A model generated the notes under the pieces. It was not told where the DNA came from and made no database searches. It worked only from the letters and a program-made list of their open reading frames with translations. The position numbers were made by a program, and so were the translations under genes. A stretch of DNA of 63,590 bases, the filler included, from Theionarchaea archaeon (lineage in GTDB: Archaea; Methanobacteriota_B; Thermococci; Methanofastidiosales; SZ-28-30): the NCBI GenBank assembly GCA_018992565.1. It is 6 parts of 6 records of this genome, joined end to end, with 100 filler letters (N's around TTAATTAATTAA, not from the genome) between each part and the next. Parts side by side here need not be neighbours in the genome. Positions count along the whole stretch, not along the records: positions 46,470 to 53,731 come from JACVGW010000108.1; 5 more parts are not named here. The stretch is one strand, 5' to 3'. This document shows, one piece after another, positions 1-63,590 of this stretch (position 1 is the first letter of the stretch; every line of letters starts with the position of its first letter).

Positions 1-1
1 A

Positions 2-994
2 CCTGCTGAAGAGAAGCTCCTCAAAGCCATTCAGGAAGTATCAACGGATCAATCTTCTCTTGAACGGGTGAAAGCATGTGCAAAGCAGGTATACAAGGCG
101 GCAGAACAACGAATACGGACGGGTGAAACCCAGTATTCTCTGGATTTTCTTATTGGATTACAGGTGCACTGTGGGGCTCTCACAGCCTTGTATGGTGACC
201 CGGAATTCGGGACACACGAAATTGCCGTATATGAGGCCGTCCTATCAGACTGCATTACATCAGAAAGATCACTTCCACTCATTTCACCGGGTGAGCAGTC
301 TTCCGCCGCAAAGGTTACTCCCTTACCAGAATTCCAGGGAGATATCGAAGAAACTGATGAGGAGAACAACACAGGGGCACTTGTTCTTATTGTGAAACCC
401 AGGGGAGATAGGTGGATAAGAATTGGCAAAGCAATTTCGCTGGAGGTGCTGGGGCATGCAGCATTAGAAGTACTCAAGCGTATCTTGATGTGGATAGTCG
501 AATCTCTCGTTACAGTCATCAGCTATACCTTTGCTATTGTAGGAGTGATTATTTCGCTTATCTTGAATGCCTCTCCCGTTGGTGGGTCATGGGTGGACTG
601 TGTGGTGGATTGTATGACAACTGATCCCAGTGGGACTTTTGCAAAGATATTTGAGACAGAAGAGACGGAACTGACCATTGAAGGAAAGACGAAATCAGGA
701 ACGCCTTGTGAAAGAAGCGGTTTCTATCAGGTCTACACTGATCCCATTCAAATAGTATACACGATAATGGGCGTGCTCAGAGTCTATAGAAGTCCAAACG
801 GTCACTACTTCTGCTATGGTGAGGACTACACGAATGCGTGGGTTGTTGAGGTAGAAGTCTGGGGAGCCTATAGTACAGGAAGAGTTGTAGAGGCATTCAG
901 AGTAGATTGTAGTTATGAATGTAATAAAACGGATTGTCCGATTTACGAAAAGTGGGTTTTATACGATAATTTTACTTTGATATGGGAAAGGTAG
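2..994 (+). CDS. Hypothetical protein (5'-partial) with a central hydrophobic segment and Cys-rich C-terminal region
   Basis: Frame is open from position 2 to TAG at 994; hydrophobic stretch VTVISYTFAIVGVIISLIL; several Cys in the C-terminal third; family not recognised. Confidence 0.7.
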   Translation, partial: PAEEKLLKAIQEVSTDQSSLERVKACAKQVYKAAEQRIRTGETQYSLDFLIGLQVHCGALTALYGDPEFGTHEIAVYEAVLSDCITSERSLPLISPGEQSSAAKVTPLPEFQGDIEETDEENNTGALVLIVKPRGDRWIRIGKAISLEVLGHAALEVLKRILMWIVESLVTVISYTFAIVGVIISLILNASPVGGSWVDCVVDCMTTDPSGTFAKIFETEETELTIEGKTKSGTPCERSGFYQVYTDPIQIVYTIMGVLRVYRSPNGHYFCYGEDYTNAWVVEVEVWGAYSTGRVVEAFRVDCSYECNKTDCPIYEKWVLYDNFTLIWER

Positions 995-1088
995 GAAATT
1001 TCAAGCAAGTTTTAACAACTTCAGAATTCCATTCATTCTTCTATGTTGAGAATTGGCAACAATTACCTGACTTGTTGTTGTTCATCAA

Positions 1089-2606
1089 TCATTCTTTCCT
1101 TTCTGCATAGAAGACCCTCAAGACCATGATTGCCAGTGCACATAACACAATGACAATCAATGCCGCTGTCGGAGAAACAGAACTTCTGATGGAGACTGCA
1201 AGGAGAATCTGCTCGACGCCAGAGTCGTCCTCGCCAATCCATATGACATAGGACTTCCCTGCCTTGTCCACTGCAATCTGAGGCTGTGTGTTAATACGCT
1301 TCGAGAACTGAGAGGAAGAAATCTTCTCAAAATCTTCCTGATTTCCAGATGAATCGATTTTCGTCCAAAATACTGTCATTTCGGATTGTCTGCCCGACTT
1401 CTGATTGTATCTACTCCATACAATACAAGATTCTCTTTCAGCATTCACTGCGATATCAGGATAATAGTCGTCATAGAGATCGCTTTCTGCATAATTTGAG
1501 ATTTTCTGGACCTTCCCCGGCAATTCATGACTTTCTATTTTCACAAGATAAACTTCATAATCGTTCCCGTTGAAATTCTCCCAGACAATGTGCAAGGCCT
1601 GGGAATTATCTATTGCTGTCCTGGGATTGTAGTCATCGTACATTGAAGCTGGATAATTCATAATTCTCTGAGCGTCTTTGAGAATACCGTTGGCATCTAT
1701 TCTGACCCAATAAATGTCATAGTTTTTCCCATCTAATCCTGACCATACTACATAGGATGTTCCAGATCCATCAACAGCTAGTTGTGGTGTCATGGCCCGA
1801 ATGTCAATGCTATCTGTAAAAACCGAGACTTTAAGAACCTCACTAGTCGTTCCTGAATTTCCGATTCTTGCCCAGTATATTTCAAAGTCACCAGGTTCTT
1901 TCCAGCAATCATCCTTGTCACATCCCTGCCATGCCACATAGGAATTTCCCTGTCTATCCACAGTGATTTGAGGATTTATATCGCCATATGATATGTTGTC
2001 TTTATGAGTGGAAACCTTTACCGTGTCACCGATCTCACCTCTATCGTCTATCTTCACCCAATAGATATCTGCATTACCGCCACTATCTCGTTCCCCATCG
2101 AATCCCTGCCACACCACATAGGAATTTCCTTCATTATCTGTGGCAATCTGGGAACTCCGATTGTTATTGGTGGCATACTCATCAAGACAAGAGATATTCA
2201 AAATGTCACTCCGCTCCCCAGATGAATTGATCTTTACCCAGTATACATCACTATCATTATTGAGAGATCTCGTCCAGGTAACATAGGAATTTCCCTGTCT
2301 ATCCACAGTGATATCAACGAGATAGTCTTTGCTACCTCCAATGTGTTCGCCATCAGAAAGCTTCATGACTGTTCCTGGACCACCTTCTGCATCCACCTTG
2401 GTCCAGAAGACGACACTATCTCTCACCGTGTATCCTTCCCATACCACATACGTATTCCCTTCAGCATCAATACCCATGTGAGGATTCCTATTGGGCCATT
2501 CGCTATTTGCTTCATGAGTTGAAATCTTCACTACGGGAGTCCAGGCAGATAGAAAGAGCATCAGAATCATCAGACCGGGACCCAAAACCACCATTCGAAT
2601 ATTCAT
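1089..2606 (-). CDS. Secreted, C-terminally anchored beta-propeller repeat protein
   Basis: N-terminal signal-like hydrophobic segment after an AGGAGG RBS; 8 repeats of (Q/D)IxxDxxGNxYVxW...DIYWxKI; C-terminal TM helix followed by a basic tail. Confidence 0.75.
   Translation of the reverse strand: MNIRMVVLGPGLMILMLFLSAWTPVVKISTHEANSEWPNRNPHMGIDAEGNTYVVWEGYTVRDSVVFWTKVDAEGGPGTVMKLSDGEHIGGSKDYLVDITVDRQGNSYVTWTRSLNNDSDVYWVKINSSGERSDILNISCLDEYATNNNRSSQIATDNEGNSYVVWQGFDGERDSGGNADIYWVKIDDRGEIGDTVKVSTHKDNISYGDINPQITVDRQGNSYVAWQGCDKDDCWKEPGDFEIYWARIGNSGTTSEVLKVSVFTDSIDIRAMTPQLAVDGSGTSYVVWSGLDGKNYDIYWVRIDANGILKDAQRIMNYPASMYDDYNPRTAIDNSQALHIVWENFNGNDYEVYLVKIESHELPGKVQKISNYAESDLYDDYYPDIAVNAERESCIVWSRYNQKSGRQSEMTVFWTKIDSSGNQEDFEKISSSQFSKRINTQPQIAVDKAGKSYVIWIGEDDSGVEQILLAVSIRSSVSPTAALIVIVLCALAIMVLRVFYAERKE
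1936..2312. repeat. Exact 32-nt intragenic direct repeat (1936-1967 and 2281-2312)
   Basis: acataggaatttccctgtctatccacagtgat occurs twice, encoding ITVDRQGNSYV in two propeller blades. Confidence 0.9.
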
Positions 2607-2765
2607 AGTATTCCTCCTTCCATTCCGCATGGAATACACCTTTGATGGTACCATAAAAACCTTTGCTGCTGCAGCAGTCTCTTAGATGGCGGATACGGAT
2701 GCAAAAGAATGTCCAGAGTACGGCTTAATCTGGTCGCCGTGTTCTTCATTAAGAGAATTCCTTTA

Positions 2766-3179
2766 TTATTTGCAAGGTCTGTCTCTACTTGCAACGAGAG
2801 CTCTGCCGGCATAGCCAAAAGCACCCAAAGCATGAGTCGGTACATGCCACGTTGCAACAGCGTGGCCAGCTGCATGAGCCACGAATCTCGCTGCATCTGA
2901 TTTGGCTTCTCGAGCAGCTGCATGTGAGTCAAGTGAGAGTCTGCGTACCTCTGCCATTCCAAGCTTTCGCTTTCCCTGCGCCCAATCCCTTATCGCTTCA
3001 ATTGCCTGGCGCGGTCGATTATCGCCTGGACATTCTTTCTCAAAAATCGGGAGGACTCGCTCAACCTCCTTTGCCGCCTTGAGTCCAAATAGTCTGTGGT
3101 AGTATGAATCACGCCACGGCGTGCTATCGGGGGTTGGATTTGTTTTCTCGTTCCTGCGTGCAGTACGATTAGTACTCAT
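2766..3179 (-). CDS. Imm5-like putative immunity protein
   Basis: Pattern ERVLPIFE...DNRPRQAIEA...HAAAREA...AAGHAVATWHV typical of this family; start uncertain (3179 or 3221). Confidence 0.7.
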   Translation of the reverse strand: MSTNRTARRNEKTNPTPDSTPWRDSYYHRLFGLKAAKEVERVLPIFEKECPGDNRPRQAIEAIRDWAQGKRKLGMAEVRRLSLDSHAAAREAKSDAARFVAHAAGHAVATWHVPTHALGAFGYAGRALVASRDRPCK

Positions 3180-3419
3180 ACTGGATGTATATCTGATTAC
3201 ACTAATAATGGTTACAGTCAATCATACGTGGAGGAAGTGAAGTGGCAGCAGTAGTCTATGACCTTCTCATTCCTGGAGGCTCAACCACATCCAAAACCCC
3301 CATGTTTCCACAATCACAATTACTGCTACTGTCAGAGAAGTAGAACCTCTGATGGTAACATGCCGGAGACTCGTGAATTCTTGAGCAAACCTTTTAAACC
3401 ATAGTCGGGATACAGACCT

Positions 3420-4490
3420 ATGCGATTAAAAAAGATATTTGAAAATGCGCCAGAGGTGGATGCAATTGTTCTCACGAATGCTGCCAGCCCCCATGTTGAT
3501 ATGAGCTTTTTTTACGTCACGGGATTAATATCCGGTATATTTGAAGGATGCTCGGCCATTGTATATCCTGATCACATTGAACTTTTAACGAGTGCTCTGG
3601 AAGAGGAAAGTGCCAGAAAGGGGGGATTTGATGTCTCAGTATTCAGGACCAAAGAAGAAGGAGAGACCCACTTACGCAGTAAATTGAAAGGGCTGAAGAA
3701 GATTGGTATCAATGCAGATGAACTCACCTATGGTTCATTATTAAAGCTGAAGAAAAATTCAGAGGCTGAATTTGTGGATGTCAGCGCTGCCATCAACAAG
3801 GCTCGTCTGACCAAGGACAAAGAAGAAGTGTCAAGAATACGTACCGCATGCGACATAATCTCCAGAGTGACAGAAGAGATTCCTCAGATGGTGCACGCAG
3901 GAATGACAGAACAGGAATTAGCTGCTGAAATCAACTACTCCATGCAGAAAAAGGGTGCTTCCCAGCCTGCCTTTCCCAGCTTGATTTGTTTCGGAAAAAA
4001 CGCATCAGAACCGCACCATTCCAGTGATGAAACCTCGTTGAAAAAAGGAGATTTCATTCTGTGTGACATAGGGGCTCAATACAAGCGGTATGTCTCTGAC
4101 ATTACCAGGACCTTCATATTCGGAACTGCAGAAGAGAACCAGAAAGCCATGTATGCTGCTGTTCTCAGGTCCCAAGCCCTTGCTTTGGAACACATGAAAG
4201 AGGGAGTAGAGGGATGTGATGTTCACACTATGGTAAAAGAATTCCTGGATGAATCGTATCCGGGCAGGTTCATACATGGTCTTGGCCACTCCATTGGACT
4301 GAGTGTACATGATGGAGGACGCATGGGTGCAGACTCTGACCTTATGCTGGAGCAGGGAATGGTATTCACGGTGGAACCTGGAGTATACATTCCAGGGTAT
4401 GGTGGCGTGAGAATAGAAGATGATGTCCTGATAACAGAAAAAGGAGTTGACATTCTAACCACCGCGGGAAAGGAGCTCCAGGTACTCTAA
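3420..4490 (+). CDS. pepQ: Xaa-Pro aminopeptidase / prolidase (M24B)
   Basis: DIG..Y.SDITRT, HGLGHSIGLSVHD, TVEPGVY and GVRIEDD metal-binding motifs. Confidence 0.92.
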   Translation: MRLKKIFENAPEVDAIVLTNAASPHVDMSFFYVTGLISGIFEGCSAIVYPDHIELLTSALEEESARKGGFDVSVFRTKEEGETHLRSKLKGLKKIGINADELTYGSLLKLKKNSEAEFVDVSAAINKARLTKDKEEVSRIRTACDIISRVTEEIPQMVHAGMTEQELAAEINYSMQKKGASQPAFPSLICFGKNASEPHHSSDETSLKKGDFILCDIGAQYKRYVSDITRTFIFGTAEENQKAMYAAVLRSQALALEHMKEGVEGCDVHTMVKEFLDESYPGRFIHGLGHSIGLSVHDGGRMGADSDLMLEQGMVFTVEPGVYIPGYGGVRIEDDVLITEKGVDILTTAGKELQVL

Positions 4491-4533
4491 GTATTCAATG
4501 CACTTTCCTACGACTCGCAGTACTGGCAGGTCT

Positions 4534-5322
4534 TCACCTGAATAGATCCCTCTCTTTTTCTCTCTGCAATTGTCTGGCAGTTCCCTCGCCCTTGACATAT
4601 GTTGCCCCTCTGATTATTACAATGGGGATGCCTTCATTGGACTGTCCCTGCAGAATAGAGGCCGCTGAAGCCAGTTCGTCAGCTATAGCTATGGGAGACG
4701 CCTCAAGTACGTACCCATATAGATCCGTCTCTCCTGCCCTTACCCATATGGGGACCAACCCTGCCAGTCCAATGGCAGTTCCTACAGCTCCACCTCGCAG
4801 AGGTCGCCCCTGAGTATCATTGATAATCACTGCAACCTCTCTACCTGTTTCCTCCCGAATTCTCTCACGAATTTTCCTGGCAGAGACATCAGAATCTACA
4901 GGCAGCGTAATGACATGATCCATGTCACCTGTGACGTTGGAGTGATCAATACCACAACTGGCACAGATGAGTCCATGTCTCGTCTCAGCGATAATAGGCC
5001 CTTTGCCCACCCTGATAATCTCAGTTGTCTCCCTCAGTATCACCTCACAGAGTCGAGGGTCCTTCCCAGTGAAATCCGCAAGTTCCTTGGCTTTCTCGCT
5101 GGGAGTAACCTGTCTTAAGTCTATAATATTTCCTTCTGCCTTTGAGATGATAGTCTGAGCAATGACAATAACGTCTGAGTTCACAAGGGAAATGTTGTTC
5201 TTCTTGAGGCAATCTATGAAGATACCTGGGATATCATCTCCTTTATTGATGAGTGGTACCCCGGGGACCGGAATTATCTCAATTTTCCGAGGGACAATCA
5301 TACTGTGAATAGGATAACTCAT
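4534..5322 (-). CDS. cofE: Coenzyme F420-0:L-glutamate ligase
   Basis: GDD, IISKAEG, GIDHSN, DTQGRPLR.G, ADELASAA motifs and C-terminal DLFR. Confidence 0.92.
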   Translation of the reverse strand: MSYPIHSMIVPRKIEIIPVPGVPLINKGDDIPGIFIDCLKKNNISLVNSDVIVIAQTIISKAEGNIIDLRQVTPSEKAKELADFTGKDPRLCEVILRETTEIIRVGKGPIIAETRHGLICASCGIDHSNVTGDMDHVITLPVDSDVSARKIRERIREETGREVAVIINDTQGRPLRGGAVGTAIGLAGLVPIWVRAGETDLYGYVLEASPIAIADELASAASILQGQSNEGIPIVIIRGATYVKGEGTARQLQREKERDLFR

Positions 5323-6040
5323 TTTTTAAAGGTTGTGTCACCTTCAGCAGACTGACACGTTCACAGTTCCTGTATGCTTCTTCTATGGGGTTACTGCAAA
5401 GGTTCAAGCAGATTTCACTTCAGACGATTATTGTCTGCATCCTCAACCAGGTTGCTTTCAAGAGTCTTCACTGATTCGTATATGGGTGACGACATGATCA
5501 TAAGCACCTGAGGGATATTCATGGGGATTATGACTCACCTTCATACAAGAAATTGTCTGTCTTGTTGATCGCAGTCATATGCATTGTGGGTTGTGCAAAC
5601 CAGGCAAGAAAACCAGAAGAATCTGTCTCTGAACCTTCATAGACAACGGTTCGTGACCTCTGGCTTTCTGCAGAAAAATACTCACATGAGTGTTAACCAC
5701 ATTAGGAAAAAGAAATGTATATCCAGAGTTCGTCTGATGGCCACAGTCTTGAGCCTGATCTTCAGAGCACGTACATCAGCATCTACCATGAACTGCTCTG
5801 GTCCATCACCTTTCTGGCTTCAGAATGGTGTGGCGCAGTGATATGACGGACGGACAAGGTCGGCCAATAACAAGAATGCATCTTCTGTCTCATCCGTAAT
5901 CACACACTTTCCTGGTTTCATAAAATCACCTCGTTTACACACTCGCACCTGACCGATATAAGTCTTTTCCTTCACAGTCGAGGCGTATGGTATCTGGGGT
6001 CAATGAGGAGCATCTGTTCATAAATGCGCAGTTTATTTTC

Positions 6041-6055
6041 CGAAAGCTTTATAAA
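6041..6055 (+). promoter_or_regulatory. BRE/TATA promoter of psmB-fttA
   Basis: CGAAAGCTTTATAAA upstream of psmB; the same AAA-N(1-3)-TTTA(T/A)A pattern recurs before many genes in the window. Confidence 0.65.
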
Positions 6056-6120
6056 GGAATATTCTTCTAAGTACATGCTGGTTCTGCAATTCAACGAACT
6101 GGTTTTTTGGGTGGTTTCCT

Positions 6121-6735
6121 ATGGACAAACGAAAGGGAACTACAACTGTGGTGCTTGTGTTGAAGAATGGTGTCGTCTTTGCTGCAGATAAGCAAGCATC
6201 TGCAGGAATGGCTGTTGCTTCCAAAACGACACACAAAATATTTCAAATCGATGATCACATGGCAGTTACTGTGGCAGGGAGCCTTGGCGATGCACAAAAC
6301 CTTGTCAGCCTCCTGAAAGCAGAAATCAATCTGGCCAATATGGAAAAGGACTATCTCACTGTCAAGGCGGTGGCATCTTTAACCTCACGGATACTCCACC
6401 AGCAGCGGTTCTACCCATATATTGCCTGGCTTGTGTTGGGCGGCCATGATGAGAGAGGACCTTCAGCCTTTTCTATCGATCCTCTTGGAGGAGTTACTGA
6501 GGATTCTTTCATCGCAACAGGGTCCGGCATGCAGACAGTGTACGGTCTCTTGGAAGATCAGTTCAATCAGGAACTCTCTCTTGATCAAGGCACCGACCTT
6601 GCACTCAGAGCCATTCGCTCCTCCAGGGAACGTGATCTGGCAACAGGGGGAGGAATTGCACTCAGCATCATCACACCAGATGGATATAAAGAGTTCTCAG
6701 AACAGGAAGTTAAAAACAAGTTAGAAGAATTGTAA
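6121..6735 (+). CDS. psmB: Proteasome subunit beta
   Basis: G|TTTV autoprocessing site after a 6-aa propeptide; AADK, AGSLGDAQ, ATGSG; adjacent to fttA as usual in archaea. Confidence 0.96.
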   Translation: MDKRKGTTTVVLVLKNGVVFAADKQASAGMAVASKTTHKIFQIDDHMAVTVAGSLGDAQNLVSLLKAEINLANMEKDYLTVKAVASLTSRILHQQRFYPYIAWLVLGGHDERGPSAFSIDPLGGVTEDSFIATGSGMQTVYGLLEDQFNQELSLDQGTDLALRAIRSSRERDLATGGGIALSIITPDGYKEFSEQEVKNKLEEL

Positions 6736-6744
6736 GGTGATTCT

Positions 6745-8670
6745 TTGACTTCAGAAGAAATATTGCAGAATATCAAGGAAGTTGTGAATGAAACTATTCC
6801 CATCGGAGCAGTAGTAACAAATGTCGAGTTCGAAGGCCCCGATGTGGTAATATACACCCGCAATCCTGGAATGCTTATTGATGACAGTGAACTCATCAAA
6901 GAAATGGCGAGGAAACTGCGCAAGCGCATTGTTATCAGACCAGATCCTTCAGTGCTCACTGATGAAGAGACTGCTACTGAAGGGATCAGATCTGTGGTAC
7001 CTGAGGAAGCACAGATAACCAGCATTAGCTTTGACCATACCTCATACGAAGTTGTCATTGAAGCGCGAAAACCAGGACTGGTCATTGGAAAGTCAGGCAA
7101 TACATTACGGGAGATTGCAAAGAAGATTCGATGGGCACCAAGAGTGGTAAGAACGCCACCCATAGAATCCAGCACGGTGCGGGGAATTAGAGAGACCTTG
7201 GAGAGGGAGATTGCAGAGAGAAGGGAGATTCTCATGAGGATTGGCCATCGCATCTACAGAAGCGAAGATGTCCGGTCTCAATGGGTACGAATTACTGCTT
7301 TAGGGGGGTTCAGAGAAGTAGGACGATCATGTCTGCTGCTTCAAACCCCTGAATCAAAGATTCTGTTGGATTGTGGGGTCAATGTAGCCTCAGATGATCC
7401 AAATATAGCTTATCCATACTTGAGCGCTCCTGAATTCAAATATGTTCTCACCTCAGGCGATCTGGATGCTGTGGTGATTTCTCATGCTCACCTTGACCAT
7501 TCAGGGTTCGTCCCTTTCCTGTATAAATATGGGTATGATGGACCAGTATACTGCACACCTCCCACCAGGGACTTGAGCACGTTGCTGCAGCTTGACTACA
7601 TGGATATTTCCCAGAGGGAGAACAAGGATGTACCTTACTCTCGGAAGGAGATCCGGGAAGTGGTGAAGCACACCATTACCCTGGACTACAAGGAAGTCAG
7701 GGACATTGCTCCAGATGTCAGGCTGACACTTCATAATGCAGGTCACATTCTGGGGAGTTCAATAATCCACCTCCATGTTGGCAATGGGCTGCATAATATT
7801 GCATATACAGGTGATCTGAAATACGACTACACAAAGCTGTTTGAACCTGCCAGCACCCGATTTCCCCGTCTGGAGACCCTGATTATTGAATCCACGTATG
7901 GAGGATACAATGATCGAATGCCTCCCCGGACAGAGAGTGAACGGCAGCTCATGCACATTATCAAGGACACTATCGCGAGAAAGGGGAAAGTCCTCATCCC
8001 GGTGCTCTCAGTGGGAAGAGCTCAGGAAATTGTGGTAGTCCTTGAAGAGTACGTGAGAACTGGTCAATTGGAAGGCATACCTGTCTGGCTTGACGGAATG
8101 ATATGGGAAGCTACAGCAATCCACACGACATATCCTGAGTACTTGTGCAGGAAATTGAGAGATCAGATATTCCACCAGGGGCACAACCCCTTCTTGTCTG
8201 ATGCGTTTGATGCTGTGGGTGACTCAAACCAGCGAAAAAGCATCATGGAGGGAGACCCTGCCATTATACTGGCTACCTCTGGTATGTTGATAGGTGGACC
8301 TTCAGTGGAATACTTCAAGAACCTGGCAGATGATCCCGCCAATACACTGGTATTTGTGTCGTATCAGGCAGAAGGATCTCTGGGTTCCAGAGTTCAGAAG
8401 GGATGGAACGAGATTCCTTTGAAGGGAGAGAACGGAAAAACAGAAGTAATCAGGGTCAATATGGATGTGTGTACGGTGGATGGGTTTTCAGGTCACTCAG
8501 ATCACACGCAATTGATCAATTTTGTGAGAAAAATCAATTCCAAGCTTGAACGGGTGCTAACCAACCACGGTGATGGTTCCAAGTCCATTGAACTGGCCAG
8601 CATCATCTACAAGACCTTCAAGAAAGAGACGCGTTCTCCTCTGAACCTGGAAACCATGAGACTGAGTTAA
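6745..8670 (+). CDS. fttA: Transcription termination factor FttA (aCPSF1, KH + beta-CASP ribonuclease)
   Basis: Two KH domains (PGLVIGKSG), GGFREVGRSC, SHAHLDH, AGHILGSS, FSGHSD; TTG start with GGTGA RBS. Confidence 0.97.
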   Translation: MTSEEILQNIKEVVNETIPIGAVVTNVEFEGPDVVIYTRNPGMLIDDSELIKEMARKLRKRIVIRPDPSVLTDEETATEGIRSVVPEEAQITSISFDHTSYEVVIEARKPGLVIGKSGNTLREIAKKIRWAPRVVRTPPIESSTVRGIRETLEREIAERREILMRIGHRIYRSEDVRSQWVRITALGGFREVGRSCLLLQTPESKILLDCGVNVASDDPNIAYPYLSAPEFKYVLTSGDLDAVVISHAHLDHSGFVPFLYKYGYDGPVYCTPPTRDLSTLLQLDYMDISQRENKDVPYSRKEIREVVKHTITLDYKEVRDIAPDVRLTLHNAGHILGSSIIHLHVGNGLHNIAYTGDLKYDYTKLFEPASTRFPRLETLIIESTYGGYNDRMPPRTESERQLMHIIKDTIARKGKVLIPVLSVGRAQEIVVVLEEYVRTGQLEGIPVWLDGMIWEATAIHTTYPEYLCRKLRDQIFHQGHNPFLSDAFDAVGDSNQRKSIMEGDPAIILATSGMLIGGPSVEYFKNLADDPANTLVFVSYQAEGSLGSRVQKGWNEIPLKGENGKTEVIRVNMDVCTVDGFSGHSDHTQLINFVRKINSKLERVLTNHGDGSKSIELASIIYKTFKKETRSPLNLETMRLS

Positions 8671-8683
8671 TTCAGAGGATATC

Positions 8684-8712
8684 TCTCCTTTTTTCTCCCA
8701 TATTCTTTTCAT
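8684..8712 (+). terminator. Pyrimidine/T-rich terminator after fttA
   Basis: ctcctttttttctcccatattcttttc just after the stop, facing a convergent gene. Confidence 0.45.
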
Positions 8713-8818
8713 TCCTACTGGAAAGCAGGGTTGAGCACTCATTCAGCAATTGAACAGGGCCAAAAGAATGGGCAATGAGATTGAAGAGAAGAAGTCAAAG
8801 AAGAAAAGAAAAAAAGGG

Positions 8819-9214
8819 TTAGACAGGAACGTATTTCACGGTGATTCTGTTCTTGTCCAGTTGTTCAGGCTTCAACTTGACCTTCATTCCTACTTTGAGG
8901 GCATTGGGATTGGCAAATAAGTGAGCCAGCATCCGCACACCATTTTCAAACTGTCCAATGGCTACCACGTATGGGGCTCTATCTGCTATGGATTCTGGAG
9001 CAAACATGATCACTGTATAGGTAAAAAGCTCGGCTTCAGGATTCATTTCAATCCATTCAACGTCTCCGCCACAGGGGCAGTGCCCCCTGGGAGGTAGGAA
9101 TACCTGCTGACAGCTCGTACACCGGGTAGCCATAATCTTACCCTGGGTCAGACCTTCGTTCCACTTCTCCACCACTGCCGTATTGGTGGACCAATTGACA
9201 TATCCGAAATCCAT
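8819..9214 (-). CDS. DUF35 Zn-ribbon/OB-fold thiolase partner
   Basis: CxxC...PPR..CPC Zn ribbon, TYTVI, PYVVA; directly after the thiolase. Confidence 0.92.
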   Translation of the reverse strand: MDFGYVNWSTNTAVVEKWNEGLTQGKIMATRCTSCQQVFLPPRGHCPCGGDVEWIEMNPEAELFTYTVIMFAPESIADRAPYVVAIGQFENGVRMLAHLFANPNALKVGMKVKLKPEQLDKNRITVKYVPV

Positions 9215-9218
9215 AGTA

Positions 9219-10373
9219 TCACCTCGAATAGATCAGTACATTGGCAAACTGGCCTGTCTGTCCCACATTGTGAGACAGTCCAATCTCTGCTCCTTCTACC
9301 TGCCTCTCACCGCATTCGCCTCGAAGCTGCTTCACCAATTCCACGCACTGGGAAACGCCTGTCGCTCCAATTGGGTGTCCTTTTGACTTGAGGCCGCCGT
9401 CCACATTGACTGGCATTGCGCCGCCAATGTAAGACTGCTTGTCCTCAATAAATGTGCCTCCTTCACCTGCCTTGCAGAATCCCAGGTCTTCATAGGCCAT
9501 GATCTCAGCAATAGTAAAGCAGTCATGTACTTCAGCTACATCCACGTCCTTTACCTCAATCCCTGCCATCTTGTAGGCATCACGGGCAGCTCTCTTCACA
9601 CCGCTGAGACTGGTGAGACTGGGTCTTTCTGCCACCATCATGGTGTCAGATCCAGAACCAACTCCAGTAATCCACACTGGCGTATCCGTATACTCCCGTG
9701 CCTTCTCCTCTGACATCAGAATGGCTGCAGCTCCTCCATCTGAAATCAAGCAGCAGTCGTACAATCCCAGAGGCCAGGCAATAATCATGGCATTGACAGC
9801 TTCTTCCAGGGGGATCTCCTTGGGCAGGTGAGCAACAGGATTCCTGGCTCCATAGTAGTGGTTCTTCACTCCTACCATGGCAAGCTGCTCCTTTGTGGTC
9901 CCGTACTCATGCATATGGCGCGTGGCAAACAGAGCGTAGAACCCGGGGAAGGACACTCCAAAAGGATATTCCCATCGGGTATCCCCTGCTCGAGCCATCA
10001 ACTCTGTAGCACGAACTGAAGAAACAGCGTTCATTTTCTCAACGCCCACAACAATGACAATGTCATGCAACCCAGAACTGACCATCCCATATGCTGCTTT
10101 TAACCCTGCAGTACCTGAAGCACAGGCTGACTCCACCCTGAAGACTGGGCGGGGCTGTATCCCTGTATAGTCACCAACTAAAGCAGAAGGTGCTCCCTGG
10201 CCTGCGAATTCTTCCCCTGCAATGGTAACCACACCTGCTTCCAGATCGTTCTGGGTGATTCCAGCATCTTCCAGAGCAGGGATGACTGCTTCAAAAGCCA
10301 GTTCACGTAAGGTGGCATCAGTACGCTTTCCAAACTTGCCATGCCCTACGCCTACCACAGCAACTTTTCTCAT
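9219..10373 (-). CDS. Acetyl-CoA acetyltransferase (archaeal thiolase)
   Basis: ESACASG, EVHDCF, GGLKSKGHPIGATG, HNVG; start at MRKVAVVG. Confidence 0.95.
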   Translation of the reverse strand: MRKVAVVGVGHGKFGKRTDATLRELAFEAVIPALEDAGITQNDLEAGVVTIAGEEFAGQGAPSALVGDYTGIQPRPVFRVESACASGTAGLKAAYGMVSSGLHDIVIVVGVEKMNAVSSVRATELMARAGDTRWEYPFGVSFPGFYALFATRHMHEYGTTKEQLAMVGVKNHYYGARNPVAHLPKEIPLEEAVNAMIIAWPLGLYDCCLISDGGAAAILMSEEKAREYTDTPVWITGVGSGSDTMMVAERPSLTSLSGVKRAARDAYKMAGIEVKDVDVAEVHDCFTIAEIMAYEDLGFCKAGEGGTFIEDKQSYIGGAMPVNVDGGLKSKGHPIGATGVSQCVELVKQLRGECGERQVEGAEIGLSHNVGQTGQFANVLIYSR

Positions 10374-10383
10374 GCTGTTCACT

Positions 10384-11187
10384 TCACTTTCCCTTGAAGG
10401 TGGCTTTCCTCTTTTCAAAGACAGCCTTTATTCCTTCTTTGATATCATCGGTACCGAAACAGGCAGCACATGTCTTGGCGTCATACTCCAACCCTTCCTT
10501 CAAGGTAACATCAAACACTCTGTTCAATGATTCCTTGGCATATTTCAGGGCGACTGGAGCATTGCCAGCGATCTTGGCAGCAGTCCAGTTGACTGTGGAG
10601 TCCAGTTCGTCCGGGGCCACAACCTTGTTCACCAACCCAATAGTCTCAGCTTCCTTCGCCGTTATCATAGCACCAGTGAATACCAGTTCTTTGGCTTTTC
10701 CAATGCCCACAACCTTGGGAAGTCTCTGAATGCCTCCCCAGGCAGGTATTAGCCCTATGCTGGTTTCAGGGCACCCCAGTTTTGCCTCTTCCTGGGCAAT
10801 ACGGAGGTCACAGGCCAAAGCCATTTCCAGTCCTCCACCCAGAGCAAGCCCATTGATGGCAGCAATGACAGGCTTGGGGAAATTCTCAATGTAGGTGAAT
10901 ATCTCCTGTCCTCTCTGGACAAGGGGGAGAGCAGTCTCCTCGGTCAGTTCAGAAGCAAGCTTCAAATCCGCGCCCGTGCAGAATACTTTCTGGCCCTCTG
11001 CGGTGATAACCACCACTTTTACTTCATCATCTTTTTCTATTTCTTGAAGAAGTTGGTAGAGCTCAGAAATCAACTGTTCATTCAATGCATTGTAAGCAGT
11101 AGGCCTGTTCAGCTTTATAACTCCAATGTTCTTTTCTGGGCTGAAAAAACTTCCTTCTTTGCTGTAGATCAGAGTTTCGTACGTCAT
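10384..11187 (-). CDS. crt: Enoyl-CoA hydratase (crotonase)
   Basis: LNRP..NAL, FCTGADL, ALGGGLE, PE..IGLIP.WGG. Confidence 0.92.
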   Translation of the reverse strand: MTYETLIYSKEGSFFSPEKNIGVIKLNRPTAYNALNEQLISELYQLLQEIEKDDEVKVVVITAEGQKVFCTGADLKLASELTEETALPLVQRGQEIFTYIENFPKPVIAAINGLALGGGLEMALACDLRIAQEEAKLGCPETSIGLIPAWGGIQRLPKVVGIGKAKELVFTGAMITAKEAETIGLVNKVVAPDELDSTVNWTAAKIAGNAPVALKYAKESLNRVFDVTLKEGLEYDAKTCAACFGTDDIKEGIKAVFEKRKATFKGK

Positions 11188-11197
11188 GTTATCCCTC

Positions 11198-12049
11198 CTA
11201 TTTTGCGTATTCATAAAATCCTTTTCCAGTTTTCATCCCTAAGTGTCCGTTCTTAACCAGGTCTTTCAGTGACTCAGATGGCCTGTAAAACTCACCAAAT
11301 GCATCATGCAATGTGGTGAGGGCAGCCAAAGCCACGTCCAGTCCCACATAGTCTGCAAGGGCAAATGGCCCCATAGGGAAATTTGCACCCAGCATCATGG
11401 CTTTGTCCACATCTTCCTTGGTAGCAATACCAGAATCAACCAGTTTCATGGCTTCGTTTAGTGTAGGAAGCAAAATCCGATTAACAATGAATCCAGGGGA
11501 ATCCTTTGCCCGTACTGTGGTCTTTCCCAGATTCCTGCAGAACTCTTCAGCAGCCTCATAGGTTTTCTCAGATGTCTTCTCTCCCATTACAAGCTCTACC
11601 AGTTTCATGGCAGGAACGGGATTGAAAAAATGCATTCCAATGACGCTCTCGGGTCGGCCGGTCTGGGATGCTATCTCTGTTATGCTTTTGGTAGACGTAT
11701 TTGAGGCGAGGATAGTAGATTCCGGGCAAATACTATCCAGTTCGGAGAACACTTCTTTCTTGATTTTCATATCTTCAAATACAGCTTCAATCACCAAATC
11801 TGCATCCTGTACCGCTTCCTTCATGTCTGTGGTTGCCTGAATGTTCTTGAGCATCTTTTCTCCTTCTATTGGAGAGAGTTTCCCTTTGTCAATGCCTGTC
11901 ATAACACTCTGGCGGATTTTGTTCATCCCCTGTTCTACAAAGTCCTTAGAAACATCTCTGACCTTCACACTGTATCCATTCCACGCAGAAACATAGGCGA
12001 TGCCTGATCCCATGGCACCAATTCCAATAACAGCCACTTTGTTTATCAT
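11198..12049 (-). CDS. hbd: 3-hydroxybutyryl/3-hydroxyacyl-CoA dehydrogenase
   Basis: GIGAMGSGIA, IEAVFE, ASNTS, GMHFFNP, PGFIVNR, PMGPF. Confidence 0.94.
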   Translation of the reverse strand: MINKVAVIGIGAMGSGIAYVSAWNGYSVKVRDVSKDFVEQGMNKIRQSVMTGIDKGKLSPIEGEKMLKNIQATTDMKEAVQDADLVIEAVFEDMKIKKEVFSELDSICPESTILASNTSTKSITEIASQTGRPESVIGMHFFNPVPAMKLVELVMGEKTSEKTYEAAEEFCRNLGKTTVRAKDSPGFIVNRILLPTLNEAMKLVDSGIATKEDVDKAMMLGANFPMGPFALADYVGLDVALAALTTLHDAFGEFYRPSESLKDLVKNGHLGMKTGKGFYEYAK

Positions 12050-12308
12050 GTCGATCCCTTTCTGTTGTGTCAGTAGAGTTTATAAGCTTTGCTAATGTAA
12101 AAGGAATCACTCAATTTGGCAGAATATGGTGTCATCCCAGGACTACGCTGCTGTAGATTGATTATATGAGGTCCCTTTTCCTGCGAAGTCTTTATCTCCC
12201 GATATCTTCCTGGAGATGCTACAACTATCCTCTCAATGATAGAAGGGCTGATAAGAGCACTGAAAAACGATACATCAGATCGCAGCATCCAGATTTGATC
12301 TGTGTCAC

Positions 12309-13505
12309 TCAGGGAAACCCTGCACCTGAAACCAAGCCTTCCTCTCTCCTTACCACAGAAAACGCCTCCCATACAACTGGCGGCACAAGTGCTTGTACTG
12401 AGCTCATTTTTCCAAGCTGGAAGAAAACAACAAATCCCAGATCACGAGAGGTATCAACCACCACGTGCCACAGACTCCTTCTCCTGGCGATCTCTTCCTC
12501 TGTATACTGCTCCCCTTCCCTTTCACTGCTGGGTTCTCCGGGTGCAAGAGAATTCAGCACCTGCGAGTCTGCGCCACAATACTCACATCCTTTTTCATCA
12601 AAGGTGTCTATACGTCCTGGATCAATTGCTCTGGCTATGGAAAGCCCGACCATGGCTGCTGGAGAATATTCACCAGTAAATACTTCCTCCTCCAGGCATT
12701 TTGCCACCTCTTTCAGTCTTTTCAATTCGATCTCCAGGTTCTCTCCCTTTTTCTTTTCTCGTATTCTTGTCCTGCACTCCATGAGGACGTGAAAAGCCTT
12801 CGCCAGTGACTCTTTCCATGATTCATCTGCCATCACGTGACGCTCAAGGAACTCAGATTTATCACCTTTGGCTTTCACACCCATGTACATGGCCATGCCC
12901 TCCCTCATGATGATGCGGAGGAATTCTCTCAGGTAATCCTCAGGAGTCGTGCACTCATCAATGCCAAAGTTATGACCCGACGTCTCACAGGCCATGTATC
13001 TGTATTCCTGACGGGCCATGTGAAACTGTACTTCTTTGTCTTCTTTCATGCTGTTCTCGCATCCCAGGTTTATGCCAAATCCAGTACAGTCTGCATAGCT
13101 CTCTCTCAATCCACCGGGCAACAGGTAACATCTCCCTTTAGGTTCAGTATCCTCCGGCAGGTACGAAAACACTAGCTTAGACGGTTTTTCCACCAGATAC
13201 TCCCAGCGTTGGAGGAGTTGAGTCAGCCTCTTCCTGGTTCGGACTCTCTCATGATATGAAGTTGCCCAACCCCCGAGTTCTCCAGGCTCACCTTTTCTTG
13301 CCATTCTCAAGAATCTCTTCACTGCTTCTCCGCTATTATTTCCGTCTATGTCCTTTTCTTGCCGTATGAGAAATCGCATACCTGGGGTAGATACAAATTG
13401 GTCCAGATCTTCTTCTTTCCATTGTTCTCTTTCTAAGAGGTTGAAGTATTCGTACATGCTTTTGGTGTCCACAGGTATCTTATCAACGATTTTTTCTGTC
13501 GTCAT
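12309..13505 (-). CDS. Hypothetical protein, possibly a degenerate DUF5700/gluzincin-like peptidase
   Basis: Long ORF with TATA-like element and AGAGG upstream of ATG 13505; EGMAMY motif but RQEYRY where HExxH is expected. Confidence 0.6.
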   Translation of the reverse strand: MTTEKIVDKIPVDTKSMYEYFNLLEREQWKEEDLDQFVSTPGMRFLIRQEKDIDGNNSGEAVKRFLRMARKGEPGELGGWATSYHERVRTRKRLTQLLQRWEYLVEKPSKLVFSYLPEDTEPKGRCYLLPGGLRESYADCTGFGINLGCENSMKEDKEVQFHMARQEYRYMACETSGHNFGIDECTTPEDYLREFLRIIMREGMAMYMGVKAKGDKSEFLERHVMADESWKESLAKAFHVLMECRTRIREKKKGENLEIELKRLKEVAKCLEEEVFTGEYSPAAMVGLSIARAIDPGRIDTFDEKGCEYCGADSQVLNSLAPGEPSSEREGEQYTEEEIARRRSLWHVVVDTSRDLGFVVFFQLGKMSSVQALVPPVVWEAFSVVRREEGLVSGAGFP

Positions 13506-13632
13506 TAAAGCCTGCCTCTTGGCTTCGCTTATAAGGTTTTTCTTTTTATATTTGGCTTTTTTAGCATTTTTATTTCCAAAAAATAGTGTCAAAGGAAATC
13601 GAGATTCTTCAGCAATTCTTCCAGGAATCCTG

Positions 13633-14310
13633 CTAGGGGAGAACTTCGACACAGCAAAAGACGCTGGACTCATCAACCTCTTCAGTTGTCACGCGGGTCC
13701 TTTCGCTGGAGAAAAGCTTTGCAAACTGAGATTCCGTTACAGAGGTCAGATGTAATCCGTCCTTGCATACAATAACCCCATTCCCTGTTCGTGATTCATC
13801 AATCTCCCCAACGAGGCCATGGTCAGCCTGCAGGTGAAACCACTCCAGCCGGTGGTCCCAGAATCGTGGGGAATAACTGCTGTAGAGGAGTAGCCCACCA
13901 GGACAGGTGACTCTCAGTGACTCTCTCACAAGCAGGGTGCTCTCAACTCCGAAAGCTGATATCCCGTTTTGCACACATAAGACTGCGTCAAATGTATCAC
14001 GCCGGAATCCTAATCGGGAGGCATCCATAGCCAGCATATGGCAGTTATCCTCTTCTGATAGGTAGGGTTGTCCATACTTCAATGAGTGGAGGGATGTGTC
14101 AATGCCCACCATGGTATCTACGTGATGACTCACAGGTTTCATCACCCGCCCGTATCCGCATCCCAGTTCCAGAACAAGATGACATCCTCTAACGTGTTCA
14201 GTAGTATGCTGGATTTCAGCAGTCAGGTACTGCTTCACTCTGGGGGGTGCGATATCATAGCATTCTTTGAGAGCCTTTCCATACAGGGAGTGTGAGTAGT
14301 AACCTGTCAT
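13633..14310 (-). CDS. Class I SAM-dependent methyltransferase
   Basis: VLELGCGYGR motif I, VGID, MDA, FDAV, PGG. Confidence 0.9.
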   Translation of the reverse strand: MTGYYSHSLYGKALKECYDIAPPRVKQYLTAEIQHTTEHVRGCHLVLELGCGYGRVMKPVSHHVDTMVGIDTSLHSLKYGQPYLSEEDNCHMLAMDASRLGFRRDTFDAVLCVQNGISAFGVESTLLVRESLRVTCPGGLLLYSSYSPRFWDHRLEWFHLQADHGLVGEIDESRTGNGVIVCKDGLHLTSVTESQFAKLFSSERTRVTTEEVDESSVFCCVEVLP

Positions 14311-14736
14311 TCGAGAGCTTGGTAGATTCCATCTCTTTTAAGATTTGCTCTGGGGTGGAGTCTTGAGCGACATCCCATGCTGAGCTTACCAAAAAAGATG
14401 AGTAGAGGGAATAAGAGAATGAAGGAGAGAGAATGAGACTGCTGTCCGGCACCTACCACTGCAGGGTTCTCAATCGAATCCATATACTCCTCTAGCCACA
14501 GATTCCTCAGAATGTGGTCTCTTATGAAGAGACGCACTAAAATCTTTTTCAAGGGAGACCTGCACCAATCCTGCGAGAAATTGTCTGATTTACGGTGGAT
14601 AATTTACGTGTGATGAAAGGGACGTGCTGTTCCTAGAAGGTTCCCATGTGACTCGAAGAAGATGCTGCAACCCGCGTTTCCCACCTTGAGAAAGGAAAAC
14701 CCAAAAGTTTTTATCCCTCTCAACCGTGATACTACC

Positions 14737-16179
14737 ATGGATTTAACTACTTTGGAGAACGTTACTGATTATGAGTGGGAACTCCCTCAACAGGGTGACA
14801 TGCGGGTTCCAGGTAAGATTTTTGGAAACAGAAAGATTATCGATCATTTGGTGGATGATGTGAAGAAGGGAAAAGAGTGGAATGCACTGGCCCAGGTAGC
14901 CAACGTTGCCTGTCTGCCAGGTATCCAGAAAGCATCTATCGCCTTGAGCGATGTCCACCCGGGGTACGGGTTTCCCATTGGTGGAGTAGCTGCCTTTGAC
15001 CCTGAAGAAGACGGTATTATCTGCATGGGGGGTATTGGATTTGACATTAATTGTGGTGTGGTCACTATCAAGACTGATCTTGAGAGACAGGACATAGAAA
15101 AGAATCCAAAGGAATTAATGGATGTCTTATTCAGAACAGTCCCTGCAGGACTGGGCTCAACAGGTGAAATTCGCCTGGCCACCAAGCAACTGGATGAAGT
15201 GCTCACGGGTGGAGCACAGTGGGCAGTTGAAAAAGGATATGGAAGAGAAGAGGATTTGGAATATATTGAAGAGAAAGGGAAAATGCCTGATGCTAACCCG
15301 GATGCGGTCTCTCCTAAAGCCAAGGAGCGGCAGTTTAAGCAAGTGGGTACTCTCGGGTCTGGAAATCACTATCTGGAAGTGCAGTACGTGGCAGAGGTCT
15401 ATGACGAAGAAGCAGCTAAGGTGTACGGTCTCAGGAAAAATGGAGTGGTGGTCAGCATCCACACGGGATCCAGGGCTCTGGGGCACCAGATTGGAACAGA
15501 TTACCTGCAGGACCTGGCCAGGACTACCAAAAAATACAACATCAAGATAAGAGATAAAGACCTGGTCTGCGCGCCCATTTCATCTCCTGAAGGGAGAAGG
15601 TATTATTCTGCTGTGTGTGCAGGGATCAACTGCGCCTTTGCCAATAGAGAGGTCATTACCCATCTTGTGAGAGAGGCATTTCACAGTGTATTCCCTAATA
15701 CGACACTGGATTTGCTGTATCACATTGGACACAATACGTGTAAGAAAGAAGAGCATGATGGAAAAGAGGTATATGTCCACAGGAAGGGGTCTACCCGTAA
15801 CTTTGGACCGGGGAGAAAGGAAGTTCCTGCAGCATACAAGGAGATTGGACAGCCCGTTCTGGTAGGAGGGACAATGGGCACCTGTTCGTATGTGCTGCAC
15901 GGTACGAAAGCTGCTATGGAGCGGAGCTTTGGGTCTGCCATTCATGGGGCAGGGAGGGAGATGAGCCGTAACCAGGCCAAGAAGGTCTACTGGGGTAGTA
16001 ATGTGGTAAAAGACCTGGAGAGAAAAGGCGTTCATGTTAAGGGACATTCTATGGCAGGCATAGCAGAGGAAGCGCCAGGTGCATACAAGGATATCGTCAA
16101 TGTGGTGGACTGCATGCACAATGCAGGGATTTCAAGGAAAGTAGTCATGTTGAAACCACTGATTAATATCAAAGGGTAA
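14737..16179 (+). CDS. rtcB: tRNA-splicing ligase RtcB
   Basis: DVHPGYGFPIGG, GFDINCG, GTLGSGNHYLE, HTGSR, HRKG, HGAGR, EEAPGAYK; no intein. Confidence 0.97.
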   Translation: MDLTTLENVTDYEWELPQQGDMRVPGKIFGNRKIIDHLVDDVKKGKEWNALAQVANVACLPGIQKASIALSDVHPGYGFPIGGVAAFDPEEDGIICMGGIGFDINCGVVTIKTDLERQDIEKNPKELMDVLFRTVPAGLGSTGEIRLATKQLDEVLTGGAQWAVEKGYGREEDLEYIEEKGKMPDANPDAVSPKAKERQFKQVGTLGSGNHYLEVQYVAEVYDEEAAKVYGLRKNGVVVSIHTGSRALGHQIGTDYLQDLARTTKKYNIKIRDKDLVCAPISSPEGRRYYSAVCAGINCAFANREVITHLVREAFHSVFPNTTLDLLYHIGHNTCKKEEHDGKEVYVHRKGSTRNFGPGRKEVPAAYKEIGQPVLVGGTMGTCSYVLHGTKAAMERSFGSAIHGAGREMSRNQAKKVYWGSNVVKDLERKGVHVKGHSMAGIAEEAPGAYKDIVNVVDCMHNAGISRKVVMLKPLINIKG

Positions 16180-16414
16180 TCCTCTTTTCATGGTTAGTGC
16201 TGTAGGATAAGCATGTGTTATGTCAAAGGACAGTGACTGGTGGCTGATGAGAAACATCTATTTCTGACAATATTGATGCGAAAAAGGAACGTTCTACCAG
16301 AAAGGAACCTAAACCCTTCTCACAGGAGAGGGATCAATAGTATGAAAATCTTCTCAGGGATTTTGAAGTGACTAACACAGAAATACATAAATAGACATGC
16401 TGTAATACAAGGGC

Positions 16415-17164
16415 ATGATTGCCATAATTGGAGGTTCAGGAGTCTATGATCCTCACATGCTCCAGAATGTCCGGGATATTTCTGTAGACACAGAGTTTGG
16501 GACCATCGCCCTCAAGTCAGGAAACCATCAGGGAAAATCAGTGTATTTTCTGGCCAGGCATGGAAGCACGCACTCTGTGCCCCCCCATCTCGTGAACTAC
16601 AGGGGTAACATCAGAGCACTACAACAACTCAAGGTGGAACGCATCATATCCACATCAGCTGTGGGTTCTCTGCGGAAGGAAATGAACCCCGGGGATCTTG
16701 TTCTCCTGGACCAGTTCATAGATTTCACCAAGAACAGGCATTACACCTTTTTTGATGACAAGGTCGTTCACACAGATGTCACCAACCCGTACTGCTCTCA
16801 ATTGAGAGCCATCATCTGCCAGGCAGCCAAGGACATAGATATACCTCTCCATCCTGGTGGTACCTACATCTGCACTGAAGGACCGCGATTTGAAACCCCT
16901 GCAGAGATCAACATGTTCTCTTTGATGGGTGGACATGTTGTAGGAATGACCAACGTACCTGAAGTAGTGCTGGCCAGAGAAACCAAGATATGCTACGCTT
17001 CTATCGCGGCTGTCACCAATTATGCAGCAGGTATCTCACCCACCAGGATTACCCATCAGGAAGTCATTGACATCATGGACAAAAACAGCGAAATGATTAA
17101 AAAGTTGATAGCCAAAATCATAGAGATGATACCTCAGACTAAAACTTGCGAATGTGGTGATTGA
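16415..17164 (+). CDS. mtnP: S-methyl-5'-thioadenosine/thioinosine phosphorylase
   Basis: IIGGSG, RHG..H..PP..VNYR.NI, EGPRFETPAE, VGMT..PE. Confidence 0.92.
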   Translation: MIAIIGGSGVYDPHMLQNVRDISVDTEFGTIALKSGNHQGKSVYFLARHGSTHSVPPHLVNYRGNIRALQQLKVERIISTSAVGSLRKEMNPGDLVLLDQFIDFTKNRHYTFFDDKVVHTDVTNPYCSQLRAIICQAAKDIDIPLHPGGTYICTEGPRFETPAEINMFSLMGGHVVGMTNVPEVVLARETKICYASIAAVTNYAAGISPTRITHQEVIDIMDKNSEMIKKLIAKIIEMIPQTKTCECGD

Positions 17165-17891
17165 ATTGAAAATCTCGGAAATTCTATCAAAATCTGTAGA
17201 TATTATTACCGGCCAGCCCGAAATTCTGCTTCCTTACCTCGTTCCCATTGTAGTATCACTGGCAGCTTCATGGGGAGGGATAACCAACATGCTGGGCTGG
17301 GGGGTGGGGCGCTTCTATCCTCTGGGAAGGACACCTCTCAGATATTTCTGGTATCTGGTAACCTCTCTGCGTAATGTGGGTGTCGGTAACCTGGCAGCAT
17401 GGATTGCGGTGTTGATCCTCCTGGCTATCTGCGTTGCCCTGACCATTGTCATGAGTGATGCTCGTCTATCGGGGAGAGCAGTACGAGTTGGAGAAGCGTT
17501 CGATGCTACCATCAAGGCGCTCCCCATGTTCATAGTGGCATTTCTTGTCTCCTGGCTGCTGAAATTCTGTGGATTGTTCGTGTTCTGGGTGGGGTTGTTC
17601 ATTCCTGCGGTGCTCTTGATTTTCGTGGGACAGGTAATGCTCCTGGAGAAGAAAGACATCTTCGACAGCTTCAGCAGAAGTTATGATATTGCACGGGCGA
17701 ACTGGGTGGAAATCTTGTTGTTGCTGTTTGTATTCCTGATTATCCTGGTGCTGGTGAGGACAGTTCCCCTGGTGGGAATTGTAGTGGCCTTTTTCCTCAT
17801 GGGATACAGCACGGTGGTCTTTACAGTCATGTATCGGGATAGAGGCAGGGGAGAGCCTGCTGGAAAGAGGACTCGCCCAGAAAGTCAGTAA
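17154..17891 (+). CDS. Multi-pass membrane protein
   Basis: About 6 hydrophobic segments; overlaps the mtnP stop. Confidence 0.75.
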   Translation: MVIELKISEILSKSVDIITGQPEILLPYLVPIVVSLAASWGGITNMLGWGVGRFYPLGRTPLRYFWYLVTSLRNVGVGNLAAWIAVLILLAICVALTIVMSDARLSGRAVRVGEAFDATIKALPMFIVAFLVSWLLKFCGLFVFWVGLFIPAVLLIFVGQVMLLEKKDIFDSFSRSYDIARANWVEILLLLFVFLIILVLVRTVPLVGIVVAFFLMGYSTVVFTVMYRDRGRGEPAGKRTRPESQ

Positions 17892-17954
17892 CGACCGGTT
17901 ATCAACCAATCTGAAATAGCATCACCAGAGCCACTTGAGCATTAGAAATTCAGG

Positions 17955-18557
17955 TTACTCTACAGTGAGGTAGAAGTATATCTCTTCCCCCGTATCCACA
18001 GTGACACTGACCCTGCACGTTCCCACTTCTGTCAGGAAGACAGAATAGTATATTGTCTCTTTTTCCTCTTTCTTGACCAGAACTGTCCCTTCACTGCTCT
18101 GTTCACCAGCAATAACCACATAGGCATACTGATGATCCTGCAAGAGATGATTTACCACGACAAATGAGAAATTGATCTTCCCAGCAGCTACCTTTTTTGG
18201 AAACTTGCCCATGAGTATCTGGCTCCTGTCCTTTGCCACATCAGAGACGTTCCAGAATTCTCCATTGACAACAACTGTGTCTCCAGGCAAAAATGTCTCC
18301 TCTTCCGAAATACTCTGGTTTCCATCAAGGTCAATCCAGATTATGTCACCAACCTGTATCGTAACCCCCAGAAAAGTTCCTTCTCCATCCACGAGATCTA
18401 ACCGCTCAAAATAGAAGTACAATTCAGTAAACTCTTCCTCAGTAGGTTTATTCTTGATAAGGATTGCACCAGTAAGAATGATGCCCACAATGCAGGCCAG
18501 GATTATTCCATAATACAGGGTATCCTCTTGGTCATTCATCCACTCACTTTTCTGCAT
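17955..18557 (-). CDS. DUF1616-like membrane-anchored protein
   Basis: N-terminal TM helix, EEFTELYF motif, VVNH...Y.Y beta domain. Confidence 0.6.
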   Translation of the reverse strand: MQKSEWMNDQEDTLYYGIILACIVGIILTGAILIKNKPTEEEFTELYFYFERLDLVDGEGTFLGVTIQVGDIIWIDLDGNQSISEEETFLPGDTVVVNGEFWNVSDVAKDRSQILMGKFPKKVAAGKINFSFVVVNHLLQDHQYAYVVIAGEQSSEGTVLVKKEEKETIYYSVFLTEVGTCRVSVTVDTGEEIYFYLTVE

Positions 18558-18643
18558 GAGCTTATATACGTTCCTCTTTGACGCAAGTGAACTACACAGA
18601 TCAGTTTATATAATCTGACGCTACTTTATAGTGAGGTGATATT

Positions 18644-18892
18644 ATGAAAAAGGTGTTGGCTGCTTCCCTGGTAGCAGGAGTGGTTATAACACTAGTGACG
18701 GGGTTCATCAATACGACACCTTCTGGATTGCTGGGGGCAACCTGGTATGGGTGGCCCTTCGCATGGAGAATTGTGCCTGTAGTCTTGAATCCTGTAGCCA
18801 ACTATGATATCCCAAAGCTTGTTGCTGATATCGTGGTATGGTTCGTAGTTGCACTGGTGATCTTGATTATCATTCAGAAGTTCAGGAAGTGA
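18644..18892 (+). CDS. Small membrane protein
   Basis: GAGGTGA RBS, TATA upstream, two TM helices around YGWPFAW. Confidence 0.8.
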   Translation: MKKVLAASLVAGVVITLVTGFINTTPSGLLGATWYGWPFAWRIVPVVLNPVANYDIPKLVADIVVWFVVALVILIIIQKFRK

Positions 18893-19039
18893 TTATTCAT
18901 TATTCCTTTTCTCAACTTCATGATGATCGACCGGTATCTTCATAAGAAGAGACACTAGGTCCATGGTTCAAGGTGAGGCTCTGATCCTTCAGGGAGAGGA
19001 CTCGATCTGAAATTGGTCTCAGCAGGAGCTTAATTCAGG

Positions 19040-19990
19040 TCACTCTAACAGGGTTTTGAGGTCTATCTGACGGGCAATCATTTTCCTGATGAGTTCAATC
19101 TTCTGGTGATCATCAGGTCGTAGTTCTGGTCTGATCTCTTCAATTTCTTTGGCTGCAGCATAAGTATGTCCTTTTACCAGCAGTATTGGAATCTTTAGTT
19201 CCACAGCTTTCTTTATCACAGGAGGTGAAGGTCTGACGCCTCCTGTAGCCACAATGCAACTAGTTGAGGTTTCCATGGCTGCTAGCATGATCTCTGCCCT
19301 GTCTCCCCCTGTCACCACCACCTTGTCAGCGAACCGGCGGAAGTATGTGAGTGCAGCATCAAAGGTCATGGCACCCACCAGTACTGTATCAATTCCCTTA
19401 TCCATTCCTTCCTCGCAGATTACTTCAGCATTGAGATGTTCCTGTACATCTCGGGAAGTAATCATCCGCAGAACCTTATACGAGGGAATGTGCCCCAGGA
19501 CAGGGAACCCCACCTTCTCCAGGGAAGGTATGACAAAGGACGTCATCTCATTCAAATCTGAATACCCTACCTTGTTGATGATCACCCCTTTTATACTGGA
19601 GAAACAGCCTTTCCCCATAACCAATTTGTCTACTATAGTCTCTATGGAGCCTGCAGTGATTATGACGGGCTCTACCTCAAGAGCTCTGGCAATCTCACTG
19701 GGGGATAACCCTTTATACGCTCCGTAAGAGAGGTTTGGACCACTTTCCACAATCATTAGATCCGTATTCTCCGAAAGTGCAGAAAATCGAGATCTAAAAT
19801 CTCCATCCCCCAGGGATAGCTCTGACTCCTCCTGTTCAAGGTTTAAGACCTTCTTGAACAGTCTGCAGTCTGCATCTGTGGTGAGAGGTTTGAAATAACT
19901 CACCTTCCCAGGAAAATTCAGTGCAGCACATAATCCCACAGTGCTCTTCCCCGCATATGAACTGGTTGACGTAATGAACAGCGTCTTCAT
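19040..19990 (-). CDS. Phosphotransacetylase N-terminal-like (BioD-like/DRTGG) protein
   Basis: ST.SYAGKS, YFKP, VGAM, VTGGDR, TGG; downstream of the acetate-CoA ligase. Confidence 0.88.
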   Translation of the reverse strand: MKTLFITSTSSYAGKSTVGLCAALNFPGKVSYFKPLTTDADCRLFKKVLNLEQEESELSLGDGDFRSRFSALSENTDLMIVESGPNLSYGAYKGLSPSEIARALEVEPVIITAGSIETIVDKLVMGKGCFSSIKGVIINKVGYSDLNEMTSFVIPSLEKVGFPVLGHIPSYKVLRMITSRDVQEHLNAEVICEEGMDKGIDTVLVGAMTFDAALTYFRRFADKVVVTGGDRAEIMLAAMETSTSCIVATGGVRPSPPVIKKAVELKIPILLVKGHTYAAAKEIEEIRPELRPDDHQKIELIRKMIARQIDLKTLLE

Positions 19991-19991
19991 G

Positions 19992-22115
19992 TCAATCCTC
20001 CTTTGGCTGCAGAGTAATACGTGCATCCACCACCTTGCATCCCTTCTGCTTGTCAAGCACCATCAAAGGGTTAATATCCATTTCTGCAATGACAGGAGTT
20101 TCTGCAGCCAGCAACCCCAGTCGGTATATGGCATCCTCCAAGCCTGCAATATCTTTCTTCTCCCCACCCCTCACCCCATACAGGAGTGGGGTAGCTTTAA
20201 TCTCGTGGACCATCTCCTGGGCATCTCTCCGGGAGAGAGGAGCTACCCTGAAGGAGACATCCTTGAGCACTTCCACATAGATACCTCCCAGCCCAAACAT
20301 TACCACTGGTCCAAACTGGGGATCTGAAGATACACCCAGTATGGTTTCGACTCCTTTTTCCACCATTTCACATACAATAATACCCCTAATAGTGGCATCA
20401 GGATACTTTTTTCTGACTCGTGTCATGATGTCAGTGTATGCTTCTCTCACCTCGTCCACTGACGATATGCCCACTCTGACGCCTCCCACCTCGGTCTTGT
20501 GGATAATATCCTCTGAGACGATCTTCATAACAACAGGAAATCCGATTTTTTGTGCTGCCCTGACACACTCTTCTTTGGTGCTGCCCATCCAGAACCCCGG
20601 CACATCAAACCCTGCCAGCCGCAGGATCTGTTTGGCTTCACTCTCAAGCAATTGTAGCCGCTGTTCTCTTCGTGCATTGTCAATGATGGATTCAATCTCC
20701 TTCGCGGGAAGGGTCAGAGTCTCAGGAGGCTTTTCTTTCTTTTCTGATTCAATGAAGTGGACCCACCGGTAGAAGGCACCCAATGCGTCCATAGCTCGTT
20801 CCGGTTCAGGATAGGTGGGAATCCCGTGTTCATTGAGCATATTAATAGCATCTTCTGACCGCGTACCGCCAATGAAAGCAACAACCACAGGTTTTTTAGA
20901 CCTCTGAGCTTCCACTTCTTTGATAATAAAGGTGGCAACCTGTGAAGGATCAGTGAGAGGAGCTTCGCAGTAGATGACCACAATACAGTGGATTCTCTCC
21001 TCTTGTAATGCCGCTCTCAATGCAATCTTGTATCCTTCTTCCCCTGTCTGCCCTGTGAGATCAATGGGGTTCCTGGTGGACCCAAAAGGAGGAACGCAGT
21101 CTTTGAAGACGTCCTCGAGATAGCTGTAATCATCCAGCAGGTGTAGGTTGTTCTCTTCTGCTTCATCAGTAGCCATTACTCCAGCTCCCCCGCCATTGGT
21201 GATTATCACCACATTGTCTCCCTTTGGCTTTTCCAGGTGAAAGATGCGGGCCCAATCGAAGGCTTCCCTGGTTGTCTTGGCCCGGAGAACGCCCACCTGC
21301 TTGAAAGCTGACGTGAACACGTTGTCTACTCCTGCCAGAGAGCCTGTATGAGAGGCAGCAGCTTTTGCACCTTTTTGAGACCGTCCTGACTTGATGACAA
21401 TCAATGGCTTCTGCAAGACGATTTTCTCAGCCAGATTCATGAATCGCCTTCCATTCTTTATTCCCTCCATGTAAATGGCGATTGCCCTGGTATATGTGTC
21501 CTGAGCAAAATACTCCAGGAGGTCATCATCATCAATGTCTGCCTTGTTACCTACACTAACCACAGAGGACAGCCCGATCCGTTCTGCAATGGTCCAGTCC
21601 ATGAGCGAGATTCCCAGAGCACCACTCTGGGTAATGAAGGCGATCTTCCCTGCAAGCAGGTGCGTGGGACCGAAAGAAGCATTGAGATTCACAGGGGTGT
21701 AAACAACTCCAAACACATTGGGTCCCAGGAGTACCATGGACCCGGACTCGGCAATGTCCACCAGCTCCTGTTCTCCTTTGATATTCTCTGTTTCACTGAA
21801 TCCAGAAGTGATAACCACACAGGCTTTAACCTCTTTCTTAATGCAGTCTCTCATGGCATCAGCTACATACTGGGCAGGAATGGTGATCAATGCCAGGTCA
21901 ACAGGACCCGGGATATCTTCCAGGGACTGAAAGGGCTTCAGCCCCAGAATAGAATCAACCTCACCAGCTCTAATATTCACAGGGTATATCTTCCCCTTGT
22001 ACCCAAACGTTATGATATTGTTCAGCAGTTCATAGCCAATCTTTCCTCTATGCGCTGACGCGCCAATGACTGCTATAGATTCTGGGTTAAACAGGTGGTG
22101 AAGATTGGCTCTCAT
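19992..22115 (-). CDS. ADP-forming acetate/acyl-CoA ligase, fused alpha-beta
   Basis: P.SIAVIGAS, GPNVFG, SHTGSLAG, TNGGGAG, ATP-grasp HKTEVGGV, DPQFGP, EMDINPL. Confidence 0.95.
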   Translation of the reverse strand: MRANLHHLFNPESIAVIGASAHRGKIGYELLNNIITFGYKGKIYPVNIRAGEVDSILGLKPFQSLEDIPGPVDLALITIPAQYVADAMRDCIKKEVKACVVITSGFSETENIKGEQELVDIAESGSMVLLGPNVFGVVYTPVNLNASFGPTHLLAGKIAFITQSGALGISLMDWTIAERIGLSSVVSVGNKADIDDDDLLEYFAQDTYTRAIAIYMEGIKNGRRFMNLAEKIVLQKPLIVIKSGRSQKGAKAAASHTGSLAGVDNVFTSAFKQVGVLRAKTTREAFDWARIFHLEKPKGDNVVIITNGGGAGVMATDEAEENNLHLLDDYSYLEDVFKDCVPPFGSTRNPIDLTGQTGEEGYKIALRAALQEERIHCIVVIYCEAPLTDPSQVATFIIKEVEAQRSKKPVVVAFIGGTRSEDAINMLNEHGIPTYPEPERAMDALGAFYRWVHFIESEKKEKPPETLTLPAKEIESIIDNARREQRLQLLESEAKQILRLAGFDVPGFWMGSTKEECVRAAQKIGFPVVMKIVSEDIIHKTEVGGVRVGISSVDEVREAYTDIMTRVRKKYPDATIRGIIVCEMVEKGVETILGVSSDPQFGPVVMFGLGGIYVEVLKDVSFRVAPLSRRDAQEMVHEIKATPLLYGVRGGEKKDIAGLEDAIYRLGLLAAETPVIAEMDINPLMVLDKQKGCKVVDARITLQPKED

Positions 22116-22413
22116 GCAGTCAGATGGGAAATGGACTTAAAAAAGGTTTGGAACTGGACGCTGGAATAACAGGTGACAGACAGGAGTGTCCTACAGCATG
22201 GATCCAGGTAACCACGTGGATCAGGGTTGTCTGAATTTTAATTCTCCTGCCCATATAGTCTCTTCAATACGATAACTGATTCTTTGGCATGAGACTATAC
22301 CCCAAATTCACATGCAGTGTTAGCTTCAATGTGTGCTCTATCTCTCACTCTTATAGAAATCTGATTGATTCAGTAACCGCAAACCTTAAATAAGGATTGT
22401 TCTAGGTGCTGTA

Positions 22414-22935
22414 ATGGTGCTGGAGGAAATCTTCAACGCTGTGTGGTTCATACTCCCTGCGTGGATAGGAAACATGCTTGCATGTACATTCGGAGGAGGA
22501 AAACCCATAGATGGAGGACGGACGTTTGTAGACGGGTATCCCATTTTGGGAAAAGGAAAGACAATCCGGGGATTGGCTGTGGGAGTTCTTAGTGCCATTA
22601 TTGTAGCTTCACTGCAGAGTGCTGCGCGATATACATTCAATCCGATAATCTTTGGATTCCTTATGGGATTGGGAGCAATGCTGGGAGACATGGTGAAAAG
22701 CTTTTTTAAGAGGCGGTTGAATATTCAAAGCGGAAGGCCCCTTCCTGTTTTTGATCAACTGGACTTTGTAGCTGGAGCGCTGGTGATGTACTACCTCTTT
22801 GGTCCTCACGTCCTGGACAATTTCTATCCTCTCTCCTGGACTACCATTGCAACTATTGTGATTCTGACACCTGCTGCCCACCTGTCATTAAATGTCCTGG
22901 GGTACAAGTTGGGACTGAAAGATGTATGGTGGTAG
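22414..22935 (+). CDS. carS: CDP-archaeol synthase
   Basis: PAWIGN, PIDGG, GKT..G, GDMVKSFFKRR, DQLDF, GLKDVWW. Confidence 0.95.
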   Translation: MVLEEIFNAVWFILPAWIGNMLACTFGGGKPIDGGRTFVDGYPILGKGKTIRGLAVGVLSAIIVASLQSAARYTFNPIIFGFLMGLGAMLGDMVKSFFKRRLNIQSGRPLPVFDQLDFVAGALVMYYLFGPHVLDNFYPLSWTTIATIVILTPAAHLSLNVLGYKLGLKDVWW

Positions 22936-22985
22936 GGAGTCGTAGGTAGATTGAGCTATTGTACAGAATTCTATACGTGCCCTCA

Positions 22986-23252
22986 TCATTGGGCAGGCTC
23001 AAGGCTGCGTTTCTCAAAGTGAGGTAAAGCATCTCGATAGAGGTCTGCAAGAAACTTCTTTCCATGAGGCTCTGGAATAGGCCTTCCTTCTTCTCTGGCT
23101 ACCTGTAGCCACTTTTCAATGGCCTGTTTTACCTTTTCCAGTGCTTCTTCTTCTGTTTTTCCCGAGGCAGCGCAACCTGGCAATTCTGGAACAATGGCCT
23201 GGTAACTTTCATCTTCTTCACTGAAGAGAATGTGCAGTATATACTTGTTCAT
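22986..23252 (-). CDS. hicB: HicB-family antitoxin (orphan)
   Basis: Y.A.VPELPGC...GKT.EEAL......I..W......GRPIPEP. Confidence 0.88.
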   Translation of the reverse strand: MNKYILHILFSEEDESYQAIVPELPGCAASGKTEEEALEKVKQAIEKWLQVAREEGRPIPEPHGKKFLADLYRDALPHFEKRSLEPAQ

Positions 23253-23289
23253 GCTAATCATCCTTTCTCACGGAATTCCTTCTGTATGT

Positions 23290-23336
23290 CATGGGTCCGG
23301 CTATCCCATGGTCCTCAACCCCGATCAGTATATAAA
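23290..23336 (-). promoter_or_regulatory. hicB promoter with palindrome CATGGG-N9-CCCATG
   Basis: TTTATATA on the minus strand (23329-23336), with an inverted repeat at 23290-23310 at the expected start site. Confidence 0.5.
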
Positions 23337-23342
23337 GGTATC

Positions 23343-23474
23343 GAGAGGGAACGATTCTGGAGGTGTGGCGCAGTGCCTGAGCGATAGGTTCTTGCCCACA
23401 CTGTGGAAAACGGCAACATCAGAACAAGTCGTGCTGAGTTGCCAAGAACCTCCAGAGGTACGCATTCTTCTCTC
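23343..23474. ncRNA. Candidate structured non-coding element (multi-stem)
   Basis: Nested inverted repeats: TCTGGAGGT/ACCTCCAGA, GTGTGG/CCACAC, GGCAAC.TCAG/CTGA.GTTGCC. Confidence 0.3.
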
Positions 23475-23560
23475 ATTACACATACGATCCGCTAGGCAGA
23501 AAAAAGGAGCCTCAAAGCTTCCTGTGGGTGATGAGATGTTCTATGGTATCCCAGCTCTTC

Positions 23561-23953
23561 TCATACCACCCGTATCATGTTCTCATCAATCAGCTTTCTC
23601 ACCGGAGCAGCTCCAAATGTCTTCTCCAGGTATCTCTTGGGAACAGTCTTGTTCTTCCTCAAATAGTTGATAATCTGGACTTCAATACCTCTCAATTCTC
23701 CAAATCTCTCCAAGTACTCCAGAGATCGCTCTCTTCCTGACATGGTGAGCATGCACATTGGTTCTTTAGATGCGGTCTTGTACACACTCCCTCTGAGAAA
23801 CACCCGGGTCACCACAAAATAAATAGTCACCAGCAAGATTACTACCAAGATATACAATAGGTAGGTAAGGATAAAATTTGAAAAAGCATTCCATAAATCC
23901 CGAAGTACATCTGATGCAGTTTCTTGGAGAATACCAGCATGGCCTAAGATCAT
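23561..23953 (-). CDS. Hypothetical membrane protein
   Basis: One TM helix and a short, possibly wHTH-like C-terminus; same strand as glyS. Confidence 0.7.
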   Translation of the reverse strand: MILGHAGILQETASDVLRDLWNAFSNFILTYLLYILVVILLVTIYFVVTRVFLRGSVYKTASKEPMCMLTMSGRERSLEYLERFGELRGIEVQIINYLRKNKTVPKRYLEKTFGAAPVRKLIDENMIRVV

Positions 23954-23990
23954 GGCCTATACTCTTTGCTTTGCCATATAAATATTCCCC

Positions 23991-25436
23991 CTACACGTCA
24001 GGGGCCTTAATGGCGGACAACAATGTATCCTTGTGTACCCGGACCTGGTTCATGGTATCCCTATCCCGCAACGTGACTGTTCCATCCTCAAGGGAGTCAT
24101 AGTCCACGGTGACGCAGAAAGGCGTCCCAATCTCATCTTGCCTCCGGTACCGTTTCCCTATGGATCCTTTCTCATCGAAGAAAACATCAAATTCCCTTCG
24201 CAATTCCAGGTAGATTCCGTAGGCGAATTCGGGCAACCCATCCTTACTTACCAGTGGGAACACGGCCACTGTATAGGGTGCTACCACAGAGGGGAATTTC
24301 AACACAATGCGTTCTTCTTCCTCAGTATATGCCAGATCCAGAAGCATCAACAGGTTGCGATCCACTCCGAAACTCAGTTCCAGAACGTGGGGTACAAACT
24401 TCCTTCCCTGGATGTTCACTTCCATCTTTTTCTTGGAACCTTTCTCGTGACCAGACAGATCATGATCACCCCGGTAGTGGATACCCCCTGCTTCCTTGAA
24501 CCCTCCCAGGACATCAGTGTAAATCTCCATGTCCCAGTGGATCTTGTTATAGAAGGCCCGTTCTTCTTCAGAGAGCTCCCTGAACCTGAATTTCTCTCTG
24601 GGGACTTTCAGCACTTTTAAATAGAAATCCTGGACTTTTGCCATATGGTATCCATAAAATTTGGGCACCTCAACTTCTCTGAGAGGTATTTCCCTGATTT
24701 CCCCTTTCTCTCTGTCTTTGACAGCGTAAATTCGCATTATCTGATCCTTCACCGAATCGTAGCAGGGGTGTTCATCCAGATGTTCGGGGTCAAAGAAGAT
24801 CTGCAGTTCTGCCTGGTTCAGCTCCCGCAGCCTGTAGAATCCCTGTCGTGGAGAAATCTCATTTCTGTAGGCTCTCCCGAGAATGGCCAGCCCCATGGGG
24901 ATCTGATTCCGCAGCACTTCAAACATTCGCTTGAAGGAGACATAACAGCCCTGTGCAGTCTCTGGTCTCAGGTACGCCTTCTCATTTGCTTCTGCCGCTC
25001 CAAGAGACAGGTGGAACATCATGTTAAACCAGCGTACCTCACTCAGTTCTCCTCCACAGCGGGGACATCGTATCTCCTTCTCCTGTAGAGCCTCACTCAT
25101 CTCTTCCGCTGTCAGCCCTTCAGCCTCAACACCTTTTTCTTCCAGCAGTAGATCTGCCTTGTGCCGAACATGGCACTCCACACATTCAGTCAAGGGGTCA
25201 TTAAAAGACTTGAGATGTCCCGATGCTTCAAAAACAGCTTCAGGCATTATGGTAGCAGCATCAATCTCCACAAAATTCGGATCAAGGGCCAGGAAGTAGT
25301 CCCTCCACGTGTCCTCGAACTTCCGCTTCAACAAAACACCCAGGTGACCGAAGTCGTAGAACCCTGCGCTTCCTCCATAGATTTCGGAGGAGGGGTAGAA
25401 GAATCCTCTGCGCAGAGCCACATCCATGAGACTCAT
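23991..25436 (-). CDS. glyS: Glycine--tRNA ligase (alpha2 type)
   Basis: EIYGG.AGFYD, ASGH, YLRPETAQG, RNEISPRQG..RLRE..QAE, GSIGKRYRRQDEIGTP. Confidence 0.97.
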   Translation of the reverse strand: MSLMDVALRRGFFYPSSEIYGGSAGFYDFGHLGVLLKRKFEDTWRDYFLALDPNFVEIDAATIMPEAVFEASGHLKSFNDPLTECVECHVRHKADLLLEEKGVEAEGLTAEEMSEALQEKEIRCPRCGGELSEVRWFNMMFHLSLGAAEANEKAYLRPETAQGCYVSFKRMFEVLRNQIPMGLAILGRAYRNEISPRQGFYRLRELNQAELQIFFDPEHLDEHPCYDSVKDQIMRIYAVKDREKGEIREIPLREVEVPKFYGYHMAKVQDFYLKVLKVPREKFRFRELSEEERAFYNKIHWDMEIYTDVLGGFKEAGGIHYRGDHDLSGHEKGSKKKMEVNIQGRKFVPHVLELSFGVDRNLLMLLDLAYTEEEERIVLKFPSVVAPYTVAVFPLVSKDGLPEFAYGIYLELRREFDVFFDEKGSIGKRYRRQDEIGTPFCVTVDYDSLEDGTVTLRDRDTMNQVRVHKDTLLSAIKAPDV

Positions 25437-26272
25437 TAATCCACCAGTACCCGTAGAAGATCATAGTCCCGCAGAATGCCAATGAGGTTCCCCTGGGCGT
25501 CAATGACAGGCAGCTGTTCAATGTCGTGCTTCTTCATTTTCCGTGCGCAGCTGGTCACTGTGGTTCCCTGACTGATTGCGATCACTTCCTGAGTCATCAA
25601 TTCCCTCACCGGCTTGTCAGGCAGTTTCAGCCTCTCTGTTCCCACGTACAGGGTGCTCTTTGTTTCCCACACCCATTCTTCCCCTTCTGATTCCTGTTGA
25701 ATATCCGTTTTCTGAAGTACATTTACAATTTCAGACGCCTTGACGAAGTCCACATTATCCACAATTCCCACCAGTTGGCCACTGTCATCCAGAATGACTG
25801 CAGCCAATGCATGAGCGTATCGCATGATCTGCGCTGCCAGTGGTATCGGTGTTTCCTGCCACACTGAAAGGATTCGAGGCTTCATATACTTTTCACATTT
25901 CTCTTCAATCTGCATGCGGGATATTCCCCTCATTACCATATCTTTCAGGGTAACTAACCCCACCAATGTACCATCGTCCACCACACAAACCTGTTTGACA
26001 TCCTGCTCATACATGATGTGGGCAACTTCTGAAATATCTGCTTTCGAAGAAATAGTAATCACATTTCGGTTCATGATCAGAGCAAGCTGATCTTCATCGG
26101 GGTGTTGTATGAGATCCTCTAGCGAAACGAATCCCACAATTTCCTTGGTTCCTTCCTTGAGCACTGGAAGCCCCGGAAGATTGTGTTTACGCATCACTTC
26201 CAGAGCAGTTTTCCGTTTCCCAGGAACAGTGATAGTAATCACATCGGTCGACATTATTTCTTCCACGAGCAT
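25436..26272 (-). CDS. Four-CBS-domain protein
   Basis: Four CBS repeats (VEEIMS, LPV, GIV, LPVID..G.LIGI). Confidence 0.9.
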   Translation of the reverse strand: MLVEEIMSTDVITITVPGKRKTALEVMRKHNLPGLPVLKEGTKEIVGFVSLEDLIQHPDEDQLALIMNRNVITISSKADISEVAHIMYEQDVKQVCVVDDGTLVGLVTLKDMVMRGISRMQIEEKCEKYMKPRILSVWQETPIPLAAQIMRYAHALAAVILDDSGQLVGIVDNVDFVKASEIVNVLQKTDIQQESEGEEWVWETKSTLYVGTERLKLPDKPVRELMTQEVIAISQGTTVTSCARKMKKHDIEQLPVIDAQGNLIGILRDYDLLRVLVD

Positions 26273-26572
26273 GTGTACATCCCCTTTCTATGAAGTAGAA
26301 TCTGAGGATTTCTTTCTGTTCGCTTAAACTACGTTGTCCTATTTAAAGCTTTCTGATGAAAGAACAACAGACGTACTCTCTCATCAGTTTCCTCCTTTCC
26401 TGCAGATTGTTGGCGAGAACTGGTTGATGGTGGACTCTATGAAAGGAACAACCAATTCAGACACCGCAATCATCAACAAACAGTGCCACATCAGAAGAGA
26501 CTGCGAGAGCCGGCATGAGCGGCATTATCAATAAGAGTCCCTCCAGAAAGGAGAAGAAAAAAAAGAGAAAGC

Positions 26573-28687
26573 CTATTCAATGACAAAACTGCCGGTCCAC
26601 TCAGGAAGTGGAGGTTTTTCCATACTCTGCCATTGCTCATCTGTCAGTCTGTTGGCAATGGCCTGCAGGAATTCGTAGTAGCTGAAAACGCCGCCCTGGA
26701 CCAGTACCACATGCCCTTCCACAAGGACCACAGCAAAGAGGGAGAAGACGTTACCTACACCTTCTTCCAGCACCTGACCTGTATTAACATCTGTATGCAC
26801 ATCCGCCACTACAGCCACGTTCTCATCAGCCTCTGTTTCCACTGCAGTTTCAAAGGTTACCAGGCTTTCCAATGTGTTTCCTATGTTCCAGATCATCGTG
26901 TATTCATCTTCAGTGAGAGATTCGCCAGACAGTTCCTTTTCTGACACAGTCTTCAGGTTCAAGAGCAGGGTTTCCAAAGACTGCAGTTTGCTGCTGTATT
27001 CAGGAAGCAGGAGGCCCCGTTCTTCTAACCCTTCTCTCATCATCCTGGCAAGAGAAGCCAGCCGGGCGTACACCTGGGGATTTGGCTCAACATACCCTTT
27101 GATCAGTTCGGGTTCCAGGGGGATACCTGTGGCTTCCAGGGTGTAGCTCTGTTTGGCATAGAGGATGGTGTCGTGACGCAGCTCCGTCCAGCTCCCCAGA
27201 GCAGTGTTCAATTCCTTGTCTGTCCAGGCATCTGACTGCATGAAAGCAGGGTAGGTTTCACCTTTTTCTTCCAGAAGAGGGAGTAATGAGTACAACCAGC
27301 TCCAGTACAGGTTCTGGGTCCAGGTTGCCAGATCTAATGGTGAAAACTCGGCTCTGAGAGCTTCCATCTGGGATTCATAATTCAGGTACTGTTTTTCTGA
27401 TTCCAGATGGTATAAAGCTCTTTCAGATCCCAGGACTGCCATGACATCCAGCCCTTTGGGGAACAGCCGGGGATCTGATGCTGTACCTACTTTGTCATAT
27501 ACGAGTTGCTGGAACATATAGGAATCGGGAATAAATCTCTGCCCCATGAATCGGAATCCTTTGGTCTCTTCTTCCACATCCTGGTAGTCTTTCACCCAGG
27601 TTGAATTTATCCGGGGGTCCCGCAGTTCTCTGGCCAGGTCAATGAATGTGGTGAGCTTTTCCGTGTCCTGCAGGTCAGAAAGCGTGTATGTGGTTCCATA
27701 CACGTTCTCAGCAAGGACTTCATATTCCAGGAGGCTGAGGTCATCACTCTTTCCCACGAAGAAAACAGTGGGCGAGTATACTGTATCCCACAGTGCAAAG
27801 GAATCAGTGTCCTGGATCCCTTTTACAATGTAGAGTGCTTGTTTTGTTTCTTCTGGTGATTTCAGCCTGAACATCATCCTTCCATACCACATCATGGCTT
27901 TGAAGTACTTTTTTAATTCTTCAGAACGTGTGTAATGACCACGAGGCACATATTGCGAATAATCTTCTGCATACCCGAATATAGGGGAGTATTCAAACCC
28001 GCGGTGAGCTTCAATGAGTTCGAGTTCCTGGCTCACAAGGGGTTCAGCTTCAGGAGGTGTGGGAAAGGAACTATCCAGGAGCCTTCCTGCGACACAGAAG
28101 TATGCCACATTCTTGAGGGCGAGCTTATCTCCAGTCTGCGCATAGTAATCCTCCTGGACCTGAGCCATAGTCTGTGTCAGTCTGTACATGTCCTGGGAGA
28201 AGCGTTCGCTCTCCAGTATCCTCAACGTATAATCATAGAGAATGTGGTAAGTGTGCAGGACAGAGTCAGTGGTAACACATATGGGAATATTTCGTTTCTT
28301 ACAATCCTGGTACATGTCGTAGAACTGCTCATACCCCGAGGGGACTACTACGAATCCCTGGGTCAAGAGCACTTGCTTTTGTTCAGGTGTGAGATAGATG
28401 TCGTCCAGGTTTTCAGGGTCAAAGGAGTAGCCAACAGGGGTGCCGGTGATGTTGACTTTCAGAACAGTATAGGGGGCGAATTGGTAGAGTGAGGGATCTA
28501 TGAGAGGAAGCTGGGGAGAGGGAGTGGATGGCTGTGTGGATTGAGGAGGTTGTGTTGATTGTGGAGGTCCTGTAGATTGTGGAGGTTGTGTGGTGGAAGG
28601 TGCCTTCTTCGAGTCTCCGTTTTGGCTGAGACAGCCTGTGAGTAGAATGCATGCTACCAGTACAGTGAGTATCTTTTTCATAGTCAT
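26573..28687 (-). CDS. DUF3160-family lipoprotein
   Basis: LTGC lipobox, DYSQYVPRGHYT, FRFMGQRFIPDS, WTELRHDTILYAKQ, GYVEP, RLTDEQW. Confidence 0.88.
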   Translation of the reverse strand: MTMKKILTVLVACILLTGCLSQNGDSKKAPSTTQPPQSTGPPQSTQPPQSTQPSTPSPQLPLIDPSLYQFAPYTVLKVNITGTPVGYSFDPENLDDIYLTPEQKQVLLTQGFVVVPSGYEQFYDMYQDCKKRNIPICVTTDSVLHTYHILYDYTLRILESERFSQDMYRLTQTMAQVQEDYYAQTGDKLALKNVAYFCVAGRLLDSSFPTPPEAEPLVSQELELIEAHRGFEYSPIFGYAEDYSQYVPRGHYTRSEELKKYFKAMMWYGRMMFRLKSPEETKQALYIVKGIQDTDSFALWDTVYSPTVFFVGKSDDLSLLEYEVLAENVYGTTYTLSDLQDTEKLTTFIDLARELRDPRINSTWVKDYQDVEEETKGFRFMGQRFIPDSYMFQQLVYDKVGTASDPRLFPKGLDVMAVLGSERALYHLESEKQYLNYESQMEALRAEFSPLDLATWTQNLYWSWLYSLLPLLEEKGETYPAFMQSDAWTDKELNTALGSWTELRHDTILYAKQSYTLEATGIPLEPELIKGYVEPNPQVYARLASLARMMREGLEERGLLLPEYSSKLQSLETLLLNLKTVSEKELSGESLTEDEYTMIWNIGNTLESLVTFETAVETEADENVAVVADVHTDVNTGQVLEEGVGNVFSLFAVVLVEGHVVLVQGGVFSYYEFLQAIANRLTDEQWQSMEKPPLPEWTGSFVIE
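28533..28586 (-). repeat. Three 18-nt tandem repeats encoding a PPQSTQ linker
   Basis: tgtgtggattgaggaggt / tgtgttgattgtggaggt / cctgtagattgtggaggt. Confidence 0.8.
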
Positions 28688-28903
28688 TATATGGTGGGCA
28701 TTTATAAAGATTTTTCGGTATGCTTCAAAATATTCTGAAGTGAATCTATTGATGGAAACTTAAAATTGCCACATGTTCATTCATCAGGAAGCGTTGAGGG
28801 GAATTCTGTGAAAACCACTCTGTGATATCACTTCTTTTTCTCCAGCACTCGTTGAGAGTAACCAGTGGCAAACTCTTTTATACTCTCACAAAGAAGAAAG
28901 AGC

Positions 28904-29905
28904 ATGATGCTATTTGCCACTGTACATGTGTGCGGCATTTATCTTTGTAATGAAGAAATCAGTGAGTTTATCCCCTTTTCCAGTTCGGAGCAGTATCTCC
29001 AGGTGAAGAGAGGGGAAAAGGTAGAAGAGCTTGACAGAGCTGTAAAGGGTAGGGAGATCATTTTTGAACAGAAAGACATCGCTGATCTACTGGGGCAGCA
29101 GCATCAGTTTCCCAACCCTGCAGGGGACATTCTGAGGAAGACATGTCTTGAGATATCTGGAATGAGCAGTATTGACCTGCATGAGAGAATGCGTGAAGTG
29201 GCCTTTGCTCTCACCAGGGAAGGTGTAAAAGCATCTTCTGAAAAGAAGGATAAGGTAATTGTAGAGAGTGTCCGTGCTCTGGACGAAGTTGATCAGGTTT
29301 TGAATGTGTTATGCGAGAGGTTGAGGGAATGGCATGGGTTATTCTACCCTCAGCTGGAGAAGAAAACAAAAGATAATTATATGTATGCCACTAAAGTGGT
29401 CAGGGGGGGTGTAAAAGGAGATAGTATGGGGGGACAGCTTGAACTGTATGATGAAGAAAGGATAAAGGAATTTGCAGGAAGTATTTTGAATTTATTTGAA
29501 GAAAGAAGTGAACTTGAGACTTATATTACAGCAGAAGCTCAGAAAGCTGCTCCTAACCTGAGTTCTTTGCTGGGATCTGTATTGTCTGCTCGCCTGATAT
29601 CTGCTGCAGGGGGGCTGGAGGAACTGGCCCGTCTCCCTTCTTCTACCATTCAAGTTCTTGGTGCGGAGAAGGCCTTGTTCAGGCATCTGAGAACGGGAGC
29701 AAGACCCCCCAAGCATGGACTGATCTTTCAACATCCCATGATAAACAGGGCACCGCGAAAGGCCAGAGGAAAGATCTCCCGCAGTTTGGCTGCCAAGATT
29801 GCAATTCTGGCCAGAGTGGACTGCTACAGCTCGGAATTCGTGGCAGATGAGATTGAAGAGCAGCTGCGAGAAAGGATTTCTCATATCAGAGGTGTGGCAC
29901 CATGA
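28904..29905 (+). CDS. nop5: Box C/D RNP protein Nop5 (Nop56/58)
   Basis: ERLREW, APNLS, PSSTIQVLGAEKALF, PKHGLIF, GKISRSLAAK. Confidence 0.95.
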   Translation: MMLFATVHVCGIYLCNEEISEFIPFSSSEQYLQVKRGEKVEELDRAVKGREIIFEQKDIADLLGQQHQFPNPAGDILRKTCLEISGMSSIDLHERMREVAFALTREGVKASSEKKDKVIVESVRALDEVDQVLNVLCERLREWHGLFYPQLEKKTKDNYMYATKVVRGGVKGDSMGGQLELYDEERIKEFAGSILNLFEERSELETYITAEAQKAAPNLSSLLGSVLSARLISAAGGLEELARLPSSTIQVLGAEKALFRHLRTGARPPKHGLIFQHPMINRAPRKARGKISRSLAAKIAILARVDCYSSEFVADEIEEQLRERISHIRGVAP

Positions 29906-30558
29906 AAGCACATTCTGTCTCCTCTGATATTTTTGTTGAAGAAGACTGGCTGCACACCCGCAACCTGGTCCCGGGTGAAAGGGTGTATACTGAGAAGCTG
30001 GTGGAGGAGGGAGGAGTGGAGTACCGATCCTGGAACCCGTATAAGTCAAAGCTGGCAGCAGGATTGCTCAATGGACTGCAGACCTTTCCTTTTGGTGTAG
30101 ATACCACCGTTCTGTACCTGGGTGCTGCCTCAGGGACTACTGCTTCTCATATATCTGATATTTGCTCGAAGGGATTGCTCTTCTGTGTTGAATTTTCTCC
30201 GCGCACTGCGAGAGAACTGGTGTATACCTGCGAAAAGAGGAAGAATATGCTCCCCTTACTGAAAGACGCCTCTCAGCCAGAAACGTACGCAGATGTGGTG
30301 ACCCAGGTTGATATTATCTACCAGGATATTGCTCAGCCCAATCAATCTGAGATCTTGGAGAGGAACTGTGTTTTTCTCAAGGAGAAGGGCTATGCATTCA
30401 TCTGCATCAAGTCCAGGAGTATTGATGTGGCAGCAGAGCCGGCTTCTGTTTTCAAGAAGGAAGTCAAGCTCTTGAGGACATTTCTGGATATACAGGAAAG
30501 AATACCTCTGGATCCTTACGAGAGGGATCACCTCATGGTGGTAGGAAGGAGGATGTAG
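29902..30558 (+). CDS. flpA: Fibrillarin-like 2'-O-methyltransferase
   Basis: YRSWNPYKSKLAA, VLYLGAASGTTASHISD, DIAQPNQ, IKSRSID. Confidence 0.96.
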   Translation: MKAHSVSSDIFVEEDWLHTRNLVPGERVYTEKLVEEGGVEYRSWNPYKSKLAAGLLNGLQTFPFGVDTTVLYLGAASGTTASHISDICSKGLLFCVEFSPRTARELVYTCEKRKNMLPLLKDASQPETYADVVTQVDIIYQDIAQPNQSEILERNCVFLKEKGYAFICIKSRSIDVAAEPASVFKKEVKLLRTFLDIQERIPLDPYERDHLMVVGRRM

Positions 30559-30854
30559 TCCTCTGGAATCTGTATTTGTGATGGCCTGTGACATTTCATC
30601 CAGGACTTCATATCAGAGTGCTGGAGAAATCAGGAGGCCAGAAAACTCCTGCATCCAGGATTCTCTCTGTCCTGTTCTTGAAGTCGCATTTGATGGGACA
30701 GTGAGTGTGCAGAGAGGCACTACTGACAGTCGAATGATCGAGCCTTCAATCCTCCTCACAGCTTACCAGAGAGAATAGGATGGAGCAATACTGGAAAAGG
30801 TCAGATGAAAAGATATAAAAGGCCCATTTGCATCAAGGGAGTGGAGGAATACAC

Positions 30855-31034
30855 ATGGATGAACTCATTTTGAAGGCCGGGAGAACAATTGTAGAGACCT
30901 GTTCACGGCTCATGCCATCAGAGAAAGCCACTATCATTACTGATAAAGAGACACTGGTCATTGGCCAGACTATAGAAAAGTTTGCACGGGAAATTGCCAA
31001 AAAAGTCAGCTTTCATGTGCTGGAGGATTATGCT
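30855..31034 (+). CDS. Probable aminopeptidase (M29-like) N-terminus, truncated by contig end
   Basis: GGAGG RBS; ..E KATIITD pattern; only 60 aa visible. Confidence 0.45.
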
Positions 31035-31134
31035 NNNNNNNNNNNNNNNNNNNNNNNNNNNNNNNNNNNNNNNNNNNNTTAATTAATTAANNNNNNNNNN
31101 NNNNNNNNNNNNNNNNNNNNNNNNNNNNNNNNNN
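31035..31134. other. Artificial contig linker (N44-TTAATTAATTAA-N44)
   Basis: Six-frame stop linker flanked by Ns. Confidence 0.97.
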
Positions 31135-31209
31135 TCTATCAAGAGAAGAAAAGAATATACTGATCCGGGGACCTGTATCCAGCTCTCTAAAAAGAAAAGG
31201 AAGAAGGAA

Positions 31210-31980
31210 TTACTTTTTCTCTTCTTTGGGTAAGAACGCACGCAGTATCTCAATGGGGAACGGCAGCACAACAGTGCTGGCATTCTCTGCACTGACCTCA
31301 CTGATCGTCCTCAATGTTCTCAGCTGCAGTGCCATGGGCTCTTCTGCCATGACATGAGCTGCTTCAGCAAGCTTCTGAGCAGCCTGGAATTCACCTTCTG
31401 CATTGATGATTTTGGCTCGTCTATCTCGCTCTGCTTCTGCCTGAGCGGCCATTGCTCTCTGCATCGTCTTGGGGATTTCTACGTCTTTAATTTCTACAGT
31501 AGATACCTTAATTCCCCATGGATCTGTGGCTTCATCAATAATCTCCTGGAGCTTGGTGTTGAGCGCTTCTCTCTCTGCAAGCAGCTGGTCCAGATGAGCC
31601 TGACCAATCACACTTCTCAAGGTAGTCTGTGAGATCTGCTGGGTAGCTGCGATGAAATTCTGAACCTGGACAATGGATTTCTCAGGATCCATGACCCTGA
31701 AGTACACAACAGCATTCACCCGTACGGGGACATTGTCCTTGGTGATTACCTCCTGTACAGGAACGTCAATGACAGCAGTTCGCATGTCAATCCTGAACAT
31801 CTTATCAACGATGGGAAAGATCCAGAACAGACCGGGACCTTTAGCACCGAGTAATCTCCCCAACCTGAAGATAACACCTCGTTCATATTCTTTCACAATC
31901 TTGATTGCATTACTCAGAAAGATCACTATCAGGAAAACGACAACGAGAATCGCCGGATACAATGAACCGAAATTGACCAT
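31210..31980 (-). CDS. Stomatin-like SPFH (slipin) protein
   Basis: EYERGVIFRLGR, QEVITKDNV, QTTLRSVIG, WGIKV, AEAERDRRAKII.AEGE. Confidence 0.95.
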   Translation of the reverse strand: MVNFGSLYPAILVVVFLIVIFLSNAIKIVKEYERGVIFRLGRLLGAKGPGLFWIFPIVDKMFRIDMRTAVIDVPVQEVITKDNVPVRVNAVVYFRVMDPEKSIVQVQNFIAATQQISQTTLRSVIGQAHLDQLLAEREALNTKLQEIIDEATDPWGIKVSTVEIKDVEIPKTMQRAMAAQAEAERDRRAKIINAEGEFQAAQKLAEAAHVMAEEPMALQLRTLRTISEVSAENASTVVLPFPIEILRAFLPKEEKK

Positions 31981-31993
31981 TTTATCACCTCCA

Positions 31994-33322
31994 TTATGTT
32001 TCTTTCTCCACAATCAAGAGAAGACCCTTCCGGTCTATCACTCTTACTTTTTCACCCTTCTTGATCTTTTGTCTGGATTCTGCCTTCCACCGTTCTCCTC
32101 TGATCTTGATCTGCCCCTCGGGGTCTAAATCTTCTACTGCTCTTCCCACCATGCCCAGGATTTCTTCTCCTCCTGTCCTGGCCTTGGTAAGGCGCAGCTT
32201 TATTACCTTGTACAGAGCGAAGGCGAAGAAGGTTACAGTCACTATCGTTGCAGCTATGACTACATATCTGAACTCCACGTACCATTCTCTGGATACAAAT
32301 CGGGATAAAGTCTCTGTATCACCCACACCGACTCTGAACAACATAAGAGAGCCGAAGAACACGCACACTGCTCCTGCAGAAACAAATAACCCAAACGTCG
32401 GGGTTGCTGCTTCAATAACGAAGAATACACATGCTGCGATTATCAAAATAATACCTCCTGTGTTCAGATTTATGTATCCAAACCCAATTAAGGCTAAAAT
32501 CAAGCAGACAGCTCCCAGAGTCTCCGGGACATGCCAGCCAGGTGAAAGAAACCCGAAAATCAACCCATAGATCCCAATCATGAACAGCACATAGGTGATG
32601 GTGGGATTGGTAATCACGGAAAGAATTCTGTCAACGAGGCCCATCTGGATCTCTACGATCTCGGCATCCTTAAGGTGAAGCACCTGCACCTCACCAAATA
32701 CAGGACCCCTGGTTTCCATCCCTTCTGATTTTTCCAGAACTTCTGTCAGATTCGAGGCAATGACATCAGCCATGCCAGCTTCCAGTGCTTCATCTGCAGT
32801 CAGGGTGAGGTTCTCCAGCACGAATTTCTCAGCGAGCGCTGCATCCCTTCCATGGGATTCAGCCAGAGAACGCATGACACCTGCATAGAACCTTTTGTAC
32901 TTCTCAGGAGCTTCCTGTATCTGTCCTGTCGTGGGATCATACCCAATGATGGGTTCACAGGCACCCATGGACGTTCCAGGGGCCATGACCACCAAGTGGG
33001 CGCCCATGGAAATGAATGTTCCTGCAGACGCTGCAATCGCCCCCTGGGGGGCTACATAAATAAGCACGGGAATCTGGGACTGATCAATAAGCTGGATGAT
33101 GCGCATCATGGCATCTCCTGCTCCCCCCGGTGTATCAAGCTGAATAATAAGAGCAGAAGCATCTTCTGACATTGCTGTCACAATAGCATCTTCAAAAACG
33201 CGCTCTGTGGAAGCATTGATCTCTGCTGAAATCTTGATCAAATAGACTTGTTTCGACTGACCTCCAGTCTGGCACGTAAGGAAGAGCAGTGCAATGAAAA
33301 GATACAGATACACTTTTCTCAT
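31994..33322 (-). CDS. nfeD: Long NfeD membrane-bound serine protease (stomatin operon partner)
   Basis: LDTPGG, AASAG, TM region, C-terminal OB fold (GERWKA). Confidence 0.93.
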   Translation of the reverse strand: MRKVYLYLFIALLFLTCQTGGQSKQVYLIKISAEINASTERVFEDAIVTAMSEDASALIIQLDTPGGAGDAMMRIIQLIDQSQIPVLIYVAPQGAIAASAGTFISMGAHLVVMAPGTSMGACEPIIGYDPTTGQIQEAPEKYKRFYAGVMRSLAESHGRDAALAEKFVLENLTLTADEALEAGMADVIASNLTEVLEKSEGMETRGPVFGEVQVLHLKDAEIVEIQMGLVDRILSVITNPTITYVLFMIGIYGLIFGFLSPGWHVPETLGAVCLILALIGFGYINLNTGGIILIIAACVFFVIEAATPTFGLFVSAGAVCVFFGSLMLFRVGVGDTETLSRFVSREWYVEFRYVVIAATIVTVTFFAFALYKVIKLRLTKARTGGEEILGMVGRAVEDLDPEGQIKIRGERWKAESRQKIKKGEKVRVIDRKGLLLIVEKET

Positions 33323-33423
33323 AAGGACATGTGATTCCAGAAATATTTAAAGGTTATGGTTTTTACAGAAGGGAGGCGTTACCTCGTTCTGAGCAGGGTT
33401 TCAATGCATGCAAGAAGAAAAAG

Positions 33424-33513
33424 TGGACTGGGAGGGATTTGAACCCCCGGCCCCCTCCATTTTGGCTGCTGATGTTGCCAAGGAGGTGCGCTTCCGAGCT
33501 GCGCTACCAGCCC
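33424..33513 (-). tRNA. tRNA-Ala(GGC) with a 16-nt intron at 37/38 (33460-33475)
   Basis: Acceptor GGGCTGG/CCAGTCC with G3:U70, A73; anticodon stem CCTCC/GGAGG; TTCAAAT T-loop; BHB helix UUGG/CCAA. Confidence 0.93.
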
Positions 33514-33621
33514 TTACACTAGAGTAACACTATTAAACACAGTAGGACTATCGTATATAAAGATTGTGGTACGGTACAGTCTCCTCATCTGCATAGAGTA
33601 CCTGCCTGCTGACATGAAGTG

Positions 33622-34380
33622 CTAGTAATTCTGACGCCTCTGAAGTTCCTGAGTGATTTTCACAATTCTCAGCAGGTCCACAGCTTCTTCCCGACTGGCA
33701 GCAGCAATGTACCCGCATGAAACCATGATACTGCCTTCCAGGTTCAGCCGCTTGATAGCGACATCAATGTCCTCATTGCGGGGAGAAGGACTGCCTGAAA
33801 CCTCTTTCCACAGTTCATCCAGGGGAAAAGACAGTAAATCCTTAACCTCCATGTCGTCAAAGTCACGCCGTTCTCTTCTGATGATCGTTATCTCTTTCTT
33901 CAGGTCATGTACAGTGCGCTTCAGATGATCTGATTCCTCCAGAACCTTCTCCAAGAAAATCTCCTTTTCTTTCAATTCAGCATATTCAGTTCGCATCTCC
34001 TGGTATTCTTCCTCCTTCACCCTGAGGCCCTCTGTCTCTTCTTCAAGGTCTTTCAACTGAGACAGCATACCAATACACTGCATGGCTGCCCTGATCATTC
34101 CATCTCTCAGTGCTTTCTTGATCTTTGAGGGGTCATCATTATCAGGAAGCTGTATATGCTCCATATGGCCCACAGACAAATCAGATAGCCCATCTTCCAT
34201 GGTTTCAGATGCTACCAGTAGAATATCTGCTCCCCTGGCAGCCTTTCTTACTACCTGTGCATTAACGGTAGGTATAATGGAAGAAATGCTAACATCAATC
34301 TCCATGAATGAAGAGTCTCTCAGAATCTTGGACAGAATTTCAACCTTTTCAGGATCTGTGGCAATTCTGATGTCAATCAT
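33622..34380 (-). CDS. Degenerate TOPRIM-domain + coiled-coil protein
   Basis: MIDIRI...ISSIIPT...[11 protein letters not shown]...VGHME resembles the archaeal toprim/coiled-coil family; catalytic acidic motifs are not present. Confidence 0.65.
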
Positions 34381-34541
34381 GACCGTTTACTCCATGAGTA
34401 CCCCCTGATTTTCCGTGATCTTCCGAAGCCACAGCTAGAGCACCTCCGCTTCCGGATATGATAAGAATGATTGCCACATCGTCTGCACCTTACATGGGTT
34501 CGTTTGTTCTTCTTTCCAAAAGAAGGGGTACCTTTTCCCAT
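34377..34541 (-). CDS. rpl37e: 50S ribosomal protein L37e (not in ORF track)
   Basis: Manual translation [54 protein letters not shown]; follows Lsm. Confidence 0.97.
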
Positions 34542-34553
34542 TCATACCACCCT

Positions 34554-34781
34554 CTATCTGATGGTAGGTGATATCAGAACGACGTTGTCTCCGCGGACTA
34601 CCACATGGCCCAGGCTCCGTACAGCTTCACCATTGTTCAATTCTTCTGCTTCCTCCAGCACCAAATTCATGTGGATGTCATAACCGACCAGTTTTCCACG
34701 AAATTCTCGTGATCCTTTCAACTCTACGATTACATTACTGTCTAAGGCTTTGTGTATCACATCAAGCGGTTTTTCTGCCAA
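34554..34781 (-). CDS. Sm-like protein (SmAP1/Lsm)
   Basis: [23 protein letters not shown]; canonical linkage with rpl37e. Confidence 0.95.
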
Positions 34782-35000
34782 AGAATCACCTCTGCGGACT
34801 CTAGGAAAAGGTAAGTATTTAAAGTTAACGGAAGGCCTGACTCACGCAGGTTCTCCTGCAGCAATAGAGAGTAAAGGTGGAACCTTGCCGGCTAGAACAC
34901 TGTACTGAAAGCTCTGGATGCCGTCCATCACACTTGAGTGCCAGTACTTTCATATCCACTCTAGTGCGAAGCATTTTTATATTTCAATGGCAACCGTTTA

Positions 35001-35498
35001 GTGATGGAAATCAAGAAGAGGCATGATCTAAAATCTTCAAAAGTTAAAGATCTCAAGAATCAGGTGAGGGAGGAACTGGGTGAGGAATTCCTGCCTCTCC
35101 TTGATGGTAATCGGTTTGAAATCTGCACAACTGACACTGACATCAACCTCATTGTGGTGGATGGCACCCCTGTACTCATGAAGAAAAAAGTCCTGTTCCC
35201 CACTCTGAGAGCGTTTGTTGATACTGATTGCAGGACCATCAAGCATCACGTCACCGTAGACATGGGTGCTGTACCCTACGTGACTAATGGCGCTGATGTC
35301 ATGCGCCCAGGGATCACAGAAATTGACGCATCCCTGGAAGCAGGAGATTTCGTCATCATCACCGAGGAGCGACATGGAAAGCCCCTGGCCGTTGGGGAGA
35401 CACTGTACAGCAGCAGGGAAATCATTGACATGGACCAGGGAAAGGTGATTAAGACTATCCATTACGTGGGAGACAGAATGTGGAAGCTCACCCTGTGA
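35001..35498 (+). CDS. PUA-domain RNA-binding protein (DUF1947+PUA)
   Basis: FPTL, VDMGAVPYVTNGADVMRPGI, HYVGD. Confidence 0.92.
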   Translation: MMEIKKRHDLKSSKVKDLKNQVREELGEEFLPLLDGNRFEICTTDTDINLIVVDGTPVLMKKKVLFPTLRAFVDTDCRTIKHHVTVDMGAVPYVTNGADVMRPGITEIDASLEAGDFVIITEERHGKPLAVGETLYSSREIIDMDQGKVIKTIHYVGDRMWKLTL

Positions 35499-36026
35499 CT
35501 ACCTGGTTCTCATGTCTTCCAATGCTGCGAATAGCTCTTGCACGTCGGGTGAGAAGTCTTTCCTGTTCCATTCATTTTCCCAGAAGTGCTCCAGCCCCCT
35601 GTGACCTGCCTTCTCATATCGAAGAGCCTGCATATACAGCTCCAGTTTGTCGCATGCAGCCACGATTTTGGCTTCTGGTGTTGAACGTGCGGCAAATTCC
35701 TTCCACAACTCAAGGTAATCCCCCGGGAGAATATCATTGACTGCCTGTTCCTCTGCTCTCTGGAGTGCAGTCTTCCCCAGGTATGTCTGACTTTCATAAT
35801 GGATATCTCCCAACTTGGACTCAGTGATGTCATGGATGAGTGCCATCCTGATCATTTTTTCAGTATCCAGGTGGAGCTGGTCTCCCATGAGCATGCTGAG
35901 AAGAGCTACCCCGAATGTGTGATCTGCAACACTCTCCGGCCTGTCAACACCCGAAAGCTTCCATCCTGTCCTGAAGACATCTTTCAGCTTTTCTGCTATC
36001 ATCATGAATTGAAGTACCTGGTTCAT
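35499..36026 (-). CDS. HD-domain phosphohydrolase (YfbR/HDDC2-like)
   Basis: LK...RTGW, ESVADH, HD, GDI, DKLE. Confidence 0.92.
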   Translation of the reverse strand: MNQVLQFMMIAEKLKDVFRTGWKLSGVDRPESVADHTFGVALLSMLMGDQLHLDTEKMIRMALIHDITESKLGDIHYESQTYLGKTALQRAEEQAVNDILPGDYLELWKEFAARSTPEAKIVAACDKLELYMQALRYEKAGHRGLEHFWENEWNRKDFSPDVQELFAALEDMRTR

Positions 36027-36224
36027 GCTCCTTCTTGAGACCAGGGCTCTTAAGTAGTTGCTCTTTAACCGTTACTGCACCAAGTCCTGGAATATGTCTC
36101 ACCCAGCTGAACTGGATGAGTCATGGGGGAGCTTTCCAGCGTGGGCTGTTGACCGGAACAATAGGGACTCCATCAAATGCTCAGAACTGCTGACCATATT
36201 TTTACCTTGAGCTGCCGACAAAAC

Positions 36225-36264
36225 CGAAAAGTTTATAAAGGGTTCTGTTGTTATAATGACAACA
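36225..36264 (+). promoter_or_regulatory. BRE/TATA plus palindromic operator TGTTGT-N7-ACAACA
   Basis: CGAAAAGTTTATAAA (36225-36239) followed by TGTTGTTATAATGACAACA (36246-36264). Confidence 0.65.
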
Positions 36265-36289
36265 AAACACAAAAATAGGATGTGATATA

Positions 36290-36610
36290 ATGGATGAATC
36301 AACAGAAGACAAAGCAGAAATCAGGATAATTGCAGATAAAGGATCGCTTGAAGCAGTAGAATACTCTGTGGAACTGCTGCGAGACCTGATTCCCACTTTA
36401 CCTGAAATCTCCAAGGAAAAAGTGGAAGAAGCAATTGAGTTGATGAGTCTGGCAAGAGAGAAGATTCTGCCAGAAGTACCCACTATCAAAGAGCTGGTGG
36501 ATACACTGGGAGAAAGAGAAACAGAAGTGCAGGTCAGATTCAACAACCTGACAGTAGATGGTGAAACTCGTGTGCTGATCACTCCACTGCGGAAGATACA
36601 AGACGTATGA
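36290..36610 (+). CDS. Hypothetical protein
   Basis: Acidic 106-aa ORF after a clear promoter; ATGA overlap with the next gene. Confidence 0.75.
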   Translation: MDESTEDKAEIRIIADKGSLEAVEYSVELLRDLIPTLPEISKEKVEEAIELMSLAREKILPEVPTIKELVDTLGERETEVQVRFNNLTVDGETRVLITPLRKIQDV

Positions 36611-36999
36611 TTCCTGTAACCTCGTTGCTCCAGATGACTGACCTCATTCAAGAAGGGTCAGTGGAAATTCAGATCGGGGAAAGCTCCATAATGGTGGAAC
36701 GCGATGTCATCACTGTTGACCTGTGTGGATTGGAGGACTCACTGCTGATCTACAGACAGGACATGCTTCCTCAGCTTCGTCAGCTCTCAGAGCTCTTCTC
36801 AGATGCAGGTAAGACGCTGGTAATCAAGTATGAGCATTCAAGAATGCTGAAACTGGGTGCACATACAGATTCAGTCTTCCTGCGACTCATCGGGTTGGAC
36901 CGTGTTGCAATACGGAACCCCGTGACAGTGTATAGATTTTTAAGAAAGACGAGAAAAGGGGAACTATACTACCCTTTACTACGTGAGGGATGCACATGA
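36607..36999 (+). CDS. Hypothetical protein
   Basis: 130-aa ORF with ATGA overlaps on both sides. Confidence 0.72.
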   Translation: MIPVTSLLQMTDLIQEGSVEIQIGESSIMVERDVITVDLCGLEDSLLIYRQDMLPQLRQLSELFSDAGKTLVIKYEHSRMLKLGAHTDSVFLRLIGLDRVAIRNPVTVYRFLRKTRKGELYYPLLREGCT

Positions 37000-37499
37000 C
37001 AGAAGAAGAGGATCTGAGAAGAGAAGTCGCACGGCTGAAAGAAGAAATCGAGGGACTGAAAACAGAGAAAAAGAACGAGGAAGAGGAGCGAATTATGACA
37101 GCTCTCCAGTGGTTGAACCTGGGGGAGGCTAAGGCTAAGGCATACGTATTCCTGGTAAGAAAGGGGAGAGCTACAGCTGAAGACGTTGCAGAAGGCGCAC
37201 AGCTCTACCCCACAACAGCCAGGGAAGTGCTCAACAGTCTTGCAGCCAGTGGCATTGTAAAGAGGGAGAAGCTGGAGACAGACGGTGCAGGGAGAAAACC
37301 CTTCGTCTACATCCCCATGCCTCCCTCGGAACTCTTGAGAAAACAAGCTCACAATATTGAACAAACTCTTTCTGAGCTTTTGCGGCTTGAATTAGTAAAG
37401 AAAGAAGGAGAAATACAATTCAAGACGCCTCTTCTTCCTATAAGGATTGAAATAAAGAGAATTCGGGGAAAAAATGAAAAGGAATCCTACGAACAGTAA
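36996..37499 (+). CDS. TrmB-type wHTH transcriptional regulator with N-terminal coiled coil
   Basis: AKAYVFL....ATAEDVAE......TAREVL..L...GIV.R....GRKPFVY. Confidence 0.85.
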   Translation: MTEEEDLRREVARLKEEIEGLKTEKKNEEEERIMTALQWLNLGEAKAKAYVFLVRKGRATAEDVAEGAQLYPTTAREVLNSLAASGIVKREKLETDGAGRKPFVYIPMPPSELLRKQAHNIEQTLSELLRLELVKKEGEIQFKTPLLPIRIEIKRIRGKNEKESYEQ

Positions 37500-37526
37500 C
37501 TCATCAAAAAAGAAAGAAAATAGAGA

Positions 37527-37703
37527 TCAATCTTTCCCAAGAAAGATTGCTAGACCACCCAAGATGATGAGGAGCAGACCGATTCCTCCCTTTATGAGGA
37601 CTATGAGCTCCTTGTACCATCCGAGTCCGTAGGACGGAATCAAGGTCAATACACCAATGATGATAGCGATGATCCCTCCCAACAAGATGACATATTTGTT
37701 CAT
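37527..37703 (-). CDS. Small two-TM membrane protein, 58 aa (not in ORF track)
   Basis: MNKYVILLGGIIAIIIGVLTLIPSYGLGWYKELIVLIKGGIGLLLIILGGLAIFLGKD; GGTGA RBS; T-rich tract after the stop. Confidence 0.75.
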   Translation of the reverse strand: MNKYVILLGGIIAIIIGVLTLIPSYGLGWYKELIVLIKGGIGLLLIILGGLAIFLGKD

Positions 37704-37987
37704 CTAAGTCACCATATGGAAGTATGACAGATACTCTTAAAAGGTTTTCGAATAAGAGAAAAGGAATCTCAAAAAGAAGGGTAATTCGTGCCACCAGTGA
37801 ATCATGCTCAATCCAGGGGCGCTTTCTCGTTTCTCTCAATCTGCCCACAGGGAGTGCGTGTCTGGAATTCCATGAGGGCACTGGATTTCCGGTATTCATA
37901 TTCTCTGAAAAAGCACCTTCCTGAAAAAAGAGAAGTCCCTGGAGCCGGGTGCAAACCTTTTTTATAATACTCACCATGGAAGTAGCG

Positions 37988-38740
37988 ATGACTGCGGTAA
38001 AGGTGAGAATACAGGATCTCATAGAGGGTGCTTTTGACGGCACGTGCGTTCATACACTCTTTGGTGAGGTTTCAGAAGCTCGAATTTTAGGTACACTCAT
38101 TGACATTTTTACCACAGATGATGATAGCTACATATCACTGACTGTGGATGATGGGACAGAAACGATCCGAATAAAAGCGTGGCGGCAGGATGTCAAGAAA
38201 CTGAAGCAGTTTTCAAGAGGGGACTTCATTGAAGTGGTGGGAAAGATCAGAGAATACAATGAAGAAATCTATCTGACACCAGAGGTGGTTTCGGTCGTCT
38301 CTCCCAATCGGTGGATCTTGCGAGAGCTTGAATTGATGAAAGGGTATCTCGAGGCGGGGGGCCCTCAGAAAGAAATCAGAACTAAACCGCAGCAACAGCA
38401 GGGGTCCACTGCAGCGCAGGAGGCAGAAGAGCAGGACGTATCCAGAGAACTTCTGCACAAGATGGAACCACTGCAGTCTGAAGAGGAAATCCAAGGTCCA
38501 TCACCTCCCTCTGACACATCTGCTCCCGAAGTGGAGGTTGAGCAAATCGAGGAATTTGAGATTCTGGGAGAAGATGAGGTGGTTGAGAGAGTGCTGGATC
38601 TCCTTGAGAAAGACATGACAAAAGAGGACCTAATTGAACAGTCTGGACTCGATGAAATAGACGTGGAACTGTCACTGAGAGAGCTTCTGGATGAAAAAAA
38701 GATACGAAAAGAGGGAAATACGTACCGCAGAGTGAAATGA
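37988..38740 (+). CDS. RPA2-like OB-fold protein with acidic linker and C-terminal winged helix
   Basis: ARILG, VDDGTETIRIKAW, VEVVGKIREY; C-terminal LRELL...KI. Confidence 0.82.
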   Translation: MTAVKVRIQDLIEGAFDGTCVHTLFGEVSEARILGTLIDIFTTDDDSYISLTVDDGTETIRIKAWRQDVKKLKQFSRGDFIEVVGKIREYNEEIYLTPEVVSVVSPNRWILRELELMKGYLEAGGPQKEIRTKPQQQQGSTAAQEAEEQDVSRELLHKMEPLQSEEEIQGPSPPSDTSAPEVEVEQIEEFEILGEDEVVERVLDLLEKDMTKEDLIEQSGLDEIDVELSLRELLDEKKIRKEGNTYRRVK

Positions 38741-38782
38741 CCAGCCACAAAAAGGATTGATGAAATTCAAAGCATGATAACT

Positions 38783-38989
38783 CTACTGGGCTTTCCGTGC
38801 GAAGTAGAAAATCAGGAAGATTCCCAGTGCGACGAGAGCTAGAGCAAAGACATCAACGTCTTCCACAAATTGCTGTGACACTCCATATACAATAGCCACT
38901 ATCCCCAGGCCAGTGGTAACCCTGCTGATGGGCACACCTATTCTGGAACGACCATAGTTCAGGGCCAGCCATATTATTCCCACACCAAT
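38783..38989 (-). CDS. Membrane protein C-terminus (partial)
   Basis: Hydrophobic ORF running out of the contig end. Confidence 0.55.
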   Translation of the reverse strand: MGVGIIWLALNYGRSRIGVPISRVTTGLGIVAIVYGVSQQFVEDVDVFALALVALGIFLIFYFARKAQ

Positions 38990-39089
38990 NNNNNNNNNNN
39001 NNNNNNNNNNNNNNNNNNNNNNNNNNNNNNNNNTTAATTAATTAANNNNNNNNNNNNNNNNNNNNNNNNNNNNNNNNNNNNNNNNNNNN
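38990..39089. other. Artificial contig linker
   Basis: N44-TTAATTAATTAA-N44. Confidence 0.97.
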
Positions 39090-39091
39090 AG

Positions 39092-39176
39092 TGCGGGGGA
39101 AGGGATTTGAACCCTCGAACTCCTACAAGACTAGGCCCTGAACCTAGCGCCTTTGACCAATCTCGGCAACCCCCGC
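39092..39176 (-). tRNA. tRNA-Leu(CAG)
   Basis: GCGGGGG/CCCCCGC acceptor, CTAGG-TT-CAG-GG-CCTAG anticodon arm, long variable arm, TTCAAAT T-loop. Confidence 0.96.
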
Positions 39177-39249
39177 ATGGTCACACTGTCTAACATAACA
39201 CACCTTAAAAAAGGTTTCTATCACTCAGCAACCCATAACCATACTATCC

Positions 39250-39459
39250 TCAATCCTCCCGAATCACCCACAGTACATTACTAATGCTCACCAGAAGTTC
39301 TTTCCCTTTATTGCCTCTACTATCCACAATGTCATTCAAAACCAGAACATCACCGTCAAATGTCAGCAGCTGACCTGTAAAGACTTCCCCACCATCCACC
39401 ATTACGGAAATGTGATGTCCTGTATACTCCTGCAGTTTGTCCATCATCAGCTTACTCAT
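39250..39459 (-). CDS. Second Sm-like (Lsm) protein
   Basis: Sm1-like FTGQLLTFDGDVLVLND and Sm2-like ELLVSISNVLWV. Confidence 0.7.
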   Translation of the reverse strand: MSKLMMDKLQEYTGHHISVMVDGGEVFTGQLLTFDGDVLVLNDIVDSRGNKGKELLVSISNVLWVIRED

Positions 39460-39533
39460 AGTCAAGAATCCAAAAAAGCATATATAAACCTATTTTCAGC
39501 TGACGGCAAAACTCATTTAAATCCACCTCAGAA

Positions 39534-40010
39534 ATGTACTACATGAAGAAATTTGTGAGTGGATTCCTCCTGGGAATTGGCATTGGCATTTTGGTGTCAG
39601 GGCTACTGGTAGGCACTATTGTAACAGATGTCCAGAGCACTCTAACCACGTACGAAACCCACATTGACAATTTCTACTCATTTACCCATTCTTACAGTTT
39701 TCAGACCCTTCAGAACGTCATGAGCCAGACTGTTACCTTCTATACCAATAATACAACCATCAGAGAGGCTCTGGAGACTCTGGGCATGGGACAACTGGGC
39801 CAAATGCTCCTAGATATTGATGATGGCTTTCAGGTGGTGACAGGATTTTCAGAAGACCTGTACAACACGCGATCCACTGTAGAGAAAGCTTCTACCTGGG
39901 TTACATACATGAAAGCAGCAGGCATACTCTTGATTGCCGCAGGGGGCCTCCTTGGCATTCTGATCTACTATCAGAGCCGTACATCTGAAAGAGAACAACC
40001 CTTGAAATAA
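39534..40010 (+). CDS. Hypothetical membrane protein (TM-helical-TM)
   Basis: Hydrophobic helices at both ends. Confidence 0.72.
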   Translation: MYYMKKFVSGFLLGIGIGILVSGLLVGTIVTDVQSTLTTYETHIDNFYSFTHSYSFQTLQNVMSQTVTFYTNNTTIREALETLGMGQLGQMLLDIDDGFQVVTGFSEDLYNTRSTVEKASTWVTYMKAAGILLIAAGGLLGILIYYQSRTSEREQPLK

Positions 40011-40034
40011 ATTAAAAAGAAGTCAAGAACTGCT

Positions 40035-41042
40035 TCATATGAATCGGTAAATGTCTCCTTTGAACTGTCCTCTGCCCAGCTCTTCCTCTATCTTTTTCAG
40101 CAAGAGCAGTCTCTTGAAGGTAGAAGGATGAGTAGAAAAGAGATCATTGGCGCCACCGAAAGGAGACCGTTTTGCCTCTTTCTGGATAGCCAGTTCCAGT
40201 TCATGCTCGTCCAGGATGCCATCTCGGTCAAGGTCATACTCCACTTTTCTCCTGATGATAGTCTGGATCTCATCTTTTGATTCCTGAGGATCACCAATGT
40301 AGAAGGCACGCAGTCCTGAGGACTCCTTCTGGGATAGGGACAGCCCGTAGGCGATCTTCGTCAAGGCTGATCGCAAATTGTGCGGTTCTGACGTCAGATA
40401 AGCAGAATATGTATCGGCAAAGTACTCTCTGGACCTGGAAAGGTACAGTACCAGGAGTTCAGAGACAAAATACACCACATACGACAGTACTGCTACTGCA
40501 AGGAGTGAAGCTGCATCTTTTCTTCTGCTTCCTCTGGTCCAGAAAAACCCCCTGGCCAGAACATAAGCAACGAGGGGGACAGCAGAAGCTGCAGTCATGA
40601 TCATCATGTCTTTATGCTTGATGTGTCCCAGTTCGTGGGCTATCACAGCTTCAATTTCCTCAGGCCGGAAATTCCTCAACAATCCCTCATGGACGGCCAG
40701 CGTAGCAGAGGAGGCTGAAGTTCCGAAAACAAAGGCATTTGGGGTCTTATCAGGGACAACAGCAACCTTGGGCGTGGGAATACCTGCTTTCTGGGCCATG
40801 CTGGAGACAGCAGATTCCAGAAAGGCGTTTTCCCCTGTCTTAAGATATTGAAGTCTAGTTGAGGCTTTGATTATGGTGGGAGACAACAACCACTGGGCAA
40901 GGACAACCAGCAGAACAAGAAAGACTGTGATGATGACCCCGAGGTCAAAAATGTATGTAAACAGCGAGACAATGACAAATACCGTTCCAAAGATCAGTAT
41001 CATTGTGATAATCATATTTCGTCGGAGCACTGCAAGTGACAT
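40035..41042 (-). CDS. htpX: HtpX-like M48 zinc metalloprotease with EF-hand-like loop
   Basis: PNAF, AHELGH, SRSREYFAD, FSTHP; DLDRDGILDEHE insert. Confidence 0.93.
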   Translation of the reverse strand: MSLAVLRRNMIITMILIFGTVFVIVSLFTYIFDLGVIITVFLVLLVVLAQWLLSPTIIKASTRLQYLKTGENAFLESAVSSMAQKAGIPTPKVAVVPDKTPNAFVFGTSASSATLAVHEGLLRNFRPEEIEAVIAHELGHIKHKDMMIMTAASAVPLVAYVLARGFFWTRGSRRKDAASLLAVAVLSYVVYFVSELLVLYLSRSREYFADTYSAYLTSEPHNLRSALTKIAYGLSLSQKESSGLRAFYIGDPQESKDEIQTIIRRKVEYDLDRDGILDEHELELAIQKEAKRSPFGGANDLFSTHPSTFKRLLLLKKIEEELGRGQFKGDIYRFI

Positions 41043-41162
41043 AGGCAGAAATTGGATTGGAGAATTTAAAGGTTTTCCATACTGGTTCCAGATGCGCCTC
41101 TATCTACCATCCAGATTTTCACCTATGAAAAGGGTTATTAGGAGACAGGAGCAATAAGTCCC

Positions 41163-41830
41163 ATGGTAGAAATCGTCGAAAAAGTGGACTGCCCAAACTG
41201 TGGGGCTCCCCTCAAGATAAAGGCAGGGGAGATTGTTGTCACCTGCGAATACTGTGGGACTGCTGTCAACTTGAAAGCTGACAAACCCTTTGTTCTCAGC
41301 CATTCTATCATCCCAAATAAGTACTCNNNNNNNNNNNNNNNNNNNNNNNNNNNNNNNNNNNNNNNNNNNNNNNNNNNNNNNNNNNNNNNNNNNNNNNNNN
41401 NNNNNNNNNNNNNNNNNNNNNNNNNNCATTTCCCGAGAGAGAGTATAAGATACCTTTATCCGGGAAGAGTAGCTTCGACCTGTCTCTGGTGCAGGGAGAA
41501 TTTCTCAATGCAGAACTGGACGAGAATGAGGCGAGAACACTGGCAGAGAAAGGTATTGAGGCCAACCAGATGTACCGGATACGGGAGAAGGTAGATACTG
41601 TTGAAGAGAGTCAAACAGACATTGAGATCAAGGATAGTGAATTCCTGCATGCCCCCATCTGGTTCATAGAATACCAGTACCAGGGCAGTACATATCGCGT
41701 GCTGCTGGACGGGTGTACTGGTCAGATCATCACGGGCGATATCCCCTTTGGTGAAAGCACATTCCCCTGGGTATGGCTGGCTGCAGGAGCAGCTATTGTA
41801 ATAGGAATACTCCTGATTCTCCTGTTATGA
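41163..41830 (+). CDS. Double Zn-ribbon protein with C-terminal TM anchor, interrupted by a scaffold gap (41327-41426)
   Basis: CPNCGAPL...CEYCG before the gap; PIW..EY.YQG..Y..LLDG.TG.I..G..P plus TM helix after it. Confidence 0.75.
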
Positions 41831-41932
41831 ACGAGATAAGAACGCATGTCTCTGGAAGGAAACACAACACATTTAAGCACCACAGAAGAAGAGGATGTGC
41901 TCAGCGTGATTCATCCAGGAGCTCTATAACTC

Positions 41933-43165
41933 TTGAAAGGTAAGGTCGATCCTGTGGACGTGATTGTGGTCGGAGCGGGCCCTGCTGGCACAATGGCGGC
42001 AGAGGCTGTGGCCAAGGAAGGATATTCTGTCACCGTTTTTGAGAAAGGACCTTTGAGAAGAGAAAAACCCTGCGGCGGTGGAGTCTCTTACCGTGTGATG
42101 GAAGAATTCAACCTGGACATGACTGCAGATTTCTATGATAGGAGATGTCTCGGCATTTTTCTGTGTTCTCCCAAGCATGATACCATCCGTCTCACTGACA
42201 AGGAGGAGGATGCCGGGTATCTCGTTATGCGAGAGAAGTTTGATTACTGCCTGGTAGAACGGGCCAGGAAGACAGGAGCCCAGTTCAGAGAGAAAACGTA
42301 TGCTCACCCGTATGTAGAGAACGGGAAAATACGGGGCGTGAAAACCACAGAACCCACAGATATGGAAGAAGGTGTCGAAGAATGTGATATTGTTATAGCC
42401 TGTGATGGGACGCCTTCTCATTTTGCTCGAACCCTGAATATTTATAGAGGAAATGATTACAATCAGGCCACAACCTACCAGTACCAGATGCGCATGGACA
42501 ACGCAGAGATTGATGAGATAATCGGGAATAACATGGAAATCTATTTTGGCCATGAGTGGACACCCTACGGGTATTCCTGGATTTTTCCCAAGAAAGGCGT
42601 ACTCACTGTGGGGAACGGGACCTGGCTGTATGCTATTAAGAAGAAAAAGACAAACCTGAAACGCTGCCTGGACAGGTTTATAAGAGAACACCCGGTGGCC
42701 TCAAAGAAGCTGGAACACGCTGAGATCATGTATGCCCAGTCCGCCATGATGGGATTCACCGGTATCGCTTCCCCCATATATCTGGACAATTTCATGCTGG
42801 CAGGGGATGCAGCAGGATTTGTCTCTGTCCCCACGGGAGAAGGAATATATTATTCTATGGTATCAGGACGAATAGCTGGGGAAGTGGCTGTGGAAGCTTT
42901 GAAAGCACATGATACGTCTCACCGCTTCCTGAAGAAGTATAAGAAGAGGACAGATAAGAAAATGGGGGCAGACATGACCTGGGGATACTGGCTGAGACGG
43001 CTTGTCATGGACAAGGAGAGAAGCCAGAATAAATTGGTGGAGGCCTCTTTAAAAGATAAATGGATTTATGACATGACAGGGAGGCTGATTGGTGGAGAAA
43101 TTGGGTATAGGACCTTTCTGATGAAGTATCTAGTGCGGCCTGATAAGTTGATCAAGCTGATGTGA
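41933..43165 (+). CDS. Geranylgeranyl reductase family flavoprotein
   Basis: VVGAGPAG, EKPCGGG, DG, GYSWIFP, GDAAG...P.GEGI. Confidence 0.9.
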   Translation: MKGKVDPVDVIVVGAGPAGTMAAEAVAKEGYSVTVFEKGPLRREKPCGGGVSYRVMEEFNLDMTADFYDRRCLGIFLCSPKHDTIRLTDKEEDAGYLVMREKFDYCLVERARKTGAQFREKTYAHPYVENGKIRGVKTTEPTDMEEGVEECDIVIACDGTPSHFARTLNIYRGNDYNQATTYQYQMRMDNAEIDEIIGNNMEIYFGHEWTPYGYSWIFPKKGVLTVGNGTWLYAIKKKKTNLKRCLDRFIREHPVASKKLEHAEIMYAQSAMMGFTGIASPIYLDNFMLAGDAAGFVSVPTGEGIYYSMVSGRIAGEVAVEALKAHDTSHRFLKKYKKRTDKKMGADMTWGYWLRRLVMDKERSQNKLVEASLKDKWIYDMTGRLIGGEIGYRTFLMKYLVRPDKLIKLM

Positions 43166-43207
43166 TAGTGAATGAAGGCTGTTCAGTCATGCGTGTGAGT
43201 GCGGATA

Positions 43208-44167
43208 TCAGGGTTCTTCATAGGACAGGCCCACCTTCAGTCTCGAGAGGTATGTCTTGAGCTCTTCTTCTCCTGCTGTGGTGATCTCCACAATAGTCCG
43301 TGGACCTTTAGAGAGCAGCCCCTTTTTCATTGATATGTACCCGGACCGTTCCAGGTGGTTCAGGTGGCTGTTCAGGTTCCCCGAGGTTAGCTGTAAGACT
43401 TTCTGGATCTCACTGAATATCATCCGGGGCTTCCTCTTCAACAGGATCATAATCCCCAATCGCACGGGATTGGAGAGCTTTGATTTCGAAGAGAAGAGTG
43501 TTCCAAATTCCCTGGCAACGCTCTCTTCCAGCATCCTCTCTGCATCACGATGTATATGAAAGGAAGCAGCAGCATATGATCCCAGGAAGACGAAAGCAAC
43601 AAAAAGTGAGGAGATCTGTCCGGGGATGAAAAGTGCCACAACTCCAGAACCCAGAAGCACCACTCCCAGCCAGAGCAGTTCCTCATGGTGGTGAGGATTT
43701 CCATAAATTTTCTTCACCGATACGAAGATCAGGATATTACCTGCTGCCATTCCCAGGCAGAACAGCACATGAAAGGGGATCTCAATGGAAGGCGATGCAA
43801 GAAAGAGGAACCCGAACAGGAATCCGAGTATACCCACAATTGACAGGTAGGAGATCCTCTCTCTTTCCCTGAAGGATGCTCTCTCTTCTTCCTCCATTTT
43901 TTCGAGCCCTGTCTTGTGAGCAAGATGAAACCCGCTTCCAACAAAAATGATGTAGGATACAACAAAGAGGACCAACAATCCGCCACTGATCACGTATACA
44001 GGTATATCAACAACTTCCATGATCTGTGAAGAAAAGGATGTAAAGAGAAACAGAACAAAAAAATAGATTCCCAGCAATAGGAAGAGAGTTCCGTGGCTTT
44101 TTCTATACCGATACTCTATGTACCGTTCCACCTTTTCAAAGGCTTCAACTAGTTCTTGATCTCTCAT
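43208..44167 (-). CDS. Membrane protein fused to a C-terminal wHTH regulator
   Basis: About 6 TM helices followed by NPVRLGIM..L......FSEI...LQLTSGNLNSHL..LE..GYI. Confidence 0.85.
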   Translation of the reverse strand: MRDQELVEAFEKVERYIEYRYRKSHGTLFLLLGIYFFVLFLFTSFSSQIMEVVDIPVYVISGGLLVLFVVSYIIFVGSGFHLAHKTGLEKMEEEERASFRERERISYLSIVGILGFLFGFLFLASPSIEIPFHVLFCLGMAAGNILIFVSVKKIYGNPHHHEELLWLGVVLLGSGVVALFIPGQISSLFVAFVFLGSYAAASFHIHRDAERMLEESVAREFGTLFSSKSKLSNPVRLGIMILLKRKPRMIFSEIQKVLQLTSGNLNSHLNHLERSGYISMKKGLLSKGPRTIVEITTAGEEELKTYLSRLKVGLSYEEP

Positions 44168-44238
44168 TCCATACACTTTGCATTACAGAGTTTCTCTTCC
44201 TTTTATAACCAGACCCTAAAAGGTTAACTTGTGATACT

Positions 44239-44895
44239 ATGCATGCACTTGACGTAAGAGATGTGAGCAAATCCTATGGGAATAATCCAGTTCTATCTCA
44301 CGTGAACCTGGCCATTGAGGACGGAGAGTTCTATGCGTTAATGGGACCGAATGGATCAGGAAAAACGACCCTTATTTCAGTTATCGCCTCTGTATGTGCC
44401 CCCAGCAAAGGGGCTGTCACCGTGTACGGGCGACGCAATGCTAAAGAGGTGATCAGTTACGTCCCTCAAGACAACTTCTCTTCTCCTCGGCTCACCGGCA
44501 GGGAGAACCTCATGTACTTTGCCCAGTTATACGGATTCTCCCGAAGAAAGGCCTCTTCTCTGGCTGTATCCATACTGGAGAAGATCAGACTGTCTGCAGT
44601 GGCCCAGGCACAGGTATCCACCTACTCTGGAGGGATGCGGAAGAGGCTGGAAGTGGGGACAGGGCTCTTTCCCGGAACAAAACTCCTCCTCCTGGACGAA
44701 CCCACGACTGGATTGGATCCTTCAGCCCGGAGGGAGTTTCTGGGCATGATCAAGGAAATGAATGAGAATGGAATGACCATCTTCCTTATCACCCACATTG
44801 GTGAAGATGCTGAATTGGCCTCACGGGTGGGGTTCATTGACGAGGGCGTTATCATAGCAGAAGGCACACCAGACACCTTGAAGAAGAGGAGTGGG
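44239..44895 (+). CDS. ABC transporter ATP-binding subunit (3' end in gap)
   Basis: GPNGSGKT, YSGGM, LLLDEPT, ITH. Confidence 0.92.
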
Positions 44896-44995
44896 NNNNN
44901 NNNNNNNNNNNNNNNNNNNNNNNNNNNNNNNNNNNNNNNNNNNNNNNNNNNNNNNNNNNNNNNNNNNNNNNNNNNNNNNNNNNNNNNNNNNNNNN

Positions 44996-45756
44996 TTACT
45001 GCTGTTCTGGAAAAAATCGTGAAAGAATCTCTGAGAGACAGAGTTATCTTGTTTTTCACCTTTGCCATACCCATGTTCTTCGTGTTGATAATGCCCTTCA
45101 TGTGGGGGGATGCCCCTCAGGAACTCATGCCGCCATTGAAGGGGGGGTTGTGCCTGACCATGATCACTTTCATGATGATGGTTGCAGGGCAGTCCAATCT
45201 GGCGGGGTTCATTGCAAGCGATAGAGAACGGGGATTGTACCTCAGGATAATTTCAATGCCTGTCACCCCTCTGAAGGAAGCACTTGGAAGGATTTCCGGG
45301 ATCGTTGTCTTCTCTCTACTAGGAGCAGGGTTAGTGTTCATTGTTGGAATCCTGTATGGAGCTGAATTCACAGGAGGGACAACTGATGTGGTGGAGTCAC
45401 TGGGATTTTTTGTGCTGATTATGGTGGCATCCACAGGTATCGGTCTCATCATTGCTTCTGTTGTCAAGGGAGAATCTGCTGCAACACATACCGGGATCGC
45501 GTTGACATTGTTGACAGCCTTTGTGGGTGGCATGTTTGCGCCCTATCCAATGCTTCCCTCGTTCCTGCAGGTAGTTGCCAGGATTCATCCTGTCGCTTCA
45601 GCCAATGCAAGTATTGTCTATCTGCTCCAGGGGGAACTGGTTTCATACTACAACCCTCTTACTCAGTGGCAGGTGATCCTGACAATTATGGGATCATGTG
45701 CTCTCTTTGCAGCAGGGGTGGCTATGTATTCGAAATTATGCTGGAGGAGAAGGTAA
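44996..45756 (+). CDS. ABC-2 type permease (5' end in gap)
   Basis: Six TM helices, DRERG, GGMF.P...LP. Confidence 0.9.
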
Positions 45757-46358
45757 TGATAGCAAGGAAGAAGCTTCAATGCAGTGTTTTTGAGGATGAA
45801 GAAAGAGCACGGAAGTACAGTAAGGAGAGTGGGAAGTGGATGGAAGGCATGGCGAGAGAATTCATTGCTGCAGCACACGAGTGGGGAATTTCACGTGGCA
45901 GGATCCTGGATGTTGGTACGGGACCCGGAGTTCTGGCTATTGCATTCGCCAGGAACATGCCCGAGGTTGAGGTAGTGGGGCTTGACCTATCGGAAGTGGT
46001 GCTTGCTGTAGCAGAGGAAAATGCCCAGAAAAACGGTGTGTCTTCAAGGGTATCGTTCGAACGAGGAGATGCCCAGGACATGCCTTTTGACAGTGTATTT
46101 GATCTGGTGATCAGCAGCAATACGCTCCATTTAGTGGAGAATCCTGTGAACATGTTCAATGAAATTCAGCGGGTTCTCAAACCCGGAGGCAAGTTTTTCA
46201 TGAGTGATTTCAGGAGGTCTTTCCTGGGGCTCTTGACGGCACACATCAGAGCCTCATATTCTCTGGGGGAAGTGAGTGCGTTACTGGCTCAATCGGATCT
46301 GGAGGACTGGCAGATCAAGGATTCTTTTCTCTGGTTGAAGATACTGTCAGCAGTGTGA
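45756..46358 (+). CDS. Class I SAM-dependent methyltransferase
   Basis: ILDVGTGPG, GLDLS, GDA..MPF, RVLKPGG; TAATG overlap with the permease. Confidence 0.9.
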   Translation: MIARKKLQCSVFEDEERARKYSKESGKWMEGMAREFIAAAHEWGISRGRILDVGTGPGVLAIAFARNMPEVEVVGLDLSEVVLAVAEENAQKNGVSSRVSFERGDAQDMPFDSVFDLVISSNTLHLVENPVNMFNEIQRVLKPGGKFFMSDFRRSFLGLLTAHIRASYSLGEVSALLAQSDLEDWQIKDSFLWLKILSAV

Positions 46359-46369
46359 AAGGGATGTCC

Positions 46370-46469
46370 NNNNNNNNNNNNNNNNNNNNNNNNNNNNNNN
46401 NNNNNNNNNNNNNTTAATTAATTAANNNNNNNNNNNNNNNNNNNNNNNNNNNNNNNNNNNNNNNNNNNN
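46370..46469. other. Artificial contig linker
   Basis: N44-TTAATTAATTAA-N44. Confidence 0.97.
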
Positions 46470-46510
46470 GCTGCGCGTGATAAAGGTATCTGCTGGACAA
46501 AGGTGAGGTC

Positions 46511-46954
46511 ATGATTGACAATTGGTTATTATGGCTGATTCTTGCTGGCATCCTCGCCATTGGAGAGATATTTACCGAAGGATTCTTCCTGTTCTGGTTT
46601 GCTGTGGGAGCAGCACTGGCGTGCGTTGCAGGATACCTTGGTGTCAGTCCAGTCTGGCAGTGGGGTCTCTTCCTGGTGAGCACTGGCATTCTGCTCTTGA
46701 TATCTCGACGGTTTGCCGATCATTTTACTGGCCAACAGCCTCCTGGAATAGGAGCTGATCGGTATGTCGGCAAGACTGGTATAGTCCTGGTGCGAGTGGA
46801 CAATGCCGGCAACGAGGGGCTGGTGAGAATTGGAAAGGAAGAATGGAGGGCGGACAGCGAAACAGGGGAAATAATACCCGAAGGCACGAAAGTGCATGCT
46901 GTCAGGCTGGATGGAACCCATCTGGTGGTTGCCCCCGCACGGGAGGATGAGTAA
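46511..46954 (+). CDS. Short NfeD (YbbJ-like) protein
   Basis: W.ILA...E....F...W, C-terminal OB fold G.V.I..EEWRA. Confidence 0.9.
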   Translation: MIDNWLLWLILAGILAIGEIFTEGFFLFWFAVGAALACVAGYLGVSPVWQWGLFLVSTGILLLISRRFADHFTGQQPPGIGADRYVGKTGIVLVRVDNAGNEGLVRIGKEEWRADSETGEIIPEGTKVHAVRLDGTHLVVAPAREDE

Positions 46955-47842
46955 ATGATAGAATATCTAGTATTGGGTGTAGTCCTATTTGTGGTTGCAG
47001 CGGCGGCTGTCAAGATTATCAGGCCGTGGCAGAAAGGACTCATTGAGAGACTGGGTAGATATCAGCGGACAGCAGACAGTGGACTGACAATGGTTTTCCC
47101 CTTTGTTGAACGGTTGATAAAAGTTGACATGCGAGAACAGGTGGTGGATGTCCCGCCTCAGGGCGTCATCACCAAGGATAACGTGGTTGTAGAAGTCGAT
47201 GCAGTCATTTACTATGAAGTCACTGACCCTGTAAAGGTCACGTACAATGTAGCCAATTTCTACACTGCAGCTACCAAACTGGCTCAGACGAATCTGAGGA
47301 ACCTGGTAGGAGATCTATCTCTGGATGAATCGCTTACCTCAAGAGAGGTTATCAACACCAAGCTGAGGCAGATTCTTGACGACGCTACTGACAAGTGGGG
47401 CGTCAGAGTATCCCGGGTGGAACTGCAGCGGATTGAACCCCCCAGGGATGTCACTGAAGCCATGCACCGCCAGATGAAGGCGGAACGAGACAAGAGAGCC
47501 ATGATTCTTGAGGCAGAAGGTCAGAAGCAGTCTGCGATCCTGAAGGCCGAAGGACAAGCAGAAGCCATCATGAGAGTGGCAGATGCAAACAAGTACGAGC
47601 GAATGACGGTGGCAGAGGGAGAGGCACGGGCTATAAATACTGTATTCGGTGCCATCCACAAAGGAAACCCTACCAATGATTTGATAGCCATCAAGTATCT
47701 GGAGGCTCTCCAGAAGATTGCAGACGGAAAAGCCTCAAAAGTATTTCTGCCATACGAAGCCAGTGGAATCCTGGCGAGCATTGCTGGAGTCGGAGAGCTT
47801 TTAAAAGAAAAGGTGTCCACTGAAGAACAAGAGAAGACTTAA
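46955..47842 (+). CDS. SPFH/band 7 protein (QmcA/paraslipin type)
   Basis: ERLGRY, VITKDNV, AQTNLRN.VG, QMKAER.KRA.ILEAEG. Confidence 0.93.
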
Positions 47843-48000
47843 TCTTTTTTCTCTTCTATTTTTTTGCCACGTTCCGCTTTTTGAGTGTCGTGAGATATCT
47901 CTCCATGAACAGGGGCGTGCAACCAGTACTCTCTTCATGCACTCCTTCTCTTCTGTCAGCACGTATCGAATATTTCATGGCCTGAAGTTCCTCCTTTTAA

Positions 48001-48045
48001 GAGAACCTTTATAAAGCCGAGGTTCCTTCTCTAAAAGAGAGGTGA
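48001..48045 (+). promoter_or_regulatory. tbp promoter and RBS
   Basis: GAGAACCTTTATAAA at 48001-48015; GAGGTGA at 48039-48045. Confidence 0.7.
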
Positions 48046-48049
48046 ATAG

Positions 48050-49003
48050 ATGGAGAACGTCAAGATACAAAACGTTGTTACATCGGCCACCCTGAATGAA
48101 ACCATTGATCTGGAACGAATAGCCACTGCTGTGGAAGATATTGAATACGAACCTGAGCAGTTTCCAGGTTTGGTCCTGCGGCTTGATGATCCGAAGACTG
48201 CTACCCTTGTGTTTGGTTCTGGAAAACTAGTGTGCACAGGGGCAAAGTCACCGGAGGAGTCCAGAAGGGCCATCTACAAGATCATTGATCTACTCAAGAA
48301 GGAAGACACCCCTATTCCTGATCCGGTGTGGCAGGTGCGATGGAGTGGTGACGGCGCTGAACACGCATTCGAGGGAACAATAACCGCTCAGTCCATCAAG
48401 AATGTAAAGTACGTAGATGAAGAGCAGAGAAAAAAAGAGCTCAAGAAAGACAAGATAAAAAACGATAAGAATACTATCACCTTTACAGGGTCTGCATTGG
48501 AGGGTCAAAGAGGTATTAATTTTGAAGCTGAAGGTGTTATTACCTTTGATATCAAGGTGGACTCCGAGTACAAGCCTGAATCTGTCTTTGTGGGTAAGAA
48601 TAAGACCAACCCTCCTGAAATCCCCTTTGAACTGAGAGAACAGCCCACGCTGTCGGGACTGGATTCCATAAATCCCGCTCGTGAACCTCGCCACATTCCC
48701 GGGGAAGATGCAGGGGTATTCGTGTGGTTCAGAGGACCTGAGATTGTTGTTCAAAATATTGTGGCTTCTGCAGACCTGGGTGTTGAATTAAACTTAGATG
48801 CAATTGTCTTTGGTCTTCCCAACTGTGAATATGAGCCTGAACAATTTCCAGGGCTAATCTACAGGTTGAAAAAACCCAAAGTAGTTCTCTTGTTGTTTGG
48901 TTCAGGTAAGATTGTGTGTACTGGTGCAAAGACTAGAGAAGACGTGGAGAATGCAATAGTTGAAGTCAGGAGAGCACTCAGAAAGATAGGCGTGAAAATG
49001 TGA
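48050..49003 (+). CDS. tbp: TATA-box-binding protein with a ~137-aa internal insertion
   Basis: Two complete TBP repeats (QNVV/QNIV, YEPEQFPGL, FGSGK.VCTGAK) separated by an unrelated segment at aa ~93-229. Confidence 0.95.
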   Translation: MENVKIQNVVTSATLNETIDLERIATAVEDIEYEPEQFPGLVLRLDDPKTATLVFGSGKLVCTGAKSPEESRRAIYKIIDLLKKEDTPIPDPVWQVRWSGDGAEHAFEGTITAQSIKNVKYVDEEQRKKELKKDKIKNDKNTITFTGSALEGQRGINFEAEGVITFDIKVDSEYKPESVFVGKNKTNPPEIPFELREQPTLSGLDSINPAREPRHIPGEDAGVFVWFRGPEIVVQNIVASADLGVELNLDAIVFGLPNCEYEPEQFPGLIYRLKKPKVVLLLFGSGKIVCTGAKTREDVENAIVEVRRALRKIGVKM

Positions 49004-49007
49004 TCGG

Positions 49008-49727
49008 ATGCAGATACCGTATGCATTCATAGGAAAACTCCTCATTTTCTCTCTTGTTTTCCTTTTCATTGCTGCAGCTATTTCGCTGGTGCTGGGATTC
49101 ATTTTACTGCGAAAAGGAGTCATGATTTTACCCAGATTCGTCCTGTATGTTATCGACAGTCTGTATTTTCTGCTGAAGAAGCTAGTCCGCCTTGTGGGAC
49201 TGAGTGAACGGTTTGTTGACGAAATAGGTATTGAAATACGCAACAGAACCTATGAGAAAGGATTCACCAAATCACGAGCAGACGGAAGGATTCTGGTCTT
49301 CCCTCAGTGCCTTCGCAGCCCCAAGTGTCCTGGTCCTCTGACCCAGTACGGGATTCAATGCAAGATGTGCGGACAGTGTGTCATAGGGGACTTGAAGAAG
49401 AAAGCGGAAGCTGTGGGGTATAAGGTGTACATTGTACCAGGAGGAAGTTTTGTAAAGCGTATCGCGAAAAAAGACAGGCCCACAGGAGCTCTGGGTGTGG
49501 CCTGTGGATATGAGCTCAACTATAGTATGATGGAGATTTCAGCTCTCTGCCCCGTACAGGGTGTTCCTCTCTTAAAAGATGGATGCTACTGCACCAAAGT
49601 GGATGAAGAACTGGTTCTGGAAAAGCTGTTGCTGGGCATCACCGAGACATCTGCAGAAAGAGAAGAACCTGAGGAAGAAGGAAGAGAAGAGGGAGAGAGG
49701 CACAAGGCTCCCAAGGTGACAGTATGA
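49008..49727 (+). CDS. DUF116 family protein
   Basis: N-terminal TM, PQCLR, C..CGQC.IG, VPGGS, GVAC..EL, GC. Confidence 0.88.
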   Translation: MQIPYAFIGKLLIFSLVFLFIAAAISLVLGFILLRKGVMILPRFVLYVIDSLYFLLKKLVRLVGLSERFVDEIGIEIRNRTYEKGFTKSRADGRILVFPQCLRSPKCPGPLTQYGIQCKMCGQCVIGDLKKKAEAVGYKVYIVPGGSFVKRIAKKDRPTGALGVACGYELNYSMMEISALCPVQGVPLLKDGCYCTKVDEELVLEKLLLGITETSAEREEPEEEGREEGERHKAPKVTV

Positions 49728-50509
49728 CGGTGATAACTGATAACCACATGCACCTGGACAAGAAAGGGTTATACCTGGAGGCTGTGCACCAGTTCAAGAG
49801 AGCGGGAGGAGGACGGATTATCCTGGTTCAGAAACCAGGGTTTCCCCAGACTATAGAAGAATTTGTACAGCAGGTTGAACAGACACTGACCATGTGTCAG
49901 GAAGTGAGGCAAATTGTGGAATGTTACCCTGTGGTGGGGTTGCATCCGGCTGAATTTGACAGGTTGTTCAACAAGGGGAAAGAGGACGTATGTTATCAGG
50001 CCCTGGATACTGTAGAATTGTATATACAGGAAAAAAAGGTTGTGGGTATGGGAGAATTCGGGAGACCACATTATCCTGTCTCAGAGCAGACCTATCAGGC
50101 TTCCCATGAATACATGATCCAAGCGTTGATACGTTCCCGGGAACTTGACTGTCCCATCCAGCTGCACACTGAATCACTGGATAGTGCTGGCATTGAAGCT
50201 CTTGACAGATTGATTAAGGAACTGGGCTGCTCACGCGTTATTAAGCATTTTGCTCCTCCCATTCCTGAGTATGACAGCATGACCCCTTCCATTCTGGCCA
50301 CTGAGTCCAATATCACCCAGGCTGTAACCTCCGGGATGAAGTTCTTCATGGAGACTGATTACATAGATGACCCACGGAGACCGGGTGCAGTGCTGGGTCC
50401 AAAGACTGTTCCCAGGACCACATTGAAGCTTCTGGCTGAAGGCGTTCTCACTGAGGACATGGTGGTCCGAATCCACGACCAGGATATACCCTCGCTGTAC
50501 AACCTGTGA
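49724..50509 (+). CDS. TatD-related metal-dependent hydrolase
   Basis: DNHMH, GLHPAE, GEFGRPHY, QLHTE, METDYIDDPRRPGAVLGP. Confidence 0.9.
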   Translation: MTVITDNHMHLDKKGLYLEAVHQFKRAGGGRIILVQKPGFPQTIEEFVQQVEQTLTMCQEVRQIVECYPVVGLHPAEFDRLFNKGKEDVCYQALDTVELYIQEKKVVGMGEFGRPHYPVSEQTYQASHEYMIQALIRSRELDCPIQLHTESLDSAGIEALDRLIKELGCSRVIKHFAPPIPEYDSMTPSILATESNITQAVTSGMKFFMETDYIDDPRRPGAVLGPKTVPRTTLKLLAEGVLTEDMVVRIHDQDIPSLYNL

Positions 50510-50510
50510 A

Positions 50511-51422
50511 CTAGCCCAGGGAAATTACCACGGTCGCACTGGGTCCCAGTCCTGTGGCAGTCTTGGCACTGATGGCAACCATGAAGTCCCCTGAATTGAG
50601 GATACACTTGCCGTAAGAATCGCCCGGCTCATCCCAGTCTTTGGCAAATACTTCGCTCATGTCCAGTCGATACACTCCTTCATTGAACTTCGCGGGATAC
50701 ACGATGGCCGAACACGAATACGTGCATCCGCTCCCGGATGTGAAGGTCCATTCAACATAAAAGTATTCTACAGGAAATGGATACGTTGTATGAAAGTAGA
50801 TGTCTGCATACTGGACAGGATCCACTCCAAGAGAGAAGGTCATGGGCGGAGTATCAATAATGACTTCTGGCTGGCTGGAGATGGGAGACTCTTCATCAGT
50901 TGACCCTGCAGCATCCTCACCTCCCGGAAACAAGGAAATGACACTTCCACGTTCATTGTTCTTGACAACTCTGATGTAGTGCCATGGACTCTGGGCTCCA
51001 GATCCGTCAAAAGCCATGATACCAATAGTGTGGATGCCATCGCGCAGCCCTGGAGATGTCCAGGTACCTGCACAGCCCTCTGATGTGATGGTGGTGGTGG
51101 TCATATATCCTTCCATGACATATAAGGAGGGATCTTCCAGAAAATTCGCAGGCCGGACTCTTCGATAGGTATAGGAAATGTAGAAACTCAAATCCTGGTT
51201 AGGACACTCGAATCCTGATGCGTAGAACTCCACGAGAAGGGGAGCACCAGAAAAAGTTGCATATCGCTGGCCTGAAAGCGTAATATTCTGCAAAACCGGT
51301 GGTCTACTATCCGGCTGGCTGATGCCCAGGATATTTATTGTGTATGTTCTGGGCTGGCTGTAGGTTGGGGCTAGCAGTAGAAGCCCTACCAACACAAGGA
51401 TTGGAACTGTTCTCTGTATCAT
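50511..51422 (-). CDS. Secreted hypothetical protein
   Basis: GGAGGT RBS, signal peptide, Ig-like DGIHT..AFD..G segment, S/P/E-rich linker. Confidence 0.7.
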   Translation of the reverse strand: MIQRTVPILVLVGLLLLAPTYSQPRTYTINILGISQPDSRPPVLQNITLSGQRYATFSGAPLLVEFYASGFECPNQDLSFYISYTYRRVRPANFLEDPSLYVMEGYMTTTTITSEGCAGTWTSPGLRDGIHTIGIMAFDGSGAQSPWHYIRVVKNNERGSVISLFPGGEDAAGSTDEESPISSQPEVIIDTPPMTFSLGVDPVQYADIYFHTTYPFPVEYFYVEWTFTSGSGCTYSCSAIVYPAKFNEGVYRLDMSEVFAKDWDEPGDSYGKCILNSGDFMVAISAKTATGLGPSATVVISLG

Positions 51423-51660
51423 TTTTACCTCCTACCACAATAGTATCTTTCCTGAGGTATATAAAGATTGCGGTACTGCTTCCTGTAGAGTCGCGATATT
51501 GTTTCACGGACTCATCCGTGGACAATACGTATTATCAGACCAGATATATACTACGCCCAAGAAAAGACATGAGAACTTCAACAGAAAAATAGAAGAAGTG
51601 GCTTTCCCGAAAAGGCGGACAACCAGGCTGTTCAGTACTGCTGGTTCTTGCCTCCGAAAA

Positions 51661-51822
51661 TCATGTAAGCTTTTCTGCTTCATCAATAAGCATTACAGGT
51701 ATACCGTCCCGCACGGGATACGCCAGCTTGCAGGCATCACAAATCAGTCTGTCTCCCTCCAACCTGATATCTCCCTTGCACTTGGGACAGGCCAGAATCT
51801 CAAGCAGTTTTTCATCAATCAT
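51661..51822 (-). CDS. trm112: Trm112 methyltransferase activator (not in ORF track)
   Basis: [53 protein letters not shown]. Confidence 0.93.
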
Positions 51823-51911
51823 GGACTTTCTATGGCATGATCCCTTAAAAGATTTTGCAGGTTCACTTGAAAAAGAGTACTCTCACCCCAGTGGAAAGAA
51901 ATCTCTTCTTT

Positions 51912-52556
51912 TCATCCCACGAGCAGGGTGATCCAGGCATCCAGCCCTTCGCCCGTCTTGCAACTGGTCTTGATAGCTTCAATCCTGGGATTGATGCGCC
52001 TTGCATCCCCAATCATCTTATCGGGATCAGCGTCCACAAACTGTGCAATGTCGATCTTGTTCACCACTGCGGCATCTGAAATTCGGAATATCATAGGATG
52101 TTTGGCGATTGTATCATCACCCTCTGTCACAGAGACCACCACGATCCGCTTGTGCTCTCCCAGGACAAAATCTGAAGGACATATCAAGTTACCTACATTC
52201 TCAATAAACAGAAGATCAATATTGTGTAGGTTTATCTTCTCCAGTGCATGTCCCACCATATGGGCATCTAAATGGCATTCTTTTCCCGTGTTGAGAGGCA
52301 CAGTCAAAGCACCTTTCTTCTCAAATCGTTGCGCATCATAGCGTGCAATGACATCTCCAGCAAAAACAGCACACTTATACTGTCCTTCCAGACGTTCAAT
52401 AGCATGTTCGATAAGCATGGTCTTGCCTGAGCCAATGGCTCCCATAATACTAAACGCTCTCACATCATGATTATCAAGGAGTTCTCTATTCCTCAGGGCA
52501 AGTTCTTCATTCTTCTGAATCAGATCTGCCCCGATGGTAACTTCGGTGAAGTGCAT
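51912..52556 (-). CDS. hypB: Hydrogenase nickel-insertion GTPase HypB
   Basis: GSGKT, ECHLDAHM, IENVGNLICP, EGDD...KHP, NKID. Confidence 0.95.
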   Translation of the reverse strand: MHFTEVTIGADLIQKNEELALRNRELLDNHDVRAFSIMGAIGSGKTMLIEHAIERLEGQYKCAVFAGDVIARYDAQRFEKKGALTVPLNTGKECHLDAHMVGHALEKINLHNIDLLFIENVGNLICPSDFVLGEHKRIVVVSVTEGDDTIAKHPMIFRISDAAVVNKIDIAQFVDADPDKMIGDARRINPRIEAIKTSCKTGEGLDAWITLLVG

Positions 52557-52878
52557 ACTGTAAAGAATATAGATGGGTTTAAAAGCTTTTGGGTAACACG
52601 AATTCCAAGTTTCGTGACATCAAAAAACCATTTCCCTGTTGAGACGATACTATCAACCCAAAATCCCAAGAAAATTCTGGACATCTCAGCTCAAGAAGAA
52701 AGATTCATAAGGAAAAGGATTCTCTTAGGACATAGAGGTAGTATGGAAAGAGTCTTGGAAAGGTGGAACCCCTGTAAGGACTGTCAATTCCTGAGTTGAC
52801 CAGGTACACGAAGAATTCGTGGTGACATCAAAAACAGGGAGATTCTTGTTTCAAGATATCCTGAAAGAGGTGGGAAAA

Positions 52879-53731
52879 ATGTGGGAGCGCATCATTCTTG
52901 ACGGACTCAAGAAGCAAGACGAACTTGATTTAGAAAAAGCGGCCAGAGAGGCCCCCGATGAAGAAAAAGCTGAGATTTTACGGAATCTTCCCAAGCACAT
53001 CCAAGAGATCACTAAGAACCCAGAGGAGTACCCGGATGTCATTTCCCTTCTATGTCTCCACATGGTTGCCATGAAGGGGGAGCTTTTTGCCAGTTATTCC
53101 CCCAAAGAGCAACCTATCATTCTCGAGAATGGAGCATACGCTTCACTCAAGGCTGTTTCTCTTGCAGAAAAGCTAGGGGATAGAGAATTGAAAGCTCTGT
53201 ATTTCGGAATGGCTGGAAACGCATTCTTCAGAATTCGGAGACCAGTGGAAGCAGAAAAGGCCTACAGGGAAGCCCTGAACGTATACCAGGACCTTGCAAG
53301 AGAAACTCCAAGGCACAGACTCAGCGTTGTCATAACGCTTGACAACATCGGAACCTTCTATTGCAGTATGGGAAGGCTTTCTGAAGCCGAAGGAATGTAT
53401 AATGAATCTTTGAAAACCATGCGAGAGATCGAGAAGGACATGCCCGACCTACGTTCTCATACGGCTACCACGTTGAACAACCTCGGGGACTTCTATAAAA
53501 ATACAGGGAAGTCCTTTGAGGCAGAAAATGCATACAAAGAAGCCTTGGAGACAAGAAAGCAGCTTTCAAAAGAGAATGGGAATCCAGAAATGAATGAACC
53601 TGTTGCAGCGACCCTGAACTGCCTTGGGCTTCTCTACTTCGATATGGCAAAGTTTTCTGAAGCACTGGAAAAGTACAAAGAAGCACTGAAAATGTATAAG
53701 CAGCTTGAAAGCGATAAAAGAAGTCAGACAT
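52879..53731 (+). CDS. TPR-repeat protein (3'-partial)
   Basis: Repeated TLNNLG..Y...G...EAE..Y.EAL; GAGGTG RBS. Confidence 0.88.
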
Positions 53732-53831
53732 NNNNNNNNNNNNNNNNNNNNNNNNNNNNNNNNNNNNNNNNNNNNTTAATTAATTAANNNNNNNNNNNNN
53801 NNNNNNNNNNNNNNNNNNNNNNNNNNNNNNN
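53732..53831. other. Artificial contig linker
   Basis: N44-TTAATTAATTAA-N44. Confidence 0.97.
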
Positions 53832-54002
53832 GTGAATGCTGCGTATTCTGTGGGCAGAGAGAATATCGGATCCCTGGAGGTGGGAAACCAGGCAGACATC
53901 ATTGTCCTTGATATACCCAATTACAAACACCTGGGGTATCACTTCGGGGTCAACCTAGTGGAATTGGTAGTAAAGAAAGGTGAAATAGTATATCAAAGGT
54001 AG
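53832..54002 (+). CDS. hutI: Imidazolonepropionase C-terminus (5'-partial; not in ORF track)
   Basis: VNAAYSVGRENIGSLEVGNQADIIVLDIPNYKHLGYHFGVNLVELVVKKG. Confidence 0.8.
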   Translation: MNAAYSVGRENIGSLEVGNQADIIVLDIPNYKHLGYHFGVNLVELVVKKGEIVYQR

Positions 54003-54412
54003 GTGGGTGAGGGTATGGTAAACCCATCTCTGAGCAGTTCACCAATGGGTACTGATTTCACCTGTTCTCTGACCTGATATATGACTGGAGTCTTGTTGCT
54101 TTCAGCAAATTCCAGGATAACCTGCCTGCAAGCTCCACAGGGAGGACAGGATTGCCATTGATCGCCCACGGTTTTTCCCGCCACCGCAATCTTCGAGAGC
54201 TCTCCGGGTTTCATTCCATGCAGGACTGCTGTGAAGATGGCAACCCTTTCTGCACACATCGAAAGCGAGTAAGAGGCATTCTCGATGTTACACCCGATGA
54301 AAACTTGGTTATTCTTAGTTGTTAGAGCCGCACCTACCTGAACCCTGCTGTATGGGGAGTAGGAGGTTTCTGCTGCCTTTCTTGCTGCTTCCATCAATTC
54401 CTGATCATTCAT
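53993..54412 (-). CDS. cdd: Cytidine deaminase (homotetrameric type)
   Basis: YSPYS..VGAA, GCNIENASY, CAER, PCGACRQ. Confidence 0.95.
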   Translation of the reverse strand: MNDQELMEAARKAAETSYSPYSRVQVGAALTTKNNQVFIGCNIENASYSLSMCAERVAIFTAVLHGMKPGELSKIAVAGKTVGDQWQSCPPCGACRQVILEFAESNKTPVIYQVREQVKSVPIGELLRDGFTIPSPTYL

Positions 54413-54668
54413 GGTATCACCTCTACCTGGTGAGTATTTAAAAAAAGGGTTTGGGATAATTCGGGTATACGCCTGAGTGCTTTCTTCGAGAAAGTGAAGA
54501 CTCCCCAACTTCACAGACAAGAGTCTCAGGGTTTCAACGACCGTACTACTTTTCCTCGTACGTTGGTTGGGGGCACCTGACCATGGCAGTATGCGTTATC
54601 TATGCATACTATTATATAGTATTGCTTGTCAGTGAGCCCGCTGCAAGCAAGCGACAGGAGGATGTACT

Positions 54669-55358
54669 ATGGATGTTTTTGAAGCTGTCAGAACAAGAAG
54701 GAGTATTCGTGACTTCACGGGAGAAAGAATCCCTGATGAAGATTTGGAGAAGATCCTGGATACTGCTCGATATGCTCCCAGTCCAGAAAACATGCAAATG
54801 TGGCGGTATGTTGTAATAAGAGAAGACCAGGAGTTAAAGAAATTTATAGCGGATGTATCCAGGCAGGCAGCCAGCGAATTATTCGGTTCAGCACCGTATG
54901 AGATAACCCAGGGGCGTATCTGGTATGTACCAGATCATAACAGGCCCGCTACGTTTGAAGACATGCGTCTGGGGGACCTCTTCGAATATCCCAGAGATGC
55001 AGACGTCGTCATCATCGGGTGTGGAAGTGAGACCTTCCATGATTCACCGTTAATTTACGAGCTGGAGTACTTCGGGTCCATTGTGGTGGCTATGGGGATT
55101 CTGAACATGTGGTATGCTGCCCACGCACTGGGATATGGTGCTGGATATCAGGCTCTTCCTGTCATGGAACCCAGGCGATGTGAATTACTGTGTGAGAAGA
55201 TCGGTATCCCTCGCTCCTGGATACCTGTGGCCACCTTATCCATTGGTGTTCCCAGGAGCCCGAGAATGCTGGGCCCTTCCCGATTTCCCCTAGAATCAGT
55301 GTTCTACAGTGAACGATGGGGGAACCCGTACAAGAGGATTGCTTTCAGGAACGAGTAA
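54669..55358 (+). CDS. Nitroreductase family protein
   Basis: RRSIRDF, APS.EN.Q.W, AHALGYG, IG.P. Confidence 0.88.
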   Translation: MDVFEAVRTRRSIRDFTGERIPDEDLEKILDTARYAPSPENMQMWRYVVIREDQELKKFIADVSRQAASELFGSAPYEITQGRIWYVPDHNRPATFEDMRLGDLFEYPRDADVVIIGCGSETFHDSPLIYELEYFGSIVVAMGILNMWYAAHALGYGAGYQALPVMEPRRCELLCEKIGIPRSWIPVATLSIGVPRSPRMLGPSRFPLESVFYSERWGNPYKRIAFRNE

Positions 55359-55405
55359 GTTGAAGGTTCTGCACGAATTCCTGACCACTGCTGCCGTGGA
55401 GAATG

Positions 55406-56284
55406 TCACATAGGGTAGGCTTTGTCATGTCTCCCTACAGGAAGATAATCCGATGCATGAAGATCTTTCAGGATGTGCTCTTGTGCAAATTCCACTACTC
55501 CCTTGATGTCCTCATTAGAAATATCACCCTCTTGATGAAGCTCTTCCTGTATCTTACTGGTTACAGTCTCAGTATTAGGGGCGGCTTTGATCACAGGTAT
55601 ATCTTCTGTTAACCTGAAGGTAACGTCAAAGATTTTCCCGAGCCAACTTCCGACGTCACGGAACGTGGTAATCTCCTGGAATGGGTTGCGAAGTTTCTCT
55701 TTGATAATGAGCTTTGCAGCCTCTTGAAATGATCCGGAAGCAGTAAGCCCTTGCCACCAGTCTTCAAGACGCTCCTGGCTCAAAGGATGGGGGACATAGC
55801 TTTCTTGGAGGTATGTAAGGTTTCCTGTCCCTGGCAATGGCCGGAGTCCCCTGTAGAAATTCGTTATCTGGAATTGTGGCTTTGATTCATGAGGAAGAAA
55901 TCTGGAACCTCCGGTCAGGACCCCCACGGCCTCATAATGGCAAACGTCGAATACTGCTCTGACTGGATGCCCATCCTTGAAGTAGAGAAAAATGGGCGCA
56001 TAGTCATTGGGGTGACCACCTAGCCATCTTTCCCCTTTTTCCAGAAGCTTCTTCAAAATTCCATCAAGGGAACTGGGAACCCAGTGCTGCTCTTTGAAGT
56101 AGATCAAGTACTGGATACATACATCGGCCCACTGCGCAGGGCTTTCTTCAACTCTCCAGTAGATTCCTCCAAAATCCTCCGGGTAGACATTCTTGAAAGG
56201 GATCTTGGTTTCTGCATAGTACAGCTCGGGCGAGTACTTGAGAGCCAGCATGTCGTGCTGTGACGGTGAAGATTTTCCAGTCAT
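55406..56284 (-). CDS. Hypothetical protein, possibly NPP1/Vps62-like
   Basis: LA.KYSP.LY, IQY..YF, GHPNDY.PIF pattern. Confidence 0.6.
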   Translation of the reverse strand: MTGKSSPSQHDMLALKYSPELYYAETKIPFKNVYPEDFGGIYWRVEESPAQWADVCIQYLIYFKEQHWVPSSLDGILKKLLEKGERWLGGHPNDYAPIFLYFKDGHPVRAVFDVCHYEAVGVLTGGSRFLPHESKPQFQITNFYRGLRPLPGTGNLTYLQESYVPHPLSQERLEDWWQGLTASGSFQEAAKLIIKEKLRNPFQEITTFRDVGSWLGKIFDVTFRLTEDIPVIKAAPNTETVTSKIQEELHQEGDISNEDIKGVVEFAQEHILKDLHASDYLPVGRHDKAYPM

Positions 56285-56360
56285 AATGGTATCTTTGATT
56301 CCTGCTTGAAAAGAGTTTCCAGTGAGTACTGGAGAATAGGGCGATATCGTATTGGAATTA

Positions 56361-57899
56361 TTATATATACTTGAGGATACTGTCAGGATGGGCTCTCTGC
56401 AATGCCTGGTACCGTCTGCAGAGGATAGTCATGACCATCAATCCTATGAGCCATGCCACATATCCTGCTGTGAGAGAACCTCTGAGAACTGGTATCAGGG
56501 AAAGCATCCTGTAAAGGTACAGATGGACCACATAGAAAAACAAAGGTGTTTGCCCAAGAAGAACAATACTATCCCACAATCTCTTGAAGGGGAGTCTCAT
56601 CTTGAAGTAGTTGTGTCCCGCAATCGCCAGGGACATACCACCCAGATTCCAGAATAGGAAAACGAGGCTGGGGGGATACTTTGACATGAGCATGAAATCC
56701 CTCCAATCTCTGCCCTGATATACAGTGAGATTTCCGTAGCCACCTCCTGACCGCAGGAGAAGCCAGAACACTAACAAGATTATCCCCAGTGCTAGGAACA
56801 GCCTGGTGGTCTTTTCTGGCCTTCTGCCTACCACCACTCCACATGCATACCCCAATCCCATGACCCCAAGCCAAGGGAGAACTGGGTAATATGAACTCAG
56901 CCATCCTTCGCTATCAGGCTGCAGGAAGATTTCGAGAACTGGCTGGTCTACTCCTGGCTGCACGGTGAAGGTATTGAGCAGCAAAGGTGTCACCAGCAGC
57001 AGCGTCACAGAGCCAATGACCACCAGAGGATAGGGAATACGTCTCGCAAAGGCCAGTATGATTAACCCTGATCCAATGCAAGCCAGGACACCAAAGTATA
57101 TGAGACTCCATCCTGTCTTCGTGGCAAATCCCCATACCCAGTTCACGATCACCATCTGGAGGACGATGAGAAGAACCCCCCTGGTCGCCAGGGTTTTCGT
57201 AATCTGCCTTTCTGTCAGGTAAGGTTTGCGTGAAATAGCATAGAGGGCCACACTTGTACCAGCCAGGAAAATGAATGTGGGTGAACAATAATGAGTTACA
57301 AATCGAGTCAGGTAGTGGAGAGTATCTGGCATGGGGTCTGGACGAAGGTTCTGGAATCCTTCAGCAAAAATATGCACATAGCAGAAATACATTGCGTGGT
57401 CCAGGGCCATGAAGACCATTACCCATCCACGCACTGCATCAATAGCAAATATCCTGCCTTTCTCTTCTCCCTGTTCTGGTGAAGAGTCTGTGAGCATACC
57501 TGTTTTCCGAAATGAGTCAGACAGAGAGAGCAGTCCACGCACTGTAAAGAAGGGAATGAACATCGTCACCATGAGAGAAAATACAGTATTGCTGAAAGCA
57601 GCCCATGAAGGCGGCTCTGAAATCGCCCCGGCTGTATAGAAGATGAACCCGGCTGCATAGATCACCACAAGCATCGCAGTGATATGGGCCAGACAGAATT
57701 TGAAGGTGTATTCCAGCTGCGCCAAGAATGGGATATCGGGCTGATTAAGACGCAGAGCGCCCCATAGGGGGATGAAAAAGACAAAAATCTGAGACAATCC
57801 TCGTTCGTTTCCCTGAAGAACAATCATTACAATAGTAAGTAACCAGACAGGCGGTCCTGTTTCCAAGAAAGCACGGGTAAATGATGCTGTGCGTATCAT
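56361..57899 (-). CDS. DUF1624/HGSNAT-like membrane acyltransferase with extra N-terminal TM region
   Basis: RI.AID..RG.VM..MALDH, P.F.FLAG.S, YP.LPWLGVM, KYPPSL, PLFFY..HL. Confidence 0.85.
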   Translation of the reverse strand: MIRTASFTRAFLETGPPVWLLTIVMIVLQGNERGLSQIFVFFIPLWGALRLNQPDIPFLAQLEYTFKFCLAHITAMLVVIYAAGFIFYTAGAISEPPSWAAFSNTVFSLMVTMFIPFFTVRGLLSLSDSFRKTGMLTDSSPEQGEEKGRIFAIDAVRGWVMVFMALDHAMYFCYVHIFAEGFQNLRPDPMPDTLHYLTRFVTHYCSPTFIFLAGTSVALYAISRKPYLTERQITKTLATRGVLLIVLQMVIVNWVWGFATKTGWSLIYFGVLACIGSGLIILAFARRIPYPLVVIGSVTLLLVTPLLLNTFTVQPGVDQPVLEIFLQPDSEGWLSSYYPVLPWLGVMGLGYACGVVVGRRPEKTTRLFLALGIILLVFWLLLRSGGGYGNLTVYQGRDWRDFMLMSKYPPSLVFLFWNLGGMSLAIAGHNYFKMRLPFKRLWDSIVLLGQTPLFFYVVHLYLYRMLSLIPVLRGSLTAGYVAWLIGLMVMTILCRRYQALQRAHPDSILKYI

Positions 57900-58080
57900 G
57901 TGATTCCTCTTGCAGGTGAAGGTAACTTTGGCGTATACTGTTCTTTCACCATCTGTTTTTAACTTATCGCTGGCAAGAGAATCTTCACAGGCTGGTGTCT
58001 TCCAGCAGATATGAATTCCATGCCATGTATCTCAGCCCTGAGACTAAACCTTTTAAGAGGGAAGCGCAGAAGTGGGTGTC

Positions 58081-59172
58081 ATGAAGGATAGTGAAAGAAC
58101 CATGGACCTCACAGCCCGCGTTTGTCATCACATTAGTGAAATCCCCCAGGAGGAGTGGGACGAATTGGTTAACCACAGGCTATTACATACCTATAAATGG
58201 ATGGAGCTCCTAGAGTACTCTCTTCGAGAAGGGATTTCTCCCTATTACATCACTGTTACCAGGGATAACCAGCTTGTGGGAGGTACAGTCTGTTTCCCAT
58301 CCTACAGAATATTTTTTGGGACGTACGTACCAAGTATTGCCTGTTTGTGCCCGTTCTCCGACGAAATAGGCATTTATGTAAAACAGGGGGAGCCTATAGA
58401 ACCAATCCTTTTGCTTCTGTACAGAACTATGGAGGATGTAGCACGGCAGGAAAAAGCGAGGATAATAGTAATTACCAATGTAAAAGAAGATGAGTATGTA
58501 AATTTTTTCAGGAAAAAAACCTCTCTCATGCAGGTATTACCCTCAACACACCTGAATATCCAGTGGAAGACATTCAAGGACTACTTGAGATCATTACCCA
58601 GGAAGTCAAAGAAGAATATTAGACATACTTTAAACCAGGGAGAGAGACGAGGGCTTCAACTGAACCATTCCCACGACTTCTCAGATGCTGAATTCCTGTT
58701 TCATTTCTACAAGGAAAACCTACTGGAACATGGACACGGCTATCCACTCTCCTTCACGTCGGATTTCTATAAGGGGCTTGAGAAGTATGTCAGTGAGTAC
58801 GCGTATATTCTGCGCTGTTACCATGAGGACAGATTGCTTGGATACTGGGTCTACTTCTTTGATGGTAAAACAGCTTGCATGGCTATTTCTGGTTCTGAAA
58901 AGAACTATGCAAAAGAATACAACGCCTACTTTAATATTTGTTATGACGCTGTACGGGAAATGATCGAAAAGGGGTGCAGCAGGATATTTTTCGGTCCAAC
59001 GACATATACGGTGAAGCGCCGTATTGGGTGCACTCTCGAGGAAAAGAAAGTGGCAATAAAATTCTTGAATCCAGCTCTGGATGTTGCATTTCGACTTCTG
59101 ATTCCTCTGTGGAATCTTCAGGTGAGAAGAACGTACGCTACTGACAGTGCTACGGAAGAAAAGGAAAAATAA
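58081..59172 (+). CDS. FemAB-like double-GNAT protein
   Basis: EEWDEL, W.TF.DYL.SL..K....IR, YF...Y, FG..T..VKRRIG. Confidence 0.75.
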   Translation: MKDSERTMDLTARVCHHISEIPQEEWDELVNHRLLHTYKWMELLEYSLREGISPYYITVTRDNQLVGGTVCFPSYRIFFGTYVPSIACLCPFSDEIGIYVKQGEPIEPILLLLYRTMEDVARQEKARIIVITNVKEDEYVNFFRKKTSLMQVLPSTHLNIQWKTFKDYLRSLPRKSKKNIRHTLNQGERRGLQLNHSHDFSDAEFLFHFYKENLLEHGHGYPLSFTSDFYKGLEKYVSEYAYILRCYHEDRLLGYWVYFFDGKTACMAISGSEKNYAKEYNAYFNICYDAVREMIEKGCSRIFFGPTTYTVKRRIGCTLEEKKVAIKFLNPALDVAFRLLIPLWNLQVRRTYATDSATEEKEK

Positions 59173-59421
59173 CTGGTTGTTCTTGCGGGATGGGAGATCT
59201 TGCTGCAAGATAGCGATCATACTGACACCAGATAGCAGGAGCAAAGAAATTACTGAAAATACTGGTTAGATTCCCTAATATATTCCTGATGAATCTCATT
59301 ATCTCAAGGTAAAGTGCCCTTTCTGTATTCTCTTCCAGAGCACATACGCTGAAGAAAAGGAGAGAACCGAAAATTTTAAGAACCTCTCTGAACGTAGTAT
59401 ATACAATCAAAGAGAAAGGAG

Positions 59422-61050
59422 GTGAAAGACTTGAAAGCACAATATGGTTCATCACTGATCTTGGTACTCATACTGAGTGCAAGCGTTGCTGCGACTGCTC
59501 TTGAACCTGATAGCTTCAGCGTGGACTATGAATTCACAGCAGTGGAAGCGGGAGGTCAATGGACCATCGAGGACACATTGCTGCGGGAAGTACCTGGAGA
59601 GCCGCTGATGCCCTATAGGCCGGCACAGATTCTGCTTCCCCAGGGTTCCACAGTGACAGATATTACTATCATTTCCAGCGAACCAGTAATCCAGGTGGGG
59701 TACGAAATTCCCTGGGGTCAAGTGCCTGCAACCTTCACTGATGCAGAATCATCTCAAATGGTTGAGAAGAAGGCGGAGGTCTACGATTTAGATGAGTGGT
59801 ATCTTGACAGACTCTACGAGTTTGTATCAGTGGAATCCTTCAGAGGATATGATATCCTGTATCTCAATTTGTTTCCTGTGGATTATAGACCGAGGTCTGG
59901 CACTGTGAAATTCTATGAAAAACTGACCGTTGTGGTTCACATTTCAGAGGGTGTTCCCAACAATATGTGTAGAAATGGTGATGAAGATAGGGCAGCTATT
60001 GCAGGCATGGTGGACAACATGATCAACCTTGAAACGTATGATGAGGTGACTGACCAATGCGCACCATATCTGCCAGGCGGGCCCTACGAGTACGTCATAA
60101 TCACCAATGACACACTGGAACCCACTTTCCAGCAGCTGGCCAACCACAAAGCTCCCTATGTAAACGGGGCAAAGGTTGTCACTCTCAACTGGATCTACAA
60201 TACGTTCACAGGAGCAGACAATCAAGAAAAGATACGGAAGTTCGTCAGAGCTGCATACTTCAGCTGGAATACCACGTATTGTCTCCTGGGTGGAGATGTC
60301 TTCGTGGTTCCCTACAGAGGGTTTTACGTCAAGGTAGATCAGTACGAGGATTGTGACATGGCAGCTGACATGTACTATGGATGTCTGGATGGCACATTCA
60401 ATGCAGATGGTGACTGCCGATGGGCAGAGCCAGAAGACGGTGTGGACTGGTTGGAAGAGGTCTTTGTGGGGAGGGCACCTGTGTGGTCGGTGTCTGAAGC
60501 ACAGAACTTTGTCAGCAAGTGTATTGCGTATGAGCAGGCTGACAGGCAGAAGACCATTCAATTCCATACCTCATACCTCAAGACGGGTAACATCCCTGAA
60601 TCCAGGACAATTGCCTGGGATTGCTACCAATGGGTGCCGCCTGACTACACCAAAAAAGAGCTGTTTGAAGCCGATGGAAAGGTTACCAAGGCGCTCTGGA
60701 GATCAGCCTGGAACGGCTCCTATGGTGGCTCGCCTGCCTATCCTCCCTTGATACTCCAGCACGCAGGACATGGATCCACCAGAGGATACTACATCAACTT
60801 TGAGGTAGGTGGCACAGAAAACTGGGGCAACCTGGATGTTCTCAGTCTCACTAATGACAACTTCTGGCCACTGCATACCAGCATAGCCTGCCTTTCAGGA
60901 CAGATTGAAGTCAATGACTGCCTGGCAGAAGCATACGTCAAGGATGATTGTGGTGCTATTGCCTGTTTCATGAACGACAACTACGGCTGGTTTTCCACTT
61001 TGGATGCCTCCATGTACTCTGGTGAATTCCTGGAAAACCAATTCAGAGCA
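59422..61050 (+). CDS. Secreted gingipain-like cysteine peptidase (C25 propeptide + catalytic domain), 3'-partial
   Basis: Signal peptide, PGEP..P propeptide, YVIIT, LLGGD, D.YYG.LD, VGR, GHGS and SIAC catalytic motifs. Confidence 0.88.
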
Positions 61051-61150
61051 NNNNNNNNNNNNNNNNNNNNNNNNNNNNNNNNNNNNNNNNNNNNTTAATT
61101 AATTAANNNNNNNNNNNNNNNNNNNNNNNNNNNNNNNNNNNNNNNNNNNN
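61051..61150. other. Artificial contig linker
   Basis: N44-TTAATTAATTAA-N44. Confidence 0.97.
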
Positions 61151-62041
61151 TTGCCAGAAGGTACCACTCGTTACAAGCCCATCAATATTGAACTGGTCAA
61201 TATGGACAAACTCATGCTATCTCTGGAACAGGACATGTTTACTGGATTTCTGGACTTTGATACTGGTGACAATCAGGTTGTAATCCTTTTTGAAAGAGGT
61301 GAAATTCTGAGGTCCTTCAGTATGGGAGATGGGATTCCTGTTCTGCAGTCTGTTAATGATATTCTCAGAGACCTCTATTCAGGGGAAGTGAGAGGGGTAC
61401 TTCTCCCTCCAGAAATTGTTGAAATGATGGCCTGTCTCCTGCTGTGTACACCTGTGCACCACAACCTCTCTTCGTATTTCACTGATTTCAGGACATTGCT
61501 CAAGAGCCTGGAGGCACAGCAGTTCAGCGGCTTTGTGGAGCTCGAAACTGAAGGAGGGGTCCACTACATCACCATGGAAAGGGGCGGGCCAAGATCTGCT
61601 CTCCATTTTTCATCAGGTCTCCTTATGAAAGGGGCACCTGCACTGGAACGGATCTTTTACGACGTGGGTCGGATGCAGGCCTCTATTAGTGTGTACCCGC
61701 CTGCTACGTTACCGTTGATAGAAGCCTTCTCCACTATTTCACTGGGTCTCCTTTCTGCATACATGGACCTCAAGGGCAAGATACTGACTCAGAAACTGTG
61801 GAAAAGACTATCAGCATGTGCTAAGAACGTGGAAGGAGTGAGTGCAGGAACCCTTGAATTCAGGCTGGAAGAGCTCCCTAGAGATCTCTGGGAGCGAGAA
61901 AAAATCCTGAAAACTCTCATGAAGTGTGAGATAACCCTTTTCAAGAGCGAACTGGGAGAAGAAGCAGCTCAGGCCCTTTATCGCCGGCTGCTGGAAGATG
62001 TGAAATCTCCCATAAAAGAAATCTTTGGAGGTATCTTATGA
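61151..62041 (+). CDS. Hypothetical protein with tandem DUF4388/DUF2226-like repeats (probably 5'-partial)
   Basis: Repeated L..L....F(T/S)GF.......I..ERG. Confidence 0.6.
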   Translation: MPEGTTRYKPINIELVNMDKLMLSLEQDMFTGFLDFDTGDNQVVILFERGEILRSFSMGDGIPVLQSVNDILRDLYSGEVRGVLLPPEIVEMMACLLLCTPVHHNLSSYFTDFRTLLKSLEAQQFSGFVELETEGGVHYITMERGGPRSALHFSSGLLMKGAPALERIFYDVGRMQASISVYPPATLPLIEAFSTISLGLLSAYMDLKGKILTQKLWKRLSACAKNVEGVSAGTLEFRLEELPRDLWEREKILKTLMKCEITLFKSELGEEAAQALYRRLLEDVKSPIKEIFGGIL

Positions 62042-62784
62042 AAGTTGTGTATGGTATAGCTGCTTTCTTTCTGGCAGGTTCCGTGATAATCTATGCTGTC
62101 CACCCCAGCCCGGGACTGACTGACATGCTTGCTGTGGCAACGGCTTTGCTGGGGTTTGCTGCCTCAGTCTATACCTGGTCGCGCCTGAGAGAAAGGAAAG
62201 GAGAAAGTACTGTGTGGGCCCTGCTGTCTTTGGGATTACTTTTATGGCTGGGAGGAGAAACCCTGTGGCTCTACCTGGAAAGCACACTGCAGGAAGTGCC
62301 CTTCCCTTCTGTGGCAGACGTCTCCTGGCTTTTGGCATATCCTGTGCTATTTGCTGCTCTCTTTCTGGAATATAAGAGGCTGGATGTGGATCTTGGCAGG
62401 GCAAGGAAAACAAGCATTCAAGCTCTCATTCTTGTTGCTACAGTCATAATGATCTGGGCACTGCTATACTCCATTGCAGTATCCGATGAAATCTCTGTAA
62501 CAGAAAAATTCCTGGACTTGGTATATCCCATAGGGGACCTGGCATTGCTGTACGTTGCCTTGCTTTTGTCATGTGTGTACCTTGGGGGCCGCCTGGGCAG
62601 ATCGTGGATTCTGATTTCCGTAGGATTTATACTATTCTCTTTTGGTGATCTAGCTTTCTCCTATCTCACCTGGGAAGAGCTGTACTGGAGTGGTCATCCT
62701 GTAGATCTTTTATGGCTCTTTGGAGATATTTTCGTCTTTGTAGGATGCTCTCTGTACAGGCACGCCTATGAAAGACTGGGATAG
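62038..62784 (+). CDS. Stand-alone multi-TM sensor-like membrane protein
   Basis: W.LL.LG..LW..GE..W, PFPSVAD..WL..YP, YPIGD, GD..F, W. Confidence 0.7.
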   Translation: MKVVYGIAAFFLAGSVIIYAVHPSPGLTDMLAVATALLGFAASVYTWSRLRERKGESTVWALLSLGLLLWLGGETLWLYLESTLQEVPFPSVADVSWLLAYPVLFAALFLEYKRLDVDLGRARKTSIQALILVATVIMIWALLYSIAVSDEISVTEKFLDLVYPIGDLALLYVALLLSCVYLGGRLGRSWILISVGFILFSFGDLAFSYLTWEELYWSGHPVDLLWLFGDIFVFVGCSLYRHAYERLG

Positions 62785-63001
62785 ATGTACCGCCAGAAGA
62801 TGATCCGAGGTTGACACCTGATGCTGGTCAACCTCCCTCTTTGAACCTTCATGGAGGATGCAGTAATCAAGGGAGAAACCGATTTGGAGCCATGTGTGTA
62901 CTGCCTCTGTGAACTTACGAGCTACACTGCCCTGCCAACATTTAGCTGGTCTGATGCGCACACGAGAATGGACTATCAAAAAAAAAGAGAAAGAAGAAGA
63001 A

Positions 63002-63589
63002 TCAGACTGCTGCTTGAGCATCAACTAGCCCATAGCCGTAGTATGGATCCCATCCTGGAGTTCCCAAGTCTTCTGCTGTTGTGCACAGGGTCTGTCTCAC
63101 TTGACTGTTTGTATAACCGGGGTGAACAGCCCACACCAGGGCAGCAACACCAGAAACATGGGGACAGGCCATGGATGTCCCTGACATGGTGGTATATCCA
63201 CCCCTCTTGTAGGTGGAGTAGATACCAACACCAGGTGCTGCCAGTTCAATCTCTGAACCACTGTTGCTCCACCAGATGATACTGTCGTCTGAGTCCATGG
63301 CAGAAATAGCCATCGCTGTGGAGTAGCCAGCTGGATAAAGATCTGGTTCCTCATATCCTTCATTCCCGGCTGCTGCTACCAGGAGCAATCCCGCGTCCCA
63401 GGCAGCATCAATAGCATCATGGAAGGTCTGATCGTCTTCGTATCCTCCGAAACTCATGGAGAGCACCTGAATACCATTGTCCACGCACCACTGGATTCCC
63501 TCAATAATGTCTGAGTCATAGCCTGAACCAGAACCGTCCAGCACTTTAACACCATACAGCCATGCCTCGGGAGCTACGCCAATGACTCC
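63002..63589 (-). CDS. Subtilisin-like S8 serine peptidase (5'-partial)
   Basis: GVAP, VKVLD..GSG, AAAGN, YPA, APGV, SGTSMACPHVSG. Confidence 0.95.
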   Translation of the reverse strand, partial: GVIGVAPEAWLYGVKVLDGSGSGYDSDIIEGIQWCVDNGIQVLSMSFGGYEDDQTFHDAIDAAWDAGLLLVAAAGNEGYEEPDLYPAGYSTAMAISAMDSDDSIIWWSNSGSEIELAAPGVGIYSTYKRGGYTTMSGTSMACPHVSGVAALVWAVHPGYTNSQVRQTLCTTAEDLGTPGWDPYYGYGLVDAQAAV

Positions 63590-63590
63590 T

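Follow-up and report, generated by a model that had tools for sequence, protein, structure and literature searches.

A single open reading frame of 317 amino acids (aa), which runs without internal stop in both the ORF list and the translation, occupies positions 48050-49003 on the plus strand of the window, as we call the whole 63,590-nt stretch of DNA analysed here. Its product is a TATA-binding protein (TBP) with an extra segment, the insert, between the two repeats. Pfam family PF00352 matched the 317-aa protein in two separate stretches (E 1.6e-64, 214 bits, cut-off 22.9), which bears out the two intact TBP repeats claimed in an earlier reading of the DNA (the sequence-only reading), and in the genome-level search with the same family each repeat scored 108-111 bits. 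Among the ten full-length TBP models of NCBIfam PRK00394, one was above its curated cut-off (NF001593, 191.8 vs 181 bits) and the other nine reached 179-225 bits vs cut-offs of 255-347. Scores below the full-length cut-offs are to be expected when an insert splits the match. In the translation we could read the QN.V motif in strands S1 and S1′ (IQNVV, aa 6-10, and VQNIV, aa 234-238) and the EQFPGL stirrup motif in both repeats (aa 36-41 and aa 264-269), residues which we take, from solved TBP-DNA structures, to be the DNA-contact and stirrup motifs. The protein shares with archaeal TBPs of PF00352 the sequences EYEPEQFPGL and GSGK.VCTGAK as well as QN(V/I)V at the start of each repeat.

We refer to the genome of the window as G000, to the other two genomes of the genus as G001 and G002, and to the sister genus as G003. 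The gene sits on a 7.3-kb contig beside genes for Band_7, DUF116 and TatD proteins, and the same neighbours are conserved in G001 on a much longer contig. The base composition is ordinary, with a GC content of 0.467 in the insert and 0.444 in the TBP core. Regarding the upstream region, a block of about 70 nt is nearly fully conserved between G000 and G001 and the sequence diverges farther upstream. Both a TATA box and the GGTGA motif lie inside this block, in agreement with the normal promoter and ribosome-binding site previously assigned to the gene, and TTTATAAA could serve as a promoter element. The features of the locus are summarised in the table.

Table. Features of the tbp locus, with positions along the window
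Feature	Position	Strand	Basis
Purine-rich stretch preceding the TATA box	48000-48007	+	Read from sequence
Candidate TATA box TTTATAAA	48008..48015	+	Read from sequence; conserved upstream block
Shine-Dalgarno-like GGTGA, 4 nt ahead of ATG	48041..48045	+	Read from sequence; conserved in G001
tbp gene, 317 codons + stop	48050..49003	+	ORF; PF00352; 97% identical 317-aa orthologue in G001
TBP repeat 1, aa 1-92, ending with helix H2 and native linker remnant EDTPIPDP	48050..48325	+	Pfam/NCBIfam stretches; AF2
Insert main body, aa 93-198, strands 2 to last of unnamed beta-sandwich repeat domain	48326..48643	+	HMM; phmmer; AF2
Mixed-charge loop VDEEQRKKELKKDKIKNDKN, aa 122-141	48413..48472	+	Alignment; charge count; AF2
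Equivalent of tandem-array inter-repeat linker, aa 199-211	48644..48682	+	Lies between two HMM matches
Insert last part, aa 212-229, strand 1 equivalent (EPRHIPGEDAGVFVWFRG)	48683..48736	+	Native-order HMM; AF2 strand
TBP repeat 2, aa 230-317	48737..49000	+	Pfam stretch 232-312; AF2 strand 231-242

Alignment with two TBPs lacking the insert (P0118 and P0119) delimited the extra segment to exactly 137 residues, aa 93-229 (48326-48736), and reproduced the boundaries of the sequence-only reading to the residue. The insert is in frame, preceded by '..TPIPDP' and followed by 'PEIVVQNIV..', and strand S1′ of repeat 2 (PEIVVQNIVASA) starts two residues past its end. Residues 199-211 are colinear with the inter-repeat linkers of P0004, P0005 and P0006. 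Within them PTLS is invariant among orthologues, as part of an invariant run LREQPTLS that spans aa 195-202. The segment translated from 48317-48745 had no Pfam family at E<=1, and the 137-aa insert itself (P0002) had neither an NCBIfam family nor a PDB sequence match.

A search with the insert (phmmer, 1.84 billion cluster representatives) did recover homologues, 83 of them at E<=1e-3. The best non-TBP match was P0004 (E 1.2e-36), and the best non-TBP matches (E 1e-36 to 7e-34) carry three to seven tandem copies of the domain. In the homologues it is combined with NHL propellers (P0004-P0006), FG-GAP/ASPIC (P0011, P0018), GH8 (P0013, P0016, P0022), GDSL/He_PIG, PhoD and sulfatase domains (P0220-P0233), and P0020 carries it as a single domain. 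An HMM built from 58 native units matched aa 93-198 with its positions 24-125 (E 3.7e-33). The shared positions are W..RW, F.G, G..F, FD...D, G and NP...PF, and the D.G.D motif common in the repeat domain reads RGINF in the TBP insert. These matches make the insert a member of a repeat domain without a name that occurs in multidomain proteins. By sequence the family had no Pfam, NCBIfam or PDB entry, and a PDB sequence search with profile A4 gave just a ribosomal protein (E 0.75). The sequence-only reading had pointed to a likeness to a beta-rich domain of bacterial secreted proteins. The likeness held, with several of the homologues showing signal-peptide-like N-termini, while the bacterial origin is suggested by the partner domains; three protein searches and a cluster look-up returned no organism labels for the other carriers of the domain.

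The order of the parts within the insert is swapped in comparison with the native domain. The native order, with strand 1 before strand 2, is absent from the insert: HMM positions 24-125 come first and are followed by positions 4-19, which match aa 212-227 (1.1 bits alone, conditional E 0.087), and the swapped order was found in all four TBPs tested. In the homologues, insert residues 111-135 are matched by a short segment immediately ahead of the one that matches residues 2-103. The last unit of the tandem proteins stops at about residue 103, at the C-terminus of the protein. The repeat period of the homologues, 133-146 aa, brackets the 137 residues of the insert. Single-domain and first-in-array copies have the native strand order, relative to which the TBP insert is permuted, and the sulfatase-fused copies also show the permuted order. 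The circularly permuted order suspected from the DNA alone is thus correct, by the HMM order, the match pattern of the tandem repeats and the sulfatase copies. The insert is a circular permutant that begins at strand 2 of one unit and closes with strand 1 of its successor, which corresponds to one tandem-array period cut inside a hairpin.

We built AlphaFold2 models from alignment A3. The insert alone is confidently predicted to fold as a beta-sandwich of ten strands (pLDDT 90.8, pTM 0.85). In the model of the full-length protein (pLDDT 89.2, pTM 0.77), repeat 1 consists of strands between residues 5 and 65 and a helix at 68-84. The equivalent of strand 1 falls on residues 130-135 of the insert (222-228 of the protein), and the strand 231-242 follows directly. 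The loop aa 122-141 has a mean pLDDT of about 75 in the insert model, and the lowest values of the full-length model lie within aa 199-211, with 201-205 below 50. We infer that the ends of the insert lie close together, because they correspond to neighbouring strands of a hairpin, and we place the insert relative to DNA and TFB (two TFB genes in G000) with the same caution.

Foldseek against PDB with the insert model gave no hit at E<=1e-3 (best E 0.3), and the search of the ESM Atlas gave no usable match. VIA-align returned 9ifr CLIPPER (Z 6.3, rmsd 3.0, 85 aligned) and the collagen-binding N2 domains 3v10 and 2f6a (Z 6.1, rmsd 3.3, 93 aligned; Z 5.7, rmsd 3.5, 93 aligned), next to many unrelated sandwiches with Z of 5-6. 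The resemblance to these Ig-like adhesin, pilin and cohesin sandwiches (CLIPPER, MSCRAMM N2) is that of a general beta-sandwich fold, as Z values below 8 denote common arrangements. They have no sequence similarity to the insert and nothing on its function follows from them.

Relatives share the architecture. The insert is present in all three genomes of the genus: G001 encodes a full 317-aa orthologue with 97% identity, and in G002 the gene is a contig-edge fragment that retains the last 25 insert residues. Further, 18 protein clusters with the architecture and lengths of 314-317 aa were recovered from NCBI, JGI, ENA and Logan, and one orthologue cluster has 14 members on dozens of contigs. 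All sampled words of the stretch occur in 18 DNA runs from seven studies; read-level DNA cover of the stretch was absent in run X8 and consisted of a 32-nt piece in X14. The architecture is common to 27 distinct 317-aa sequences with zero indels, and the single 316-aa cluster has one loop residue fewer. This recurrence and the 83 homologues of the insert lie well outside what chance would give. The insert is confirmed not to be an assembly artefact. Contigs from RNA libraries, in which DNA carry-over is possible, match the insert sequence without mismatch. They reach across the 3′ junction into the insert by just 24 and 15 nt, below the 31-nt rule of the tool, and leave the 5′ junction bare.

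Two TBPs of the nearest relatives, P0118 (180 aa) of the sister genus and P0119 (189 aa), have their repeats next to each other without insert, and these repeats are 86-91% identical to those of the query in the best local alignment. This distribution points to a recent gain, probably in the ancestor of one genus. The insert searched against its own genome (E<=10) matched the tbp gene alone, and in 133 genomes of the class we found nothing at E<0.001 outside the genus, the weak rows being short or with stops. A search of its own genome and the same 133 genomes with profile A1 also confined the domain part to the genus. Its other 78 genome matches fell on positions 205-298, TBP columns derived from TBP rows, and because these columns entered the profile the search is a poor test for distant copies. 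Regarding a second, normal tbp, we found none by PF00352 in the incomplete metagenome-assembled genomes (MAGs) G000 (88% complete), G001 (91%) and G002 (84%), and the gene, with orthologues that bear the label Theionarchaea, apparently encodes the sole TBP of this uncultured sediment archaeon.

Among the best 120 of the 7999 TBP relatives listed, no other protein had an insert in the linker; those of greater length carry instead a third TBP repeat or, at the C-terminus, an acidic tail. When contigs were scanned with the full protein, matches to the generic YEPEQFPG pattern dominated the output, from which the window's own lineage was excluded. Two of its contig matches, of 1.07-1.12 kb and from Thermoplasmata (L044, L059), turned out to be two adjacent TBP paralogue genes, and a 789-nt match (L061) encodes one 187-aa TBP.

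Codon comparison of G000 with G001 showed 30 synonymous and 9 non-synonymous differences in the insert and 60 and 0 in the core, which for this one species pair gives Nei-Gojobori omega values of 0.065 and 0.01, respectively. By these values both core and insert are under purifying selection. Across the 27 distinct 317-aa orthologues, 170 of the 180 core sites and 53 of the 137 insert sites are invariant, and the mean pairwise identity is 98% and 78%. Every alignment position with a conservation of 90% or more across the rows is retained in the insert (W2, F15, G17, D42, G63, F66, D79, G90, P96, P100 and F101). Two stretches are invariant among the orthologues at sites where the family varies, EAEG after F66 and LREQPTLS at the start of the linker. 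Purifying selection on a segment of this kind could reflect no more than the requirement that an insert within an essential protein still folds.

Taken together, we consider it likely (probability around 0.8) that the locus encodes a working and apparently sole TBP carrying an inserted, permuted beta-sandwich gained by the ancestor of the genus. A 137-residue piece would have entered in frame the short linker between helix H2 of repeat 1 and S1′ of repeat 2. The captured piece would be exactly one repeat period, from strand 2 of one unit to strand 1 of the next, and its close ends would let it fold independently as a projecting beta-sandwich without pulling the TBP halves apart. That the 317-aa protein still does the general job of a TBP is highly probable.

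Whether the insert is kept for a reason beyond toleration is an even call. The strongest competing explanation, to which we give a little less than an even chance, is that the insert is tolerated as a passenger: captured in frame by chance and then fixed, it would add nothing to transcription and would persist because a clean deletion is improbable and its misfolding would disable an essential protein. In favour of this, the core evolves far more slowly than the insert, the conserved positions kept in the insert fit selection for folding alone, and none of our results indicates a partner, a ligand or a DNA contact. Against a passenger, an omega of 0.065 is low for a functionless segment, EAEG and LREQPTLS are invariant where the wider family varies, and the 27 distinct 317-aa orthologues are free of indels, with one loop residue missing in the 316-aa cluster. 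If the insert has a role, we tentatively propose as the likeliest one a surface, at the central edge of the TBP saddle, on which another protein docks or which acts on it sterically. In an idea that we regard as equally speculative, the sole TBP of the whole genus would possess a built-in interaction module: rigidly positioned at the central edge of the DNA-binding saddle, the permuted beta-sandwich would let a partner specific to the lineage dock or would act as a gate for it, and transcription from all promoters of the cell would pass through a TBP with this additional regulatory handle. Ligand sensing seems to us quite doubtful.

It is also improbable that the charged loop of the insert gives the TBP an additional DNA contact and in this way alters TATA-box affinity or flank preference. 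The insertion point lies seven residues ahead of the Asn in QNIV of S1′, which we presume to contact the centre of the TATA box as in solved TBP-DNA complexes, and the loop exceeds that of most family members by about six residues (in alignment A1, most non-TBP homologues have a gap of 5-6 residues there). However, what had been described as a Lys-rich patch is a mixed K/E/D loop, not consistently basic, with a net charge of +2, and of -4 in the orthologue P0115, in an insert of net -3. The contact by a Lys-rich loop was downgraded after this charge count.

Removal of the insert as an intein, as an intron or by proteolysis, leaving an ordinary mature TBP, is very unlikely: nothing more than the position between two complete repeats speaks for it. 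Inteins have Cys/Ser/Thr ... His-Asn + Cys/Ser/Thr at their junctions, whereas the insert starts with Val and ends with RG, the Gly being last, before Pro. Searches found no Hint, intein or homing endonuclease family (Pfam E<=1; NCBIfam E<=10), so the lack of intein hallmarks noticed earlier is upheld. Moreover, the insert has homology along its whole length with an ordinary structural domain, its amino-acid sequence is under constraint and, as a weak indication, RNA-library contigs run from it into repeat 2. Finally, we give next to no credence to an assembly or binning artefact, or to a decaying extra copy with the real TBP elsewhere. In its favour are the make-up of the window from MAG contigs joined by N runs, the 7.3-kb contig of the gene and the 84-91% completeness of the genomes. 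Against it, the same 317-aa protein occurs in independent assemblies from several sources, G001 has the same neighbours on its much longer contig, the core shows no amino-acid change against 60 synonymous differences, and no other TBP was found in three genomes.

A working TBP of this kind would mean that the linker site tolerates large additions, in a genus apparently running all its transcription through such a TBP, and would provide a natural experiment on the parts of the TBP surface left unoccupied in the archaeal initiation complex. The 83 representative clusters further point to a widespread repeat domain for which Pfam, NCBIfam and PDB have no entry. Few proteins of archaea and eukaryotes are as conserved as TBP, in which about 10 residues normally link the two repeats of the saddle. 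Compared with archaeal TBPs, the middle of this linker is replaced here by an apparently folded 137-aa domain; in the part of the literature reached by our searches we found no described TBP with a domain inserted between its repeats. Compared with the secreted-type repeat domain, the insert resides in a cytoplasmic DNA-binding factor without a signal peptide and has a longer charged loop. A domain typical of secreted proteins is here reused in such a factor. Eukaryotes surround TBP with TAFs, NC2 and Mot1, and the docking surface, if true, would be an independent archaeal parallel to them. Domain insertion with circular permutation via tandem duplication is a general evolutionary mechanism, in which a window of one period gives a permuted domain with meeting ends, as an inserted domain needs. 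The insert is a clean natural example of domain insertion enabled by circular permutation, with one period taken from a tandem array. The recipient is the universal basal transcription factor, for which the literature reached by our searches gave no such case.

The tbp gene lies on a contig spanning positions 46470-53731 of the window (G000:C83, G000 being the genome under study). Since the window is made of concatenated MAG contigs, its gene neighbourhood is not readable across the N runs (31035-31134, 38990-39089, 41327-41426, 44896-44995, 46370-46469, 53732-53831 and 61051-61150). The Pfam TBP model PF00352 matches the protein in two stretches (E 1.6e-64). No Pfam family matched the segment between them at E<=1, and the insert found no NCBIfam family and, by sequence, no PDB entry at E<=10. 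Only one of the ten full-length NCBIfam TBP models scored above its curated cut-off and the other nine fell short, as expected when the TBP match is split in two. Alignment with the closest insert-less TBPs, P0118 (180 aa, from the sister-genus genome G003) and P0119 (189 aa), delimited an extra piece of exactly 137 residues, with the same boundaries as in the sequence-only reading. The base composition of the insert does not stand out (GC 0.467 vs 0.444). The genes surrounding tbp are the same and in the same order in G001, another genome of the genus.

Features of the tbp contig (positions in the window)
Feature	Position	Strand	Remarks
Band_7/SPFH protein gene	46955-47842		upstream neighbour of tbp
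TTTATAAA (candidate tbp TATA box)	48008-48015	+	within conserved upstream block
GGTGA	48041-48045	+	within conserved upstream block
tbp ORF	48050-49003	+	single ORF, 317 residues
Insert	48326-48736 (aa 93-229)	+	between '...TPIPDP' and 'PEIVVQNIV...', from alignment with P0118/P0119
DUF116 protein gene	49008-49727		downstream of tbp; starts 5 nt past the tbp stop
TatD-type hydrolase gene	49724-50509		overlaps DUF116 gene by 4 nt

The insert-bearing TBP is real and not an assembly artefact. Among 41 related genomes searched, the insert is common to both other genomes of the genus: G001 encodes a full 317-aa orthologue (97% identity) and G002 a contig-edge fragment covering aa 205-317 (98% identity). 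In all other matching genomes the TBP frame has 156-210 aa with adjacent repeats, the exception being an 890-aa open frame in G032. A word-indexed protein search listed 18 clusters of 314-317 aa originating from NCBI, JGI, ENA and Logan, several of them labelled 'Theionarchaea archaeon'. The 90% cluster of the query has 14 members, all with insert sequence, two of which are truncated gene calls. Sampled 31-mers of window 47950-49050 were all present in 18 DNA runs from seven studies (marine sediment, estuary, mangrove and soil metagenomes), some of which are possibly the source of the assembly.

We consider it probable (about 0.85) that the insert-bearing protein serves as the general TBP. PF00352 has no match other than this gene in G000 (88% complete), G001 (91%) and G002 (84%). 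Of the points that the sequence-only reading had marked for checking, the insert is indeed shared by the other genomes of the genus, and a second, normal tbp was not found in these three genomes. There are two TFB genes in G000. Between G000 and G001 the 180 codons of the core differ by 60 synonymous changes and not a single amino acid, and the 137 codons of the insert by 30 synonymous and 9 non-synonymous changes; for this one species pair, Nei-Gojobori omega is 0.01 in the core and 0.065 in the insert (dS 0.76 and 0.49, respectively). Among 27 distinct 317-aa orthologues, compared without four shorter entries (182, 227, 314 and 316 aa), 170 of the 180 core positions and 53 of the 137 insert positions are invariant, with pairwise identities of 95-100% in the core and 65-100% (mean 78%) in the insert. 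Indels are absent from this set; the single 316-aa cluster lacks one residue, located in a charged loop.

Almost complete conservation between G000 and G001 extends to ~70 nt before the tbp ATG, in contrast to the diverged synonymous sites of the gene; further upstream, the sequence has diverged. On either side of the candidate TATA box stand the two copies of an imperfect 17-nt direct repeat (47984-48000 and 48019-48035), which are 35 nt apart and 76% identical; the box also lies between 16-nt inverted arms (47990-48005 and 48027-48042, 81% complementary). The repeat-bearing block 47984-48042 may be an operator regulating tbp.

With the insert alone as query, we searched 1.84 billion cluster representatives in full with HMMER (E<=1e-3). 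One of the 83 matches was another 317-aa TBP, the others being proteins of 81-2793 aa with the segment in a single copy or in 2-7 tandem copies. The best matches, P0004 (981 aa, three copies, E 1.2e-36), P0005 (1548 aa, seven copies) and P0006 (1127 aa, four copies), share 30-34% identity with the insert. Pfam recognised NHL propellers, FG-GAP/ASPIC, glycoside hydrolase 8, GDSL lipase with He_PIG, PhoD and TPR as partner domains. On the domain itself nothing reached the threshold, and the sub-threshold rows were only IMP2_N and DUF5026, over the hairpin of strands 1 and 2. A further 14 proteins, of the arylsulfatase type and with a C-terminal copy (P0220-P0233), came from a profile search. Signal-peptide-like hydrophobic N-termini were seen by eye in P0004, P0020, P0040 and P0220. 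The beta-sandwich of secreted proteins suggested in the sequence-only reading is thus a real, unnamed domain family. From the partner domains only, we infer that its carriers are bacterial; examples are the PEP-CTERM ScyF model, matched below its cut-off, and a diheme cytochrome model, matched in fragments. A search of 133 genomes from the phylum of the window, with the single sequence and with a profile that TBP columns had partly contaminated, located the domain in no proteins other than the TBPs of this genus. The family, with 83 representative clusters and up to seven tandem copies per protein, has no entry in Pfam, NCBIfam or, by sequence, the PDB and could be defined as a new family.

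The order of strands differs between the insert and the native units of this family. Native units (single-domain members and first array units) start with a 'DAGYFLW'-type strand, followed by a short turn and 'WHLRWSGDG...', and end with '...IPFxL'; the insert opens with 'VWQVRWSGDG' and closes with 'GEDAGVFVWFRG'. At least 25 homologues in the domain table have a short match to insert residues ~111-135 directly preceding a match to 2-103. Internal array units match the insert colinearly over 2-134, and last units stop at residue ~103, a few residues from the protein C-terminus. When an HMM is built from 58 native-order units, its matches to the TBP come in swapped order: positions 24-125 fall on aa 93-198 (E 3.7e-33), and 4-19 on aa 212-227. 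The latter match (kPeykkgedlgyfiwq vs EPRHIPGEDAGVFVWF) reaches only 1.1-3.7 bits alone, and is the same in all four TBPs tested. The earlier guess of a circular permutation is thus confirmed at the sequence level by the swapped HMM order and by the match order in the homologues. At 137 aa, the insert falls within the range of repeat periods of P0004-P0006 (133-146 aa). The simplest origin would be that a single period of a tandem array was captured, with the cuts inside the hairpin of strands 1 and 2, in which case aa 199-211 would be the former inter-repeat linker. As these two strands form a hairpin in the native domain, the end strands of the insert are expected to be adjacent in space. 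In the arylsulfatase-type enzymes (~600 aa), the terminal domain is also permuted (strand 2 to the last strand, linker, strand 1), and because it shares the order of the insert, this order is viable on its own.

Removal of the insert as an intein, as an intron or by processing finds no hallmarks: the lack of intein features seen earlier held in Pfam and NCBIfam searches, and the insert has homology to an ordinary domain and is under in-frame constraint. Two metatranscriptome libraries contain contigs that lend weak support to its retention. These contigs match without mismatch at 48506-48715 (within the insert), 48722-48918 and 48713-48950, thus covering the insert interior and the 3′ junction only; the latter two cross this junction and extend 15 and 24 nt into the insert, which is less than the 31-nt rule of the tool, and DNA carry-over is possible. 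A chimera or a decaying copy is rejected in view of the independent assemblies, conserved synteny and perfectly conserved core.

AlphaFold2 predicted the insert alone with high scores (mean pLDDT 90.8, pTM 0.85, 55-row alignment), as a domain of ten strands including residues 2-7 and 130-135. The full protein (77-row alignment) gave pLDDT 89.2, falling below 50 only at aa 201-205, and the two-domain pTM of 0.77 suggests a defined relative placement of insert and core. In this model the insert strand 222-228 passes almost directly into the TBP strand S1′ (231-242). Foldseek with the insert model returned a best E of 0.3. The top match in VIA-align was an adhesin CLIPPER domain (Z 6.3, rmsd 3.0, 85 aligned), followed by collagen-binding N2 domains, pilins, cohesins and C2 domains (Z 4.5-6.1), a range that VIA-align classes as common arrangements. 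The structural likeness of the model is only that of a generic beta-sandwich.

The insertion point lies 7 residues ahead of the Asn of QNIV in S1′, a residue that contacts the TATA-box centre in solved TBP-DNA complexes, so the domain is expected at the central long edge of the saddle. What had been described as a Lys-rich patch is actually a mixed-charge loop, VDEEQRKKELKKDKIKNDKN, which exceeds its length in most family members by ~6 residues and has a net charge of +2 (-4 in the insert-bearing orthologue P0115). Together with the net charge of the whole insert (-3), this argues against a simple DNA-binding role. Some stretches that are invariant in TBP inserts vary in the wider family, namely LREQPTLS, PR and the EAEG that follows F66; they are candidate interface regions towards the TBP core or a partner. 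The chances are roughly even that selection on the insert goes beyond foldability. A protein docking or steric module is a tentative reading, DNA contact is improbable, and ligand sensing is more improbable still.

Databases already contain insert-bearing proteins under the names 'TATA-box-binding protein' or 'hypothetical protein'. Among the matches listed from the literature on Theionarchaea, archaeal TBP, inserted domains and the TBP-domain superfamily, no title or abstract opening describes a TBP whose inter-repeat linker contains a domain, and transcription factors are no topic of the Theionarchaea papers listed. The insertion, linker and domain-architecture passages of two survey papers, PMC7221094 and PMC3597702, make no mention of a linker insert in TBP. 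The protein is of clear interest to specialists in archaeal transcription and protein evolution. Two adjacent TBP paralogue genes were observed on each of two Thermoplasmata MAG contigs (L044 2968-4074, 181 and 182 aa; L059 587-1686, 186 and 183 aa), the upstream copy being more divergent. Five clusters of 272-289-aa TBPs (P0120, P0121, P0122, P0123 and P0126) have three repeats instead of two; as each is known from one contig, either genuine triplication or misassembly of repeated sequence may account for them. The other long forms inspected in the 120 best of 7999 TBP relatives either have three repeats or carry acidic C-terminal tails.
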